From assembly GCA_041748695.1 (NCBI GenBank), contig JBGTCT010000040.1:1-63543 (forward strand): a DNA stretch of 63,543 nucleotides. Reading direction: 5' to 3'. The notes under the pieces are model-generated. The model had not been told where the DNA came from. It saw only the letters and a program-made list of their open reading frames with translations, and searched no databases. The DNA is from Aquaticitalea sp. (lineage in GTDB: Bacteria; Bacteroidota; Bacteroidia; Flavobacteriales; Flavobacteriaceae). The position numbers were made by a program, and so were the translations under genes. Below are positions 1-63,543 of this stretch, in pieces. Each line of letters opens with the position of its first letter. Position 1 is the stretch's first letter.

Positions 1-224
1 ACTCGATTTTTTACGGGAATACCACTCATATTGTCCTTTTTGGTGGTAAGGCTCGGCTTATTTTCTGGCAGAATAATAACAGGAATAGGCGTTGGAGTTG
101 GCTCTTTTTTTTCTTCTTTACTTTCAACGGCAGGTATCGGAACAGATTTTTGATTACTATCCACTTGCGCGTTAAGCCGGACGGCAAGAAATAAGATACA
201 TATGATGGTAAATTTGATTTTCAT
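1..224 (-). CDS. Secreted hypothetical protein, 5' part only (runs off the window start)
   Basis: Not in the ORF track. ATG at 224 opens MKIKFTIICILFLAVRLNA-QVDSNQKSVPIPAVESKEEKKEPTPTP..., a Sec signal peptide followed by Gln (Bacteroidota Q-rule), with no stop before position 1. Confidence 0.75.
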   Translation of the reverse strand, partial: MKIKFTIICILFLAVRLNAQVDSNQKSVPIPAVESKEEKKEPTPTPIPVIILPENKPSLTTKKDNMSGIPVKNR

Positions 225-314
225 AATAAATCATTGATCAATCTCGATAGTTACAAAAACTATACCTAATGTCGAATCTAACGAATTTAGCTTACTATAA
301 TTTCAAATGAACTG

Positions 315-1829
315 TTAAAACTTTCCATTGAAGCTTAACCGCAATTTCCGATTGTATTCCTCCATCAACCAATCTTTATAATTTTGCGTGCTATTCATTA
401 TGCAATAGGAATACTGTTTGATGCGATAACCAATATCATCTTGCAACAATTGGGTCATGTTCCTTGCCTCTTGAATGGTTTCGCAGTTTTCAATGCAAAT
501 TTGAGAATGTTGCTCAATAGAGCGTTCGATTGCTGTAATAGATTTTAAACCACGGTTTGTGGCGTCTTTGTACTCTGCTTTGATGTCGAAATCAATGTCT
601 TTAGATTTACGGAACCTTCTACGGATAGAATCTGGCATGACATACACAAATTCACGCTCTATATCTTCATCGTTCCGAAGATTATCGAGATACATTTCAG
701 GATATTTAAAGATGTGTTGCCAATCTACCGATTGATTCCAGGGACCAAAACGCACGACATTATTTCCCAAATCCAAAACCAAAAACTTGTTTTTATGTTC
801 CAAAATCCGCGATCCACGACCTATCATTTGAAAATATAAGGTCAGTGACCTTGTGGCTCGATTGAGGATAACTGATTCTACAGTTGGTTCATCAAAACCT
901 GTCGTTAAAATACTTACAGATGTCAAGATGCCATCAGGTGTGTTTTTGAACCATTTTAGAATTTCCTTTCGTTCCTGTTTTCCGCAGGTATTATCTAGAT
1001 GCCGTATGTTGTAACCTGCGCGCTTGAATGTATAATAGACTTCTTTTGAAGTATTAATACCATTATTGAAAATCAAGGTTTTTTTTCCCTTTGACATTTC
1101 TTCGTATGCAAACATCAATTTGCTCAACATATGGGAATTGGTGTAAAGAGCTTCTGATGATTTTACGGTATAATCACCGTTGATACCGATTTTTAAGGTA
1201 TTGAGTTCAACGTCAAAATTATATAATTCGGCTTGCGCCAAAAAACCATTCTTGATTAATGTACTGATATCATCGCCTACAATGAGCTTATTGTAGTTGT
1301 CTTTCATAGGTAGTTTGATATTCGAACTCAATGGCGTTGCAGTAACGCCGAGTATCAAACAATTTTCAAAAAACTTGAAGAGCTTTCGGAATGAATTGTA
1401 ATGTGCTTCATCAATGATAACCAATCCGACGTCGTCGAGTTTCAGTTTTTTATCATTCAAACGATTGTTTAAGGTTTCAACCATCGCTACGAAACATTTG
1501 TATTGATCTTGGTCTGGAAGTTCCTTTACTTTACTATTAATGATTTTATTCTTGACTTCAAAACTAGAAAGCATTTTTGAAGTTTGCTTACACAACTCTA
1601 TACGATGCGTAAGAATAACCACTTTTTTGTCGTGATTTTGAATATAGCGTCTCACTATTTCGGAGAACACCACTGTTTTGCCTCCACCTGTTGGTAATTG
1701 ATATAGTAAGTTAAAATTCTGTTTAGAATTATCGAACACCTCAAAAATACGGTTGAGATCAGCGAGCTGATAATCGTAAAGATTCTTTTTGGTTTGTTGA
1801 TTGTTTTCTATTTCGATAATACCTGACAT
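315..1829 (-). CDS. Superfamily 2 DEAD/DEAH-box helicase (ResIII/YejH-like)
   Basis: Walker A LPTGGGKT, DEAH box, TATP motif III, TTGFD motif V, QMIGRGSR motif VI. Confidence 0.9.
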   Translation of the reverse strand: MSGIIEIENNQQTKKNLYDYQLADLNRIFEVFDNSKQNFNLLYQLPTGGGKTVVFSEIVRRYIQNHDKKVVILTHRIELCKQTSKMLSSFEVKNKIINSKVKELPDQDQYKCFVAMVETLNNRLNDKKLKLDDVGLVIIDEAHYNSFRKLFKFFENCLILGVTATPLSSNIKLPMKDNYNKLIVGDDISTLIKNGFLAQAELYNFDVELNTLKIGINGDYTVKSSEALYTNSHMLSKLMFAYEEMSKGKKTLIFNNGINTSKEVYYTFKRAGYNIRHLDNTCGKQERKEILKWFKNTPDGILTSVSILTTGFDEPTVESVILNRATRSLTLYFQMIGRGSRILEHKNKFLVLDLGNNVVRFGPWNQSVDWQHIFKYPEMYLDNLRNDEDIEREFVYVMPDSIRRRFRKSKDIDFDIKAEYKDATNRGLKSITAIERSIEQHSQICIENCETIQEARNMTQLLQDDIGYRIKQYSYCIMNSTQNYKDWLMEEYNRKLRLSFNGKF

Positions 1830-1858
1830 ATACGTAACTTCTTCAAAAAAAATTCGTA

Positions 1859-1866
1859 CAAAATTA
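1859..1866 (-). promoter_or_regulatory. Bacteroidota housekeeping -7 promoter element for the helicase
   Basis: Minus strand reads TAATTTTG (TAnnTTTG) about 30 nt upstream of the ATG. Confidence 0.55.
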
Positions 1867-1911
1867 AGGTTTTATAAGGGTTATTAAACGCTATTGTTGA
1901 AAAGATTTAAC

Positions 1912-1944
1912 AAAAAAAGAGAAACCTGGGTTGGCTCCTCTTTC
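1912..1944 (-). terminator. Intrinsic terminator of hsp20
   Basis: Minus strand AAGAGGAGCC-aaccca-GGTTTCTCTT (stem with G-U pairs) followed by a T tract. Confidence 0.6.
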
Positions 1945-1972
1945 TGTTTCATCCATTAAAACGATATTTATT

Positions 1973-2452
1973 TTAAGAAACATTGATTCGTTTTGCAGGT
2001 TTTTCTTTGGCTTCTTCCTTTTTAGGAAGATGGATTTTTAGGATGCCATCGATGTATTGAGCCTCTATTTTATCAGATTCTACGGTTTCAGGCAAAGTAA
2101 AGGTTCTTTTAAATGAAGAATAACCAAACTCTTTACGTGTGTAATTTTCTTCATTGGTTTCACGTTCCTCTTTGCTTTCTGAAGAAATAGACAGAACTTT
2201 ATTCTCAACATCAATATCAAAATCAGATTTTTTCATTCCTGGGACAGCTATTTCCAAAAAGTATTCATTTTTGTTCTCTTTGATATTCACTGCCGGAAGG
2301 GTCATTCCAGTATTAAAATTGGAAAGAAAACCTGTTCCTAATCCACTTTCAAATAAGTCGTCAACCCAAGATGATAAACCTGGTATAGACGGTCTGTTTC
2401 GTTTTACGGAAACGTCGTTGCCATTTTTTGGCATTGTCACTAAAGTTGTCAT
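1973..2452 (-). CDS. Hsp20/alpha-crystallin small heat-shock protein
   Basis: PAVNIKE, EIAVPG, F.RTFTLP, Y.DGILKIHLPK and C-terminal I-N-V motif. Confidence 0.95.
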   Translation of the reverse strand: MTTLVTMPKNGNDVSVKRNRPSIPGLSSWVDDLFESGLGTGFLSNFNTGMTLPAVNIKENKNEYFLEIAVPGMKKSDFDIDVENKVLSISSESKEERETNEENYTRKEFGYSSFKRTFTLPETVESDKIEAQYIDGILKIHLPKKEEAKEKPAKRINVS

Positions 2453-2497
2453 AGTAAATCAAATTTTTAAGTTAAACTTTATTTTGATACAATAGTT

Positions 2498-2512
2498 TCA
2501 AAAAAAATACCA
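2498..2512 (-). promoter_or_regulatory. Sigma54-like (-24/-12) promoter of hsp20
   Basis: Minus strand TGGTAT-N5-TTGA, with the GG..TTG spacing of TGGCAC-N5-TTGC. Confidence 0.45.
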
Positions 2513-2653
2513 AAGCTATTTTTTTGATAATAAACTGACATATTTTCAATGAGTATCGGTCAAATTGACATTTTGATACTTCTTATACTCTATTGAAAAC
2601 AACTAGATTAACTGTTAAAATATGTTAAATCATTACTTTGTATTGCAAGGTAC

Positions 2654-2680
2654 TGTAACAAATAATTTAATGTATCGTCT
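2654..2680 (+). promoter_or_regulatory. ECF-sigma-type promoter upstream of the small-peptide array
   Basis: TGTAAC (2654-2659), 16-nt spacer, CGTCT (2676-2680); matches the AAC/CGT ECF pattern, 42 nt before the first ATG. Confidence 0.6.
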
Positions 2681-2722
2681 ATCTTATATAAACAAACATT
2701 AACCAACAAAAATTTAGAAATT

Positions 2723-2812
2723 ATGAGAACTTTAAACAACAACAATCTGACTCAAACTATGTTACAAACTAAAAGCCATACATGGAACAGTAAAAGACGT
2801 TTCAAAAATTAA
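2723..2812 (+). CDS. 29-aa peptide A, MRTLNNNNLTQTMLQTKSHTWNSKRRFKN (function unknown)
   Basis: A-rich initiation region; 20/29 identical to the next ORF, with 8 synonymous codon differences. Confidence 0.8.
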   Translation: MRTLNNNNLTQTMLQTKSHTWNSKRRFKN

Positions 2813-2849
2813 CAAATAAAAAATTATCAATCAAAAAAATATAGAAATC

Positions 2850-2939
2850 ATGAGAACTTTAAACAATAACAAATTGACAGGAACATTTCACAATACAAAA
2901 AGTGAATCCTGGAACAGCAAAAGACGTTATTTAAACTAA
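2850..2939 (+). CDS. 29-aa peptide B, MRTLNNNKLTGTFHNTKSESWNSKRRYLN (paralogue of A)
   Basis: Same length as A, ungapped alignment, conserved MRTLNNN and WNSKRR, similar 5' context (tagaaatYATG). Confidence 0.8.
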   Translation: MRTLNNNKLTGTFHNTKSESWNSKRRYLN

Positions 2940-2978
2940 CGTACTTATTATCATCAATCAACATTAAAATCAATTACA

Positions 2979-3062
2979 ATGAAAACTTTATCAAAAATCA
3001 TCGATTCAACCAATAGTATGAATGATGATACAGACAACCATCGATTATTTATCTGTCTGTAA
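2979..3062 (+). CDS. 27-aa peptide C, MKTLSKIIDSTNSMNDDTDNHRLFICL (function unknown)
   Basis: M(R/K)TL start shared with A and B, A-rich leader, near-identical spacing (129 nt), ends just before the terminator. Confidence 0.6.
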   Translation: MKTLSKIIDSTNSMNDDTDNHRLFICL

Positions 3063-3091
3063 ATCAAAACTAATCAATCAAAAAACCTTTT

Positions 3092-3125
3092 AACTGGCAA
3101 GCTCATCACTTGTCAGTTTTTTTTT
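3092..3125 (+). terminator. Intrinsic terminator closing the peptide array
   Basis: AACTGGCAAG-ctcatca-CTTGTCAGTT stem (one G-U) followed by a T run. Confidence 0.75.
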
Positions 3126-3139
3126 GGCATTCTATTTGT
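3125..3139 (+). promoter_or_regulatory. Sigma54-like promoter of exbD
   Basis: TGGCAT-N5-TTGT, 33 nt upstream of the ATG. Confidence 0.45.
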
Positions 3140-3172
3140 GATTTCTTTAACATATCTTAAAAACTTCACAAC

Positions 3173-3733
3173 ATGAAAAATTCAAGACACAGTGCTCCGC
3201 AAGTAAATGCTGGCTCCATGGCCGACATCGCTTTTTTATTGCTGATTTTCTTTTTGGTAAGCACAACCATTTCTGCCGATAAAGGAATTAATAGAAGACT
3301 CCCAGAAAATTGTCCTCAAGGAACAGATTGCTCTGCGGAAATTAAAGAACGGAATATTTTGAGAATTGCCATCAACGCAAATGACGAATTGATGGTTGAG
3401 GATGATATTATTTCAATAAAGGATTTGAAGTCTCTGACCAAAGCTTTTTTGGATAATAATGGGGATACAACCTGTGATTATTGCAATGGTAAGAGTGACC
3501 CAAAATCATCTGACCATCCAGTAAAGGCTGTTATTTCATTGCATAATGACCAACAAACATCTTACGACATTTATATAGCTATTCAGGATATTCTAACCCA
3601 GGCATATTATGAACTTCGTGAGGACTATACAAAAAATAGTTTGGGTAAAACGCCTCGTGAATTGACTGAAGAAGACTTAAAGTTGTTAAAAAAGGCATAT
3701 CCTTTCATTATTTCTGAAGCGGAAATAAAATAA
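3173..3733 (+). CDS. exbD: ExbD/TolR family biopolymer transport protein
   Basis: NAGSMADIAFLLLIFFLV transmembrane motif with the essential Asp; Bacteroidota-type C-terminus YPFIISEAE. Confidence 0.9.
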   Translation: MKNSRHSAPQVNAGSMADIAFLLLIFFLVSTTISADKGINRRLPENCPQGTDCSAEIKERNILRIAINANDELMVEDDIISIKDLKSLTKAFLDNNGDTTCDYCNGKSDPKSSDHPVKAVISLHNDQQTSYDIYIAIQDILTQAYYELREDYTKNSLGKTPRELTEEDLKLLKKAYPFIISEAEIK

Positions 3734-3750
3734 AATAGTTTTGTAATAAT

Positions 3751-3783
3751 AAAAGCCGGGAACTTTTTAAGCTCCCGGCTTTT
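3751..3783. terminator. Bidirectional terminator between exbD and the S9 peptidase
   Basis: AAAAGCCGGGA...TCCCGGCTTTT inverted repeat between convergent genes. Confidence 0.85.
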
Positions 3784-3801
3784 ATAAATATATAAATACC
3801 T

Positions 3802-5961
3802 TTAATTTTTTTGCTCTAAATCTAATAAAAAGGCATACATCAATGCTATCCGTTTATATCTTTCAAATCGGCCAGAGGCACCGCCATGACCAGTTTCCAT
3901 GTTGCAATCCATGATCAATACATTGTCATCAGTTTTTAATTCACGTAGTTTGGCCACCCATTTGGCAGGTTCCCAATATTGTACTTGACTGTCCCAATAA
4001 CCTGTAGTTACCAACATGTTCGGGTATGCTTTTGCCTCTACATTGTCGTATGGAGAATACGATTTCATATAGTCATAAGATTCTTTTTGTTTTGGATTTC
4101 CCCACTCATCAAATTCAAAAGTTGTTAAAGGAATTGTTTCATCCAACATCGTGGACACTACATCCACAAAAGGTACAGCTGCAATGACACCATGAAATAA
4201 ATCTGGTCTTATGTTCACCACAGCACCAATTAGCAATCCACCAGCACTTCCGCCCATAGCATACATATGGTTTGAACTTGTGTATCCTTGAGTTACCAAA
4301 AACTCACCACAATTAATAAAATCTGTAAAGGTGTTTTTCTTTTTTAACAATTTTCCGTTTTCATACCAATCACGGCCCATTTCCTGTCCTCCTCGTATGT
4401 GCGCGATGGCATAAATAAATCCTCTGTCCAACAAACTCAATATATCCGACTTAAAATTGGCTTCTTGAATGCTTCCGTAAGAACCATAACCATATAGTAG
4501 CAAAGGATTTTCCCCATTTTTGGCAACACCATTTTTGTAAACAAGTGAAATTGGAATTTTGGTACCATCTGTAGCGGTGGCAAATAAACGCTCGGATGTG
4601 TAGTTGTCTGACGAAAAATTGCCACCGACCACTTCATCTTGCTTTAGTAATTTCTGCTCTTTGGTCTCCATATTAAACTCGTAAGTACTCATAGGAGTGG
4701 TCAGTGATGTATATGAATAGCGGAGTATATTGGTATCAAAATCCAAGTTGCCTGAAGTGTAGGCCAAATAACTAGGGTCGTTAAATTTGAGATAATAATC
4801 GGTTGATTTATCCCAAGTCAGAACTCTAATTTCGCTTAAGCCATTTTTGCGCTCTGTAATTACTAAATTCTTATTAAAAAGCTCATAACCTTGAAAAAAA
4901 ACATCATTACGATGTGCAATTACATCTATCCAATTACTTTTTGAAGTTGCGTTTATTGGAGTTTTTACGAGTTTAAAATTTTTAGCATTGAGGTTGGTTC
5001 TAATGTAAAAATCTGGGCCAAAATGATCTACGCTATATTCCAAATTTGCTTCCCGGGGTTGAATGATTTTTGGTATTGCGTTTGGTGTGCTGGCATCCAA
5101 AAAACGATATTCGGAAGAAAGTGTTTGGCTACTTCCTATCATAATGTAGGAATTCGATTTTGTTTTGTATACAAATGTGTTGAAGGTTTCATCCGTTTCT
5201 TCAAATACCAAAACATCTTTCGATTGCTCTGTCCCAATTTTGTGTTTAAAGATTTTATTTTGACGTAAGGTCTGTTCATCTTTTGTTCCATAAAAAATCG
5301 TTTTGTTGTCATTGGCCCAAACCGCTCCACCACTAGTATTTTCTAATTGATCTGGAAGAATCTCGCCAGTTTTTAAATTTTTGAAATACAAGGTGTATTG
5401 TCTTCTCGAAATGGTATCAATGCCATAAACCAACATAGTATTATCAGGACTTACTGCCTGCCCTCCTATTCCATAGTAGGAATATCCTTTTGCCATTTCC
5501 GGACCATTTAACATGATCTCTTCCTGGTTGCGATTAATAGCCTTACGACAATAATAAGGATAATCATTTCCTTCTTCATAACGCGTATAATATTCATATC
5601 CATTATCTTTCACAGGTACCGAAGCATCGTCTTTTTTAATGCGTCCCACAATTTCATTGTACAAGGTATCTTGAAGTTTTTTGGTATGGTTCATGACTTT
5701 GTCCAAATAGTCATTTTCGGCTTTAAGGTAATTAACTACGTCTTGGGTTTGAGAATCAAGCGTTTTAGCGTTTTTCTGGGCATCACTCAACCGCATCCAA
5801 AAATAATCATCTGTTCGTATGTCGCCATGATATTCTAGCTCTTTGGCTATTTTTTTGGCCTTTGGGGCGTCAAGAACCAATTGTTCTTTTTTGTCTTCGT
5901 TGGTTTTGCAACCTGTCAATAAAAATGCAATGGAAATGGCAAAATAAAGTGTTTGTTTCAT
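3802..5961 (-). CDS. ptrB: Oligopeptidase B (S9A), lipoprotein
   Basis: LTGC lipobox; DDYFWMR, YGYGSYG, HIRGG, GGSAGG nucleophile, DSQV, GHGG; TTFEFDEWGNP. Confidence 0.9.
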   Translation of the reverse strand: MKQTLYFAISIAFLLTGCKTNEDKKEQLVLDAPKAKKIAKELEYHGDIRTDDYFWMRLSDAQKNAKTLDSQTQDVVNYLKAENDYLDKVMNHTKKLQDTLYNEIVGRIKKDDASVPVKDNGYEYYTRYEEGNDYPYYCRKAINRNQEEIMLNGPEMAKGYSYYGIGGQAVSPDNTMLVYGIDTISRRQYTLYFKNLKTGEILPDQLENTSGGAVWANDNKTIFYGTKDEQTLRQNKIFKHKIGTEQSKDVLVFEETDETFNTFVYKTKSNSYIMIGSSQTLSSEYRFLDASTPNAIPKIIQPREANLEYSVDHFGPDFYIRTNLNAKNFKLVKTPINATSKSNWIDVIAHRNDVFFQGYELFNKNLVITERKNGLSEIRVLTWDKSTDYYLKFNDPSYLAYTSGNLDFDTNILRYSYTSLTTPMSTYEFNMETKEQKLLKQDEVVGGNFSSDNYTSERLFATATDGTKIPISLVYKNGVAKNGENPLLLYGYGSYGSIQEANFKSDILSLLDRGFIYAIAHIRGGQEMGRDWYENGKLLKKKNTFTDFINCGEFLVTQGYTSSNHMYAMGGSAGGLLIGAVVNIRPDLFHGVIAAVPFVDVVSTMLDETIPLTTFEFDEWGNPKQKESYDYMKSYSPYDNVEAKAYPNMLVTTGYWDSQVQYWEPAKWVAKLRELKTDDNVLIMDCNMETGHGGASGRFERYKRIALMYAFLLDLEQKN

Positions 5962-5963
5962 AT

Positions 5964-6404
5964 TTATTCAGTTAGTTTGTTTGATTTATTCTTGGATTCT
6001 TTGACTTCGATTCTATAATCAATGTTAACTTTTCTTCTTCCCCATTGTCTTGCCGCCACAACATCAGTACCCATGTAGATATCAATTCGATTTTTCCATT
6101 GATTAGGCATTCTATCCTTTACCAAATATAGCCCTTTAAAACCTTCGATTCGAACTGGTGCATTATGTTTTAATCCTTTTCTATACAAATCCCTTGAAAC
6201 AGCTATATATTTCATGCCAGGTTTGAGACTGTCTCCAAAGGCACCAATAGTGGGATTTTTGTCTGTTTGACTTTTAGTCGAGTTGTAGGCCGTTGCTGTT
6301 ACCGTTAGGGTTTCCCAAGCATATTTGCGTTCTAATTCATTTGTTGTAGAATCACAACTAAATAAGAAAACAAATATAATCAAACTGATAAATAGAAGCT
6401 TCAT
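5964..6404 (-). CDS. 3D-domain lipoprotein (MltA-like, peptidoglycan-related)
   Basis: LFSC lipobox; VTATAY, IAVSRD, VKDR and RIDIYM three-Asp pattern. Confidence 0.85.
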   Translation of the reverse strand: MKLLFISLIIFVFLFSCDSTTNELERKYAWETLTVTATAYNSTKSQTDKNPTIGAFGDSLKPGMKYIAVSRDLYRKGLKHNAPVRIEGFKGLYLVKDRMPNQWKNRIDIYMGTDVVAARQWGRRKVNIDYRIEVKESKNKSNKLTE

Positions 6405-6492
6405 ATGACTTGGTTGGAGATTAAATATACAATTTAAACCAATATCTTGAGCTTTTTTGTAACTTGACGCTTACAAATCAACATTTCAAAAT

Positions 6493-7803
6493 ATGAAAAC
6501 AATTCTCGGTTCATTACTTTTAATACTCCTTATGATGTCATGTAAAAAAGATTCAAAATCTAGTGATTCCGCAGCAGCGACAAAAGATTCTATTGCGCTT
6601 GTAGAACGCGCCAAAATTATTCACGAACGTATCATTACGCTTGATACCCATTGCGATATCAACATTAAAAATTTTACGGATAGTATCAACTACACGCAAA
6701 ACCTCGATTCGCAGCTCAATTTACCAAAAATGAATGCAGGTGGTCTCGATGTGGCATGGTTAATTGTGTATACGGGTCAAGATACCTTAACCGATGCAGG
6801 TTATAAAAAAGCATATGCGAATGCAATCTCTAAATTTGACGCCATCCATAAATTGTGTGAAGAAATAGCTCCAAATGATATTGAATTGGCACTTACTTCC
6901 GATGATGTACGGCGAATTGTGAAATCTGGTAAAAAGGTTGCCATGATTGGAATTGAGAATGGTTATCCTGTAGGGAAGGATATCAAGAATCTTAAAAAGT
7001 TTTACAATCTAGGTGGTCGTTATATGTCCTTGTCACATAACGGACACAGCCAATTGAGCGATAGCAATACTGGCGAAGAGGATGACATTTGGCTACATAA
7101 CGGTTTAAGTGAATTTGGCAAAGAAGTGGTTCGTGAAATGAACCGTTTGGGAATGATGATTGACGTGTCGCATCCTTCCAAAGAAGCCATGAAACAGATG
7201 ATTGAATTGAGCAGAGCACCACTGATTGCCTCCCACTCCTCCGCTCGTGCCTTGTGTGATCACAGTCGTAATCTAGATGATGAACAGTTAGGATGGATAA
7301 AAGAAAATGGTGGCGTGGTACAGACTGTTGCATTTTCGTCTTATTTGAATACAGAAAAACATGAAAAGCGAGTGGCTTTCGAAAAAGAAATCAGTCTTAA
7401 AATAATGGATTCGATGAATGTTGCCTATTTGGAACGAGATGATATCAAACAACTGACCGATGAGGAACGTGAAGCTTATTATGAAGTTTTGAAAAAAGTA
7501 AAACCTTTGACCACTGCTAAAATGTTAACTATGGATGATGTGCCTCCTGCCGTGAATGTTGAAGATTTTGTAGATCATATCGATTATTTAGTTAAAACCA
7601 TAGGTATCAAACATGTTGGCATCAGTAGTGATTTTGATGGAGGTGGCGGCATTGAAGGTTGGCGCGATGCTTCCGAGACTTTTAATGTGACTTTGGAATT
7701 GGTTAGACGAGGTTATACAGAAGAAGACATAGAAATGTTGTGGAGTGGTAATTTATTGCGAGTCCTGGATGAAGTACAAGCATTAGCTGATACGACTATA
7801 TAG
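6493..7803 (+). CDS. Membrane dipeptidase (M19), lipoprotein
   Basis: MMSC lipobox; DTHCD, IGIEN, IDVSH, ASHSS, HSRNLDD, SDFDG. Confidence 0.92.
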   Translation: MKTILGSLLLILLMMSCKKDSKSSDSAAATKDSIALVERAKIIHERIITLDTHCDINIKNFTDSINYTQNLDSQLNLPKMNAGGLDVAWLIVYTGQDTLTDAGYKKAYANAISKFDAIHKLCEEIAPNDIELALTSDDVRRIVKSGKKVAMIGIENGYPVGKDIKNLKKFYNLGGRYMSLSHNGHSQLSDSNTGEEDDIWLHNGLSEFGKEVVREMNRLGMMIDVSHPSKEAMKQMIELSRAPLIASHSSARALCDHSRNLDDEQLGWIKENGGVVQTVAFSSYLNTEKHEKRVAFEKEISLKIMDSMNVAYLERDDIKQLTDEEREAYYEVLKKVKPLTTAKMLTMDDVPPAVNVEDFVDHIDYLVKTIGIKHVGISSDFDGGGGIEGWRDASETFNVTLELVRRGYTEEDIEMLWSGNLLRVLDEVQALADTTI

Positions 7804-7840
7804 TTTTAAAGATAAAATTGAAATTAGTTTTAATTCAAAA

Positions 7841-9841
7841 TCAATAGTCCAACAAACTTCTTAAAGCAGCTTCAAACTTGCCTTTTGCTAGGTATTGGTG
7901 TTCCAGCTGATTAATAAACGGGATAGGCGTCTCCATACTTGCAACACGCTTCACTGGCGCATCTAGGTCTTCAAAACAATGTTCCATAATCAAAGCTGAA
8001 ATATCACTGGCAATCCCTCCAAACATAGAGTCTTCTTGCAGAATAATGGCTCGACCTGTTTTTCTCACGGAGACATAAATTGCCTCGGTATCCAATGGCT
8101 GAAGGGATCTTAAATCCAATAAATCGGCATTGATGTCTTCATTCTTATCCAAAGTTTCCAAAGCCCAATGTACGCCGGCGCCATATGTGATAATCGTTAC
8201 ATCGTCTCCTTCTTTCAATAAAGAGGCTTTGCCAAATGGTATAGTAAAATAATCAGTCGGCACCTCCTGACGAATGGTTCTGTACAATGCTTTATGCTCA
8301 AAATACATCACAGGATTCGGATCGTTAATGGCAGTTGCGAGCAAGCCTTTGGCATCATACGGGAACGCGGGATACACAACTTTTAGTCCAGGCGTTTTTG
8401 TAAACCATGCTTCGTTGGTTTGGGAGTGGAATGGTCCAGCGGCAACACCAGCGCCACACGGCATTCGGACTACGACATCTGCATTTTCGTTCCATCTGTA
8501 ATGGGATTTTGCCAAATAATTGACAATCGGATTAAATCCTGAACTCACAAAATCAGCAAACTGCATTTCCACTACCGATTTTATTCCGGCAATGGACAAT
8601 CCCATCGCAGTCTCTATAATGGCAGATTCACATATGGGTGTATTGCGAACACGGTCTTTTCCAAATTCTTCAACAAAGCCTTCCGTAATTTTAAATACAC
8701 CACCATATTCCGCAACATCTTGGCCCATGATTACTAATTCTTTATGGAGCTGCATGGATTGTCGCAAGCCTTGTGAAACCGCATCAATAAATCGGATTTC
8801 TTCTTTGTTTGATTTAGGTTCAACATGATGATATTCAAATGGTTTGTAAACATCATTTAATTCGATACTTTCATCAGGAATGATTGCCTTTTCAGTAAAG
8901 GCCAATTGCAATCCTTCTTCTATTTCTACCTTAATTTCATTATGATAAGTATCATCTTGTTTGGGGGTTAAAACATTCTGATCTAACAAATAATTTCTAA
9001 AATTAACTATTGGATCTTTGGCTTCCCATTCGGCCATTAACTCTGCAGGAACATATTTAGTGCCACTCGCCTCTTCATGACCCCGCATCCGAAATGTTTT
9101 GAACTCTATAAGAATTGGTCTAGGACGATTTCGTAAACTTTCTGCAAGCTTCAATAGTTTTGTGTAGACTTCTACAATGTTGTTACCATCAAAAATAAAT
9201 GAATCAATCCCGTAACCCTTGCCTCTATCTGCCAAATCCCTGCAACGATATTGCTCATTTGTTGGTGTAGACAGTCCGTATCCATTATTTTCGATGCAAA
9301 AAATTACTGGCAATTGCCATACCGAAGCAACATTCAGTGCTTCGTGAAAGTCTCCTTCACTTGTTCCTCCCTCACCAGTAAATACAGCTGTTACCTGATT
9401 TTTACCTTTTAGATTACTCGCTAACGCAATACCATCTGCCACGCCCAATTGTGGGCCCAAATGCGAAATCATTCCTACGATATTGAATTCCTGTGTCCCA
9501 AAGTGAAAGGAACGATCTCTTCCTTTAGTAAAACCATTCGCCTTACCTTGCCATTGACTGAATAAACGATGCAGCGGTATGTTACGTGTTGTAAAAACAC
9601 CTAAATTACGATGCATAGGCAATATGTACTCATTGTTTTGAAGCGCCATAGTGACACCAACTGATATGGCCTCCTGACCAATGCCCGAAAACCATTTGGA
9701 TATTTTTCCTTGTCGCAGTAATTTCAACATCTTTTGCTCTATCAATCGAGGTTTCAGCATGTTTTTGTAAAGCTGCAAAAGAATGATGTCATCAAGATTT
9801 TTCTTATCGAAATGAATCTTGCTTTTTGTGGATGTCAACAT
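7841..9841 (-). CDS. 2-oxoacid (probably branched-chain) dehydrogenase E1, fused alpha/beta
   Basis: GQEA, TPP motif GEGGTSEG...ENNGY, RMRGHEE; beta part GQDV, TPICE, EMQFADF, HSQ. Confidence 0.92.
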   Translation of the reverse strand: MLTSTKSKIHFDKKNLDDIILLQLYKNMLKPRLIEQKMLKLLRQGKISKWFSGIGQEAISVGVTMALQNNEYILPMHRNLGVFTTRNIPLHRLFSQWQGKANGFTKGRDRSFHFGTQEFNIVGMISHLGPQLGVADGIALASNLKGKNQVTAVFTGEGGTSEGDFHEALNVASVWQLPVIFCIENNGYGLSTPTNEQYRCRDLADRGKGYGIDSFIFDGNNIVEVYTKLLKLAESLRNRPRPILIEFKTFRMRGHEEASGTKYVPAELMAEWEAKDPIVNFRNYLLDQNVLTPKQDDTYHNEIKVEIEEGLQLAFTEKAIIPDESIELNDVYKPFEYHHVEPKSNKEEIRFIDAVSQGLRQSMQLHKELVIMGQDVAEYGGVFKITEGFVEEFGKDRVRNTPICESAIIETAMGLSIAGIKSVVEMQFADFVSSGFNPIVNYLAKSHYRWNENADVVVRMPCGAGVAAGPFHSQTNEAWFTKTPGLKVVYPAFPYDAKGLLATAINDPNPVMYFEHKALYRTIRQEVPTDYFTIPFGKASLLKEGDDVTIITYGAGVHWALETLDKNEDINADLLDLRSLQPLDTEAIYVSVRKTGRAIILQEDSMFGGIASDISALIMEHCFEDLDAPVKRVASMETPIPFINQLEHQYLAKGKFEAALRSLLDY

Positions 9842-9992
9842 GGCGATCTGTTTGTATTCAAAATCAAAAGTAACTAAAAATTGCTTTTGTTAAGATTTAT
9901 CCCCATTTTTTTTAACCTGTATTAAGATACCTATTTTATTAGTATTTTCCTTATTTTTGTAATGTAACATTAAATTTAAATACCTTTATAAT

Positions 9993-10943
9993 ATGAATAC
10001 GATTCCAAGTGTTAATCTTCATGATTTTCTTTCAGGTGATCCGGTAAAAAAGCAAAAATTCATTGACGAGATTGGTAAGGCTTATGAAGAAATAGGGTTT
10101 GTAGCCTTAAAGGGACATTTTCTTGATGATAAATTAGTAGATAAACTTTATAGTGAAGTAAAAAATTTTTTCGCTTTACCACTCGAAGTAAAAGAAAAAT
10201 ATGAAGTTCCGGGTATAGGAGGACAACGTGGTTATATTTCATTTGGAAAGGAAAGTGCTAAAGGTAAAAAAGAAGGCGATTTAAAAGAGTTTTGGCATTT
10301 TGGACAGTATGTTGAGGATGACCCTAAATTAGATGCTGAATACCCAGCAAATGTGGTTGTGTTTGAATTACCTGAATTTAATAAAGCTGGCAAAGAAGCT
10401 TATCGCATGTTAGAAAAAACAGCAAAATATGTTTTGAGGGCATTGGCTTTGCACCTTAATTTGGAAGAGACCTATTTTGACAAATATATACACAACGGAA
10501 ACTCTATTTTAAGGCCTATACATTATCCACCAATCACAGAAGAACCAAAAGAAGCTGTCCGCGCTGCAGCACATGGCGATATCAACCTTATTACTTTATT
10601 GATGGGAGCACAGGGTCGTGGTTTGCAAGTAAAAAATCATAAAGGTGAATGGATAGATGCCATTGCAGAACCTGACGAATTGATGATCAATGTTGGTGAT
10701 ATGTTGTCGCGCCATACCAATAACAAACTAAAATCAACGATACACCAAGTGATCAATCCACCGAGGGAACTTTGGGGTACATCGCGTTATTCCATACCGT
10801 TTTTTATGCATCCCATCAGCGACATGAAATTAGACGTATTAGATAGTTGCATCGATGAAGACAACCCAAAACAGTTCGATGATATAACTGCTGGTGAGTT
10901 TTTACATGAACGTTTGGTCGATTTGGGATTGATTAAAAAATAA
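9993..10943 (+). CDS. Isopenicillin N synthase family 2OG-Fe(II) oxygenase
   Basis: HYPP, H-G-D iron motif, NVGDML, distal His (STIHQV), RYS 2OG-binding motif; TATTTTTG promoter element at 9952-9959. Confidence 0.92.
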   Translation: MNTIPSVNLHDFLSGDPVKKQKFIDEIGKAYEEIGFVALKGHFLDDKLVDKLYSEVKNFFALPLEVKEKYEVPGIGGQRGYISFGKESAKGKKEGDLKEFWHFGQYVEDDPKLDAEYPANVVVFELPEFNKAGKEAYRMLEKTAKYVLRALALHLNLEETYFDKYIHNGNSILRPIHYPPITEEPKEAVRAAAHGDINLITLLMGAQGRGLQVKNHKGEWIDAIAEPDELMINVGDMLSRHTNNKLKSTIHQVINPPRELWGTSRYSIPFFMHPISDMKLDVLDSCIDEDNPKQFDDITAGEFLHERLVDLGLIKK

Positions 10944-10950
10944 GGATATA

Positions 10951-11277
10951 ATGGATTTGCAAGACCAACTCAAAAAGTTGTTTCCGGAACATGCACCAGA
11001 AGTCGAAGAAAAATCGGAAGACCATTCAGGGATTTGGTTACAAGATGACCCTATTATTTGCAAATATGAAAAGCGCAAAGGCAAGCCAATCACTATTCTT
11101 GAGGGCTACACAGGAGCATCTGAAGATTTTAAGGTATTGGCAAAAGAATTGAAGACAACCTTGAGTGTTGGCGGCAGTTTTAAGGACGATAAAATCATTA
11201 TTCAAGGAGATTACAGAGATAAAATTATGTTGCTTTTGAAAGAAAAAGGGTTTGCTGTTAAACGGGTGGGCGGATAA
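10951..11277 (+). CDS. yciH: Translation initiation factor SUI1/YciH family
   Basis: RKGKPITILEG, LAKELK...GGSFKD..IIIQGD.R. Confidence 0.9.
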   Translation: MDLQDQLKKLFPEHAPEVEEKSEDHSGIWLQDDPIICKYEKRKGKPITILEGYTGASEDFKVLAKELKTTLSVGGSFKDDKIIIQGDYRDKIMLLLKEKGFAVKRVGG

Positions 11278-12207
11278 ATGAGCCTACCTATTCTTCATAT
11301 TACCAATGGTCATCAACTGACAAGCTATCTCAAGGAATTAGATGTAAAGGGTGATTTTTTAATATGGCAGGAAATGTTGTGTGAAGGTCCAGCGTCAGAA
11401 CAAATTGATTCAGATGAATTTTTCTCTGTCCGGAAAAAATTCCTTCATGATTATTACGACATTGAAATCAATGAAGATGAGTTTCGTAGTGAAATTTCAA
11501 TATTAAATCACCCCGAAAATTTTTCAGAAATTGTACTTTGGTTTGAGTTTGACCTGTTTTGTCATATCAATTTGATGGCGGTTATTAGCCTAATTAAACA
11601 AAAAAGAATAAAGCTTCCACTCTATTTAGTATGCAGTGGTCGTGTGGATGGCGAAAAGGAATTGAAGGGTTTGGCGGAATTAAATTCGCGGCAATTACAA
11701 GATCATTATCAGAATAAAATGAAGTTGTCTACTACAGACATCGATTTAATTGCCTCTCTTTGGAAAACCTATTGCGGTACCGATCATAACTTATTTAAAC
11801 CAATGATTGTACAAAAAACCTCTTTTCCATATTTAAGCAATTGTTTAAAAGCACATTTGCAGCGTTTTCCTGATTCAAAAACTGGATTATCAATACTTGA
11901 AATGAATATTTTGGAATTGGTAAAGAAATACGAAATAAAATCCAGGCAGCATCTATTAGGTTATATTCTTAATTATCAAGGTTATTACGGATTTGGAGAT
12001 ACGCAACTCAACAGGAAAATTGAAAAAATGTCCATCTTCTTTGAAGAAACCGAAGACAATATTACTCTCAATAGAAAAGGGCATGAAGCCTTATTGGGAC
12101 ATCATAATTTTTCAAACGAATTAAAAATAGTTATGGTTTTTGGCGGCGTTAAAAAAATCGATTTTGTATTCAGTAAATCACAAAACAAACTTGTAAAAAA
12201 AGCGTAA
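11278..12207 (+). CDS. DUF1835-domain protein
   Basis: LHITNG, W.EMLCEGP, IVLWFE.DLFCHIN, RFP...GL, GFGD motifs. Confidence 0.8.
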   Translation: MSLPILHITNGHQLTSYLKELDVKGDFLIWQEMLCEGPASEQIDSDEFFSVRKKFLHDYYDIEINEDEFRSEISILNHPENFSEIVLWFEFDLFCHINLMAVISLIKQKRIKLPLYLVCSGRVDGEKELKGLAELNSRQLQDHYQNKMKLSTTDIDLIASLWKTYCGTDHNLFKPMIVQKTSFPYLSNCLKAHLQRFPDSKTGLSILEMNILELVKKYEIKSRQHLLGYILNYQGYYGFGDTQLNRKIEKMSIFFEETEDNITLNRKGHEALLGHHNFSNELKIVMVFGGVKKIDFVFSKSQNKLVKKA

Positions 12208-13073
12208 TGCCTATAAAAGCTTCCGAACTTATTCTCAATAATGATGGCAGTATATATCATCTCAACTTACGACCCAAACAACTCGCAAATACCATTATAA
12301 CTGTTGGTGACCCTGACCGCGTTGATAGTGTTACAAAACATTTTGAAACCATCGAATTTCAAACAAGAAAACGCGAGTTCCACACCCAAACTGGAACTTA
12401 TAAGGGCAAACGAATCACAGTCATTTCCACAGGAATTGGAACAGATAATATTGACATTGTATTTAATGAGTTGGATGCATTGGTAAATATCGATTTAGAA
12501 AAAAGACAGATTAAACAAAATTTGACTTCACTCGAAATTATCCGAATCGGCACTTCGGGATCAATTCAAAAAGACATACCTAATGATACATTTTTAATTA
12601 GTGAATACGCTGTTGGTTTTGATAGTTTACTTCATTTTTATAAGAGTAAACATGTGCAATATCCAGACATATCTGAAGTATTAACGAAGCATACCAATTG
12701 GTCTGTATCCAAATCAAAACCGTATGTAGTGAAATGCGATGAACTTCTTTTGGAAAGATTTAGTTCAGATAAAACGATAAAAGGATTTACAGCCACCAAT
12801 ATCGGATTTTACGGGCCCCAAGGTCGCATACTTCGATTGCAGATTCAAGATAATGACTTAAACGATAAATTGGCGAGTTTTGATTACAATGGAATGCCGA
12901 TTACCAATCTCGAAATGGAAACAGCAGGCATTTATGGACTGTCGAAATTATTGGGGCACAGAGCACTTTCTATGAATGCAATCATTGCCAATCGAGCCAC
13001 TGGCGAATTCACAGAAAACCCGAAAAAGGTGGTTGATGAATTGATTTTATATGTATTACAAAGAATTGTATAG
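12207..13073 (+). CDS. Nucleoside (uridine-type) phosphorylase
   Basis: IYHL, VGDPDRV, REF, STGIG, IRIGTSG, FYGPQGR, NLEMETA. Confidence 0.92.
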   Translation: MPIKASELILNNDGSIYHLNLRPKQLANTIITVGDPDRVDSVTKHFETIEFQTRKREFHTQTGTYKGKRITVISTGIGTDNIDIVFNELDALVNIDLEKRQIKQNLTSLEIIRIGTSGSIQKDIPNDTFLISEYAVGFDSLLHFYKSKHVQYPDISEVLTKHTNWSVSKSKPYVVKCDELLLERFSSDKTIKGFTATNIGFYGPQGRILRLQIQDNDLNDKLASFDYNGMPITNLEMETAGIYGLSKLLGHRALSMNAIIANRATGEFTENPKKVVDELILYVLQRIV

Positions 13074-13096
13074 TAGGAATGAAAACGAAATTTTAA

Positions 13097-13951
13097 ATGA
13101 AAACAGTAAAAATAGGCGGTGTACCGGAACATTTTAATTTAGCTTGGTATCTAACACTTAAAAATGGCGAATATAAAGCAGAAGGAATTAATTTGCGATG
13201 GGAAGACTATGCTGGTGGAACGGGACAAATGACAAAGGCATTAAGCACTGGCGAAATAGATATGGCTGTGATTTTAACGGAAGGAATCATTAAAGATATT
13301 ATAGAAGGCAATCCAAGCAAAATAATACAAACCTTCGTGCAGTCCCCCTTAATTTGGGGAATTCATGTGGCACATGGCTCTGAATTCAAAACTGTTGAAG
13401 ATTTGAAAGGAACGCGTGCGGCCATCAGTCGTTATGGTTCTGGGTCGCATTTAATGGCTTATATCAATGCAGAAAACAACGGCTGGGATCTTCAAAAAGA
13501 CCTCAAATTTGAAGTGATTCAGGATCTTGAAGGTGCGGTAAAGGCCTTAACCGATGGTGAAGCAGATTATTTTATGTGGGAACGGTTTATGACTAAGCCC
13601 TTGGTTGATGAGAAGATATTCCGTTATGTGGCTTCACTCCCAACACCATGGCCATGTTTTGTTATTGCTGTTAGGGATGCATTTCTAAAAACCAATTTGA
13701 AAGATGTTAAAACCATATTAAAAATAATCAACAATACGACTTTAGAATTTAAGGACATCCCGAGCATTGATAAAACCATAGCAAATAGATATAATCAAAA
13801 ACTTAATGACGTGCAGGAATGGTTATCCTTAACAGAATGGTCTCAAGATGTGATTGATGAAAAAACCATCGATACAATTCAAACAGAGTTGATGGAAGTT
13901 GGTATCATCAACAAAAAGAAACCATACAATCAAATTGTTCAAAAATTATAG
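13097..13951 (+). CDS. NMT1/THI5-like substrate-binding-fold protein without signal peptide
   Basis: GGVPEHFN, GGTG, LTEG, SPLIWGIH, SRYGSGSHLM, FMWE, TPWPCF. Confidence 0.8.
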   Translation: MKTVKIGGVPEHFNLAWYLTLKNGEYKAEGINLRWEDYAGGTGQMTKALSTGEIDMAVILTEGIIKDIIEGNPSKIIQTFVQSPLIWGIHVAHGSEFKTVEDLKGTRAAISRYGSGSHLMAYINAENNGWDLQKDLKFEVIQDLEGAVKALTDGEADYFMWERFMTKPLVDEKIFRYVASLPTPWPCFVIAVRDAFLKTNLKDVKTILKIINNTTLEFKDIPSIDKTIANRYNQKLNDVQEWLSLTEWSQDVIDEKTIDTIQTELMEVGIINKKKPYNQIVQKL

Positions 13952-14074
13952 TATTGCGCCCTGAAGATTTAACAAAATATTAAGTTTTACCGCAAAAAAT
14001 ATGATGTTTAGAAAAAAATAATTACATTCGTAAAACCTAAATGTCAAACACCTAACTTGACATAAAAATCAGCT

Positions 14075-14263
14075 ATGATTATGACAGTCTTTTTAATACT
14101 CTCTTTTTTGGTTGCCTTAAATTTTTTCTTATTATACTTTAGTTGTAATAAAACTCCCAAAAAAGAAAGTGCTGAAAAACTTGAACTCGCAGAAAAGGGA
14201 ATTACACAAAAAATCACTACCAATCGATTGCCTTCTGTCCAGCTTGCTCCAACAGGAAGTTAG
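14075..14263 (+). CDS. 62-aa membrane-anchored hypothetical protein (possible lipoprotein)
   Basis: Hydrophobic N-terminus ending YFSC followed by a Lys-rich tail; 3' end overlaps ung by 47 nt. Confidence 0.6.
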   Translation: MIMTVFLILSFLVALNFFLLYFSCNKTPKKESAEKLELAEKGITQKITTNRLPSVQLAPTGS

Positions 14264-14882
14264 TTTTACTAAAATGCTTATTACCAAACCAGTATCCTCT
14301 ATTTGCGCTTAATGGCGATGGATGTCCAGATTCCAAAATAATATGTTTCTTGTTATTTATGAGTCTTGCCTTTTGTCTTGCAAATCCTCCCCAAAGTAAA
14401 AAAACCACCTGATTTTTTTCGTCACTGATGGTTTTTATGACCGCATCAGTAAAAGTTTCCCAACCTTTCTTTTGATGGCTTCCTGCCTGATTCGCCCTAA
14501 CCGTTAATGTTGTATTGAGAAGCAAAACGCCTTGATCTGCCCAGCGTTCCAGATTTCCTGATTCTGGATAAGCGCTGCTTAAGTCAGCTTCAATCTCTTT
14601 AAAAATATTGATTAAGGACGGTGGATGTGCAATACCATCATTTACAGAAAAACAAAGTCCATTTGCCTGTCGATCCCCATGATACGGGTCTTGACCAATA
14701 ATAACCACTTTCAAATCTTTAAAAGGGCACCAATCAAATGCCGAAAAAATATGTATAGCTTGAGGATAACATTCGTAGTTAGTATATTCATTATTTACAA
14801 ATTTTATTAAACTCTCAAAGTAAGGTTTGTCTAATTCTTCTTGCAAATAAGTTTTCCAACTGTGATGGATGTCAACATTCAT
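14217..14882 (-). CDS. ung: Uracil-DNA glycosylase, family 1
   Basis: GQDPYH, PPSL.NI, GVLLLN, FLLWG, HPSPLS. Confidence 0.97.
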   Translation of the reverse strand: MNVDIHHSWKTYLQEELDKPYFESLIKFVNNEYTNYECYPQAIHIFSAFDWCPFKDLKVVIIGQDPYHGDRQANGLCFSVNDGIAHPPSLINIFKEIEADLSSAYPESGNLERWADQGVLLLNTTLTVRANQAGSHQKKGWETFTDAVIKTISDEKNQVVFLLWGGFARQKARLINNKKHIILESGHPSPLSANRGYWFGNKHFSKTNFLLEQAGQKAIDW

Positions 14883-15284
14883 TCTGTAAATGTATTATAT
14901 AATTTTCATATCAAATTAATACTGTCTTTAGTTAAACTAATACCGTATATGTGAGAAAGCATAAATTTCCCTCTCTATAAAACAGCTTATTGGTTATCGT
15001 GGTCATAACAGCTTAATTAAATTGTGTCATTCCTGCCTGAAAATATGATCCATTTGGGAATATAATATGGAATATAAAGTAAATTCTTCAAATCACCATG
15101 GCTCAATCTGGCATATTTTGCCTCTTTAAAAGTTGGATTTGGTAAGTGGATTAAATTAGTGATGCATTGGTCAAAAATATTACTGTGTTTAGGTTATTTG
15201 CCTTAATATTTCAGTGCATACATAGCAAAAATTACAACTCAATTTTCCTTAACTTTGCAAACTAAAGGGTAGATCATAAAACGA

Positions 15285-17450
15285 ATGATTAACATTCACG
15301 AGAAAACATTACAGGACGTAGAATTCCATAAAGTTTTACAACAGGTGTCCGCATACTGTGTGACGGCATTAGACACGGAAAAATCCGATTTGATGCTGCC
15401 TTTATCATCCAAAGAAGCCATCGTTGAATCACTGAATTATACCAATGAATATTTGGCGTCTTTACGTAACGATAACCGCATTCCAAATCATGGCTTTGAA
15501 CCTATTACTAAAGAAATTCAATATTTAAAAATTGAAAACTCATTTTTAGAAACCTCCAGCTTTAAGAAAATTGCAACGATATCTTCAACTTGCAATGATA
15601 TTCTTCTATTTTTGAAAAAGTTTGAAACCTACTATCCCAATTTACGCAATCTGTCAGCGTCAATAGAAGTCACTAAAGATTTAATTGAAAAAGTTGATGG
15701 AATTATCGATCGTTTTGGAGATGTGAAGGATAACGCTTCATTTGAACTCGCTGGCTTGCGAAAGGATATCAATGCCGTAAAGGGAAAAATAAACACCAGT
15801 TTTGCTTCAGCTTTATCAATTTATAGTTCGCTTGATTATTTGGATGATATCAGAGAATCAGTAATGGACAATAAACGCGTTTTGGCCGTAAAATCGATGT
15901 ATCGACGAAAGGTCAAAGGTTCCATCCTCGGTGGAAGCAAGACAGGAAGCATTGCTTATATTGAGCCAGAAACAACCTTTAGATACACACGCGAATTGAA
16001 TAATTTGGAATTCGATGAACAGGAAGAAGTCACTAGGATTCTCAAACAACTGACTGATTTTGTGAGACCTTATGCTCCATTGTTGCAGCAGTACCAAAAA
16101 TTCCTTACTGAAATCGATATTATTTCGGCGAAAGCCAAATATGCCAATGACATCAACGGAATTTTACCGGAAATCAATGAAGATAAATTATACAATTTAA
16201 AAGATGCCTATCATCCGCTGCTGTATATTTCAAATAGAAAAAAGAAACTAAAAACCTTTCCTCAATCCATAGAACTGCATCCAGAAAGCAGAATTATTGT
16301 TATTTCTGGTCCTAATGCGGGCGGCAAAAGTATTACCCTAAAAACAGTGGGGCTATTGCAAGTCATGCTGCAAAGCGGCTTGTTGATTCCTGTGCATGAG
16401 CGGAGCACGATTTGTTTGTTCGATAGGATTTTAAGTGATATTGGCGATAACCAGTCTGTTGAAAATCATTTGAGCACATATAGTTATCGTCTGAAGCAAA
16501 TGAATTATTTTCTCAAAAAATGCAACAATAACACCCTGTTTTTGATTGATGAATTTGGAACGGGAAGCGATCCAGAGTTGGGTGGCGCCTTGGCTGAAAC
16601 ATTTTTGGAAGAATTTTACCATAGAGGCGCTTATGGCATTATCACCACACATTACTCCAATTTAAAAATTCTGGCAAATGAATTGCCTTATATGGAGAAC
16701 GCCAATATGATGTTTGACGAAAAAAGTTTGGAGCCCATGTACAAATTAGCATTGGGACAAGCCGGAAGCTCGTTTACGTTTGAAGTTGCCCAAAAAAATG
16801 GAATTCCTTACAGTCTGGTCAATCGCGCTAAGAAAAAGATCGAACGCGGCAAGATTCGATTTGATGCCACCATTGCAAAACTCCAAAAAGAACGCTCAAA
16901 ACTAGAAAAAACAGAACAATCACTTAAAGTAAATGAACGCAAGACACAAAGTGAAGCTGAAAAATTAGAGCAAATAAATGTTAAGATTCAAAAGAAATTG
17001 GAAAGCTATCAGGAATTGTACGACAGCAATCAGCGCCTGATTTATTTAGGGCAGAAAATCAATGATATTGCCGAAAAATATTTTGAAAATAAGGAGAAAC
17101 GTGAATTAATGGCTGAATTTTTCAAGATTGTACAGATTGAAAACTCAAAACGAAAAAAAGTGTCTGTCAAAGAAAAGACCGTTCAGAAAGTCAAGGAGCA
17201 AATAATCATTCAAGAAGCTGAAAAAACTGTAGAAATCATTCGTCAAAAAAAGAAGGCAGCCAAAATAAAAACAGAAAAAGCGCCAATTCCCCGACCTATT
17301 TTTAAAGTTGGAGATCGCGTGCGAATGCATGATGGCAAAGCCGTTGGAAGTGTTGATAAACTCGAAAAAAATAAAGCGGTAATAAATTATGGTATGTTTA
17401 CGACCAACGTTAGTATAGAACAATTAGAACTTGTAGAATCAGTCAAATGA
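15285..17450 (+). CDS. mutS2: MutS2 family ATPase (no C-terminal Smr domain)
   Basis: ISGPNAGGKS, DIGD.QS...LSTYS, DEFGTGSDP..G, TTHY, coiled coil, terminal KOW-like FKVGDRV; TAACTTTG at 15250-15257. Confidence 0.9.
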   Translation: MINIHEKTLQDVEFHKVLQQVSAYCVTALDTEKSDLMLPLSSKEAIVESLNYTNEYLASLRNDNRIPNHGFEPITKEIQYLKIENSFLETSSFKKIATISSTCNDILLFLKKFETYYPNLRNLSASIEVTKDLIEKVDGIIDRFGDVKDNASFELAGLRKDINAVKGKINTSFASALSIYSSLDYLDDIRESVMDNKRVLAVKSMYRRKVKGSILGGSKTGSIAYIEPETTFRYTRELNNLEFDEQEEVTRILKQLTDFVRPYAPLLQQYQKFLTEIDIISAKAKYANDINGILPEINEDKLYNLKDAYHPLLYISNRKKKLKTFPQSIELHPESRIIVISGPNAGGKSITLKTVGLLQVMLQSGLLIPVHERSTICLFDRILSDIGDNQSVENHLSTYSYRLKQMNYFLKKCNNNTLFLIDEFGTGSDPELGGALAETFLEEFYHRGAYGIITTHYSNLKILANELPYMENANMMFDEKSLEPMYKLALGQAGSSFTFEVAQKNGIPYSLVNRAKKKIERGKIRFDATIAKLQKERSKLEKTEQSLKVNERKTQSEAEKLEQINVKIQKKLESYQELYDSNQRLIYLGQKINDIAEKYFENKEKRELMAEFFKIVQIENSKRKKVSVKEKTVQKVKEQIIIQEAEKTVEIIRQKKKAAKIKTEKAPIPRPIFKVGDRVRMHDGKAVGSVDKLEKNKAVINYGMFTTNVSIEQLELVESVK

Positions 17451-17860
17451 TACAACTTCCCGAACATAAAAAACTAATTCTCTTTGATGGGGTTTGCAAT
17501 CTTTGCAATGCCTCTATTCAATACATCATCAAACATGACCATAAGGATGTTTTTCGGTATGCCGCTTTACAAAGTGAAGTTGGGGAAAATATCATTGAAA
17601 AATATAAAATTGATACATCCAAAACAGATTCTATAATCCTTTATTCAGAAGGAAATGGCATAACATATAAGTCAACTGCTGCGCTTAAAATTGCCAGTCA
17701 ACTTGCATTTCCATTAAATTTAATGTTTATTTTTATTGTAGTTCCAACCTTTATCAGAAACTGGGTGTATGATTATATCGCTAAAAACCGATATAAATGG
17801 TACGGCCAAAAGGATGAATGTATGATTCCAACTCCTGAATTAAAGTCGAAATTTTTATAG
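17447..17860 (+). CDS. DCC family thiol-disulfide oxidoreductase (YuxK-like)
   Basis: FDGVCNLC (DxxCxxC), AALQS, YDYIAKNRYKWYG; ATGA overlap with mutS2. Confidence 0.92.
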   Translation: MIQLPEHKKLILFDGVCNLCNASIQYIIKHDHKDVFRYAALQSEVGENIIEKYKIDTSKTDSIILYSEGNGITYKSTAALKIASQLAFPLNLMFIFIVVPTFIRNWVYDYIAKNRYKWYGQKDECMIPTPELKSKFL

Positions 17861-17881
17861 TAGGTTTTAGTTTTATGACAT

Positions 17882-17913
17882 AAAAAAGCCCTCATTTTGG
17901 AATCAGGGCTTTT
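17882..17913. terminator. Intrinsic terminator after mutS2-DCC
   Basis: AAAAGCCCT...AGGGCTTTT inverted repeat. Confidence 0.7.
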
Positions 17914-18325
17914 CTAATTATTTAACAATCTACTTAAAAACTAAATTAACTTAAAAAACAAACTTTACTTATAATATTAGATAATTGAATAATAGCACAT
18001 TATTTTGATGAATCAAATCTAGACCATTTGCTGTTATTGAGAAAATAATATCGATATAAGCTTCAGAATATTTGTTTAAACAATCAGTAATGCAGAAATC
18101 ATCTATAAATTGCAATGAAATAGCTCGATGCTAGTATTCGAGGCGTCAAATTCCAATCCCGATTGCGATCGGTACCAACTTCCAAAAAGGCAAAAGCGAT
18201 AAAAGCAGCTAAAAAATCAACTCTAAATATTTAAAAATAAGGGGTTACAAATCATTCATGTTGGAATTGTGCATATGTTTGCTATTTAGAATATGATGAG
18301 GTTTGGAATAGTTTTGAGTCTTTTA

Positions 18326-19771
18326 TTATGAGTCCAAATCAAACGTTTCAGAAGGATCTTTTGTCTCTGGATAATGCAACATGTTTTCGCCATCGGCAAT
18401 GATGCTACAAACCGCAGCGTCACCTGTTACGTTCACAACAGTTCGGAACATATCTAAAATACGATCTACAGGAAAAATAATAGCAATCCACGCCGGATTT
18501 AAACCAACTGAATCCAAAACAATGATTAACATCACCAATCCTGCACTCGGCACGGCTGCTGAACCTATGGACGCTAAAGTGGTAGTTAAAACAACGGTTA
18601 TTTGCTGGCCAATGGTTAAATCAATCATATGCAATTGTGCTAAAAAGATAACGGCAACCGCTTGATAAAGACTTGTACCATCCATATTTACCGTTGCGCC
18701 AATTGGCAACACAAAGCTGCTTATTTTTTTGTCCACACCCAGATTTTCTTCCACACATTCCATAGTCACAGGCAAAGTCGCTGCGCTACTGGATGTTGAA
18801 AACGCCAATGTTTGAGCCGGACTCATACCCTTAAAGAAACCTCCATAGGATATTTTTTTCACAAAGATCTTTAGGATTGAAGGATAGGTTACGAAAATCA
18901 TCAATAATAAGCCAAGTAAAACAGTGAGAGAATACCAACTTAATCCTTTAAAAATCTCTATGACTTTACTGATATCGTCGCCAGCCATTTTACTGACCAC
19001 TCCAGCCAACAATGCAAACACAAAAAATGGTGCTGCCTGCATGACAATATCCACCATTTTGAGAAACACCTCATTGATACTATCCACTAAATTGATGACA
19101 GGTTGCGACTTTTCATTGGGAATAAATAATAAGCAAACTCCAAAAAATAGGGCGAAAAAAATGATCTGCAACATGAGTCCATTGTTGGATAAGGAATAGA
19201 AAAAATTATCTGGAACAATATCTATAAGCGGTTGCAGTGGCGTGGTTTCCTTTCGCTTTTTTGCATTTTCAATCTTGTCTGCTACAGAAACTTCCGTTAA
19301 ATCGCTCTTGGTTAACTCGGTAATCTTTTGTGCACGTTCAAAAAAAGCTGGGTCTTTTAAATAATTAACACCATCCTTGATTTCATAACCTTGTGAGGAT
19401 GCCCATATTTCGTAATTGATTCGGTTATCAATTCGGCTTTGTTCGTCGATAAGTTTTCCTGGTTTTATGGTGTTTACCAAGAACAATCCCAAGGAAATGG
19501 CCAATACAGTGGTGAACAGGTAGATAAGTAAGGTCTTCCCGCCCATTCGTCCCAAGCTCGCGGGATCACCAATATTGGCTACACCACTAATAATGGAGAA
19601 CAAAACCAAAGGCACTGCAATAAGTTTCAAGAGATTTATGAAAATAGTTCCAAAGGGATCAATCCAATCAATGGTGAAGGAGCTCCAACCCATAGTGCTC
19701 GATACCAAAGCCCATATGATACCAAGCGCCATTCCGATGAGTATTTTCCAGTGTAATGCCAGTTTTTTCAT
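18326..19771 (-). CDS. Dicarboxylate/amino acid:cation symporter (GltP/DAACS)
   Basis: AFSTSSSAATLP, PIGATVNMDGT, SIGSAAVP, DRILDMFRTVVNVTGD. Confidence 0.95.
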   Translation of the reverse strand: MKKLALHWKILIGMALGIIWALVSSTMGWSSFTIDWIDPFGTIFINLLKLIAVPLVLFSIISGVANIGDPASLGRMGGKTLLIYLFTTVLAISLGLFLVNTIKPGKLIDEQSRIDNRINYEIWASSQGYEIKDGVNYLKDPAFFERAQKITELTKSDLTEVSVADKIENAKKRKETTPLQPLIDIVPDNFFYSLSNNGLMLQIIFFALFFGVCLLFIPNEKSQPVINLVDSINEVFLKMVDIVMQAAPFFVFALLAGVVSKMAGDDISKVIEIFKGLSWYSLTVLLGLLLMIFVTYPSILKIFVKKISYGGFFKGMSPAQTLAFSTSSSAATLPVTMECVEENLGVDKKISSFVLPIGATVNMDGTSLYQAVAVIFLAQLHMIDLTIGQQITVVLTTTLASIGSAAVPSAGLVMLIIVLDSVGLNPAWIAIIFPVDRILDMFRTVVNVTGDAAVCSIIADGENMLHYPETKDPSETFDLDS

Positions 19772-19823
19772 GTAGTTCTATGTTTATTCCAAAGAGAAAA
19801 TGAATTGTTATGTTTATGTTTTT

Positions 19824-19893
19824 TTAGCCCTGTTTGCAGCGATATCCTTTTGCTTTTTTTGCAAAAGATAAAGCAGAAAGCAGGAAACAGCTC
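19824..19893. repeat. REP/MITE-like imperfect palindromic element between aroC and the symporter
   Basis: CCTG...GC..ATC-CTTTTGC-T7-GCAAAAG-AT..GC...CAGG nested pairing. Confidence 0.5.
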
Positions 19894-20952
19894 CTAATAC
19901 AAATTATTTAAAAGATAAAAATCGGCCAACACTAATGCTGCCATAGCTTCAACGATAGGCACTGCTCTTGGCACCACACACGGATCGTGACGACCTTTGC
20001 CTTGCATTTCGACGATATTTCCTTGATTATCTAATGTGTTTTGTTTTTGAATAACCGTTGCGACGGGCTTAAAAGCGACCCGAAAATAAATGTCCATCCC
20101 ATTGCTAATACCCCCTTGAATGCCTCCAGACAGGTTGGTTTTTGTGGTGCCATCAGCATTGAATTGATCATTGTGTTCGCTGCCTTTCATACGTGTGCCG
20201 CAAAATCCGCTGCCATATTCAAACCCTTTGACGGCGTTGATGGAAAGCATTGCTTTGCCAAGATCAGCATGTAATTTATCGAACACGGGTTCTCCCAATC
20301 CGATGGGCACGTTTTGAATGACACAGGTAACGGTTCCACCAATGGTGTCGCCTTCTTTTCGAATACTTTTTATTTTTTCAATCATTTGATTGGCAATGCT
20401 TTCGTCCGGACAACGTACATCATTACTTTCAATCTTTGAAAAATCCAATTCTTGGTATGGTTTCTCTAAAAACAAATCGCCAACAGACGATGTATACGCA
20501 ACTATTTTAATACCTTTAAGAACTTGCTTGGCAACCGCCCCAGCAACAACGCGGCAAGCCGTTTCGCGCGCCGAACTGCGTCCTCCCCCTCTGTAATCGC
20601 GGACGCCATACTTTTTCTCGTAGGTATAATCGGCGTGGCTTGGTCGGTACACGTCTTTGATGTGCGAATAGTCCTTTGATTTCTGATTGGTATTTTGAAT
20701 CGTGAATCCGATGGGTGTGCCGGTGGTTTGGTCTTCAAAAATTCCGGATAAGAATTCTACGGTGTCGGGCTCTTTGCGTTGTGTTACGATTTCGGATTGT
20801 CCTGGTTTACGACGGTTCATCTCCGCTTGAATCGCTTCTATATTGAGTGTGATGCCAGGAGGACAACCGTCAATAACGCCACCAATTGCTGGTCCGTGCG
20901 ATTCGCCAAAAGTGGTTAATTTAAATATTTTTCCAAAGGAATTACCAGCCAT
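19894..20952 (-). CDS. aroC: Chorismate synthase
   Basis: [40 protein letters not shown]. Confidence 0.98.
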
Positions 20953-21142
20953 AAAGAGTATTTTTTGCTAAAGTAAATCTAATATTAGACATAGAAAAAT
21001 AGAATTTTAGTTTCGGTTTACCAATAATAAAGGCTTCAAGATAACAATTTCATAACAGAATACTCACAGTTAATTAATTAAGGGTTAAAGTTCAAGTCAT
21101 ATTAATATGTGTACTTTGCAAGTAGAATCTCAATCTTAGCCC

Positions 21143-21988
21143 TTGAAATTAAAACGAAAAATTGAAATCGCAGTCATCTCTGATGTGCATCTTGGTACGT
21201 ATGGTTGCCATGCCAAACAATTGCTCACCTACCTTAATAGCATCCAACCCAAAAAACTGATTCTCAATGGGGATATTGTTGATATTTGGCAGTTTAGTAA
21301 ACGTTATTTTCCGAAATCCCATCTTAGGGTTTTGAAGAAGATTATTGAAATGGCTTCTGATGGTGTAGAGGTGATTTACATAACTGGAAACCATGACGAA
21401 ATGCTGCGAAAATTTAGCGATACGACTATTGGCAACATTTCTATCGTGGATAAAATCGTTTTAAATCTTGACGGAAAAAAAGCGTGGTTCTTTCATGGTG
21501 ATGTTTTTGATGTTTCCATTCAAAATGCCAAATGGCTTGCAAAACTAGGGGGCTATGGATATGATTTGTTGATCATATTAAATCGAATGGTCAATTGGGG
21601 TCTGGAAATTGCAGGGAAGGAAAAATATTCACTTTCAAAAAAAATTAAAAACAGTGTTAAGAGTGCCGTTAAATATATCAGTGATTTTGAGAATGTCGTT
21701 TCAGAATTGGCCATTGAAAATGAATACGATTACGTCGTTTGCGGACATATTCATCAACCCAAAATGCTCATAAAAGAAAACAAAAACGGCAAAACCATGT
21801 ATTTGAATTCTGGGGATTGGATTGAAAATTTCACGGCTTTGGAATATCAATTTAAACGGTGGAAAATCTACAACTATAACTTTGACAAACTCTCTCCGTT
21901 TTTTGCAGATGAAGATATAAAAGATATGGAAGATATTGAATTAAAGGACTTAATCGCTGCTATTACGATCATCCAATCTGATAAATAA
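21143..21988 (+). CDS. LpxH-like calcineurin-type metallophosphoesterase (UDP-2,3-diacylglucosamine diphosphatase family); TTG start
   Basis: SDVHLG, GDIVD, GNHD, HGD, GHIH, NSGDW. Confidence 0.85.
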   Translation: MKLKRKIEIAVISDVHLGTYGCHAKQLLTYLNSIQPKKLILNGDIVDIWQFSKRYFPKSHLRVLKKIIEMASDGVEVIYITGNHDEMLRKFSDTTIGNISIVDKIVLNLDGKKAWFFHGDVFDVSIQNAKWLAKLGGYGYDLLIILNRMVNWGLEIAGKEKYSLSKKIKNSVKSAVKYISDFENVVSELAIENEYDYVVCGHIHQPKMLIKENKNGKTMYLNSGDWIENFTALEYQFKRWKIYNYNFDKLSPFFADEDIKDMEDIELKDLIAAITIIQSDK

Positions 21989-21994
21989 TTAGTT

Positions 21995-24922
21995 TTATAT
22001 TAATGCCTGTTTGAGAATGGTTACAGGATGAAGTGCAATTCTTTGTGTTCCATCTTTAATTTGATGCCTGCAACTTGTGCCATTTGCGGCGATAACAACA
22101 TCAGAGGCAGCATTCCTAACAGCTGGAAATAAGGTTTGTTCCCCTATAAGCATACTTATTTCGTAATGTTCTTTTTCGTATCCAAAACTTCCCGCCATAC
22201 CACAGCAACCACTTGGGATTATGGTGACCTTATAATGCTCTGGCAGATTCATCATATCAAAACTAGAGGATTGATTCCTCAATGCCTTTTGATGGCAATG
22301 TCCATGAAATTTAATGGTTTTTGGCTCTTTTGTAAATTGAGACTGTTTAATATTTCCCAATAGAATCTCCTGCTGTAAGAATTCTTCAATTAAATAGGTA
22401 TGTTTGGCAATGTGTTTAGCTGCAACTTTATTATCTGCCAACTTTGGATATTCATCTGTAAAGGTCAGAATAGCCGAGGGTTCTATGCCGATTAATGGTG
22501 TTTCGGCTGAAATGATCTCTTTAAAAATGGAAATATTTTCATTGGCAATTTGTTTGGCCTCTTCCAAAAATCCTTTTGAAATATAACTTCTTCCACTTTC
22601 TAAATACTTGACGTATATTATTTTATAATTTAATGCCTCAAGCAATACTTCAATATCTTTTGCAATATCAGATTCTAGATAATTGGTAAATTCATCAATA
22701 AACACATGCACGGTTTTAATCGGATTTGTGGCCATTCCCTTTTTTTTCGATTCAACAGGGAAATTATCCCAGTTGATAAATGGAGCTGTAATTTCTGGTA
22801 AGCTCCGTTTTGGATGAATACCCAAAACGCCTTTAAATACATTTGATATGAAATTGTTTTGGAATAGAAAGTTAAAAAAATCTGGGGCTTTTGACGCTAT
22901 CTTATTATACCGAGTAGATTGCGCAAAGAATTTTTCCTTGAATTTAAACCCGTTTGCCTTTTGATATTGATATTGAAACTCCGCTTTGAGACTTGCGACA
23001 TCCACACTGCTTGGACATTCGCTGGCACAGGCTTTACAACTCAAACATAAATCGAAAACCTCTTTTAACTCTTTGTGATTGAATTTGTTAGTTTTATCTG
23101 AATTGGTCAAAAATTCCCGCAATGCATTAGCCCTGGCTCGTGTGGTGTCCTTTTCGTTTCGGGTGGCCCTATAACTTGGACACATGGTACCTCCAAATTC
23201 TGGTAATTTTCTACAATCACCAGATCCGTTGCATTTTTCCGCTTCACGCAAAATCCCTAAAGAATGCGAAAAATCAAGGATTGTCTCAATTTCAGGTTCT
23301 TGTCTATCAGGTTGATACCGTAAATTTTCGTCCATGGGATAGGCATCGACAATTTTCCATGGGTTGAATATGTTGTTAGGATCGAAGGCTGATTTAATTC
23401 TCTTTATAATTTGATAATTTTGGTCGCCAATCATCATTGGGATAAATTCCGCCCGCACCATTCCGTCGCCGTGTTCGCCACTCATGGATCCCTTATATTT
23501 CTTGACTAAATGTGCAACATCTGTTGTAATTTTTCTAAAATCAGAAACACCTTCGCTTGTCTTTAAATTGAGAATGGGTCTCAAATGCAATTCCCCAGCA
23601 CCAGCATGTGCGTAGTAAATGGCATTTTGGTTGTAGCTTTTCATCAAGTGGGTAAACTCATTGATATAATTGGCCAAATCTGGCAATGCTACTGCAGTAT
23701 CTTCTATACAGGCTGCAGATTTGTTGTCGCCAATAATATTGCCAAGAAGTCCCAAACCAGCTTTTCGTAATTCGACGGCCTTATCAATATCATCACCCAT
23801 CAGCATTGGGAAGGCATAACTTAATTTTGAATTTTGTATGTCTTCAATTAGCTTTTCTGCTGATAATTTGACGTCATCAAGGGTGTTTCCGCGTACTTCA
23901 CACATCAAAATAGCCTTTGGGTCGCCAATGATAAACATGCGATTTTCTGCTTGAGTTTTGTTTTGTTTGGTGCAATCAAGAATGGTCTTATCCATCATTT
24001 CGCAAGTGAACAAGTTGTGGTTCATCACCAGTTCGACACTCTTCAAACAGGTCTCAATACTTTCAAAATGGGCGGCAATCATGATGCTTTCCTTGGGTTG
24101 CAAATCATCCAGTTGCAAAGTGATTTGGGTGGTAAAGGCTAATGTTCCTTCACTTCCTGATAACAATTTGCACATATTGAAACTTTCGGAAGAATCTGAA
24201 AACACTTCAGATTTAATCAATTCGTCAATGGCATAACCTGTATTTCGTCTATGGATTTCGGGCTTGGGGAATTTATCTTTGATCTGATCTTGAACAATTT
24301 TTGATTTTAATTCTGAATAGATGGTGCTGTAAATACGGCCTTCCTGAGAGTCTGATTTTGTTTTTTGATGAAATTCTTCATTTGAAATGGTTTTAAATAA
24401 GACTTCACTTCCATCGCTCAAGATTGTTTGTAATTCCAACACTTTGTCACGTGTCACTCCATATTGAATAGAAGTAGTTCCCGAAGAATTGTTGCCGACC
24501 ATCCCTCCTATCATACAGCGATTGGAAGTGGATGTGTTCGGACTGAAAAACAAACCAAAAGGTTTTAGGCAATTATTAAGTTCATCTCTAACAACTCCTG
24601 GTTGAACGGTTACGGTTTTCGCCCTTTCATTGATATCGAGTATTTTGTTTAGATATTTCGATACATCTACAACGATTCCTTCTCCAACACATTGACCAGC
24701 TAAAGAAGTTCCAGCTGTTCTCGGAATTAGAGAAGTTTTATTTTTTGTTGCAAAAGCAATAAGAAGTATAATGTCTGCAGTTGATTTTGGATATGCAACG
24801 GCCAATGGCAATCGACGATAAACAGAAGCATCTGTGGCATAAATTGCCTTAATCAAACCGTCAAAATATAATTCTCCAGTAAGTTGTTGTTTTAAATATT
24901 GAAGATGAACTGTTTGTTCCAT
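21995..24922 (-). CDS. FAD-binding and Fe-S oxidoreductase (YdiJ/D-2-hydroxyacid dehydrogenase-like)
   Basis: RTAGTSLAGQ, GGMVGNN, GSEGTL, GEHGDG, CNGSGDC..CP, CLSCKACASECP, CCG domain (GCCGMAGSFG). Confidence 0.92.
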   Translation of the reverse strand: MEQTVHLQYLKQQLTGELYFDGLIKAIYATDASVYRRLPLAVAYPKSTADIILLIAFATKNKTSLIPRTAGTSLAGQCVGEGIVVDVSKYLNKILDINERAKTVTVQPGVVRDELNNCLKPFGLFFSPNTSTSNRCMIGGMVGNNSSGTTSIQYGVTRDKVLELQTILSDGSEVLFKTISNEEFHQKTKSDSQEGRIYSTIYSELKSKIVQDQIKDKFPKPEIHRRNTGYAIDELIKSEVFSDSSESFNMCKLLSGSEGTLAFTTQITLQLDDLQPKESIMIAAHFESIETCLKSVELVMNHNLFTCEMMDKTILDCTKQNKTQAENRMFIIGDPKAILMCEVRGNTLDDVKLSAEKLIEDIQNSKLSYAFPMLMGDDIDKAVELRKAGLGLLGNIIGDNKSAACIEDTAVALPDLANYINEFTHLMKSYNQNAIYYAHAGAGELHLRPILNLKTSEGVSDFRKITTDVAHLVKKYKGSMSGEHGDGMVRAEFIPMMIGDQNYQIIKRIKSAFDPNNIFNPWKIVDAYPMDENLRYQPDRQEPEIETILDFSHSLGILREAEKCNGSGDCRKLPEFGGTMCPSYRATRNEKDTTRARANALREFLTNSDKTNKFNHKELKEVFDLCLSCKACASECPSSVDVASLKAEFQYQYQKANGFKFKEKFFAQSTRYNKIASKAPDFFNFLFQNNFISNVFKGVLGIHPKRSLPEITAPFINWDNFPVESKKKGMATNPIKTVHVFIDEFTNYLESDIAKDIEVLLEALNYKIIYVKYLESGRSYISKGFLEEAKQIANENISIFKEIISAETPLIGIEPSAILTFTDEYPKLADNKVAAKHIAKHTYLIEEFLQQEILLGNIKQSQFTKEPKTIKFHGHCHQKALRNQSSSFDMMNLPEHYKVTIIPSGCCGMAGSFGYEKEHYEISMLIGEQTLFPAVRNAASDVVIAANGTSCRHQIKDGTQRIALHPVTILKQALI

Positions 24923-25075
24923 TGGTGTTTAAAAGTTCGTATAAAACTATAAAGAATTGTAACACAAATCTTAATTTTGGTCTTATATTTGTGATATAAA
25001 TGACTATTTATATATGATCTATTTTTAATATCTGGACGTATATAGGATTAGTGTAACTTAAAAACTTAAAAACTT

Positions 25076-25579
25076 ATGAAAAAATTATTTTTGATTACAA
25101 TGTCTATTTTGGGATTCACAGCAGTGATGACAGCACAAGACATTGCCGATAATGCAATTGGTCTTCGATTGGGAGATAGCGACGGATTTGGAGCAGAAAT
25201 CTCTTATCAAAGAGCTATAGGCGACAACAACCGTTTGGAATTTGATTTAGGAATTCGTGATGGAAGGAATTATGACGGTTTTAAACTGGTTGGTCTATAT
25301 CAATGGGTATGGAATATTGATGGTGGGTTCAACTGGTATGTAGGACCTGGAGTTGGTATAGCTTCTTACAGTTATGACTTCCGTGACAACAATGACAATA
25401 GACGTGATGAAGATTATACTTTCGGATTTTTGGCAGGTGATATAGGAATCGAATACAATTTTGACATTCCATTATTGATATCATTGGACTTTAGACCAGA
25501 GTTTGGTTTAGGTAATAGTGATTTCCGTGATGACAATTTAGATTTTGATATTGGTATCGGAATTAGATATCAATTTTAA
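25076..25579 (+). CDS. Small outer-membrane beta-barrel protein
   Basis: Signal peptide ending A-Q, alternating beta strands, C-terminal IRYQF BAM signal; TATATTTG at 24984-24991. Confidence 0.8.
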   Translation: MKKLFLITMSILGFTAVMTAQDIADNAIGLRLGDSDGFGAEISYQRAIGDNNRLEFDLGIRDGRNYDGFKLVGLYQWVWNIDGGFNWYVGPGVGIASYSYDFRDNNDNRRDEDYTFGFLAGDIGIEYNFDIPLLISLDFRPEFGLGNSDFRDDNLDFDIGIGIRYQF

Positions 25580-25594
25580 TATATATCTTTAAAT

Positions 25595-25623
25595 AAAAAA
25601 ACCACCGATTGGTGGTTTTTTTT
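25595..25623. terminator. Bidirectional terminator
   Basis: A7-CCACC-gatt-GGTGG-T8 between convergent genes. Confidence 0.88.
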
Positions 25624-25646
25624 ATGTCTATTGGAATCAGATTCCC

Positions 25647-26783
25647 TTATAAAGCGAGGCACTTTTTTAAAGTTCGTTCGTATAATGCTTCATATTGAGG
25701 CACGACATTGTGAATGTCAAATTTTTGAGATTCCTGTTTAGCATTCATTTTGAATTGCTTCAATCGCTCTGAATCGCTCAAAATATAAATGGCGTTTTTA
25801 GACATGTCTTCTACATCATTCACATTACTTAAAAATCCCGAAACACCTTGGATGTTCACTTCAGGAATGCCACCAGTATTACTGGATATAACAGGAACAC
25901 CAGATGCCATTGCTTCCAAAGCTGCCAAACCAAAACTTTCGCTTATTGAAGGTAATAAAAACAAATCGCTAAAACACAATATTTTATCTATTTCATTACT
26001 ATTTCCGAAGAAAACGACTTTCTCTGCAATGTCTAGTTTGTGACATAATTGCTCTGCTTCTTTCTTTTCAGGTCCTTCGCCAACCATCATTAATTTCGCT
26101 GGGATCTCTTTCTGGATGTTATAAAATATTTTAATGATATCTGGAATTTGCTTAACCTTTCTGAAATTACTTATATGTGTGATTATTTTTTCGGAATCAT
26201 TCGCCATAAATTCGCGCTGACAGTCTGAAAAATGAGTTTTATACTTGCTTAAATCTATAAAATTAGGAACTACACTTATTTCATTTTTAATATCAAACAA
26301 ACGCAAGGTATCATCCTTTAGGCTTTGAGATACCGATGTTACAGCATCAGATTTATTGATGCTAAAAGTCACAGCAGGTTTATAAAAAGGATGGCTACCA
26401 ACAAGCGTTATATCCGTTCCGTGAAGTGTCGTCACTATTGGAACATAAATACCTTCTTCTTGAAGCATTTTTTTTGCCATATAAGCCGCATACGCATGGG
26501 GAATCGCGTAATGCACATGCAGAATCTCAATACCGTGCAATTTTACCATATCTACCAACTTGCTCGAAAGCGCCAATTCGTAAGGTTGGTATAAAAACAA
26601 CGGGTATTCCGGTACCGTGACTTCATGGTAATGGACATTGCTGCCCAATAAATCCAATCGCACGGGTTGACTGTATGTGATAAAATGTATTTCGTGTCCG
26701 CGTTTGGATAACGCTAAACCGAGTTCCGTAGCTACAACTCCACTACCCCCAAATGTTGGGTAACAAACTATTCCTATTTTCAT
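25647..26783 (-). CDS. bshA: N-acetyl-alpha-D-glucosaminyl L-malate synthase (GT4)
   Basis: CYPTFGGSGVVATELG, HVHYAIPHA, TTLHGTDIT, HISNFR.VK, ESFGLAALEAM. Confidence 0.93.
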   Translation of the reverse strand: MKIGIVCYPTFGGSGVVATELGLALSKRGHEIHFITYSQPVRLDLLGSNVHYHEVTVPEYPLFLYQPYELALSSKLVDMVKLHGIEILHVHYAIPHAYAAYMAKKMLQEEGIYVPIVTTLHGTDITLVGSHPFYKPAVTFSINKSDAVTSVSQSLKDDTLRLFDIKNEISVVPNFIDLSKYKTHFSDCQREFMANDSEKIITHISNFRKVKQIPDIIKIFYNIQKEIPAKLMMVGEGPEKKEAEQLCHKLDIAEKVVFFGNSNEIDKILCFSDLFLLPSISESFGLAALEAMASGVPVISSNTGGIPEVNIQGVSGFLSNVNDVEDMSKNAIYILSDSERLKQFKMNAKQESQKFDIHNVVPQYEALYERTLKKCLAL

Positions 26784-26851
26784 ATACTAAAATAAAAGTT
26801 GAATCGTAATTTCTTTCCATTCCTTTCAACCATTCTTTAAAATTAGCTTTT

Positions 26852-29770
26852 TTAATCGATAATGGCCTCATAAATGAGTCTTTGAATTTCGGTTCGAATA
26901 TTTTCTTTAAGCAACGCATTATTGTTAGCTGTCGGATAGGTTCTGTTGGACAAAAATACGTAAACAATTTCTTTATCGGGATCTGCCCATGCCATAGTCC
27001 CTGTAAAACCGGTATGACCAAAACTTTTCATCGAGACGCATCCACAAGTAGAGCCCGCACCACTCAATTGTGGCTTATCAAATCCAAGTCCTCTTCTAAC
27101 ACCATTGTTACAATAGTGGCAGGTATTGAATTTGTCAAGTGTTTGTGGTTTAAAATAGCGTTTACCACCATAAAATCCTTTTTGAAGGTACATTTGCATG
27201 ATTTTGGCGACATCATTGGCGTTGCTAAAAATACCGGCATGCCCACCAACACCACCTTGCATGGCAGCGCCCATGTCGTGAACATAACCTTGAATTCGCT
27301 GATAACGATAATAATTATCCTCTTCGGAAGGCACTATTTGTTTGTTCATGAAAATGTTGGCAGGATTATAAGTTGTGAAATTAGCACCCAGAGGTTCATA
27401 AAAATGCTGCTGAACGAGAGCGTCCAGAGGTTTGTCGTAATGCTTCTCTATATATTCCTTTAGGATAAAATATCCCAAATCACTGTATTTATATTTTTTG
27501 GAAGGCAAAAGATCGCTGTTCCTGATTAATTTTAAGATTGAATCTGGATAATCTTTTTGTAAATAGACTTCTTCAGCCACTTTTATGCTGAAGTTCTCAC
27601 TAAATTGACGACGGTAAAAGGTTGCACTTGGTTTTTTATTCGCAGGATCAAGTGTCGCGACATAAAATGGAACCCAAGGTTTTAAACCCGCGGTATGCGA
27701 CAGAATTTCTTTAAGCGTGATGTTTTTCTTGTTAGAGTCACGATATTCGGGCAACAATTGTGATAATTTTGAGTCTACCGAAATAATCCCATTATCTTCC
27801 AATTCCATAATCATAGGCAACGTGGCGAGTATTTTAGTCAACGAAGCCACATCATATAAATCGTTGTGCTTGACTGGTTCACTCTCATCATAGACATGAG
27901 TGCCAAATGTTTTGTTATAAATCACCATACCTTTTCGGGCAACCAATAATTGCAATCCTGGTGTTGTTTTGAGTTTTATAGCCAACAACGCCATAGAATC
28001 CAAGCGCTTCAATTTTTCTGAACTCATACCAACACGTTCTGGTAAGCCATAACTTAATGATTCTAGAGTGTTATAAATGATTCCATCACCAACTTTAAAA
28101 TTCTCTCCTGCAGACACTGGCAAAGTACCTTTTGCAGGAATTGCCCCAAATAGCAATTGTGCAGATTTCCGTTGGGCAATTTCGCTATTTTGATAACTCA
28201 TGATGATACCTTCAATATTTTCAATACTTCGAATATCAGATAATGCATAAGGTCTTGCAAATACATCGAGAATTACGGTATTGGTTCTGGCAATTTCATA
28301 CAACCAAACCAACTCTTGGCTTGATAAATTATAAGGCTTCCATGGACTTGCATTCGATTTGTGCAATCCGATAATCACAGTATTGTATTGCTGCAACGAA
28401 TTGATCATTTCATCGAGCTTGGCAGCCATTATTTCGTGAACTTTGGTGTATTTTTTGAGTTCATCCAAAAACGCAGATCCATCATCATCACCAAATTTTA
28501 CATATGCAATTTTTTGGGTCTCAAGATGGCGCAATGGTAGTATTTCCTTAACGCTTCGTATTACTGTTATGGCATTTTCCATCAACTCTTCATAAAGCAC
28601 ATCGTCTTTTAGCCTGTTGAGATCCTCCAACAAGTTTTTAGTTTCGACGGGACTGTGTTTATTTAGCCCTACTTTGTATTTAGCCATCAAGATTTTCTTG
28701 ACCGAATGGGCCAATCGTTCTTCAGAAATTATTTTTGCCGTGTAGGCTTCTATCAATCTTTTAATGCCTTTTTCTGGGTTTTCTGACATCAACAATACAT
28801 CATTACCAGCAAGAAAAGCAGCTAAATCTATTTCGGATGATTCGCTAAAAGTAGAAACCCCTTTCATTCCAAGGGCATCAGTAAAAATGAGACCTTTAAA
28901 TTGTAAACGCTCTTTTAAGATATCGTTAATGATTGTATAGGATAATGACGAAGGAACCCCTATTCTCGTCTCTAAACTGGGAACATTAAGATGGGCTACC
29001 ATGACACTTGACAAGCCTTCTTGTATTAACTTTCTGTATGGATATAATTCGATAGAATCAATTCGTCTTTCATTAAAATTGATTGTTGGTAATGTTTTGT
29101 GCGAGTCGCTATCTGTATCACCATGACCTGGAAAATGTTTGGCACTTGCCAACACTCCTGCTTCCTGCATGCCATTCATAAAAGCCAATGCTTTCGCGGT
29201 AACCTTATCTCTATCCTCACCAAAGGAACGATTGCCAATAATTGGATTTTTTGGATTGGTATTGATGTCCACATCTGGTGCAAAGTTAAAATGCACGCCG
29301 AGTCGTTTGCAGTGTTCACCAATATATTGGCCAGTTTTTTTAACCAAATCGTTATCGGTAATCGCTCCAAGGGTCATATTCCATGGAAATGCATAGGTTG
29401 AATCCAATCGCATGCTCAATCCCCATTCGGCATCCATACCTATTAACAATGGGGTTTTTGAGGCTGCCTGAAGATCATTGTTAAGTTTTGCTTGACTTAC
29501 CGGATCACCTTTTGAATAGATGATGCCACCAATTTGTTGGTTCTTAATCAGGTTTATAATTTTTGGCTTGTCCAAATTTTTCGTCTCTGAAAACACTTGT
29601 ACCATAAACAACTGCCCTATTTTTTCTTCAAGGGTCATTTTGTTGTACATGCCATTGACCCAATCTTTTTGTTTAATGGAATCTTTAGCTAATAAAGGAT
29701 TTGTATTCTTTTGGGAATAAGATGCATTGGATGTTATAATGAATATGATGAGGGTAACTATTAAACGCAT
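26852..29770 (-). CDS. GH3 beta-N-acetylglucosaminidase fused to a beta-lactamase-fold serine hydrolase
   Basis: DAEWG, KHFPGHGDTDSDSH (NagZ Asp-His dyad), TDAL.M; C-terminal ASLTK (SxxK), YSD, GHTGFTG. Confidence 0.92.
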   Translation of the reverse strand: MRLIVTLIIFIITSNASYSQKNTNPLLAKDSIKQKDWVNGMYNKMTLEEKIGQLFMVQVFSETKNLDKPKIINLIKNQQIGGIIYSKGDPVSQAKLNNDLQAASKTPLLIGMDAEWGLSMRLDSTYAFPWNMTLGAITDNDLVKKTGQYIGEHCKRLGVHFNFAPDVDINTNPKNPIIGNRSFGEDRDKVTAKALAFMNGMQEAGVLASAKHFPGHGDTDSDSHKTLPTINFNERRIDSIELYPYRKLIQEGLSSVMVAHLNVPSLETRIGVPSSLSYTIINDILKERLQFKGLIFTDALGMKGVSTFSESSEIDLAAFLAGNDVLLMSENPEKGIKRLIEAYTAKIISEERLAHSVKKILMAKYKVGLNKHSPVETKNLLEDLNRLKDDVLYEELMENAITVIRSVKEILPLRHLETQKIAYVKFGDDDGSAFLDELKKYTKVHEIMAAKLDEMINSLQQYNTVIIGLHKSNASPWKPYNLSSQELVWLYEIARTNTVILDVFARPYALSDIRSIENIEGIIMSYQNSEIAQRKSAQLLFGAIPAKGTLPVSAGENFKVGDGIIYNTLESLSYGLPERVGMSSEKLKRLDSMALLAIKLKTTPGLQLLVARKGMVIYNKTFGTHVYDESEPVKHNDLYDVASLTKILATLPMIMELEDNGIISVDSKLSQLLPEYRDSNKKNITLKEILSHTAGLKPWVPFYVATLDPANKKPSATFYRRQFSENFSIKVAEEVYLQKDYPDSILKLIRNSDLLPSKKYKYSDLGYFILKEYIEKHYDKPLDALVQQHFYEPLGANFTTYNPANIFMNKQIVPSEEDNYYRYQRIQGYVHDMGAAMQGGVGGHAGIFSNANDVAKIMQMYLQKGFYGGKRYFKPQTLDKFNTCHYCNNGVRRGLGFDKPQLSGAGSTCGCVSMKSFGHTGFTGTMAWADPDKEIVYVFLSNRTYPTANNNALLKENIRTEIQRLIYEAIID

Positions 29771-29882
29771 AAATATGTGGGCCTTTTGAATACTTGGTGA
29801 TTCCTATAAAAACTATGCCAAAATACTATATTTGCTAGCAAGTTGATCTAACTTTATGATAGATTTATCAAGAAGGTTATTA

Positions 29883-29926
29883 AGATGGAAATTGAAATTG
29901 AATTGAAGATGAAATTGAAGTTGAAA
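29883..29926. repeat. Degenerate ~6-nt tandem repeat (AATTGA-like)
   Basis: agatgg aaattg aaattg aattg aagatg aaattg aagttg. Confidence 0.6.
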
Positions 29927-29949
29927 AAATTTCTTTAAGTGACCTCATT

Positions 29950-30435
29950 CTAGTTTAAGAATCTAGAATGCCAACTATCACTCGCCGGAACTTCCCAACT
30001 TTCTTTATACTCGGCAATATTTGTGACCAAATTGTTGAAGACAATCGTATTTTTTGAAACGGCTTTTTCTTTGGCCATTTTTTTAAAATCGATTAATGTT
30101 TTATGAGCTACATAATCGCCTTGTTTATAGGAGACATTCATTTTATCCAATAAATCTACATTGTAGTATTTTTCGAGTTGCTGAATAAAATTTACACTAG
30201 CATCGATGGAACAACCCGTGGCTTTGTTCAAATTCTGATTTAAAGCAATGATGATGAATCGTTTGTATTTTATCTCGTAACCCGATTGCAAATCGCTTCC
30301 ATGAGCAGTCCATTGTTCAATAAAGAGTTCTAATTTGGATGTTATCTCTGATAGCTCTTCATCTGAAAATGAACGATTGGCCTGATATATCCAAACTCTT
30401 GATTCTTCGGGTAAAGTATTAAAATCTACTAGCAT
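29950..30435 (-). CDS. Conserved Bacteroidota hypothetical protein (no P-loop)
   Basis: SRVWIYQA.R, W.AHG, TGCSID, VFNN, SWH motifs; TATCTTTG promoter element at 30481-30488. Confidence 0.8.
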   Translation of the reverse strand: MLVDFNTLPEESRVWIYQANRSFSDEELSEITSKLELFIEQWTAHGSDLQSGYEIKYKRFIIIALNQNLNKATGCSIDASVNFIQQLEKYYNVDLLDKMNVSYKQGDYVAHKTLIDFKKMAKEKAVSKNTIVFNNLVTNIAEYKESWEVPASDSWHSRFLN

Positions 30436-30494
30436 TTTAGAGTGGGTTTTTTAATATTAATCTTTCGGTAGTGCTTATTGCAAAGATACAATTC

Positions 30495-31976
30495 TTACAT
30501 CCAATTTTTTTGAGAAATCTCTAATTTATACAGCAAATAATCCATGAGATATTTTGCATGGTCTTCTTTTATATGTGGAATTTGTAAACTGCTGGAAGCC
30601 GTATCAATTATTAACGATGCTATCTGATTTCTTTTTTGAAAAATCGTTTGGGTGATACTCACAGACTGTATTTTATGAACTTCCAGAATCTGTAGCGTCG
30701 ATTCTATAAAACCACTTTCGATGGTAACATATTTTTCTTCAACACTGTAGCAATATTTTCGATAGGTATATTTCACAAAAAGAAATGCATAAGGAACGAC
30801 CAACAGATTTAATAACCAAAAACTTGAATCATTCAACAAATAGATAATAGCGTTTAAAATCAATAATATGATGACACTGCGAATGATCAATAACCTTTTA
30901 AAGTAGAATTCGGGCTTTTGTTTGTGTTCAGGCTTTTTAAAATCTGAATACATATAATCTATTAAATAATTTACTTGATGGGTATTTAAACCAACCACCG
31001 ACAATTTGTCCTTTTGCTCTTTGTTGGTCATTGCTTGCTTAATGTGCAAAGTGTTTAAATGAAACAGTTGCTTAAGGCGGTTGGTCGTTATGGTGATGCT
31101 CTGTATTCTGGATGGCAATAAATTCAAGTTGACTTTATTGAACAATCCTTTGGATATTTCGAGATTTTTGTTCTGCTCTTTTACGGTTAGATTATAATTT
31201 ACAAGAATCGTTTTAAAAATCGAAAACACCATAACACCGAGAAGCATAACTATAATTGCAACCAAATTGATTAAAATAACAGTAGAAAGCGAGTCACTAT
31301 CTGTTGGAAACCACTGATTGAATTTTTCGCTTAATTTAAATTCCTGCAAAAATTCTTTATTCTCATAAAACCAACCAATAAAAAAAGTAAAGATGATAAT
31401 CATACTTTTAATATGATTGTTGGTGATGCCTTCCAAAAATAATTTAGGGATGGAAGCTTGGTAGTACACAATGGTGTCATCTTCCAAAATTTCAGCTGTT
31501 CTATTGGCCATTAACTCCTTTTTCAACTCCAATGCGTAATCTAATGGTAGAGCACTTATTTCTACTTCAGCATTGTCGTTTCCAGCAGTTTCTATCGTTA
31601 ATGAAGACACATTAATCACTTGTTGTAACAGGTTTTGCTTGATGTAAACATTCTGAATTTTTGTTTTGGGTATGAGGATGTTTTCTTTGTTGACAATTCC
31701 CTTTTCGAGATGAAAGCCTTCGCTTGAACTGTAGAATTTAAAATTCAAGTATTTCAATATAGATACTAATAAAATAAGAGCAAGAATACCAAAAAAAATC
31801 AATAAAACATAAGGTAAGGCAAGTCCATAAACACTTCCTTTATTAATGAATCTGATGATGAATGGAATAAAAAAGATAAAGCCATTCTTCAAAAACTTCA
31901 CCATCTGAAGTCCAAAAATTACTATAATGCCTTTGGAAGATTGACGCGATGGCTGACTAAAATCAAAGTTGCTCAT
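30495..31976 (-). CDS. YdbT-like membrane protein with repeated bacterial PH domains
   Basis: Three TM-pair plus bPH_2 units (KIQNV..Q..LQ..IETAG; RIQSI; KIQSVSITQ). Confidence 0.85.
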   Translation of the reverse strand: MSNFDFSQPSRQSSKGIIVIFGLQMVKFLKNGFIFFIPFIIRFINKGSVYGLALPYVLLIFFGILALILLVSILKYLNFKFYSSSEGFHLEKGIVNKENILIPKTKIQNVYIKQNLLQQVINVSSLTIETAGNDNAEVEISALPLDYALELKKELMANRTAEILEDDTIVYYQASIPKLFLEGITNNHIKSMIIIFTFFIGWFYENKEFLQEFKLSEKFNQWFPTDSDSLSTVILINLVAIIVMLLGVMVFSIFKTILVNYNLTVKEQNKNLEISKGLFNKVNLNLLPSRIQSITITTNRLKQLFHLNTLHIKQAMTNKEQKDKLSVVGLNTHQVNYLIDYMYSDFKKPEHKQKPEFYFKRLLIIRSVIILLILNAIIYLLNDSSFWLLNLLVVPYAFLFVKYTYRKYCYSVEEKYVTIESGFIESTLQILEVHKIQSVSITQTIFQKRNQIASLIIDTASSSLQIPHIKEDHAKYLMDYLLYKLEISQKNWM

Positions 31977-32478
31977 TTATTTTTGAAGATAAAAAAGCGT
32001 TCAATTTTTCTGCGACGTCGGATGGCAAACCTTTAATTACCAAATCACTGCCAGAGGCGCCAGCTGTGTAAATATGAAGTGTTGCCAAATCGAATTTTCT
32101 GGCTAAAAAACTTTTAGAAATTTCTATATGTTGGATCCTGACAAAAGGAACTGTGGTGAGTTTATAGAATATCAATCCGCTTGAATAGATCACATCCAGC
32201 TCCCGGATGGCATATCGGCGTTTTGAAAAGCCCAAAATGGCTATGGTTAAATAAGAAGCAAAAAAAATTATAAGTACACTCAAAAAAATCCAGAAGAAGA
32301 TTAAGGTTGTATCTGTATTGAACACGAAAAAAGTCAAAATCAACACGATAAATGGAACTATAAAAACCATCAATGCGTTTAAATATATTATTTTTAAGTA
32401 GGCCTTGGAAATACCAGTTAACTCAACTGACTCAATTGTGGGTAAGTGATCTGTGACTATCTGTTGGTTGGTTGGCAT
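31963..32478 (-). CDS. YdbS-like membrane protein with a bacterial PH domain
   Basis: Two TMs, then VPFVRIQHIEI...LATLHIYTAG...I.GL; overlaps the ydbT-like gene. Confidence 0.88.
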   Translation of the reverse strand: MPTNQQIVTDHLPTIESVELTGISKAYLKIIYLNALMVFIVPFIVLILTFFVFNTDTTLIFFWIFLSVLIIFFASYLTIAILGFSKRRYAIRELDVIYSSGLIFYKLTTVPFVRIQHIEISKSFLARKFDLATLHIYTAGASGSDLVIKGLPSDVAEKLNAFLSSKINEQL

Positions 32479-32498
32479 CTCATCTTTTCTAATTCAAG

Positions 32499-33290
32499 TT
32501 ACAAATCCTGTGCATTGGCAATTAACTCTGCAATGTCCATGACTTTAATGTCTCCTTCCTTATCCTTGGCTTTGACACCATCTGTCATCATCGTATTGCA
32601 AAACGGACAACCCGCTGCAATTATTTCTGGCTTAACATCTAACGCTTGTTCAGTACGTAAAACATTAACCTCTTTGGTTCCAGGTTCTGCATCCTTAAAC
32701 ATTTGTGCACCACCAGCTCCACAGCACAATCCGTTGCGACGGCAGTTTTTCATCTCAACCAATTCGGCTTCTAATTTTTGGATAAGTTCACGAGGTGCTT
32801 CATACACATTGTTTGCACGTCCCAAATAGCAAGGATCGTGAAACGTAATGCGCTTGCCTTTATATTGCCCACCTTCAATGGTCAAACGACCCTCGTCCAA
32901 TAACGTTTTTAAAAATTGCGTGTGGTGCATTACCTCGTAGTTGCCGCCCAACCCTGGATATTCATTTTTGATGGTATTAAAGCAATGTGGACATGCTGTC
33001 ACTATTTTTTTTACTTCATAAGCATTTAACACTTCAATATTGGTAACCGCTTGCATTTGGAACAAGAATTCATTTCCCGCACGTTTTGCGGGATCTCCTG
33101 TGCAACTTTCCTCGGTGCCAAGTACCGCAAACTCTACATTAGCCTTATTGAGTATTTTTACGAATGCCTTGGTAATTTTTTTGGCCCGATCGTCAAAGCT
33201 ACCAGAGCAACCAACCCAAAATAATATTTCAGGTTGTTTGCCTTGCGCCAAAAATTCTGCCATTGTAGGCACTTTTAATGCTTCGCTCAT
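32499..33290 (-). CDS. Cysteine-rich CCG-domain Fe-S protein (FadF/HdrD C-terminal-like)
   Basis: FWVGC, ESCTGD, TACPHC, HDPCYLGR, CCGAGG, GCPFC. Confidence 0.9.
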   Translation of the reverse strand: MSEALKVPTMAEFLAQGKQPEILFWVGCSGSFDDRAKKITKAFVKILNKANVEFAVLGTEESCTGDPAKRAGNEFLFQMQAVTNIEVLNAYEVKKIVTACPHCFNTIKNEYPGLGGNYEVMHHTQFLKTLLDEGRLTIEGGQYKGKRITFHDPCYLGRANNVYEAPRELIQKLEAELVEMKNCRRNGLCCGAGGAQMFKDAEPGTKEVNVLRTEQALDVKPEIIAAGCPFCNTMMTDGVKAKDKEGDIKVMDIAELIANAQDL

Positions 33291-33396
33291 TTTTTTTTAG
33301 TTTATGAGTTTAAAAATGGTTAATGAGTTTAGGAGTATATGTGTTCAAAAAGGGTTGTATTTAATTTGCTGGTATTAGAAAATTATGTTTTTTTTA

Positions 33397-33476
33397 CTAA
33401 ACATCTAAACATCTAAACATCTAAACATCTAAACATCTAAACATCTAAACATCTAAACCCTTAAACTCCTAAACTA
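33397..33476. repeat. 8-nt tandem repeat (CTAAACAT)x7 plus 3 degenerate units
   Basis: Seven perfect copies at 33397-33452, then CTAAACCC TTAAACTC CTAAACTA. Confidence 0.95.
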
Positions 33477-33483
33477 TTTATAG

Positions 33484-33930
33484 TCAATCATGATGACCGT
33501 CATCAAATACTTCGATGGTGACATTTTTTTCTACCAAATCGGTAAACTTTCCTTTGTAGCGCGTTGCTTTTACTAGGTGGTTGTCGATCCAATGATAATT
33601 GCCTCCTCTAGGTTTTCCCATTAACAGAGTATGGTATTTAAAACCATGTTTTTTTAGCCAAATCTCGGTGTATTCACGATGTGCTTCAGTACGCGATGTA
33701 AAAAAACAAATCATATGCCCTTCATCATACCATTTGTTGCAGGTAATTAATGCATCGGGATATACTTCTGCAGTCAACATCCGTTCAGGTTCTTCATTTG
33801 GGATGTCGTCGCAAACGGTGCCATCGATATCTATCAAATAATTTTTGACACCTTTTGGTAACACCGGACTGATTTTTGCTCCTTTTTCTACTTTTTCGTG
33901 TAGTAACTTGTCTGCTTCTTCTCTTTCCAT
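33484..33930 (-). CDS. Small capless HAD-superfamily phosphatase (LNS2-like)
   Basis: IDIDGTV motif I, FTSR motif II, MGKP motif III, WIDN motif IV. Confidence 0.85.
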   Translation of the reverse strand: MEREEADKLLHEKVEKGAKISPVLPKGVKNYLIDIDGTVCDDIPNEEPERMLTAEVYPDALITCNKWYDEGHMICFFTSRTEAHREYTEIWLKKHGFKYHTLLMGKPRGGNYHWIDNHLVKATRYKGKFTDLVEKNVTIEVFDDGHHD

Positions 33931-34213
33931 AATCTTTTCCTGCGAAAGCAGGTTCTGTTTTAATTTAATTTAATCTAATTATCCAAATGCAAAGTGGCGA
34001 ACACTTTCAGATGGATTTATTCCTCAACTTTATACCATCTGAATAGATTTGAACATATAACACCAAATCCATCCCTATTATGATACCTTATATAAAACCA
34101 ACTGCATGATGTAAAACCAACTGCATGAATCATAAAATATGGCATAAATAAACCAAACAACAATAGAACCATATCAAAGAAAACAAAACACTTTAGTTCT
34201 TAAAATTTCCTAT

Positions 34214-34387
34214 TCAATGTTTTTGTTTTTTAGGCTTCATTAACCAAAATGATAATAAACCTATACCTCCACCTATGAATGCTCCACCTAACATACTATA
34301 AAAACTACTGTTGGTATATATCATGATAGTGATTCCACTTAAACATAAGAGGATACCAATAATTGTAATATAGGTCCGTTTATTCAT
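34214..34387 (-). CDS. 57-aa two-helix membrane protein (below the ORF cutoff)
   Basis: MNKRTYITIIGILLCLSGITIMIYTNSSFYSMLGGAFIGGGIGLLSFWLMKPKKQKH; ATG overlaps the upstream stop (ATGAATAA); basic termini. Confidence 0.7.
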   Translation of the reverse strand: MNKRTYITIIGILLCLSGITIMIYTNSSFYSMLGGAFIGGGIGLLSFWLMKPKKQKH

Positions 34388-35681
34388 TCTTCCAGTTCAA
34401 TCGGTCCATTTGGTTGTAAGGCCAAGGTGCACCATTATTTTCTACATTGGTCATCATGTTGTTCAATTCCAGAGGCGCGGCACTCTGCTCCATTACCAAA
34501 TAGCGCCGCATGTCCATAATTATTGATAACGGATCGATACTTACAGGACAGGCCTCCACACAGGCGTTACATGTAGTACATGCCCAAAGTTCCTCGCGAG
34601 TTATGTAATCATCCAATAATTGCTTGCCGTCATCTTTAAATTCGCCTTTATTGGCGTCCATGTTCTTTCCTACTTCTTCCAGACGGTCACGTGTGTCCAT
34701 CATAATCTTCCGCGGAGACAATTTTTTTCCGGTTTGGTTGGCAGGGCATTCGCTCGTACATCGACCACATTCCGTACAAGTATAAGCGTTAAGCAGTTGT
34801 ACCCAATTTAAATCTTGAACATCGCTTGCCCCAAATTTGGCCGGAGCATCCGAGCCTTCTGGTTGGGCTGCAAACGGATCAACATTGGGATCCATCATCA
34901 TTTTTACTTCGTTGGTGACGGCCTCAAGGTTATCAAATTGCCCTTTTGGTTTTATTTTTCCATAATAGGTGTTTGGAAAGGCCAAAAGAATATGCAAATG
35001 CTTTGAAAAATAAAGGTAGTTAAGGAATATTAAAATTCCCAGAATGTGCAACCACCAAGCGCTTCTTTCGATAATATGAAGGGTTTCTGTAGAAGTGTTT
35101 CCAAACCAAGATGCAATATATTGGCTAATGATGTTGCCGTTATTCATGTCCTGAAAAGGAACATCAGTAGCATTCATTGTTAAAAATAAAGCCATTAAAA
35201 CCATCTCGAAATATAAAATGTAATTGGCATCATTTTTTGGCCAGCTCGTCATTTCGTTGGCCCAGAAGCGTTTTAATTTGAGTGCATTTCTTCGCAGCCA
35301 AAAGACTGCAACACTCACAAAAACCAAAAATGCCAAAATTTCAAAAGAACCAATCAGAACACCATACAGACTTCCAATCGAAGAAAACACGCGATGGGTA
35401 CCGAGCAGACCGTCAATAATGATTTCCAATACTTCAATATTAATGACCACAAAACCAACATACACAATGACATGCAGAAAACCGGCAATTGGACGTCGAA
35501 CCATTTTGGACTGTCCCAATGCGATCATGGCCATGTTTTTCCAGCGTATTGATTTGTTATCGCTGACGTCTACATCGTGACCAAGTTTGATGTTACGAAG
35601 AAGTTTTTTTACATTAAAAGCAAAGTATCCAATTCCAGCTATAAGCGCTAAAGCAAAAAGTATATTTGGAAGGTAGTTCAT
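34380..35681 (-). CDS. Membrane-bound 4Fe-4S dicluster oxidoreductase (FadF N-terminal-like)
   Basis: About five TMs with His residues (SKHLH), CTECGRCTSECP and CTTCNACVEACP. Confidence 0.9.
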   Translation of the reverse strand: MNYLPNILFALALIAGIGYFAFNVKKLLRNIKLGHDVDVSDNKSIRWKNMAMIALGQSKMVRRPIAGFLHVIVYVGFVVINIEVLEIIIDGLLGTHRVFSSIGSLYGVLIGSFEILAFLVFVSVAVFWLRRNALKLKRFWANEMTSWPKNDANYILYFEMVLMALFLTMNATDVPFQDMNNGNIISQYIASWFGNTSTETLHIIERSAWWLHILGILIFLNYLYFSKHLHILLAFPNTYYGKIKPKGQFDNLEAVTNEVKMMMDPNVDPFAAQPEGSDAPAKFGASDVQDLNWVQLLNAYTCTECGRCTSECPANQTGKKLSPRKIMMDTRDRLEEVGKNMDANKGEFKDDGKQLLDDYITREELWACTTCNACVEACPVSIDPLSIIMDMRRYLVMEQSAAPLELNNMMTNVENNGAPWPYNQMDRLNWKNE

Positions 35682-35693
35682 GTATTACACTAA

Positions 35694-36662
35694 TTATTCG
35701 TCTGGTTGGGTTTTCTCGTCTTCTATGATATTACCTTCAGCATCGAATTTTGGTGGCTTCTTTCCAAAGACCGAAAAATGCACATATCGTTTTGGATTCA
35801 ATTTTACATCCATCAACAATTGTTCTAACTGCATAGAAGCGCCTTCTAGATTTTTATAAAGTTTCTCATCTGTCATCAGTTTACCAAGAGTGCCTTTGCC
35901 GCTCTTCACATCAGCCATTAAATTATCGATGTTGGCAAGCGTGTTTTCTAATTTTGAAACTGATTCTGTCAATTTTACCTCTTTCAAATCATTGGTTAAA
36001 ATAGCCATATCAGTCGTTACCTGATTGAAATTCTTTATTGCAGCTGTCAATTCAGCATCATTTTTAGACACTAAACTGTTTATGCTGTTTGATAAACGAT
36101 TAAATGAGATAATGGTGGTGTTCAACTCTGATATAGTGCGTTTTAAACCATCATTAGAATCGTCTATTACGAGTTTGTTTAGATTGATCAACAAGGTATC
36201 TGCAGATTGCAATGTAGTTCCTAAATCGCTGCTCAAACCAGAGAAATTTTTGGTAAGACTTCTAATGAGCCCTGGTTCTATATCCGATTGTAAAAAGTCA
36301 CCACTTTTGGCCATGACATCTCCAGGTTCTGGGATGATTGCCAAGGCATTACCTCCCATAAGGCCTTGTTCATACAAACGAATTAGACTATTGGTAGAAA
36401 ACCTTAAATCATTATCAATTGATATGGTGACCTTGGTTCTACCTGTGTTATCATCATATTCTATTTTGGATACTTTACCCACAGTATTACCTTTAATGGT
36501 AACAGGCGAAGAAGTGTTGAGTGCGTTGTAATCGAACTCTGTATGATACTCGGCATTTGAATCTAATATATTGGTGCCTTTTAAGTAGTTAATCAGGAAG
36601 ACCATAAGTACAATTCCTGAAATGACTAATATTGCGGTTTTTACTTCTCTTGATACTTTCAA
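35694..36662 (-). CDS. MlaD/MCE family protein; TTG start
   Basis: N-terminal TM, L..SSPVTIKG..VGKV, GLMGG, helical region, GTLGKL, NPKRYVHFSVFG; TAATTTTG at 36686-36693. Confidence 0.9.
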   Translation of the reverse strand: MKVSREVKTAILVISGIVLMVFLINYLKGTNILDSNAEYHTEFDYNALNTSSPVTIKGNTVGKVSKIEYDDNTGRTKVTISIDNDLRFSTNSLIRLYEQGLMGGNALAIIPEPGDVMAKSGDFLQSDIEPGLIRSLTKNFSGLSSDLGTTLQSADTLLINLNKLVIDDSNDGLKRTISELNTTIISFNRLSNSINSLVSKNDAELTAAIKNFNQVTTDMAILTNDLKEVKLTESVSKLENTLANIDNLMADVKSGKGTLGKLMTDEKLYKNLEGASMQLEQLLMDVKLNPKRYVHFSVFGKKPPKFDAEGNIIEDEKTQPDE

Positions 36663-36718
36663 TGTGTAAATGATTTAGATACTTGCAAAATTAGCAATTA
36701 TTATAATAAGATTATTTT

Positions 36719-37867
36719 TTAATTTGCAGTTGTTTTAAGGGCATCATTTAGGTCAATGCGTTTTCCGTCTTTGTAAGCCACAATAAAGGACGACGGATAT
36801 CCTTTTTTTTGAGCTTCGGTTTGAAGCTGTTTTATTTTATTGTAATCGGAAGTGTAGCCATAAAAATATTTAAACAACTTCCCTTCTTTTTCTCTCGAAA
36901 TGTCATTGAGACCGTTAAAATTTAATGGTTTTGGTTCCAATTTATTAGAGCTGGCCGCCAATTGCACCTTAAATACAATGTTGTTGTAGATAAGCTCGGT
37001 AGTTTCCAAATCTATAGGTTTAATGATGTCATTCTCTTCAACAAGCATTGGCGTAGAAGATTGTGAATAAATATTTTCGCCAACATTTTGATCCAAAATC
37101 TTTTTGTATTTCATGATTGCATCAAATATTGACATTGAAACGTCAGTCTGACCCTTTGCTGAATTCAGGTAATCACCTTCTTCTTTGTTGGTGATAAAAC
37201 CAGTTTCAATCAATACGCTTGGCATTGCCGTTTGATGTATGACCCAAAGGCTAGCTTGTTTTACGCCTCGACTTTTCCGTTTTATTTTGTTCACGAAATT
37301 TTTCTCTATAAAACTCGCCAACAAAATACTTTGTTCGGTGTATTCTTCTTGCATCAGCGATATCCCTATTGAAGACACTGGAGATGAAGGATCAAATCCG
37401 TCGTAGTGTTTTTCATAATCATCTTCCAGGAAGATTACCTCATTTTCAGCTTTAGCCACTTCAAAGTTTCTATTGGTGTTTCCGACATCCAAAACGTAAG
37501 TTTCGGTTCCAGAGGCTTCTGTGTGATGGGCATTGCAATGTATAGAAACAAATAGATCTGCATTGGCATTATTGGCAATTTTCGCCCTGTCCTTGAGTTC
37601 CACAAATACATCTGTTTTTCGTGTGTAAACAACTTTGATTTGGTCGGTCTTCTCGAGTTCTTTCCCGACGGCCAATACAATACTTAAGGCGATGTCTTTT
37701 TCCTTATAACCGTATTTGGAATGTTTTCCCGGATCTTTTCCGCCATGTCCAGCATCAAGCACAACTATAAACTTGTCTGGATTTTTTTGAAACGTCTCTG
37801 CGGATGTTAAAAAACATGTAAATATGAATGTTAATAATACGATTGTAGATAGTGTTCTCGTTCTCAT
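36719..37867 (-). CDS. N-acetylmuramoyl-L-alanine amidase (Amidase_3)
   Basis: LDAGHGGKDPG, EKDIAL, FVSIHCNA, MPSVLIETGF. Confidence 0.95.
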   Translation of the reverse strand: MRTRTLSTIVLLTFIFTCFLTSAETFQKNPDKFIVVLDAGHGGKDPGKHSKYGYKEKDIALSIVLAVGKELEKTDQIKVVYTRKTDVFVELKDRAKIANNANADLFVSIHCNAHHTEASGTETYVLDVGNTNRNFEVAKAENEVIFLEDDYEKHYDGFDPSSPVSSIGISLMQEEYTEQSILLASFIEKNFVNKIKRKSRGVKQASLWVIHQTAMPSVLIETGFITNKEEGDYLNSAKGQTDVSMSIFDAIMKYKKILDQNVGENIYSQSSTPMLVEENDIIKPIDLETTELIYNNIVFKVQLAASSNKLEPKPLNFNGLNDISREKEGKLFKYFYGYTSDYNKIKQLQTEAQKKGYPSSFIVAYKDGKRIDLNDALKTTAN

Positions 37868-37998
37868 AAGGGTTTTAACGACTAATAAACTGGGTTTATT
37901 TTAAATTTAATTTTTAAATGATCAATCCCAAAAAAATATATGTAATTTTGAGGATTCAAAAACCGAGCCATACTTTTACAAAAATACACCTAAAAGCA

Positions 37999-40695
37999 TT
38001 GCGTACAAACAACTTTCACATACTTTTTGCCTTAAGTTTTACAGTGTTTATTAACACGTGTACGTATGCTCAAGATTTGCCAAAACCTACTGAACCCATA
38101 AAAGTAACTGAAAGGGATAGTGTATTTTTGAGTACCGATTCACTTCGCAGCCAGCCCATCAATTTAAAGCAAAATGATTCCATCATAGCTGATTCGATTC
38201 CCAAACAGAAAGAGTTTTTGACTGATGTGGTCAAGTACAAGGCAAAGGATTATGTTTCTATCAATCAACGCGAGCAAAAAATATATATGTATAATGAAGC
38301 CGAAGTTTTTTATCAGGATATGGAAATTAAATCGGGTGTCATTGTAATTGATTACAGCAAAAATTTGGTTTATGCAGGTAGACTCAAGGATTCGTTAGGC
38401 GTTTATTCACAATTACCAATTTTCAAACAAGGCACCAATGTAGTGGAGCCTGATTCCATTATCTTTAATACAGAGAATAAAAAAGCGTTGATTTTTAATT
38501 CCAGAACCGAACAAAGTGGCGGATATATCGACGCCGAAATCACCAAAAAAGAGAATGATTCCGTTTATTTTTTAAAGGAAGGAAAATTTACCACTTCCGA
38601 AAATAGGGATGATCCTGAGTTTTACTTCAGGATGCGACGTGCCAAATTTGTACCTGGAAAGAAAGTTGTTGTAGGTTTAACCAATATGTATATTTATAAT
38701 GTACCTACACCTATAGGTTTGCCATTTGCCTATTTTCCGATGTCCCAAAAACAAACCTCTGGTATTATTTTTCCAAGTTTTGGACAGGACAACAATAGAG
38801 GATATAATTTGCAGAATGGTGGTTATTATTTCGCTGTGAGCGATTTTTTCGATTTAGCCGTGCTTGGTGATTATTATACCAACGGAAGTTATGGGTTTCG
38901 TTTGGAATCCGATTATGCCTTGCGGTATCGCTTCAGGGGAAATGTCGGATTTAGATATGAAAATTTGATTTTAAGTGAGCGTGGCTTTCCAGATTACTCC
39001 AAGAGCTCCATTTATAATATTAGATGGTCGCATTCACAAGATGCCAAAGCAAATCCGAGCTCGCGATTTTCAGCATCTGTTAACCTTGGTAGTAGTCGTT
39101 ATTATCAGGAATCTATCAATCAAATCAACCAATCTAACTTTTTGAATAATACCTTGTCATCTTCGGTTTCGTATTCAAAAACATTCGACACCGAACCACA
39201 AATCAATTACAGCGTAACGGCGACTCATTCACAAAATACACAAACCCAGCAAATTGATATGACCTTGCCGACTTTTCAAGGAAGTGTGAGTCGTATTTTT
39301 CCTTTTGAGCCAAGCATTGGTACAAAAAAAGGGATCATTCAAAACATTAATTTACAATACAATATTCGGGCTGAAAATCGCATTCAAACTACGGATTCCC
39401 TCTTCTTTTCAGCTGAAATGTTTGATGATGCACTTATGGGAGTTAAGCATACTATTCCTATTACCACAAATTTTAAAGTGTTTAAATATTTCAGTTTAAG
39501 TGCCAGCACGAATTTTGATGAAAACTGGACTTTTAATACCATCAGGCGAACTTATGATGAGGATACAGACAAAATTGTTACTGAAGAATTGAGAGGATTT
39601 GACAGTTTCAGAACTTATAATTTCAGCTCCAGCGTTGGTACGACCATATATGGAATGTTCGATTTTAAGAGACCTGGAAAAGATCCAAAAATTCAAGCCA
39701 TACGCCATGTCATACGACCAGCCATCAGTTATAATATCAATCCTGCTTTTGACGAATATTACGATACCTTTGATATCATTACAGCTGATGGTACTACTGC
39801 CAGACAAGAATATAGTCGTTTTGAAACTTCTCTTTTTGGCAGTCCTAACAAAAACTTTTCGAGTTCTTTAGGTTTTTCCCTAGCAAATAATTTAGAAGCC
39901 AAAGTAAGACCTAAAGATTCTACTGCCAAAGAACCAAAAAAAATTAAGATTTTTGATAATTTAAATTTTTCATCGTCTTATAATTTTGCCGGCGATTCCT
40001 TGCAATTTAGTCCAATTAGGGCTTCGGGCGGCACGCAGATACTCGACAACAAAATGGCGATCAACTTTGGTATGGTACTAGATCCCTACGCCTTGGACAA
40101 TAATAATAGAAAAATAAATACATTAAACATCAAGAATGGTGGAAGTCTTTTCCGAATGACTTCTGCCAACTTAAATATTAGCTACACATTATCTAACACT
40201 ACGTTTTCTGGTGGTGATGGGTTAGATGCTAAAGAAAAGGAGGAATCGATTCAAAGTGGTGGGCGAGCTGATGATTTATTTGGAAAACCACAGGATTTTG
40301 CGGATGTAAGACTTACCAATGCGAATAAGGAAGATGAGGAGCCTAGCGAACTTTATAATTACAAAATCCCGTGGAGCTTGCGTCTGGCCTATGCCTTAAA
40401 TTATTCAAATAGCGCCCGCCAAAACGAAATATCCTCAAATTCATTGATGTTTTCAGGAGATATCAATATTTCGCCACGTTGGACACTTGGAGCATCATCG
40501 GGTTATGATTTTAGGAATCAAGGATTCACTTATACGCAATTGCGGTTTGAGCGCGATTTGTTGAGCTGGCGTATGAATTTTAGTTGGATACCTTTCAGCG
40601 ACCGCAGTTCTTGGAATTTCTTTATCGGAATTAAATCGAACTTATTAAAAGACATTAAGTATGACCAACGAAGACGACCGGATCAACGATTATAA
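37999..40695 (+). CDS. lptD: Putative LPS-assembly outer-membrane protein LptD (Bacteroidota type); preferred start TTG 37999, longest ORF starts 37918
   Basis: Signal peptide MRTNNFHILFALSFTVFINTCTYA-Q, beta-jellyroll-like N-domain, NVPTP.GLPF, GGYYF, long barrel, FERDL.SW.M.F.W.P. Confidence 0.8.
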   Translation: MRTNNFHILFALSFTVFINTCTYAQDLPKPTEPIKVTERDSVFLSTDSLRSQPINLKQNDSIIADSIPKQKEFLTDVVKYKAKDYVSINQREQKIYMYNEAEVFYQDMEIKSGVIVIDYSKNLVYAGRLKDSLGVYSQLPIFKQGTNVVEPDSIIFNTENKKALIFNSRTEQSGGYIDAEITKKENDSVYFLKEGKFTTSENRDDPEFYFRMRRAKFVPGKKVVVGLTNMYIYNVPTPIGLPFAYFPMSQKQTSGIIFPSFGQDNNRGYNLQNGGYYFAVSDFFDLAVLGDYYTNGSYGFRLESDYALRYRFRGNVGFRYENLILSERGFPDYSKSSIYNIRWSHSQDAKANPSSRFSASVNLGSSRYYQESINQINQSNFLNNTLSSSVSYSKTFDTEPQINYSVTATHSQNTQTQQIDMTLPTFQGSVSRIFPFEPSIGTKKGIIQNINLQYNIRAENRIQTTDSLFFSAEMFDDALMGVKHTIPITTNFKVFKYFSLSASTNFDENWTFNTIRRTYDEDTDKIVTEELRGFDSFRTYNFSSSVGTTIYGMFDFKRPGKDPKIQAIRHVIRPAISYNINPAFDEYYDTFDIITADGTTARQEYSRFETSLFGSPNKNFSSSLGFSLANNLEAKVRPKDSTAKEPKKIKIFDNLNFSSSYNFAGDSLQFSPIRASGGTQILDNKMAINFGMVLDPYALDNNNRKINTLNIKNGGSLFRMTSANLNISYTLSNTTFSGGDGLDAKEKEESIQSGGRADDLFGKPQDFADVRLTNANKEDEEPSELYNYKIPWSLRLAYALNYSNSARQNEISSNSLMFSGDINISPRWTLGASSGYDFRNQGFTYTQLRFERDLLSWRMNFSWIPFSDRSSWNFFIGIKSNLLKDIKYDQRRRPDQRL

Positions 40696-40990
40696 TTAAG
40701 GTTTTGATAAAAGCAATTATTTTTAAAATAGTAATGGCCGGTAAAGAATAAAGATCGTTCCGCCTTTGCCGTAACTTCAGGAGCCTAGAATCTAGACTAA
40801 ATTTAATTTGTTGATAAAAGATCTGGTTATTATAATAATCCTTTGGCGCATTTTAAAAATTTGTGTAATTTAAAAACTTACTAAAAGGAAGGTTAAAATT
40901 TACAAATAACATTGTATTTACCTAAAAATTTGAGATTTCTGCGTTCATAAAAATGTTTACCGTACAATAATGTTGTTAAATTTATAATTC

Positions 40991-41374
40991 ATGAAAAAAA
41001 TCATCAATACTTCGAAAGCTCCTGCTCCTATTGGCCCTTATAACCAAGCTATCTTGGCTGGGAATATACTTTTTACGTCTGGACAAATTGCTTTGGATCC
41101 AAGCACTGGCGAATTGGTTTTAACTGATATCAAGAGTGAAACAAAACAAGTAATGGATAACCTGAAAGTGGTTTTGGAAGCCGCTAATATGACCTTTGAA
41201 AATGTGGTAAAAACATCCATTTTTATCAGTGATATGAACAATTTCGCACATATCAACGAGGTGTACGCGACCTATTTTAATAGTGATTCTGCTCCTGCCC
41301 GCGAAACGGTGGAGGTTGCCAACCTTCCAAAATTTGTCAATGTAGAGATTAGTATGATTGCCGTGAAGTATTGA
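40991..41374 (+). CDS. ridA: RidA/YjgF family reactive-intermediate deaminase
   Basis: APAPIGPYNQA, SGQI, N.VY..YF, PARETV.V..LP...VEI. Confidence 0.95.
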   Translation: MKKIINTSKAPAPIGPYNQAILAGNILFTSGQIALDPSTGELVLTDIKSETKQVMDNLKVVLEAANMTFENVVKTSIFISDMNNFAHINEVYATYFNSDSAPARETVEVANLPKFVNVEISMIAVKY

Positions 41375-41507
41375 TACAATTGGCGTGAAGGAATTGACAA
41401 ATACAACCACCTTTATTAGAGTCGAAGAACAAGAAGATAGAATTTGTACTTAGACATTATTTTAATCAAAAGCCTTTCATCAATAATTCAGTTTAGACGA
41501 TACTTTC

Positions 41508-42368
41508 TTACAAGCGTTTTGTATGGTATGCAACCAAACCTTCAATAGGACGACGAATAAAATTACCTACTTTAAAGCCTAATTCGTCTGCTACCTCCTT
41601 GATTTCCTTTTGTGAGAAAAAGGCAATGGAACCTGCAAAATGAACCGGAACTTTTTCAATTTCATTCTTAAATTGAAGAATCATGTTTTTAGCAAAAAGA
41701 GTGACGCCATCTTTGATCATTTTTTGAATGTATTTAGAATCCCTGTTTAAAAACATGAATTCCGCAAAGTTTGCCAAATAGGCATTCGGACTTGGATTTT
41801 TATAGAGATTGTATTTGATGTAATCGGCATCCATATTGTACTTGTCGCCAAAAGAAATTTTTATGGCTTCGGGCATATTATTGAAATAATAATCCCTAAT
41901 CAATTGTTTACCATAGTAGTTTCCGGAGGCATCATCCATTAGAGTGTATCCCAATGATACGATACGTTGCTCCAAATGCGTTCCATTAAAATAACTGCAG
42001 TTGGAACCGGTTCCCAAAATACAAACTACAGCAGCTTCATCATCACTATTGAGTGTTGCCCTTACGGCTGCCATCGTGTCTTCAGTCACTTCTACTTGTG
42101 CATTGACAAAAATCTCTTCCAACACATTCTTTAAAAGCAAACGTGGGTTTTCGGTACCACAACCAGCGCCATAAAAAAATATGTGGGTGACATCGCGCTT
42201 AATGGCCATCAATTCCTCACTCTTTCGGATGATAGAGTAAAGTTTTTTTTCTTTAAGAATTTCCGGATTGAGCCCATTCGTTCTTATTTTTTCAAGAAGT
42301 TGTTTCCCATTATTATCTACACAAATCCAATCACATTTTGTAGAACCACTATCAACGATTAAAATCAT
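41508..42368 (-). CDS. BadF/BcrA-type sugar kinase (N-acetylglucosamine kinase-like)
   Basis: DSGSTKCDW, G.NP, FYGAGC, ILGTGSN, LGY...DDASG, FAGSIA. Confidence 0.88.
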   Translation of the reverse strand: MILIVDSGSTKCDWICVDNNGKQLLEKIRTNGLNPEILKEKKLYSIIRKSEELMAIKRDVTHIFFYGAGCGTENPRLLLKNVLEEIFVNAQVEVTEDTMAAVRATLNSDDEAAVVCILGTGSNCSYFNGTHLEQRIVSLGYTLMDDASGNYYGKQLIRDYYFNNMPEAIKISFGDKYNMDADYIKYNLYKNPSPNAYLANFAEFMFLNRDSKYIQKMIKDGVTLFAKNMILQFKNEIEKVPVHFAGSIAFFSQKEIKEVADELGFKVGNFIRRPIEGLVAYHTKRL

Positions 42369-42380
42369 AGGTATTTGAAT

Positions 42381-42431
42381 AAAAAAATCCGTATAAGTCC
42401 AAACTATATAAATATAGTAAACTTATACGGA
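42381..42431 (-). terminator. Long-stem intrinsic terminator after gap
   Basis: TCCGTATAAGT/ACTTATACGGA 11-bp stem, inner ACTATA/TATAGT pair, then a T tract on the minus strand. Confidence 0.8.
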
Positions 42432-42445
42432 AAGTGATTTATAAT

Positions 42446-43492
<1,047 letters not shown>

Positions 43493-43495
43493 TTA

Positions 43496-44482
43496 TTAGG
43501 TAGACATTATATCTGACACCCTTAACAATTCCTTATCGATTTTTGATTTTCCTTTTACGGCCTGTTCCAATGGTGTTAAAGACATGACGTCATTTAAAAG
43601 CCCTACCATATAATTTGTTTTGCCTTCGAGCAGACTTTCTACGGCCTTTACACCCATTCTACTTGCCAATACCCTGTCAAAACAGGATGGTGAGCCGCCA
43701 CGTTGCATATGTCCCAAAACAGAGACCCTCACTTCGTATTCTGTCATGTTTTCTTCGACATAATCCTTCAATTCAAAGACATTCTTACCTATTTTATCAC
43801 CTTCAGCGACGACCACGATACTCGATGATTTCCCAGATTGTTTACTTTTTTTAAGTGACTCCAATAGGCGTTTGAGACCCAAATCCTCTTCAGGTATCAG
43901 AATTTCCTCTGCACCTGCACCAACACCGGCATTCAAAGCGATATGTCCGACATCACGTCCCATCACTTCCACAAAAAACAAGCGGTTGTGCGAACTTGCA
44001 GTATCTCGAATTTTATCAATACAATCGACTACAGTATTGAGAGCTGAGTCAAAACCAAGTGTATGAGTGGTTCCAAAAATATCGTTATCGATAGTTCCTG
44101 GAATTCCCATGACTGGGTAATCAAACTCTTTGTTGAAGATCAATCCGCCATTAAATGTTCCGTCGCCACCTATTAGTACAAGGGCATCGATATTGGCTTC
44201 TGTTAATTTCTGATGGGCTGCTTGACGTCCTTCAACAGTTCTAAATTCTTTAGATCGCGCCGATTTAAGAACGGTTCCGCCTTTATTGATAATTCCTTTA
44301 ACGCTTCGCGCGTCCATAGGTTTAAAATCTCCTTCTATCATCCCTTCATATCCACGATAGATTCCGACACATTCAATATGGTGATAGGCACAGGTTCTCA
44401 CAACCGAACGTATGGCAGCATTCATTCCAGGAGAATCGCCTCCAGAGGTCATAACACCTATCTTTTTTATACTTTTTGACAT
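43496..44482 (-). CDS. pfkA: ATP-dependent 6-phosphofructokinase
   Basis: TSGGDSPGMNA, GGDGT, PGTIDND, EVMGR, LGHMQRGG. Confidence 0.98.
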   Translation of the reverse strand: MSKSIKKIGVMTSGGDSPGMNAAIRSVVRTCAYHHIECVGIYRGYEGMIEGDFKPMDARSVKGIINKGGTVLKSARSKEFRTVEGRQAAHQKLTEANIDALVLIGGDGTFNGGLIFNKEFDYPVMGIPGTIDNDIFGTTHTLGFDSALNTVVDCIDKIRDTASSHNRLFFVEVMGRDVGHIALNAGVGAGAEEILIPEEDLGLKRLLESLKKSKQSGKSSSIVVVAEGDKIGKNVFELKDYVEENMTEYEVRVSVLGHMQRGGSPSCFDRVLASRMGVKAVESLLEGKTNYMVGLLNDVMSLTPLEQAVKGKSKIDKELLRVSDIMST

Positions 44483-44628
44483 TTAAATTTACTTTTGAAA
44501 AGTAAAACTACTAAACTAATATTAGAATTATCAAGGTATTGGAGTTTATTTAACAGTGGCATAAAAACTCAAACGTTTTCGTTGATAACTATCTTAAAAG
44601 TGGTGGCGAATTGCAGTGAGAATTACGT

Positions 44629-44684
44629 TTAGAGATTAGAAAATAGAAAATAAATGTTAGAAGCTAGAGGCTCGAAGTTAGAAG
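44629..44684. repeat. Degenerate heptamer tandem repeat (TTAGAAG-like) x8
   Basis: ttagaga ttagaaa atagaaa ataaatg ttagaag ctagagg ctcgaag ttagaag. Confidence 0.7.
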
Positions 44685-44928
44685 TTTTTTGCGTTAGCTT
44701 TGCTATGCCTGACGCTTTGGGACAAAAAAATTAAAATTGGAACATAAATCCGTATTTTTCGCTTCCCCAACACTACGGGACTAAAAGTTAAGATGAGTTC
44801 AATAAAATTGGGAAACAGAAGTAAAAAATTCTGATATAACAAAAATTTATACATGATCCTTCCGAAATCCTTAACTTACCGCGACAAATCGAAATTCAGC
44901 ATTTGTTCAACTAATAAAAACAATAATT

Positions 44929-47112
44929 ATGAATCGCATATTGTTAATAATCTCTCTAATATTTCTTACCAGCTGTAAGAAAGAAACTACACTTACGGCT
45001 GAAGCATTGCGCTGGCAGCAACATGTGGATAATACAGAAATAATTAGAGATGATTATGGCGTACCACATATTTATGGCAAAACAGATGCTGATGCTGTTT
45101 TTGGATTGTTGTATGCACAATGTGAGGACGACTTTAATCGTGTAGAGCAAAATTATATTTGGGCTACAGGAAGACTTGCTGAAGTTCAAGGAAAAGCCTC
45201 TCTTTATAGTGATTTGCGGGCCAATTTATACATGACCGAGGAAGAAGCAATTGTAAACTACAACAACAGTCCTAAATGGCTTCAGGAGTTGTGTGTCGCC
45301 TTTGCCGATGGTATAAATTATTACCTAAAAACACACCCAGAAGTGAAACCAAAATTAATTATACATTTTGAGCCCTGGATGCCAATGTATTTTAGTGAAG
45401 GATCTATTGGAGGTGATATAGAACGGGTTTCCACTAAAAAAATAAAAGCTTTTTATGACACTAGCAATGATACTCAACTAGTCGTAAACGAAGGTTTTAT
45501 AAAGTTGAAAGATGATGAGCCACGAGGCTCCAATGGTTTTGCTATTGCTGGCAGCAAAACAAAATCTGGCAACTCCATGTTGCTGATCAATCCGCATACG
45601 TCATTCTTTTTTCGCGGTGAAGTCCATGTAGTAAGCGAACAAGGTCTAAATGCGTATGGTGCTGTGACTTGGGGACAATTTTTTGTTTATCAAGGATTTA
45701 ATGAAAAAACAGGTTGGATGCATACCTCAACAGGAACAGACATAATTGATGAATTTGAAGAAACCATCATAAAGAAAGGTACAAAAACCTATTATAAACA
45801 CGGTGAAGCGTTGCGCCCTGTTGATTCAATGGAAGTTACACTCAATTACAAATTAGCAGATGGTGGATTAAGCGATATTACATTCATGATTTATAGAACA
45901 CATCATGGTCCCATTACGCATGTAGAAGATGACAAATGGGTTGCAACTGCTTTAATGTGGAGCCCAATCAAGGCTTTAGAACAATCGTTTATGCGAACCA
46001 AAAAATCCAATCATCAGGAGTTTTATGATATGATGAATATTCGCACCAATTCCTCGAATAATACTGTGTATGCAGATGCGGATGGCAACATTGTTTATTA
46101 TCATGGCAATTTTATTCCAAAACGCAATGAGAAATTTGACTACACCAAACCTGTGGATGGCAGTAATCCTGAAACCGAATGGAAGGGAATTCATGATTTA
46201 AAAGATAATATTTTTGTAATGAACCCTCCAAATGGCTGGATCCAAAATTGCAACTCTACACCTTTTACAAGTGCTGCTCAATACAGCCCAAAGCGAGAGG
46301 ATTATCCAAATTACATGAGTTCCTTTCCGGAAAATTTTAGGGGTATGCACGCCATACCCTTGTTGACAAAGGCAGAAGATTTAACATTAGATACCTTGAT
46401 TGAATTGGCTTATGACAGTTATCTACCTGGAGCAGATATATTGATTGGAGGCTTGCTGGATGCTGTCAAAAAAGTACCTGCAAAAACGCAAGAAGCCAAA
46501 GAGGCCATCGCATTATTAAAACAATGGGATTTTAGGGTAGCCAAAAATTCCATTGAAATGACTTTAACACAATTTTATGTCAATGCATACTTAAGGTCTG
46601 ACAAAATTCGCAACAAACGAATGCCTACCCTGGAACTATTTGAATATATGAGCAAAACAGCTCCTCCTGAAGAACGTATGCAAGTATTTCAAATAGCTTT
46701 GGAAAATTTAAAAGCAGATTTTGGTTCATGGCAAACAGCTTGGGGAGAATTCAACAGATATCAAAGAAACAATGGTGACATTGTTCAAGAATTTGATGAT
46801 GCAAAACCTAGTATTCCTATTGGTATGGCATCTGGCTTTTGGGGAGCATTAGCATCCTTTGGAACCCAATTTGGAGCGAACACCAAACGTCAATACGGCA
46901 CTTCAGGGAATAGTTTTGTTGCTGTTGTAGAGTTTGGGGATAAGGTACAAGCAAAAAGCATATTGGCTGGAGGTCAAAGTGGCGATCCAAATTCGCCCCA
47001 CTTTGACGATCAATCACAGCGCTATGCAGATGGTTTTTTTAAAGATGTGGCATTTTATAGGGAAGACGTTGAAAAACGGGCTAAAGCCAGCTACCGTCCA
47101 GGTGACAAATAA
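44929..47112 (+). CDS. Penicillin/cephalosporin/AHL acylase family Ntn-hydrolase (S45), lipoprotein
   Basis: LTSC lipobox, RDDYGVPHIY, beta-chain start GSNGFAIA, LLINPH, RTHHGP, QNCNSTP, GQSGDP.SPHF.DQ. Confidence 0.92.
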   Translation: MNRILLIISLIFLTSCKKETTLTAEALRWQQHVDNTEIIRDDYGVPHIYGKTDADAVFGLLYAQCEDDFNRVEQNYIWATGRLAEVQGKASLYSDLRANLYMTEEEAIVNYNNSPKWLQELCVAFADGINYYLKTHPEVKPKLIIHFEPWMPMYFSEGSIGGDIERVSTKKIKAFYDTSNDTQLVVNEGFIKLKDDEPRGSNGFAIAGSKTKSGNSMLLINPHTSFFFRGEVHVVSEQGLNAYGAVTWGQFFVYQGFNEKTGWMHTSTGTDIIDEFEETIIKKGTKTYYKHGEALRPVDSMEVTLNYKLADGGLSDITFMIYRTHHGPITHVEDDKWVATALMWSPIKALEQSFMRTKKSNHQEFYDMMNIRTNSSNNTVYADADGNIVYYHGNFIPKRNEKFDYTKPVDGSNPETEWKGIHDLKDNIFVMNPPNGWIQNCNSTPFTSAAQYSPKREDYPNYMSSFPENFRGMHAIPLLTKAEDLTLDTLIELAYDSYLPGADILIGGLLDAVKKVPAKTQEAKEAIALLKQWDFRVAKNSIEMTLTQFYVNAYLRSDKIRNKRMPTLELFEYMSKTAPPEERMQVFQIALENLKADFGSWQTAWGEFNRYQRNNGDIVQEFDDAKPSIPIGMASGFWGALASFGTQFGANTKRQYGTSGNSFVAVVEFGDKVQAKSILAGGQSGDPNSPHFDDQSQRYADGFFKDVAFYREDVEKRAKASYRPGDK

Positions 47113-47257
47113 GAGCAGTTAAAAAAATACTAATAACCCAAAAAGAGAGGTACTGTATCTCCATACAATTATTTGAAGACATTAGTCTTTTAAACTTTTT
47201 TTTACTGGTTAAAATCTTTTAAATGTGCAGCATAGTTAAATCAATAAACAATTATCC

Positions 47258-48154
47258 ATGGACAAATCAATTCAAATTTACAATGACATATTTCAATATT
47301 TTCAAGAAAATTACTTGAATTTGGGAGCAACAATTTTCTTTCTCTTTATAGGTTTTATTACATCCAACTTCATACAGATTAGAATCAAACAGCGGTTGGT
47401 TAATAAATCGCCCAACCACATCACGGCTAATTTTACATCACAAATTGTTGGATTTATATTAAAGTCTATCGTGATATTTACAACACTATATCTTCTTGGA
47501 CTGAGTGCTTTTACCAACAAGCTTCTGGCAGGCGCTGGACTTTTAACTTTTGTAATTGGTTTTGCTTTAAAGGATATTGGCGAAAATTTTCTAGCCGGAA
47601 TAGTCCTTGCGTTTAAAAGTCCTTTTAGGTTGGATGATTTGATTGAAGTAACAGGGATCATAGGACATGTAAAAGATATCAGCATAAGAGAAACAACCAT
47701 CAAAACACCTGATGGTAAGGATGTGTTTCTACCCAATGCGATTATTCTCAAAAATCCACTATATAACTATACGCTTGATGGCTTTTTACGTTACAGCTTT
47801 GTTGTGGGAATAGCCTATGAAGACAATCCTACTGCTGCTATCAAGTTAATTTTAGAAACGGTTAACAGTGTTGAAGGTGTGTTAAAAGGAGATAAAAAAC
47901 CATCAATATCAATTAATGAACTTTCTACTAATTCCATCAATATCAATATTAGCTTTTGGATTGATACTTTCAAATCCACACGGCGTTCGGTTCACAATAC
48001 CATTCGATCACAAGTTATGAATGACGTTATAGCAGCCTTAATAACCAATGGTTTTAGCTTGCCTGCAAATATTGTGGAGTTAAAAAATTACGGCTTGTCA
48101 AACACTTTAGATTTGAATATGAGCACAAATGATCGTACTCAAGCTTCCACCTAA
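47258..48154 (+). CDS. MscS family mechanosensitive channel
   Basis: Three TMs, GAG....IGFALKD...NFLAG, PF...D.I, T.DG..V..PN, VGIAY. Confidence 0.92.
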   Translation: MDKSIQIYNDIFQYFQENYLNLGATIFFLFIGFITSNFIQIRIKQRLVNKSPNHITANFTSQIVGFILKSIVIFTTLYLLGLSAFTNKLLAGAGLLTFVIGFALKDIGENFLAGIVLAFKSPFRLDDLIEVTGIIGHVKDISIRETTIKTPDGKDVFLPNAIILKNPLYNYTLDGFLRYSFVVGIAYEDNPTAAIKLILETVNSVEGVLKGDKKPSISINELSTNSININISFWIDTFKSTRRSVHNTIRSQVMNDVIAALITNGFSLPANIVELKNYGLSNTLDLNMSTNDRTQAST

Positions 48155-48455
48155 CCATCTCAAAGTCTAAAAAATTTAATTGGGTTAAATTAAAAAGAGT
48201 CTTAACTGACATTTATAAAATCGCAAAAAATGGGTGGCCTAATATACATAATTTTTAGAATAGTTCAGGAAATAAAACCGCCTTAAGCTATCGTAACAGG
48301 CATGATCTAATTAAAATACCTAGCCAATGACATATTCAAAGCACATGTTGAATATTAAGAAATTGCAAGTAATGAGGACATAATGTTTTTTTGCTAAATT
48401 TATTCTGTAACTGCCAAGATAACCATCATTAAAAGTGTTAGTTACAACACCAAAA

Positions 48456-49349
48456 ATGGGCAAAGAACTCACTATTGATAAAGTATTCGATAAAGTACTG
48501 TCTCTTAAAGTCAAGGAACAAAGTGAACGTGTAATTCTTTCAGTGGCCATAATCAGCTATTTAATACATCTCATTTTAATACTCTTGGCAAATTATGATC
48601 TAATTCAAATTGATTCTAAATTAATCCAAAACCCGATTGCTGCAATATATACTCCTTTTTCGTTTATTTTAGTTTATGAGGTATATCTGCTTATATTTTT
48701 TCTGCCAAAATCGCTTTCGTTTTATATTGGCAAACAATATGAGATCATTACATTGATTGTCATTAGAAGGATTTTTAAAGATATTGGAAATTTAGAACTG
48801 ACGTCAAAATGGTTTCAATCAAAAAATGATTTACAATTTACCTATGATGTTTTGACCTCATTGATCCTTTTTCTTATTATATATTTTTTCTACCGGAATG
48901 TCACAAAGAGAAAAGATTTAAATTTTGAAACATCACAAGAAAAAAATAAAAACATTCAAGTCTTTATCAACTTAAAAAAAGCGATCGCTATAGTATTGGT
49001 CCCAACATTGATTATACTTGCAATTTATACTTTTTTCAACTGGGCTAGCACTTCTTTTACTGATTATCAAACGGGAATTATTACGTTTGGAAACATCAAT
49101 AATATATTTTTTGATGGATTCTTTACCGTACTAATCATAGTGGATGTTCTTCTTTTATTGGCTTCATTTTATTATTCAGATCAGTTTCACAAAATAATTC
49201 GAAATTCTGGATTTGTAATATCTACCATTTTAATAAAAATGTCATTTTCAACTGAAGGAATAGTAAACAATGCTCTCATTATAGGAGCTGTACTATTTGG
49301 TTTTTTAATACTCCTGATTCACAACAAATTTGAAAATAATACAACCTAA
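48456..49349 (+). CDS. Polytopic membrane protein of unknown function (ORF open from GTG 48435)
   Basis: About 7 hydrophobic segments; AIYTPFSFIL.YE, KQYEII.LI.IRRIFKD, RNSGFVIST. Confidence 0.8.
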   Translation: MGKELTIDKVFDKVLSLKVKEQSERVILSVAIISYLIHLILILLANYDLIQIDSKLIQNPIAAIYTPFSFILVYEVYLLIFFLPKSLSFYIGKQYEIITLIVIRRIFKDIGNLELTSKWFQSKNDLQFTYDVLTSLILFLIIYFFYRNVTKRKDLNFETSQEKNKNIQVFINLKKAIAIVLVPTLIILAIYTFFNWASTSFTDYQTGIITFGNINNIFFDGFFTVLIIVDVLLLLASFYYSDQFHKIIRNSGFVISTILIKMSFSTEGIVNNALIIGAVLFGFLILLIHNKFENNTT

Positions 49350-49632
49350 GAGCTGTCTCAAAAGCATTGGTTCTCTAGCAGAGTGGTATTATAAAAGGAC
49401 AATTTCATTATGACTTTGATGCCGATAAATGTTATATCCATAGAAAATTTTAGAATGAAAATGTTTAAAAAAAATCTAATTAGGTATCTTTGGTTTTGCA
49501 ATCTATATTTCATAAGTTAACCATGTTTGACATCGTTTTTCTAATTAACAACTAACATTTGCATCCTTGAAAAAAATTCCAGTTTTAAAAGATTTTGTAA
49601 ACCGTCAACATTTTCAGGATGATTACAATTCC

Positions 49633-51804
49633 ATGTTTTCTAAATTGAATAAGGATATTCCGGCGGGAATTGTGGTGTTTTTGGTTGCACTTCCATTGTG
49701 TTTAGGTATAGCCTTGGCGAGTGGAGCTCCTTTGATGTCTGGCCTAATTTCGGGTATTATTGGCGGTGTTATTATAGGATATTTAAGTAAGTCTGGAACC
49801 AGTGTAAGCGGACCCGCTGCAAGTGTTTCGGCTGTTGTCTTAATTGCAATTCAAGATTTAAATAGCTTTCAATTGTTTTTAGGGGCATTGGTCTTGGCAG
49901 GTATTATTCAAATTATTTTGGGAGTTATAAGAGCTGGAATTTTAGCTGATTATATGCCTACTAGTATCATTAAAGGGCTTTTAGCTGGTATAGGTATAAT
50001 TCTAATTCGTTCACAAATGCCTTATATTATTGGGTTTGAATTAGAAAGCAGTATGTTGATTAATAATGAAGATTATATAACAAGTACTTTAAATGTAGTT
50101 AGCGATTTTTTCAATGCATTTACAATTGGTGCTGTAATTATTTCTGTTATCTCTTTGATGATTTTACTTTTATGGGACAAGTCACCGATGAAAAACTTTA
50201 AATTATTGCCTCCAGCTTTGGTAATAGTAATTTTGGGAGTCGTGCTGAACCAATTATTTAAATACGTCATTCCCGGTTTATATTTAGACGGAATTCATTT
50301 AGTCAAAATTCCCAATGTTGACAGTATGGGCTCGTTTTTTACATTCCCAGATTTTAGCGGATTCAAAAATCTAAAGGTGTACACTACTGCCTTTACCATT
50401 GCCATTATTGCTTCCATTTCAACTTTATTAAATATTGAAGCCACAGATAATATTGACAAACTTAAACGTCGCACACCGCCCAATAGGGAGCTTGTCGCCC
50501 AAGGTATAGGTAATACTATTGCTGGATTTATTGGCGGTATTGCCATAACCTCTGTGATTGTACGTAGCTCGGTTAATATTGAAGCAGGCGGTCAAACTAA
50601 ATTGAGTACCATTATCCATGGATTTCTTTTATTACTGAGCGTGTTGTTTTTAAGTACTATCATTAACCTTATCCCACTATCATCATTAGCAGCTATTTTG
50701 TTGGTAGTTGGTTATAAACTGGCGTCTATCGACGTTTTTAAGAATTTGTATAAACGCGGCTGGAATCAATTTTTGCCTTTTGTTTTAACCGTTGTTTTCA
50801 TTGTATTAACCGATGTGCTTACAGGTGTTTTAATAGGTTCTGCTTTGAGTATATTCTTTTTGTTAAGAGGCAATTATTACAACCCTTTCTACATTGAAAA
50901 TATAAAATACGTGCAGGATGAGGTCATAAAAATTGAACTATCAAACGAAGTTTCTTTCTTTAACAAAGCGTCCATAAAGAATACCTTATGGGGTGTTCCT
51001 GATGATAGCAAATTATTGATCGATGCTTCTTTTACAAGCTACATTGATCCAGATGTGGTTGACATTATAAAAGAGTTTCAAGAAAGAGCTTTAATTGATC
51101 ACAATATTGATGTAAAGGTCATTGGCATGAAGGATAGTTATCTAGTGGGTGAAGAAATAGACCTATATCAGAAAACGAAAGCCGAAATTAAAGCTAAAAC
51201 CACACCTAAAGAAATATTAGAATACCTCATAGAAGGCAGTACTACCTATGCAAGTAGAAATTTGATGTCTCGCAAAATAAGTTCTAAAGATTTATTGGAA
51301 CATCTCAACGAATCGCCGCTTTCAGTTGTCGTCACATGCGTTGATTTGCGCGAGCCCCTCAATATGATGCTCAATACTGCTGTTGGTGACTTGGTTTCTT
51401 TACGTTCTGCAGGGCATATATTGGATAAACAAAGCATTTTAAATTTAGAGATTTCTTGTAGAGATCAAGGGGCCAAACTTGTATTGTTCTTCGCAAATTC
51501 TAATAATGAGGTTGTTAAAGAAGCACTTAACAATCATTTTAATAATAGGTCTTCAAATCTGAATATTGTTATTGAAGATGCTTTAAAGAGTCAAGAATTT
51601 GAATCTCGTGATATAAAATCAGAGCCTATTGATAAGCTAACCAATGATATTGTGGCCTTCAATATAGAAAAAGCGAAAGAAGACCTGCTTACCAATAGTG
51701 ACTATTTTAAAACAGAAGTAAGCAGTGGTAAAATTGGTATTGCATCTGCCTTTTTTAATAGGAATGATAAAAGTGTTTCCTTTTCCAAACTTTATTCAAA
51801 TTAA
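49633..51804 (+). CDS. SulP/SLC26 anion transporter with STAS-like region, fused to a degenerate beta-carbonic anhydrase domain (ORF open from TTG 49567)
   Basis: AGIVVFLVALPLCLGIALASG, VSGPAA, NRELVAQG.GN, TSVIVRSS; C-terminal CVDLR...GD....R.AG. Confidence 0.9.
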   Translation: MFSKLNKDIPAGIVVFLVALPLCLGIALASGAPLMSGLISGIIGGVIIGYLSKSGTSVSGPAASVSAVVLIAIQDLNSFQLFLGALVLAGIIQIILGVIRAGILADYMPTSIIKGLLAGIGIILIRSQMPYIIGFELESSMLINNEDYITSTLNVVSDFFNAFTIGAVIISVISLMILLLWDKSPMKNFKLLPPALVIVILGVVLNQLFKYVIPGLYLDGIHLVKIPNVDSMGSFFTFPDFSGFKNLKVYTTAFTIAIIASISTLLNIEATDNIDKLKRRTPPNRELVAQGIGNTIAGFIGGIAITSVIVRSSVNIEAGGQTKLSTIIHGFLLLLSVLFLSTIINLIPLSSLAAILLVVGYKLASIDVFKNLYKRGWNQFLPFVLTVVFIVLTDVLTGVLIGSALSIFFLLRGNYYNPFYIENIKYVQDEVIKIELSNEVSFFNKASIKNTLWGVPDDSKLLIDASFTSYIDPDVVDIIKEFQERALIDHNIDVKVIGMKDSYLVGEEIDLYQKTKAEIKAKTTPKEILEYLIEGSTTYASRNLMSRKISSKDLLEHLNESPLSVVVTCVDLREPLNMMLNTAVGDLVSLRSAGHILDKQSILNLEISCRDQGAKLVLFFANSNNEVVKEALNNHFNNRSSNLNIVIEDALKSQEFESRDIKSEPIDKLTNDIVAFNIEKAKEDLLTNSDYFKTEVSSGKIGIASAFFNRNDKSVSFSKLYSN

Positions 51805-52079
51805 AAGCGTATTCAAAAAACTATAAGAATAGGTTCGTTTTGATCGGTAATACTGATGTTGTATCAAATCCACACATCAACATTAATGGGATATACCTAA
51901 AAAAGCATGTCTTTTGAATCGTGTCCACAATAAGCACTATGAATTTTTGATTTTGAGAATAAAAAAACAGCAGTTAACTTAAAACTTAAATAGGTGTTTG
52001 ATCAAATTTTAGGATTAAAATAAATGATATTATTATAAAAATTCATTAAGATTACAAACTACAAGCCTTAAACTCATTT

Positions 52080-53144
52080 ATGGAAACTTCAGACCCGAGA
52101 GAAGAGAAAGAAATAGAAGCCATCAAAAACGATGAGAAAGTACAAAGAGCTTTGAGTGAAACTTCAAAGTCTGTAAAAAAAGACAGTTCTGGTACCTTTA
52201 GGAAAGAGGCTCCATTACTGGGAATAACCGCGGTATTATTTTTAATTTTAGGTACCTTATATGTTCTTCTAGGTTGGAAAGGTTTACCCATTTCTACCGT
52301 TTACATTCCGATGGCTAAAAAAGTTGTGTTCGCGGGAATGTTGATTTCCTTGGTTTTGGCGGCAAATAAGCTATTAACACGATTGGTCGATCGAAAGATA
52401 GAAGACAAAACCACGGTTTTCAATTTTCGCCGTATTGCTAATCTCTTTGCGGGACTTCTTATACTTTTAATTATTGTATCGTCCTTGTTTGCTAATTGGT
52501 ATGCCACCTTGGTTTCCTTTGGAATCATATCATTGATACTTGGATTTGCGTTACAAAATCCGATTACTAGTTTTTTTGGATGGTTGTATATTCTAATTCG
52601 AAAACCTTACGAAGTTGGCGACCGCATCCGGATTGGTGGTGTTTATGGCGACGTTATTAACGTTAGTTACTTCGACACTACCTTGTGGGAGTTTAGAGGC
52701 GATTACTTATCTAGCGATCATCCCAGTGGACGCATCATTCGTTTTGCCAATTCAAAAGTTTTTAGCGAGTATGTCTATAATTATTCGTGGCCTTTATTTC
52801 CTTTTATCTGGAATGAATTAAGTCTAATTATTACTTATGGTAGCGATTTTAAATTTACCAGTGAAATCGTCAAAAGAGTCGTCGAAAATGAATTAGGTGA
52901 ATCCATGGTGAGACGGGTCAAACGCTTTAAAAAAATATTAGCAGAAACACCTGTAGACGAACTTGATGTTTATGAATATCCTTCAGTCAGCTTAAAAGCC
53001 ACGCAAAACGGTTGGATAGAAGTAACTGTGAGATACTTGGTAGAACCAAAAAGTTCAGGTAGGGTAAGAAAAAAATTATTTACCGCTGTGATGGATGAAC
53101 TAAAAAAACATCCTGATAAAGTCAAATTTCCGAATGATAGTTGA
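52080..53144 (+). CDS. MscS family mechanosensitive channel (second copy)
   Basis: GFALQNPITSFFGW.YI..RKPYEVGDRIRIG...GDV, SGRIIRFANS. Confidence 0.92.
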   Translation: METSDPREEKEIEAIKNDEKVQRALSETSKSVKKDSSGTFRKEAPLLGITAVLFLILGTLYVLLGWKGLPISTVYIPMAKKVVFAGMLISLVLAANKLLTRLVDRKIEDKTTVFNFRRIANLFAGLLILLIIVSSLFANWYATLVSFGIISLILGFALQNPITSFFGWLYILIRKPYEVGDRIRIGGVYGDVINVSYFDTTLWEFRGDYLSSDHPSGRIIRFANSKVFSEYVYNYSWPLFPFIWNELSLIITYGSDFKFTSEIVKRVVENELGESMVRRVKRFKKILAETPVDELDVYEYPSVSLKATQNGWIEVTVRYLVEPKSSGRVRKKLFTAVMDELKKHPDKVKFPNDS

Positions 53145-53314
53145 AGATTACCAACAATTAAAGAAGTCAAACTGTTGGCATAATTAACTTTCGTTATGTT
53201 TCTTTTAAGGGCCTTAAAATTAGAACCTAAAATGATGAATAAAAAAGTTATCCCATGTCATTAAATTAAATACTCCTTCATTAAGAATCAAAATTATGCC
53301 GTGGCTAATACATT

Positions 53315-56300
53315 CTACTTATTCTTTTTGTTGGCTGTTTTTGATTTTATCGAAATAAAATCAGGTGTCATAACTTCTTCTTTTTTGGCTTCTAAGTCTT
53401 TATCCTTTTGATTGTCTTCCTTCCTGTTTTTACCTTTAAAAATAATCTGAAGCAATTCCTTAAAAGTGTCAAATTCCACATTATAGGACAATCCGAGACC
53501 TTGAGTATAGCCTATTTCTTCTCCAAAATTCCGAATATTATTCTCTCGATTAAAGAATTTGGCCGAAAGCGTTCCATCATCGTTCAGTAACAATTGTATT
53601 TCGGCATCGCCTGCTATCACGGTTTGTGTAGCGCCACCAACAGGAACCCCCACTTTTCCATTAAAAAGAACCCGGTCACTGATTTTTGTGCTCAAGGTAA
53701 GTCCTAAACGGTCATCTGTTTTATACTCTGGCGTGTCTTCACCCGATTGAAAATTGACACCAACTTGCACTTTATCGTCTTCACTGGAAAGGAGACTGTT
53801 AAAAAGATTATTCACCCTGTCCTCTACTGTTCCGTAGGCTTGTTGGCCCAAACTCAATTCGCTTGCAAACGAACCGGTGGCCAATAAAAATACACCCTGA
53901 TAATCTCTACTTTCCTTGGTTTCCAATCGGTAATCGAGCTCTGATTTTACTGTAGAACTGACATTTGGAAAGCCGAACGTAAAATCCAAATCGGGTTGTT
54001 CCAATTGTCCTGTAAGATTTAATTCAACATTCACAGGAATACTACGGTTAATAGGATTGTCTAACAATACCGAAGGATTGGCATTGGTTCTATAAATAGC
54101 TTTTAGATTGAGTTGCGCTTTTAACGGATCGCCATCCCATTGTAAATTACCACCTCGTTCTACTTCGAGCTTCTTTTGCACCAATCCGCCGTAAGCGAAA
54201 TTGTAGATTCCTCTATAAATAATAAAGTCACCATACATATTAAACTTTCCGTTGGTGTTTATCTCAATAAGTAAATTACCTTCCCCACTACCCTGTATGG
54301 TGCTTCCTGTGTTTCTATCAATTACAATTTCAATATCTGCATTTTGGTTGACATCTAAATCAAAATAGAGCTCCAAACCTTTCACATCAGTGGCGGCAAA
54401 GGCTTCACCTCTCAATCGGGCTTCTTTTTCCTCTGGGCTTAAAAAATGAATGTATGAGTTGTCACCAAAATTTTGTGCATCGTTTAAAGGAATCTTAAAA
54501 AAAGTACCTTGGGCAGTACTGCCATCAACACGAATGACCAATTGCTCGGTAGGTCCATAAATACTTGCTCTACCCGTTACGAATGCGGTTCCGTAATACA
54601 AAGATTCTTCATCGTCTTTGGTGTTGAGCACTAGCAAACGGTTGGTATCGATGTCCAAACCAAGACGCCACTCTTTAAAGTTATTATGGCTCATATATCC
54701 ATTGACAGTAGCCCGCGAAAAGAATTCGGAATCTGTCATTACTACGTCCTGTAATATAAATCTTTGGCCTTCGAGCTTTAATTGAGAATCAAAATCAAAG
54801 GCATAATCTACATTCAAATATGGTATGTTCATTCCTGCATTATTCAACACCAAATCGCCATTAATGTCTGGTCGCTTAAGGCTTCCTGTAACTTTGGCAT
54901 TTCCGGAAGCAGAACCCCTAATATGGTTAATCACTTCACCTCCAAACACATTGAGTGGTTCTAAAAGAAATTCATTTAAGGCTAGATCTAAATTGATACT
55001 CGAATTGTTTGGACTAACGTTGATATCACCTTTGACTTCGAGCGATTTTAAATTATCATTCTGCAGCAGTAAATCCACTTGATAATTGGTAAGAGATTCA
55101 TTTCCAATAATATCAGCTCTTAAATTGCCAAGTTCATAATCATTAAACTTAAATCGACTTACCGTAACATTGGTATTGGGCAGATAGACGCCATTTTTTT
55201 GAAGAAGTTCCAGTTTTCCGTTTACATTTCCGGCAAAACGAATACTGTCCAGTCGCGGCGTGATTTTGTTTAAATCGACATCCTTAAAATTAAGGCGTAA
55301 GTCTTTATAAGTCGAATCCCTTATCTCTCCAAAAAATTCGATTTCTTCGTCGAGATTGCTCATCATAATATTAGCAATATCAAATTGTTTAAACTCTCTA
55401 TCAAAAATGACCTTATTTAACGTATCCCTGTTTTGATTGATTACCCAAGTGTTGTCTTTAAAGGTGACATTTGATTTCCTAAATCCTACAACTGATTTAT
55501 TTTCTTGGTCTATGGTGTAAAAAAGGCTTAAATTAAAATCGTCTTTATTTGTTTTTCCGCCGGTAAATTCTGATTTTATAAACAAGGTATCCCTTAAGGT
55601 CACATTGATGAGATTGAATTTTGATACATTATAATAGTTTGTATGAAGCGAATCTATTTCGATATAGGTATTGTACAATGGATTGGAATTATCGATCTTT
55701 AAATCAATATTATTTGCAAAGTAATCTTGAAGCTTTATTTGTGGCGATTGAAAATTCAGTTTAAAACCGCGTTCGTCACTTTCGATGCGTCCTTTGACAT
55801 AAGTGTTCTTTGCCAATTCCAAGTCGTGGACAAAAACCTCGATGATTTTGTTATAAATTTTAAAGTTAAAATCTAGGTATTGATTATCTTCTATTTCATA
55901 CGGTCGATAATTGGTATAAATGCTTCCGACAGAATTCTCAACCAGCTTCCCGATGTCTTTAAACTTGAAGTTACCGCTCACAGTACCTTCAATAATATCG
56001 GGAGAATTGATGGCTATAATTCGCCTGTCACCTTCAAAACTTGAAGTGATATCAAAGTCTTCAAAATAATAGTCATCGTTTTGATTGATATACGTTGTAT
56101 TCCTAAACGTAAGGCTTCCATAAGCATCATCGATACTTGTGCCTTTCATGGACATGATTACATTGCCCTTAAATACCGAAATACTGTCTTTCTTGATGAA
56201 ATTTAATGCGTTGAGATTGACATATTCTACATCAGCCGTAAAATCCATTGTTTTAATATCTCTAGAAAGATCTGCCAATCCGTTGAATTTAAGCTTAAAG

Positions 56301-57772
56301 TTTTTGTCATCTGACACCAAATCCCCATTAAACACATTATTGCCCAATTCGCCTTTTACGCTAATATCTTGATAGACATAATTATTATAATCCAAAGAAA
56401 ATACATTACCAGCAATATTGGTTTTTAATGTATTGACAGTAAATCCTCGACCATCCACATCCAGATCAAACGAAGCGGCTTTAATCTTTGGATCATTCAA
56501 TAATTTTCCTATATCAAAGTCTCTAAATACAATTTTACCTTTATAACTCGCATTGTCTATGTTTTCGATTTGAGACAGGTACATGTTGGAAATGATCTGA
56601 CCAATACCAGTGCGGATATTGAGATTGGCATCGATATAACTAGAAGTAATTTTTGTGGTGCCATTAATGGAAAAATTGCCCACCTTAGAAAACACGGTTG
56701 GAATAGATTTGCCCAAAACATTTGGAAAAAGCGCTCTTAAATCATAATAATTGGAGGACAAATCATCAAACCTACCATCCATTGCAAAATTGCTTTCTGA
56801 ACTACTAAAAAGATTTTTAAAGTTGATATCACCATAAATACGGGTAAGCGAACTTGTGGTGAGTTTAAGGTTGTTGGCCTGCAAATCATTTAAAGTTCCA
56901 GAAAGGTCGACGTTGAGTTTAGCGAGTTGAGTGGTCCCAAATTCGTTGTAAAAGGTATTGAGCTCATCAAGCATTAATTCAGAATTTTTAAAACTTGCAT
57001 CTACCCTTACTTTGTTTGTGAAATCCTTAAAATCTTCTATGGCATAACTGAATCTCACATGGCCTTTAAGATTGGAGTTTGTGGTTTTTATGCTTAAGCG
57101 TTCAAAATTTAAATGGTCTTGGGTGTATTCAAAATCTGCCACCATGTTTTTGATGACCAATCCTCTACTGTCAATAAAGGCAAATGTGTTGATCCTGGCA
57201 CTGACATCACTACCATTGATAACAAAATTGGTAGCATTGAGATATAATTTATCAAATTCGATAATGGTTGGCGTTTCTTTATTTTCGTCAATCATCCGGA
57301 ATATACCGTCGTATATAGAGACATCACTCGATGAAAACAAAAAGGTTTTGATTTCTTCTTTAGGATTATCTTCTTTAAATTTTGCTACAAATACATCCAA
57401 ATTTGTCTTCGGTTCACCTTTATAGGTTTTAATATTAAAGGTTAATCCATTGATGATGACGTCTCCAAAAACCAATTTTCCATTATAAAGATTCTTAAAA
57501 CTTAAGATAGAGGTATTGAGTTCGTTGATATTTATAAGCGTATCTTTTTTATAATCTCGGATGTAAATGTTTTTCAAGTTGACATCTCCATTAAATTTCA
57601 ATCCCACTTTATCGATGTTGATATTTGTGCCAAAGTCACTGTTGATGCGATCTGTAGCTTTTTTTCCTAAATAAGTTTGTACAGAAGAAAGCGATAAAAC
57701 AAGCACCAAAATAATAAAAAGCAGCATGAGGACGGCTGCGATTTTCCACAGTATTTTGAAGAATTTTTTGAT
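53315..57772 (-). CDS. tamB: Translocation/assembly module TamB (AsmA-like, DUF490); start uncertain (ATC 57772 or ATG 57727)
   Basis: N-terminal anchor ..SVQT.LG, long beta-taco repeats, C-terminal G.L.W.GDP..A.L, YTQGLGLSY..EFD. Confidence 0.88.
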   Translation of the reverse strand: MKKFFKILWKIAAVLMLLFIILVLVLSLSSVQTYLGKKATDRINSDFGTNINIDKVGLKFNGDVNLKNIYIRDYKKDTLININELNTSILSFKNLYNGKLVFGDVIINGLTFNIKTYKGEPKTNLDVFVAKFKEDNPKEEIKTFLFSSSDVSIYDGIFRMIDENKETPTIIEFDKLYLNATNFVINGSDVSARINTFAFIDSRGLVIKNMVADFEYTQDHLNFERLSIKTTNSNLKGHVRFSYAIEDFKDFTNKVRVDASFKNSELMLDELNTFYNEFGTTQLAKLNVDLSGTLNDLQANNLKLTTSSLTRIYGDINFKNLFSSSESNFAMDGRFDDLSSNYYDLRALFPNVLGKSIPTVFSKVGNFSINGTTKITSSYIDANLNIRTGIGQIISNMYLSQIENIDNASYKGKIVFRDFDIGKLLNDPKIKAASFDLDVDGRGFTVNTLKTNIAGNVFSLDYNNYVYQDISVKGELGNNVFNGDLVSDDKNFKLKFNGLADLSRDIKTMDFTADVEYVNLNALNFIKKDSISVFKGNVIMSMKGTSIDDAYGSLTFRNTTYINQNDDYYFEDFDITSSFEGDRRIIAINSPDIIEGTVSGNFKFKDIGKLVENSVGSIYTNYRPYEIEDNQYLDFNFKIYNKIIEVFVHDLELAKNTYVKGRIESDERGFKLNFQSPQIKLQDYFANNIDLKIDNSNPLYNTYIEIDSLHTNYYNVSKFNLINVTLRDTLFIKSEFTGGKTNKDDFNLSLFYTIDQENKSVVGFRKSNVTFKDNTWVINQNRDTLNKVIFDREFKQFDIANIMMSNLDEEIEFFGEIRDSTYKDLRLNFKDVDLNKITPRLDSIRFAGNVNGKLELLQKNGVYLPNTNVTVSRFKFNDYELGNLRADIIGNESLTNYQVDLLLQNDNLKSLEVKGDINVSPNNSSINLDLALNEFLLEPLNVFGGEVINHIRGSASGNAKVTGSLKRPDINGDLVLNNAGMNIPYLNVDYAFDFDSQLKLEGQRFILQDVVMTDSEFFSRATVNGYMSHNNFKEWRLGLDIDTNRLLVLNTKDDEESLYYGTAFVTGRASIYGPTEQLVIRVDGSTAQGTFFKIPLNDAQNFGDNSYIHFLSPEEKEARLRGEAFAATDVKGLELYFDLDVNQNADIEIVIDRNTGSTIQGSGEGNLLIEINTNGKFNMYGDFIIYRGIYNFAYGGLVQKKLEVERGGNLQWDGDPLKAQLNLKAIYRTNANPSVLLDNPINRSIPVNVELNLTGQLEQPDLDFTFGFPNVSSTVKSELDYRLETKESRDYQGVFLLATGSFASELSLGQQAYGTVEDRVNNLFNSLLSSEDDKVQVGVNFQSGEDTPEYKTDDRLGLTLSTKISDRVLFNGKVGVPVGGATQTVIAGDAEIQLLLNDDGTLSAKFFNRENNIRNFGEEIGYTQGLGLSYNVEFDTFKELLQIIFKGKNRKEDNQKDKDLEAKKEEVMTPDFISIKSKTANKKNK

Positions 57773-57786
57773 ATGTTTTTATGTTA

Positions 57787-57821
57787 TAACTTTGCAGTCA
57801 AATTTAACAATTATTGTGCCT
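57787..57821. promoter_or_regulatory. Overlapping divergent promoters of tsaD and tamB
   Basis: Plus TAACTTTG at 57787-57794; minus TAAATTTG at 57806-57799, preceded by sigma54-like AGGCAC-N5-TTGT at 57821-57807. Confidence 0.55.
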
Positions 57822-57832
57822 AATAACCGCTA

Positions 57833-58855
57833 ATGATTTCACAAAATATTTATATTCTTGGTATTGAGTCTTCCTGCGATGACACAGCGGCCTCTGTGAC
57901 GCATAACGGAAAAATATTAAGTAATGTTGTTGCTGGTCAATCCATTCATGAATCGTATGGAGGTGTGGTGCCAGAACTGGCATCGAGAGCCCACCAACAA
58001 AATATAGTTCCCGTGGTGCATGAAGCCCTCAAAAGAGCCAAAATTAACAAATCGCAATTGAGTGCAGTCGCCTTTACCAGAGGCCCAGGATTGATAGGTT
58101 CTTTATTGGTTGGAACCTCTTTTGCCAAATCATTGGCTTTTGGATTAAACATTCCTTTGATTGATGTCAACCACATGCAAGCCCATATTCTGGCACACTT
58201 TATTGACGAAGAAGGCTTTGACAAACCACCGTTTCCGTTTTTGGCAATGACCATTTCTGGTGGTCACACACAAATTGTAAAAGTGAACAGCTATTTTGAT
58301 ATGGAAGTCATCGGTGAAACCATTGATGATGCCGTTGGCGAAGCCTTTGATAAAAGCGGAAAACTTCTAGGTCTGGGATATCCTGCAGGACCAGAAATTG
58401 ACAAACGGGCCAAATTAGGAAACCCCAAAGCTTTTCAGTTTACAAAACCGAAAGTGGAAGGGCTTAATTTTAGCTTTTCAGGTCTAAAGACCGCCATCTT
58501 ATATTTCATTCAAAAAGAAACTAAAGCTTATCCTCAATTTATCGAAACACATTTGAACGATATTTGTGCTTCTATTCAATATACAATCATAGGAATATTA
58601 ATCGATAAATTGAAACTGGCGAGCAAGCAAACAGGAATCAAACACATTGCGATTGGTGGTGGTGTTTCGGCAAATACCGGTATTCGGCAGGCTTTAAAAG
58701 ATGGCGAAAATAAATTTGGCTGGACCACGTATGTGCCTAAATTTGAATTTACCACCGATAATGCCGCGATGATTGCCATAGTAGGTTATTTGAAATTTTT
58801 GGAAGGCGATTTCGCCGGAAGCGATGTCGTGGCGTCTTCACGATTGAAGATATGA
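57833..58855 (+). CDS. tsaD: tRNA N6-threonylcarbamoyltransferase
   Basis: GIESSCDDT, GGVVPELASRAH, GPGL.GSL, NHMQAH, SGGHT, DDAVGEAFDK, SFSGLKT, TDNAAMIA. Confidence 0.98.
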   Translation: MISQNIYILGIESSCDDTAASVTHNGKILSNVVAGQSIHESYGGVVPELASRAHQQNIVPVVHEALKRAKINKSQLSAVAFTRGPGLIGSLLVGTSFAKSLAFGLNIPLIDVNHMQAHILAHFIDEEGFDKPPFPFLAMTISGGHTQIVKVNSYFDMEVIGETIDDAVGEAFDKSGKLLGLGYPAGPEIDKRAKLGNPKAFQFTKPKVEGLNFSFSGLKTAILYFIQKETKAYPQFIETHLNDICASIQYTIIGILIDKLKLASKQTGIKHIAIGGGVSANTGIRQALKDGENKFGWTTYVPKFEFTTDNAAMIAIVGYLKFLEGDFAGSDVVASSRLKI

Positions 58856-58922
58856 AGCAGGTCTTTACAGGCATCCTAAAAAGCAATTGAAATTATGGTT
58901 TTAAAAAAATGAAAAATTTAAT

Positions 58923-59630
58923 ATGCAATTATTCTACAATCCAGATATCAATGAGCAAACCCAACATCTGGCCTTCTCGCGAGAAGAAAGTAAGCACATC
59001 GTAAAAGTGTTGCGAAAATCGGCTGGAGACAGCTTGCAAATTACCAATGGCAAAGGCTGGCTTTTTATGGCACAGATTAGCATCGCTGACCTCAAAAATT
59101 GTGTTGCGAGCATTACATCAAAATCATTTCAGAAAAAGAAAAGCTATCAACTCCATTTAGCCGTGGCACCAACTAAAATGAACGATCGCTATGAATGGTT
59201 TTTAGAAAAAGCTACCGAAATTGGCGTCGACACCATTACGCCACTCATTTGTGATCATAGCGAGCGAAAAATATTAAAAACAGATCGTTTTGAAAAGATT
59301 TTGCAATCGGCCATGAAACAATCGTTGCACCATTATCTGCCAATACTTAACGATCCTATAACCTTCAAAGACTTTATATCCCAAGATTTTTCAGGTCAAA
59401 AATTTATTGCACATTGTGAAGATTCCGAAAGGAAATCGTTAAAACATGAATTAAAACCAAATCATGACGTAATCATACTGATCGGTCCGGAAGGCGATTT
59501 TAGTGTTAAAGAAATTCAAACCGCTATCAAAAATCAGTTTATTCCTGTAACTTTGGGAATTACTCGTTTAAGAACGGAAACGGCAGCCATTGTGGCCTGT
59601 CAAAGTGCGGCATTTGTCAATGAACTCTAA
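58923..59630 (+). CDS. rsmE: 16S rRNA m3U1498 methyltransferase
   Basis: HIVKVLR, EKATEIGV, AMKQS, IGPEGDFS, LG..RLRTETA. Confidence 0.96.
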   Translation: MQLFYNPDINEQTQHLAFSREESKHIVKVLRKSAGDSLQITNGKGWLFMAQISIADLKNCVASITSKSFQKKKSYQLHLAVAPTKMNDRYEWFLEKATEIGVDTITPLICDHSERKILKTDRFEKILQSAMKQSLHHYLPILNDPITFKDFISQDFSGQKFIAHCEDSERKSLKHELKPNHDVIILIGPEGDFSVKEIQTAIKNQFIPVTLGITRLRTETAAIVACQSAAFVNEL

Positions 59631-59661
59631 ACGTTTTGCAACGCATTCATTTTTAAAACTG

Positions 59662-60354
59662 ATGAAACATAAAAGCATATTTTTAATTCTCAAATATCCA
59701 TTTTATAGGTCTGTATCAAGAATCTTACTTTTGGTTTTTTCTTTGTGTTCTATAATTTCTTTTTCTCAAGACATCGCTGTGTTAAAATACAAGGGTGGTG
59801 GCGATTGGTATGCGAACCCAACATCTTTACCCAATTTAATAGCTTTTTGCAATGCCAATATCAACACTAGGATCAATCCCAAACCGCAAACTGTAGAAAC
59901 AGGAAGTCTAGATATATTTCAATATCCGATGCTGCATATGACAGGTCATGGAAATGTTTTTTTTAGTTCGGAAGATGCCGAAAACTTAAGGAATTACCTA
60001 ATATCTGGAGGTTTTATTCATATCGACGACAATTATGGGTTACAACCCTACATTACCAAGGAGCTTAAAAAAATTTTCCCAGATAAAGACCTGATGGAAT
60101 TGCCCAAAACCCACGAAATCTTTAATAATCAGTACAAATTTCCTGATGGCTTGCCAAAAATTCATGTTCATGATGGCAAGCGTCCGCAAGCTTTTGGTAT
60201 TTTTCATGAAGGAAGATTGGTATTGCTTTTTACTTATGAAAGCGATCTTGGCAATGGTTGGGAAGATATGGAAGTCCATAACGATCCTGCTGAACTTCGC
60301 GAACAAGCATTGAAAATGGGAGCTAATATTGTTAAGTATGTCTTTGATAATTAA
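59662..60354 (+). CDS. DUF4159-domain secreted protein (start uncertain)
   Basis: Signal-like ...SFS-Q; Y.GGGDWY.NP, HMTGHG, LRNYL.SGGF.HIDD, DLGNGWE, A.KMG.NI. Confidence 0.85.
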   Translation: MKHKSIFLILKYPFYRSVSRILLLVFSLCSIISFSQDIAVLKYKGGGDWYANPTSLPNLIAFCNANINTRINPKPQTVETGSLDIFQYPMLHMTGHGNVFFSSEDAENLRNYLISGGFIHIDDNYGLQPYITKELKKIFPDKDLMELPKTHEIFNNQYKFPDGLPKIHVHDGKRPQAFGIFHEGRLVLLFTYESDLGNGWEDMEVHNDPAELREQALKMGANIVKYVFDN

Positions 60355-60410
60355 AGGCCTTATTTATTATCTTCGTTAAAAATTTGATTTATTACGATAG
60401 TTAATTAATT

Positions 60411-60418
60411 TATATTTG
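60411..60418 (+). promoter_or_regulatory. -7 promoter element 4 nt before the AI-2E start codon
   Basis: TATATTTG-cccc-ATG. Confidence 0.65.
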
Positions 60419-60422
60419 CCCC

Positions 60423-61511
60423 ATGAAATCAAGAACCATAGCCAAAGAACTTTTAAAGGCAGTTGCCGTATTGTTAGGGGTCGCTTTATTGTTTTATGTG
60501 CTGTTTAAGATTAAATCCCTAATTCTTTTCATTTTTATCGCAGGTGTCATCTCTTTGATTTGTAGACCGGTGGTGTCTTTTCTTATAAATAAATTGAAGT
60601 TTGGAAATACGATGGCATCCTTTACAACCTTAATTCTGGTTGGTGTGTTTCTGGTTTCCATTCTTCGGATATTTCTTCCAATCATTCTGGAGCAAAGTAA
60701 AAATATTTCGGATATCGATTTTGAAGTGGTAAAAACCGACCTGAACGAATTGAGCATTCAAGCGAGTGATTATTTGGGCGTGGAACGTATCAATATAATC
60801 GAAACCATTAAACGCTCTGAATTCGCAAAGAATTTTAATTCAGAATTTGTCGGCAGTTTTATCGAAGTGTTTTTTGATAATGTTGGCGATATTGTTGTTG
60901 GTTTGTTCTCGGTGTTGTTTGTGTCCTTCTTTTTACTAAAGGATGAGAAACTAATTGCCACTGCAGTTACGTCATTTGCTGATCAAGGTAATGAGCGCCG
61001 TTCGATTGTGGTTTTCACAAAGGTAAAGCAATTGCTATCGCGTTACTTTATTGGCTTATTGCTTCAGACGCTAATTGTTGCGGTTTTTTATCTTGGATTG
61101 TTAATGTATCTCGATGTTAAAAACGCACTAGCCATTGCCATCATTTGTGCATTTTTAAATATTGTACCGTATTTAGGTCCACTTATCGGTGCTGTGTTAT
61201 TGGTGTTGGTGGTGGTATCTAACAATTTAGGAGCAGATTTTTCTACCGAATTGTTACCAATGTTGGTCAAGGTTTTAATTGGCGCAGCTGTGGTACAATT
61301 GATAGATAATTTTCTTTCACAACCTATTATTTTTGGAAAAAGTGTACGTTCACATCCATTGGAAATTTTTATCGCGATCCTCATTGGTGGATTATTGTTC
61401 GATATAGGAGGCATGATTCTCGCAGTACCGGTGTATACCACTATTAAAGTGATTTCCAAGGAATTCTTATCGGAGTATAAGATCGTAAAACATCTTACCA
61501 AAAACCTCTAA
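60423..61511 (+). CDS. AI-2E family transporter
   Basis: FFLLKD, RYF.G, NIVPYLGP, QLIDN..SQP.IFG.SV..HPL, GMILAVP. Confidence 0.93.
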   Translation: MKSRTIAKELLKAVAVLLGVALLFYVLFKIKSLILFIFIAGVISLICRPVVSFLINKLKFGNTMASFTTLILVGVFLVSILRIFLPIILEQSKNISDIDFEVVKTDLNELSIQASDYLGVERINIIETIKRSEFAKNFNSEFVGSFIEVFFDNVGDIVVGLFSVLFVSFFLLKDEKLIATAVTSFADQGNERRSIVVFTKVKQLLSRYFIGLLLQTLIVAVFYLGLLMYLDVKNALAIAIICAFLNIVPYLGPLIGAVLLVLVVVSNNLGADFSTELLPMLVKVLIGAAVVQLIDNFLSQPIIFGKSVRSHPLEIFIAILIGGLLFDIGGMILAVPVYTTIKVISKEFLSEYKIVKHLTKNL

Positions 61512-61518
61512 ATTTGGT

Positions 61519-62700
61519 TTGAATAGGCTGATTCTAAATACAAAAATACAAAAATTCATAACCGACCACTTCGATTCTGATATTACATTTTTACTTTTAA
61601 AAGGAACGTGCTTTCCTGGTATTGATACATCAGAAATTGTCGCGCAGATCTCATCGAAAAAACGTAGTCAAAAAAAGCTTCCAACTTGGTATCAACAGCA
61701 GGGTATCTATTATCCAAATAAAATCCATATAGAACAAACATCTTCAGAAATCACTGCTCGATACAAAGCCTCATTAGTTTCTGGTGTTACCATTATCGAT
61801 CTTACTGGTGGTTTTGGTGTGGATGCATATGGCTTTTCGAAACAATTCAAAAAGGTAATTCATTGCGAAATCAACGCTGAACTCTCGGAAATGGTTCAGC
61901 ATAATTTCAATCAGTTAAAAGTCTTCAACATTGAAATCATCGCCACAGATGGCATCGAATATCTAAATCAGCATCAAAATCGTTATGATTGGATATATGT
62001 AGATCCATCGCGTCGGGATGACAATAAAGGAAAAGTTTTTTTTCTTAATGAGTGTTTACCCAACGTTCCTAATGCGCTTGGACAACTTTTTGAGTATGCT
62101 GACAACATAATGGTTAAGACTTCGCCACTGCTGGATATATCTGTTGGAATCAGAGAATTGAAATTTGTAAAAACCATTCATGTGGTAGCGGTCGGCAACG
62201 AAGTGAAAGAATTATTGTGGATTCTTGAGAAAGGTTACAATTCTGAAATCATGATAGAAACCATCAACTTAAGGAGCGAATTGAATGAAAAGTTTAGCTT
62301 CCTCCTAAACGATGAAAAGAATCATGAGCCCAATTATAGCCAACCTCGCTCCTATCTTTATGAACCCAATGCTGCAATTCTAAAATCAGGAGGCTTCAAT
62401 TCGGTAGCTTCAACCTTTAATTTATATAAACTCCACAAGCATTCACATTTGTACACAAGCGATAATCTAATCAAATTTCCAGGAAGAGCCTTCAAAATTG
62501 AAAAATCATTACCATACAACAAAAAATCTCTAAAGAATTTACAAATTAAAAAGGCCAATGTCACCACACGAAACTTTCCTGAAACTGTTCAACAAATTCG
62601 AGATCGATTCAAAATTAAAGATGGTGGTTCCAGTTACTTATTTTTTACATCTATATTGAAAGAAGAAAAAATCGTTTTAATATGCACAAAAACTGAATAG
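61519..62700 (+). CDS. Class I SAM-dependent methyltransferase with a THUMP-like C-domain; TTG start
   Basis: KLPTW, EQTSSE.TA.YK, DLTGGFGVD, YVDPSRR, KTSPLLD, YLYEPNAAILK, RNFP. Confidence 0.88.
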   Translation: MNRLILNTKIQKFITDHFDSDITFLLLKGTCFPGIDTSEIVAQISSKKRSQKKLPTWYQQQGIYYPNKIHIEQTSSEITARYKASLVSGVTIIDLTGGFGVDAYGFSKQFKKVIHCEINAELSEMVQHNFNQLKVFNIEIIATDGIEYLNQHQNRYDWIYVDPSRRDDNKGKVFFLNECLPNVPNALGQLFEYADNIMVKTSPLLDISVGIRELKFVKTIHVVAVGNEVKELLWILEKGYNSEIMIETINLRSELNEKFSFLLNDEKNHEPNYSQPRSYLYEPNAAILKSGGFNSVASTFNLYKLHKHSHLYTSDNLIKFPGRAFKIEKSLPYNKKSLKNLQIKKANVTTRNFPETVQQIRDRFKIKDGGSSYLFFTSILKEEKIVLICTKTE

Positions 62701-62957
62701 TTTGAAGTGGTACTCAAGAATATAGGTGACTGCAAGTTGCTCGGTCGCAGTTATACTTAAGTTAATCTAATTTTAAAGGAATTTTTCACAGATTCTAAAG
62801 AACAATTGAAATTGGGGCATAAATACTGCTATAGCAAAAACCTTTAGTAAACTGGTTTTCATATATATTAAATCTATATGAACTATATACTAAATCGCTT
62901 CTAAAATAAGTAGCTCCCTGGATTAATAAAAGCATCAACCAGGGGACAATTAATACC

Positions 62958-63095
62958 TTAAAAAATCTTAAAGACGTATCCTAATAACCAATATAGGATG
63001 ATGAACACTACAATTGTTCCGATGCAGCCACACTTACCACCACCAATTTTTTTTGCACCGTAGCCAGCTAATAATGCACGAAATATATTTTTCAT
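62958..63095 (-). CDS. 45-aa Gly-rich single-TM small protein (below the ORF cutoff)
   Basis: MKNIFRALLAGYGAKKIGGGKCGCIGTIVVFIILYWLLGYVFKIF; AT-rich leader and TAATTTTG element about 20 nt upstream on the minus strand. Confidence 0.7.
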   Translation of the reverse strand: MKNIFRALLAGYGAKKIGGGKCGCIGTIVVFIILYWLLGYVFKIF

Positions 63096-63162
63096 AGTTA
63101 ATCAAATTTAAAGGTCAAAATTACTACAATTTTAAATGTAGTACGAATGCAATCCATAGTTT

Positions 63163-63543
63163 TTATACCTTAAATACATCCATATCTGTGAATGCAAACC
63201 ATTCAGATGATTCACATGTCTTTTTTGTATTTAGCCCTGTGAACTCGCTAAAGGCAGGGAGCACCAAAAGTTGTTCGCCTATTTCAAAGCAAGGAAGTTT
63301 AATGCGTTGTTTCCCTCGACCATATAGAATCGCACCAGGATGGGTATGCCCTGAAATACAGAACACGCTTTCATCGCAGTGTTTAGAATCATGAACAAAC
63401 CGAAACGGTAAGACATCCTTGTAATCAGGAAAAATTTTAATTCCCAAAGAGTGGTAAAACGCATTCGATAAGCGGTCGTGGTTGCCTTTGATAAGTTCGA
63501 AGTTGACAGATATGAACTGTTGCATCCAATCTTGAAAAACTTC
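63163..63543 (-). CDS. Ligase-associated DNA damage response endonuclease PdeM-like metallophosphoesterase, 3' part only
   Basis: KGNHD, SGHTHPG, KLPCF, LVLPAFS.FTG; frame is open to the window end. Confidence 0.8.
   Translation of the reverse strand, partial: EVFQDWMQQFISVNFELIKGNHDRLSNAFYHSLGIKIFPDYKDVLPFRFVHDSKHCDESVFCISGHTHPGAILYGRGKQRIKLPCFEIGEQLLVLPAFSEFTGLNTKKTCESSEWFAFTDMDVFKV

Follow-up and report, generated by a model that had tools for sequence, protein, structure and literature searches.

A tandem-copy family of short basic peptide genes in Flavobacteriaceae and its predicted link to envelope-stress regulation

Three short ORFs of the window (the whole 63,543-nucleotide stretch of Aquaticitalea DNA that was analysed) form a cassette belonging to a conserved Flavobacteriaceae family, in which one to six tandem genes for basic peptides are followed by a diverged last ORF. 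The ORFs are real genes under selection, the cassette promoter carries elements shared with padR-pspC and ECF120 operons, and no maturase common to the carriers surveyed was found. The peptides are proposed to be induced by envelope stress and to act unmodified in the cytoplasm by docking on an acidic partner present in abundance, ribosomal or other RNA being the likeliest, a reading that we hold to be evenly balanced between right and wrong.

Table 1. Coordinates of the cassette and its control region in the window
Feature	Position	Strand	Description
TGTTAA-N4-TGTTAA tandem direct repeat	2613-2628	+	Also before padR-pspC in six family loci examined (L409-L413, L023)
Palindrome GTACTWTG-N5-CAWAGTAC, putative PadR box	2633-2653		Right arm abuts the -35 element
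ECF120-type promoter TGTAAC-N16-CGTC	2654-2679	+	43 nt before ORF A
Peptide A ORF	2723-2812	+	29 aa, net charge +6, C-terminal K-x3-W-x3-R-x-F motif; homologues found
Peptide B ORF	2850-2939	+	29 aa, net charge +5, tandem paralogue of A
ORF C, third ORF	2979-3062	+	27 aa, net charge -1, acidic short last-position form lacking the W/R/Y motif
Intrinsic-terminator-like hairpin and T run	3092-3125	+	10-pair stem at 3092-3118; ends the cassette ahead of exbD

Coding evidence and family architecture

ORFs A and B (Table 1) are copies of a 127-nt repeat with 72% identity. The first-pass annotation, made from the letters of the window, had described two 29-residue paralogues identical at 20 of 29 positions, and both were confirmed on the plus strand; its eight pairs of synonymous codons were recovered exactly on recount. 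Both ORFs of the proposed unit stand, but the unit was drawn too small, as the third ORF, the terminator and a two-part promoter also belong to it. Likewise, the WNSKRR motif that was called invariant holds for A and B, whereas across the family Ser23 is kept in 54% of peptides and the core is K-x3-W-x3-R-x-[YF]. Over its first 13 residues, ORF C is similar to the 44-aa ORF that takes the last position in other cassettes (P = 0.0005), and the terminator-like hairpin was recovered in the MFE and centroid folds alike. The cassette is flanked by a divergent Hsp20 gene and by genes for ExbD, an S9 peptidase and a 3D-domain protein. The exbD gene (3173-3733) is a stand-alone paralogue with several cysteines and no adjoining exbB in the window, and it lies 3' of the cassette in 53 of 80 loci. 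Elsewhere in the window, positions 30495-32478 hold a pair of bPH_2-domain genes, which we take to be YdbS/YdbT-like, presumably an envelope-stress pair in Bacillus.

The suggestion of protein-level selection was borne out by comparison of homologues. In a set of 200 distinct homologous genes, which was selected partly on the peptide motif and whose gene pairs are non-independent, the pooled dN/dS was 0.29 and that of codons 21 to 27 was 0.095. The other five frames gave values of 0.50 to 1.74 and contained stops in 130 to 200 of the 200 genes. Similar values (0.28 and 0.115) were obtained for 21 genes from the DNA-level matches L001 to L012, to which the motif filter was applied as well. The last ORFs also appeared to be selected, with dN/dS of 0.37 for the 44-aa type (48 genes) and 0.13 for the short type to which ORF C belongs (22 genes). 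The initiation context was uniform, with A at -3 in 94% of genes and at -11 to -13 in 91 to 98%, which we take to be the start signature of Bacteroidetes. As a coding test independent of the peptides, metagenomes and viral contigs were searched with the promoter alone. Among at least 109 distinct loci with enough downstream DNA, the first ORF ended in the family motif in 81; 11 more had a motif ORF further down (assigned by reading), and 9 led to larger proteins. ORFs A and B are thus more than chance reading frames. A phage origin was rejected, the sole viral-contig match to the promoter pattern having no peptide behind it.

A function at the level of RNA or in cis, whether as a repeat small RNA or as ribosome-stalling leader peptides controlling exbD, is most improbable. 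The 445-nt transcript folds better than shuffled sequences (z = -2.67, terminator included), and exbD often follows, as noted above. Against this, the frame under amino-acid selection is a single one, the spacing between motif and stop codon is variable, exbD lies beyond a terminator, and behind many cassettes there is no gene in the same orientation. Rfam searches at the locus returned nothing close to a gathering score.

The family was found to be widespread within Flavobacteriaceae. By DNA search, 10 of 11 genomes belonging to the genus proved to have the locus, as did members of several other genera. A peptide profile matched 189 of 401 Flavobacteriaceae genomes at E ≤ 0.1 and 142 at E ≤ 1e-6 (hand count), so that homologues keeping the reading frame and motif, for which a motif search had been proposed, occur in about 140 of the 401. 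Scanning GTDB gave 425 places, of which 80 were kept, mostly in named Flavobacteriaceae (Algibacter, Lacinutrix, Winogradskyella, Flavivirga). In a sample of the phylum, matches occurred in 7 of 22 genomes of the family versus 3 of 278 others, the latter weakly; four weak matches are L322 to L325. Among 1.84 billion protein representatives, 97 matches were obtained.

In 170 loci, 123 distinct cassettes were counted, with one copy in 45, two in 65, three in 11, and five and six copies in one cassette each; up to 11 matches were found in a single genome. Tandem copies had a median identity of 87.5% to each other and 76.2% to first copies elsewhere (70 cassettes), which suggests that copies arose by repeated duplication or conversion. 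A diverged last ORF was called in 92 cassettes, either as a basic type of 43 to 44 aa, usually with W...R-Y, or as an acidic type of 22 to 27 aa; the last ORF was basic in 68 of the 92. A hairpin with a U run followed 58 of 122 cassettes by a crude terminator test. In some genomes, several cassettes stand at unrelated sites with no accompanying enzymes.

Several variants were observed. Deletion variants of 19 to 22 aa (L013:1615-1671, L138, L167, L193, L197, L219) keep the start and the C-terminal motif and mark the minimal unit. Some cassettes contain one of two further conserved ORF types of 37 to 48 aa (L186:967-1080, L194, L211, L240, L252 and L390:1328-1441 for one; L179:751-867, L220, L254 and L259 for the other), in which a tryptophan or basic motif lies in mid-sequence rather than at the end. 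The database entries P0059 and P0043 show in-frame joining of an A-type peptide to the short acidic ORF of the last position, or of one copy to another, as either natural fusions or sequencing read-through. Larger or fused homologues were otherwise rejected, as the long matches inspected proved to be gene calls extended upstream, copies joined by read-through, or repeats unrelated to the family.

No family for A, B or C was found in Pfam, NCBIfam or PHROGs, and PDB matches were at chance level (E 0.31 to 3.5), with nothing similar to ribosomal or other solved proteins. Among near-length homologues, some longer copies are annotated merely as "hypothetical protein." The literature covered, which excludes subscription journals, held no description of the peptide family. 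The family thus appears to be undescribed and its layout as a dosage array unusual, while small proteins in envelope-stress regulons are as a kind already known.

A two-part promoter

The element TGTAAC-N16-CGTC was found before 113 of 123 cassettes, always with a spacer of 16 nt although 15 to 17 nt were allowed. The window's own genome has 10 sites at spacer 16 versus 0 to 4 at other spacers, and it includes, at a contig end, an ECF120-type promoter with the first 71 codons of the sigma gene. Upstream of the sigma/anti-sigma/DUF4252 operon, the element was present in 5/5 genomes. A housekeeping sigma-70 promoter was rejected, with 9 sites against 13.9 expected and a palindrome arm one base short of the Bacteroidetes -7 element. 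SigP of P. gingivalis was likewise rejected, as the motif given in the relevant part of PMC4800418 differs. The window element, with TGTAAC(AAA) at -35 and TCGTC at -10, matches the ECF120 motif (TGTAACAAA / TCGTCAT) that the supplement of PMC7826278 gives for Bacteroidetes, for example P. gingivalis PG0985, together with the gene order sigma, anti-sigma, DUF4252; the assignment was made here from gene context and motif rather than from the ECF120 profile itself. The cassette is likely a member of the predicted ECF120 regulon. It differs from the targets given in the ECF120 passage of that paper, which names no small peptides.

In two genomes, the products of further genes behind the ECF element include Pmp3 and DUF4870 proteins, peptidases, a rhodanese, a beta-lactamase-fold hydrolase and an ABC ATPase, which appear to make up an envelope-stress set. 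Other sites with parts of the same arrangement were noted. On a metagenome contig (L207:900-1450), the right half of the box abuts the promoter of an ECF120-like sigma gene, as in the cassette. On the minus strand of contig C93 of genome G000, around position 4860, TGTTAA repeats accompany an ECF120-type promoter that has no clear ORF behind it and possibly drives a small RNA. The operator and ECF120 promoter also precede a strongly acidic repeat protein of ~150 to 200 aa that is likely exported (repeat LGFDT..YLP..FN; L176:234-794, L185, L205:149-745, L237, L244, L271, L276). The two examples scanned (L176 and L205) matched no Pfam or NCBIfam family, and the protein could serve as a decoy for cationic antimicrobials.

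The second part of the promoter is the palindrome. The window copy scores 23.7 of 28.3 bits with the matrix built from cassettes and is the top site of its genome (23.1 versus 16.6 for the next). With the same cassette-only matrix, 28 of the 29 Bacteroidia loci scored (30 were fetched and one was unparsed) had a site of at least 12 bits upstream of padR, with a median of 23.9 of 28.3 bits, whereas the downstream and shuffled controls gave no such site and about 2 to 3 bits. The palindrome also precedes DUF4870-padR-pspC in five near-complete genomes and, with the matrix, was found in 6/6 loci of the family; the operon encodes DUF4870, PadR, PspC/LiaI-LiaF-TM/Toastrack and DUF2807. An RNA hairpin was rejected, since the two variable arm positions do not covary, and the palindrome is accordingly read as a protein site. 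PadR probably binds it, because the box is kept upstream of its own gene throughout the class, as is usual for operators of autoregulated genes. Lying 5' of the -35 element, the operator occupies a position where an activator could also bind. Upstream of padR (L409-L444), the box is class-wide and apparently undescribed in Bacteroidia, and ~10 to 17 nt separate it from the downstream housekeeping -7 element of padR-pspC.

Co-occurrence was examined in 60 carriers picked for strong matches and ~99% completeness, and HAAS-PspC was encoded by all 60; padR itself was observed directly at 6 loci of the family. The composite operator-promoter was present in 56 of 60 strong carriers versus 11 of 60 for a reversed control pattern (hand count). 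The window's own genome is 57% complete, and its assembly contains pspC and the sigma fragment but lacks padR. PadR-PspC occurs in 48 of 60 Bacteroidia genomes, whereas only some members of one family have the peptides, which are therefore accessory to this system. In one carrier (L018/L060), the ECF element stands without a box, as do the extra cassettes of G018.

The TGTTAA direct repeat upstream of the palindrome is conserved at mostly 86 to 99% per column across 113 cassette promoters, and the window copy is the best site of its genome. The same TGTTAA-N4-TGTTAA arrangement recurs at many intergenic sites upstream of many genes, among them padR and the cassettes. A closely related form of the palindrome (GTACTTTG-N5-CAAAGTAC) was observed before an operon of creD, DUF4153 and an HTH_34 regulator (L379, L383, L386, L391, L414), where it may point to a second regulator with overlapping specificity, which could also recognise the cassette box.

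Peptide properties and modification enzymes

Over 188 peptides, the shared core was [ST]-K-x3-W-x3-R-x-[YF], mostly followed by one or two residues. The filter demanded W, R/K and Y/F/H; Lys at -4, which was not demanded, was present in 150 of the 188. Conserved positions fall at every fourth residue (-12, -8, -4, 0 and +4), and the motif was helical in two AlphaFold models, with a block pLDDT of 74 to 82 and a low pTM of 0.26 to 0.28. The C-terminal motif is thus predicted to form a basic helix. The length before Trp is mostly 20, 28 or 35 residues, and the promoter-only search revealed a 37-aa subtype ending in S-K-R-x-x-W-x-x-x-R-x-Y. Across 372 sequences, the median net charge was +6, D+E amounted to 3%, and GRAVY was -1.44. 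Mimicry of a host protein was rejected, as a single motif match among 3528 ORFs of the genome is at chance level.

RiPPs crosslinked by radical SAM enzymes (darobactin, dynobactin, triceptides, ryptides) are characterized by a SPASM maturase, a conserved leader with an RRE, a core starting with W-N, and a shift of -2 Da per link. The first-pass annotation had headlined A and B as possible orphan RiPP precursors of the darobactin or dynobactin kind, matured in trans. On that reading, an enzyme from another locus would cross-link the W...R.Y core or modify it in some other way. The likeness lies in the short tandem genes, the conserved aromatic C-terminus with its R-R-Y ending, the variable middle and the W-N start of the 28- to 29-aa subtype. 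Asn followed Trp in 117 of 188 peptides, and the 37-aa subtype had Ala or Ser at that position. The leader-plus-core layout did not hold, as anything between 11 and 36 residues precedes the Trp and no motif in this supposed leader is common to the subtypes. With Cys in only 14 of 372 peptides and so few acidic residues, peptide composition excludes lanthipeptide and graspetide chemistry.

The search for a maturase gave little in favour of this reading. Radical SAM enzymes and P450s, which the window had been said to lack, were absent from the 50 window ORFs scanned. Within 5 kb of the 80 loci, 686 proteins formed 91 clusters, and the 89 representatives scanned (two apparent antisense ORFs were left out) contained no radical SAM, P450, YcaO, Lan or ATP-grasp enzyme. 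A 2OG-Fe(II) oxygenase was encoded within 5 kb in 46 of the 80 loci and could be cited for modification, but it is part of the chromosomal backbone. The proposed co-occurrence with radical SAM/SPASM enzymes was not seen: SPASM (PF13186) was detected in 2 of the 60 carriers, one match being a grasp-with-spasm maturase, whereas 8 of 14 control genomes were positive. P450s were found in 27 of the 60 and never in neighbour clusters, YcaO in none, and PqqD/RRE (PF05402, a model that can miss fused RREs) in none. Radical SAM proteins were surveyed in three carriers (35 matches listed, 30 fetched); 13 proteins, each standing for an apparent group, were classified together with the two SPASM matches. 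Ten of these reached the cut-off of MiaB, MtaB, RimO, HemW, LipA, PA0069, HemN, RlmN, a UDG-linked type or ArsS, one was QueE-like, one B12-dependent and methyltransferase-like below the cut-off, two had no family, and one was the grasp-with-spasm maturase. The radical SAM proteins common to the three carriers were mostly housekeeping types. The B12-binding protein showed a sub-cut-off likeness to RiPP methyltransferases (97.7 versus 281.85 bits). In contrast to the known precursors, the family thus has no linked or genome-wide rSAM-SPASM maturase, RRE, constant leader or exporter cluster, and its cassettes move without enzymes. An unknown enzyme class is still conceivable, so orphan RiPPs are kept as a very unlikely reading.

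Somewhat less improbable, yet still quite unlikely, is that the peptides act at the envelope, coating anionic lipids or LPS, or are exported by a co-regulated ABC transporter as leaderless defence or signal peptides with the acidic last ORF as antidote. The high positive charge with W/R/Y residues would fit, ABC transporter genes share the ECF element, and the same promoter drives the exported acidic repeat protein in some genomes. However, the hydrophobic moment (0.256 versus 0.236 for shuffles) shows no amphipathicity beyond shuffled peptides, and with their strongly negative GRAVY the peptides lack the amphipathic hydrophobic helix of membrane-lytic leaderless bacteriocins and PSM-like peptides. 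No exporter is consistently linked, ABC/HlyD/TolC genes being found in 6 to 8 of 80 loci, the strong conservation and fixed synteny are unlike those of bacteriocins, and the last ORF is predominantly basic. Oligopeptidase B was rejected as a linked partner, being present in only 8 of 80 loci.

Proposed mechanism and relation to known systems

In the proposed mechanism, envelope stress would cause PadR to leave its box by way of the HAAS-PspC sensor, and the ECF120 sigma factor would then fire the abutting promoter, giving an AND-type gate. This regulatory part is probable, by analogy with Listeria LstR/sigma-C and the HAAS-PadR model. The peptides would then act unmodified in the cytoplasm, their predicted basic C-terminal helix docking on an abundant acidic target. 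Unmodified cytoplasmic action is suggested because signal peptides and hydrophobicity are absent, a residue-specific helical motif is kept and copies are amplified; on charge, hydrophilicity, the absence of a signal peptide and copy-number amplification, we lean modestly toward a stoichiometric intracellular binder. Were the target the ribosome or RNA, translation would be damped or protected during membrane damage. That particular target is a tentative guess from charge and W/R/Y content, more apt to prove wrong than right, and the acidic ORF C fits RNA binding poorly. Speculatively, and with similar doubt, the array may be the missing effector arm of the HAAS-PadR circuit in Flavobacteriaceae, made up of a new class of ribosome- or RNA-binding helical peptides that are gated by two coinciding envelope signals. 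The number of gene copies, 1 to 11 per genome, would then set the strength of the output, and the diverged last gene would trim it.

The gating has a counterpart in Listeria monocytogenes. As described in the passages of PMC6624303 on sigC-lstR-lmo0421 and lltR-lmo0600-lmo0601, PadR repressors there autoregulate, and one of them gates a promoter that depends on an ECF-like sigma factor, an arrangement proposed to combine two envelope signals; under LltR control are a DUF1700 (HAAS) protein and a DUF4097 (Toastrack) protein. The Listeria outputs given there are membrane proteins in the regulator's own operon, whereas here the output is a distant array of soluble basic peptides of 19 to 44 aa, with PadR binding predicted from sequence. 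A HAAS domain fused to PspC has been proposed to relay membrane signals to PadR (PMC11237479). Carriers encode this PspC-Toastrack operon and the cassette has its upstream box, but the passages of that paper concerned describe no operator and no microprotein targets, and the cassette is an unlinked member of the regulon.

The same system offers another target, on which the main rival reading is built. The basic helix could bind an acidic groove of the HAAS domain of PspC (or ECF120 or its anti-sigma factor) and displace PadR, so that the response is shut off or tuned with copy number setting the threshold. In line with such feedback, HAAS has a strong negative charge (net -7 to -16 per 100 aa) and is present in all 60 near-complete carriers, PadR is basic, PMC11237479 predicts a protein-binding groove at the GxP motif of HAAS, and the peptides belong to that regulon by their promoter box. 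On the other hand, in most Bacteroidia the HAAS-PadR pair functions although the peptides are absent, PadR repressors already autoregulate, and charge complementarity is unspecific; we consider feedback unlikely.

Docking on an abundant acidic target remains the preferred reading. Among known small ribosome-associated proteins, E. coli SRA/S22 and RMF resemble the peptides in being tiny, basic and stress-controlled, and stoichiometric action is the mode proposed here. They are single-copy, no sequence similarity to the family was found in Pfam, NCBIfam or PDB, and ribosome binding by the peptides is a guess. The first-pass annotation's other suggestion, a new family of cationic stress microproteins, is supported, the family being tied to two envelope-stress regulators by its promoter elements.

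About a third of the sampled Flavobacteriaceae genomes carry the family, yet no library searched names it. With the RiPP reading set aside, a natural-product search is spared. The HAAS-PadR system, so far a computational proposal, gains a concrete candidate operator and a conserved predicted target downstream, and ECF120 gains a candidate target class. If the peptides do bind the ribosome, they would connect membrane damage with the control of translation by a new route.
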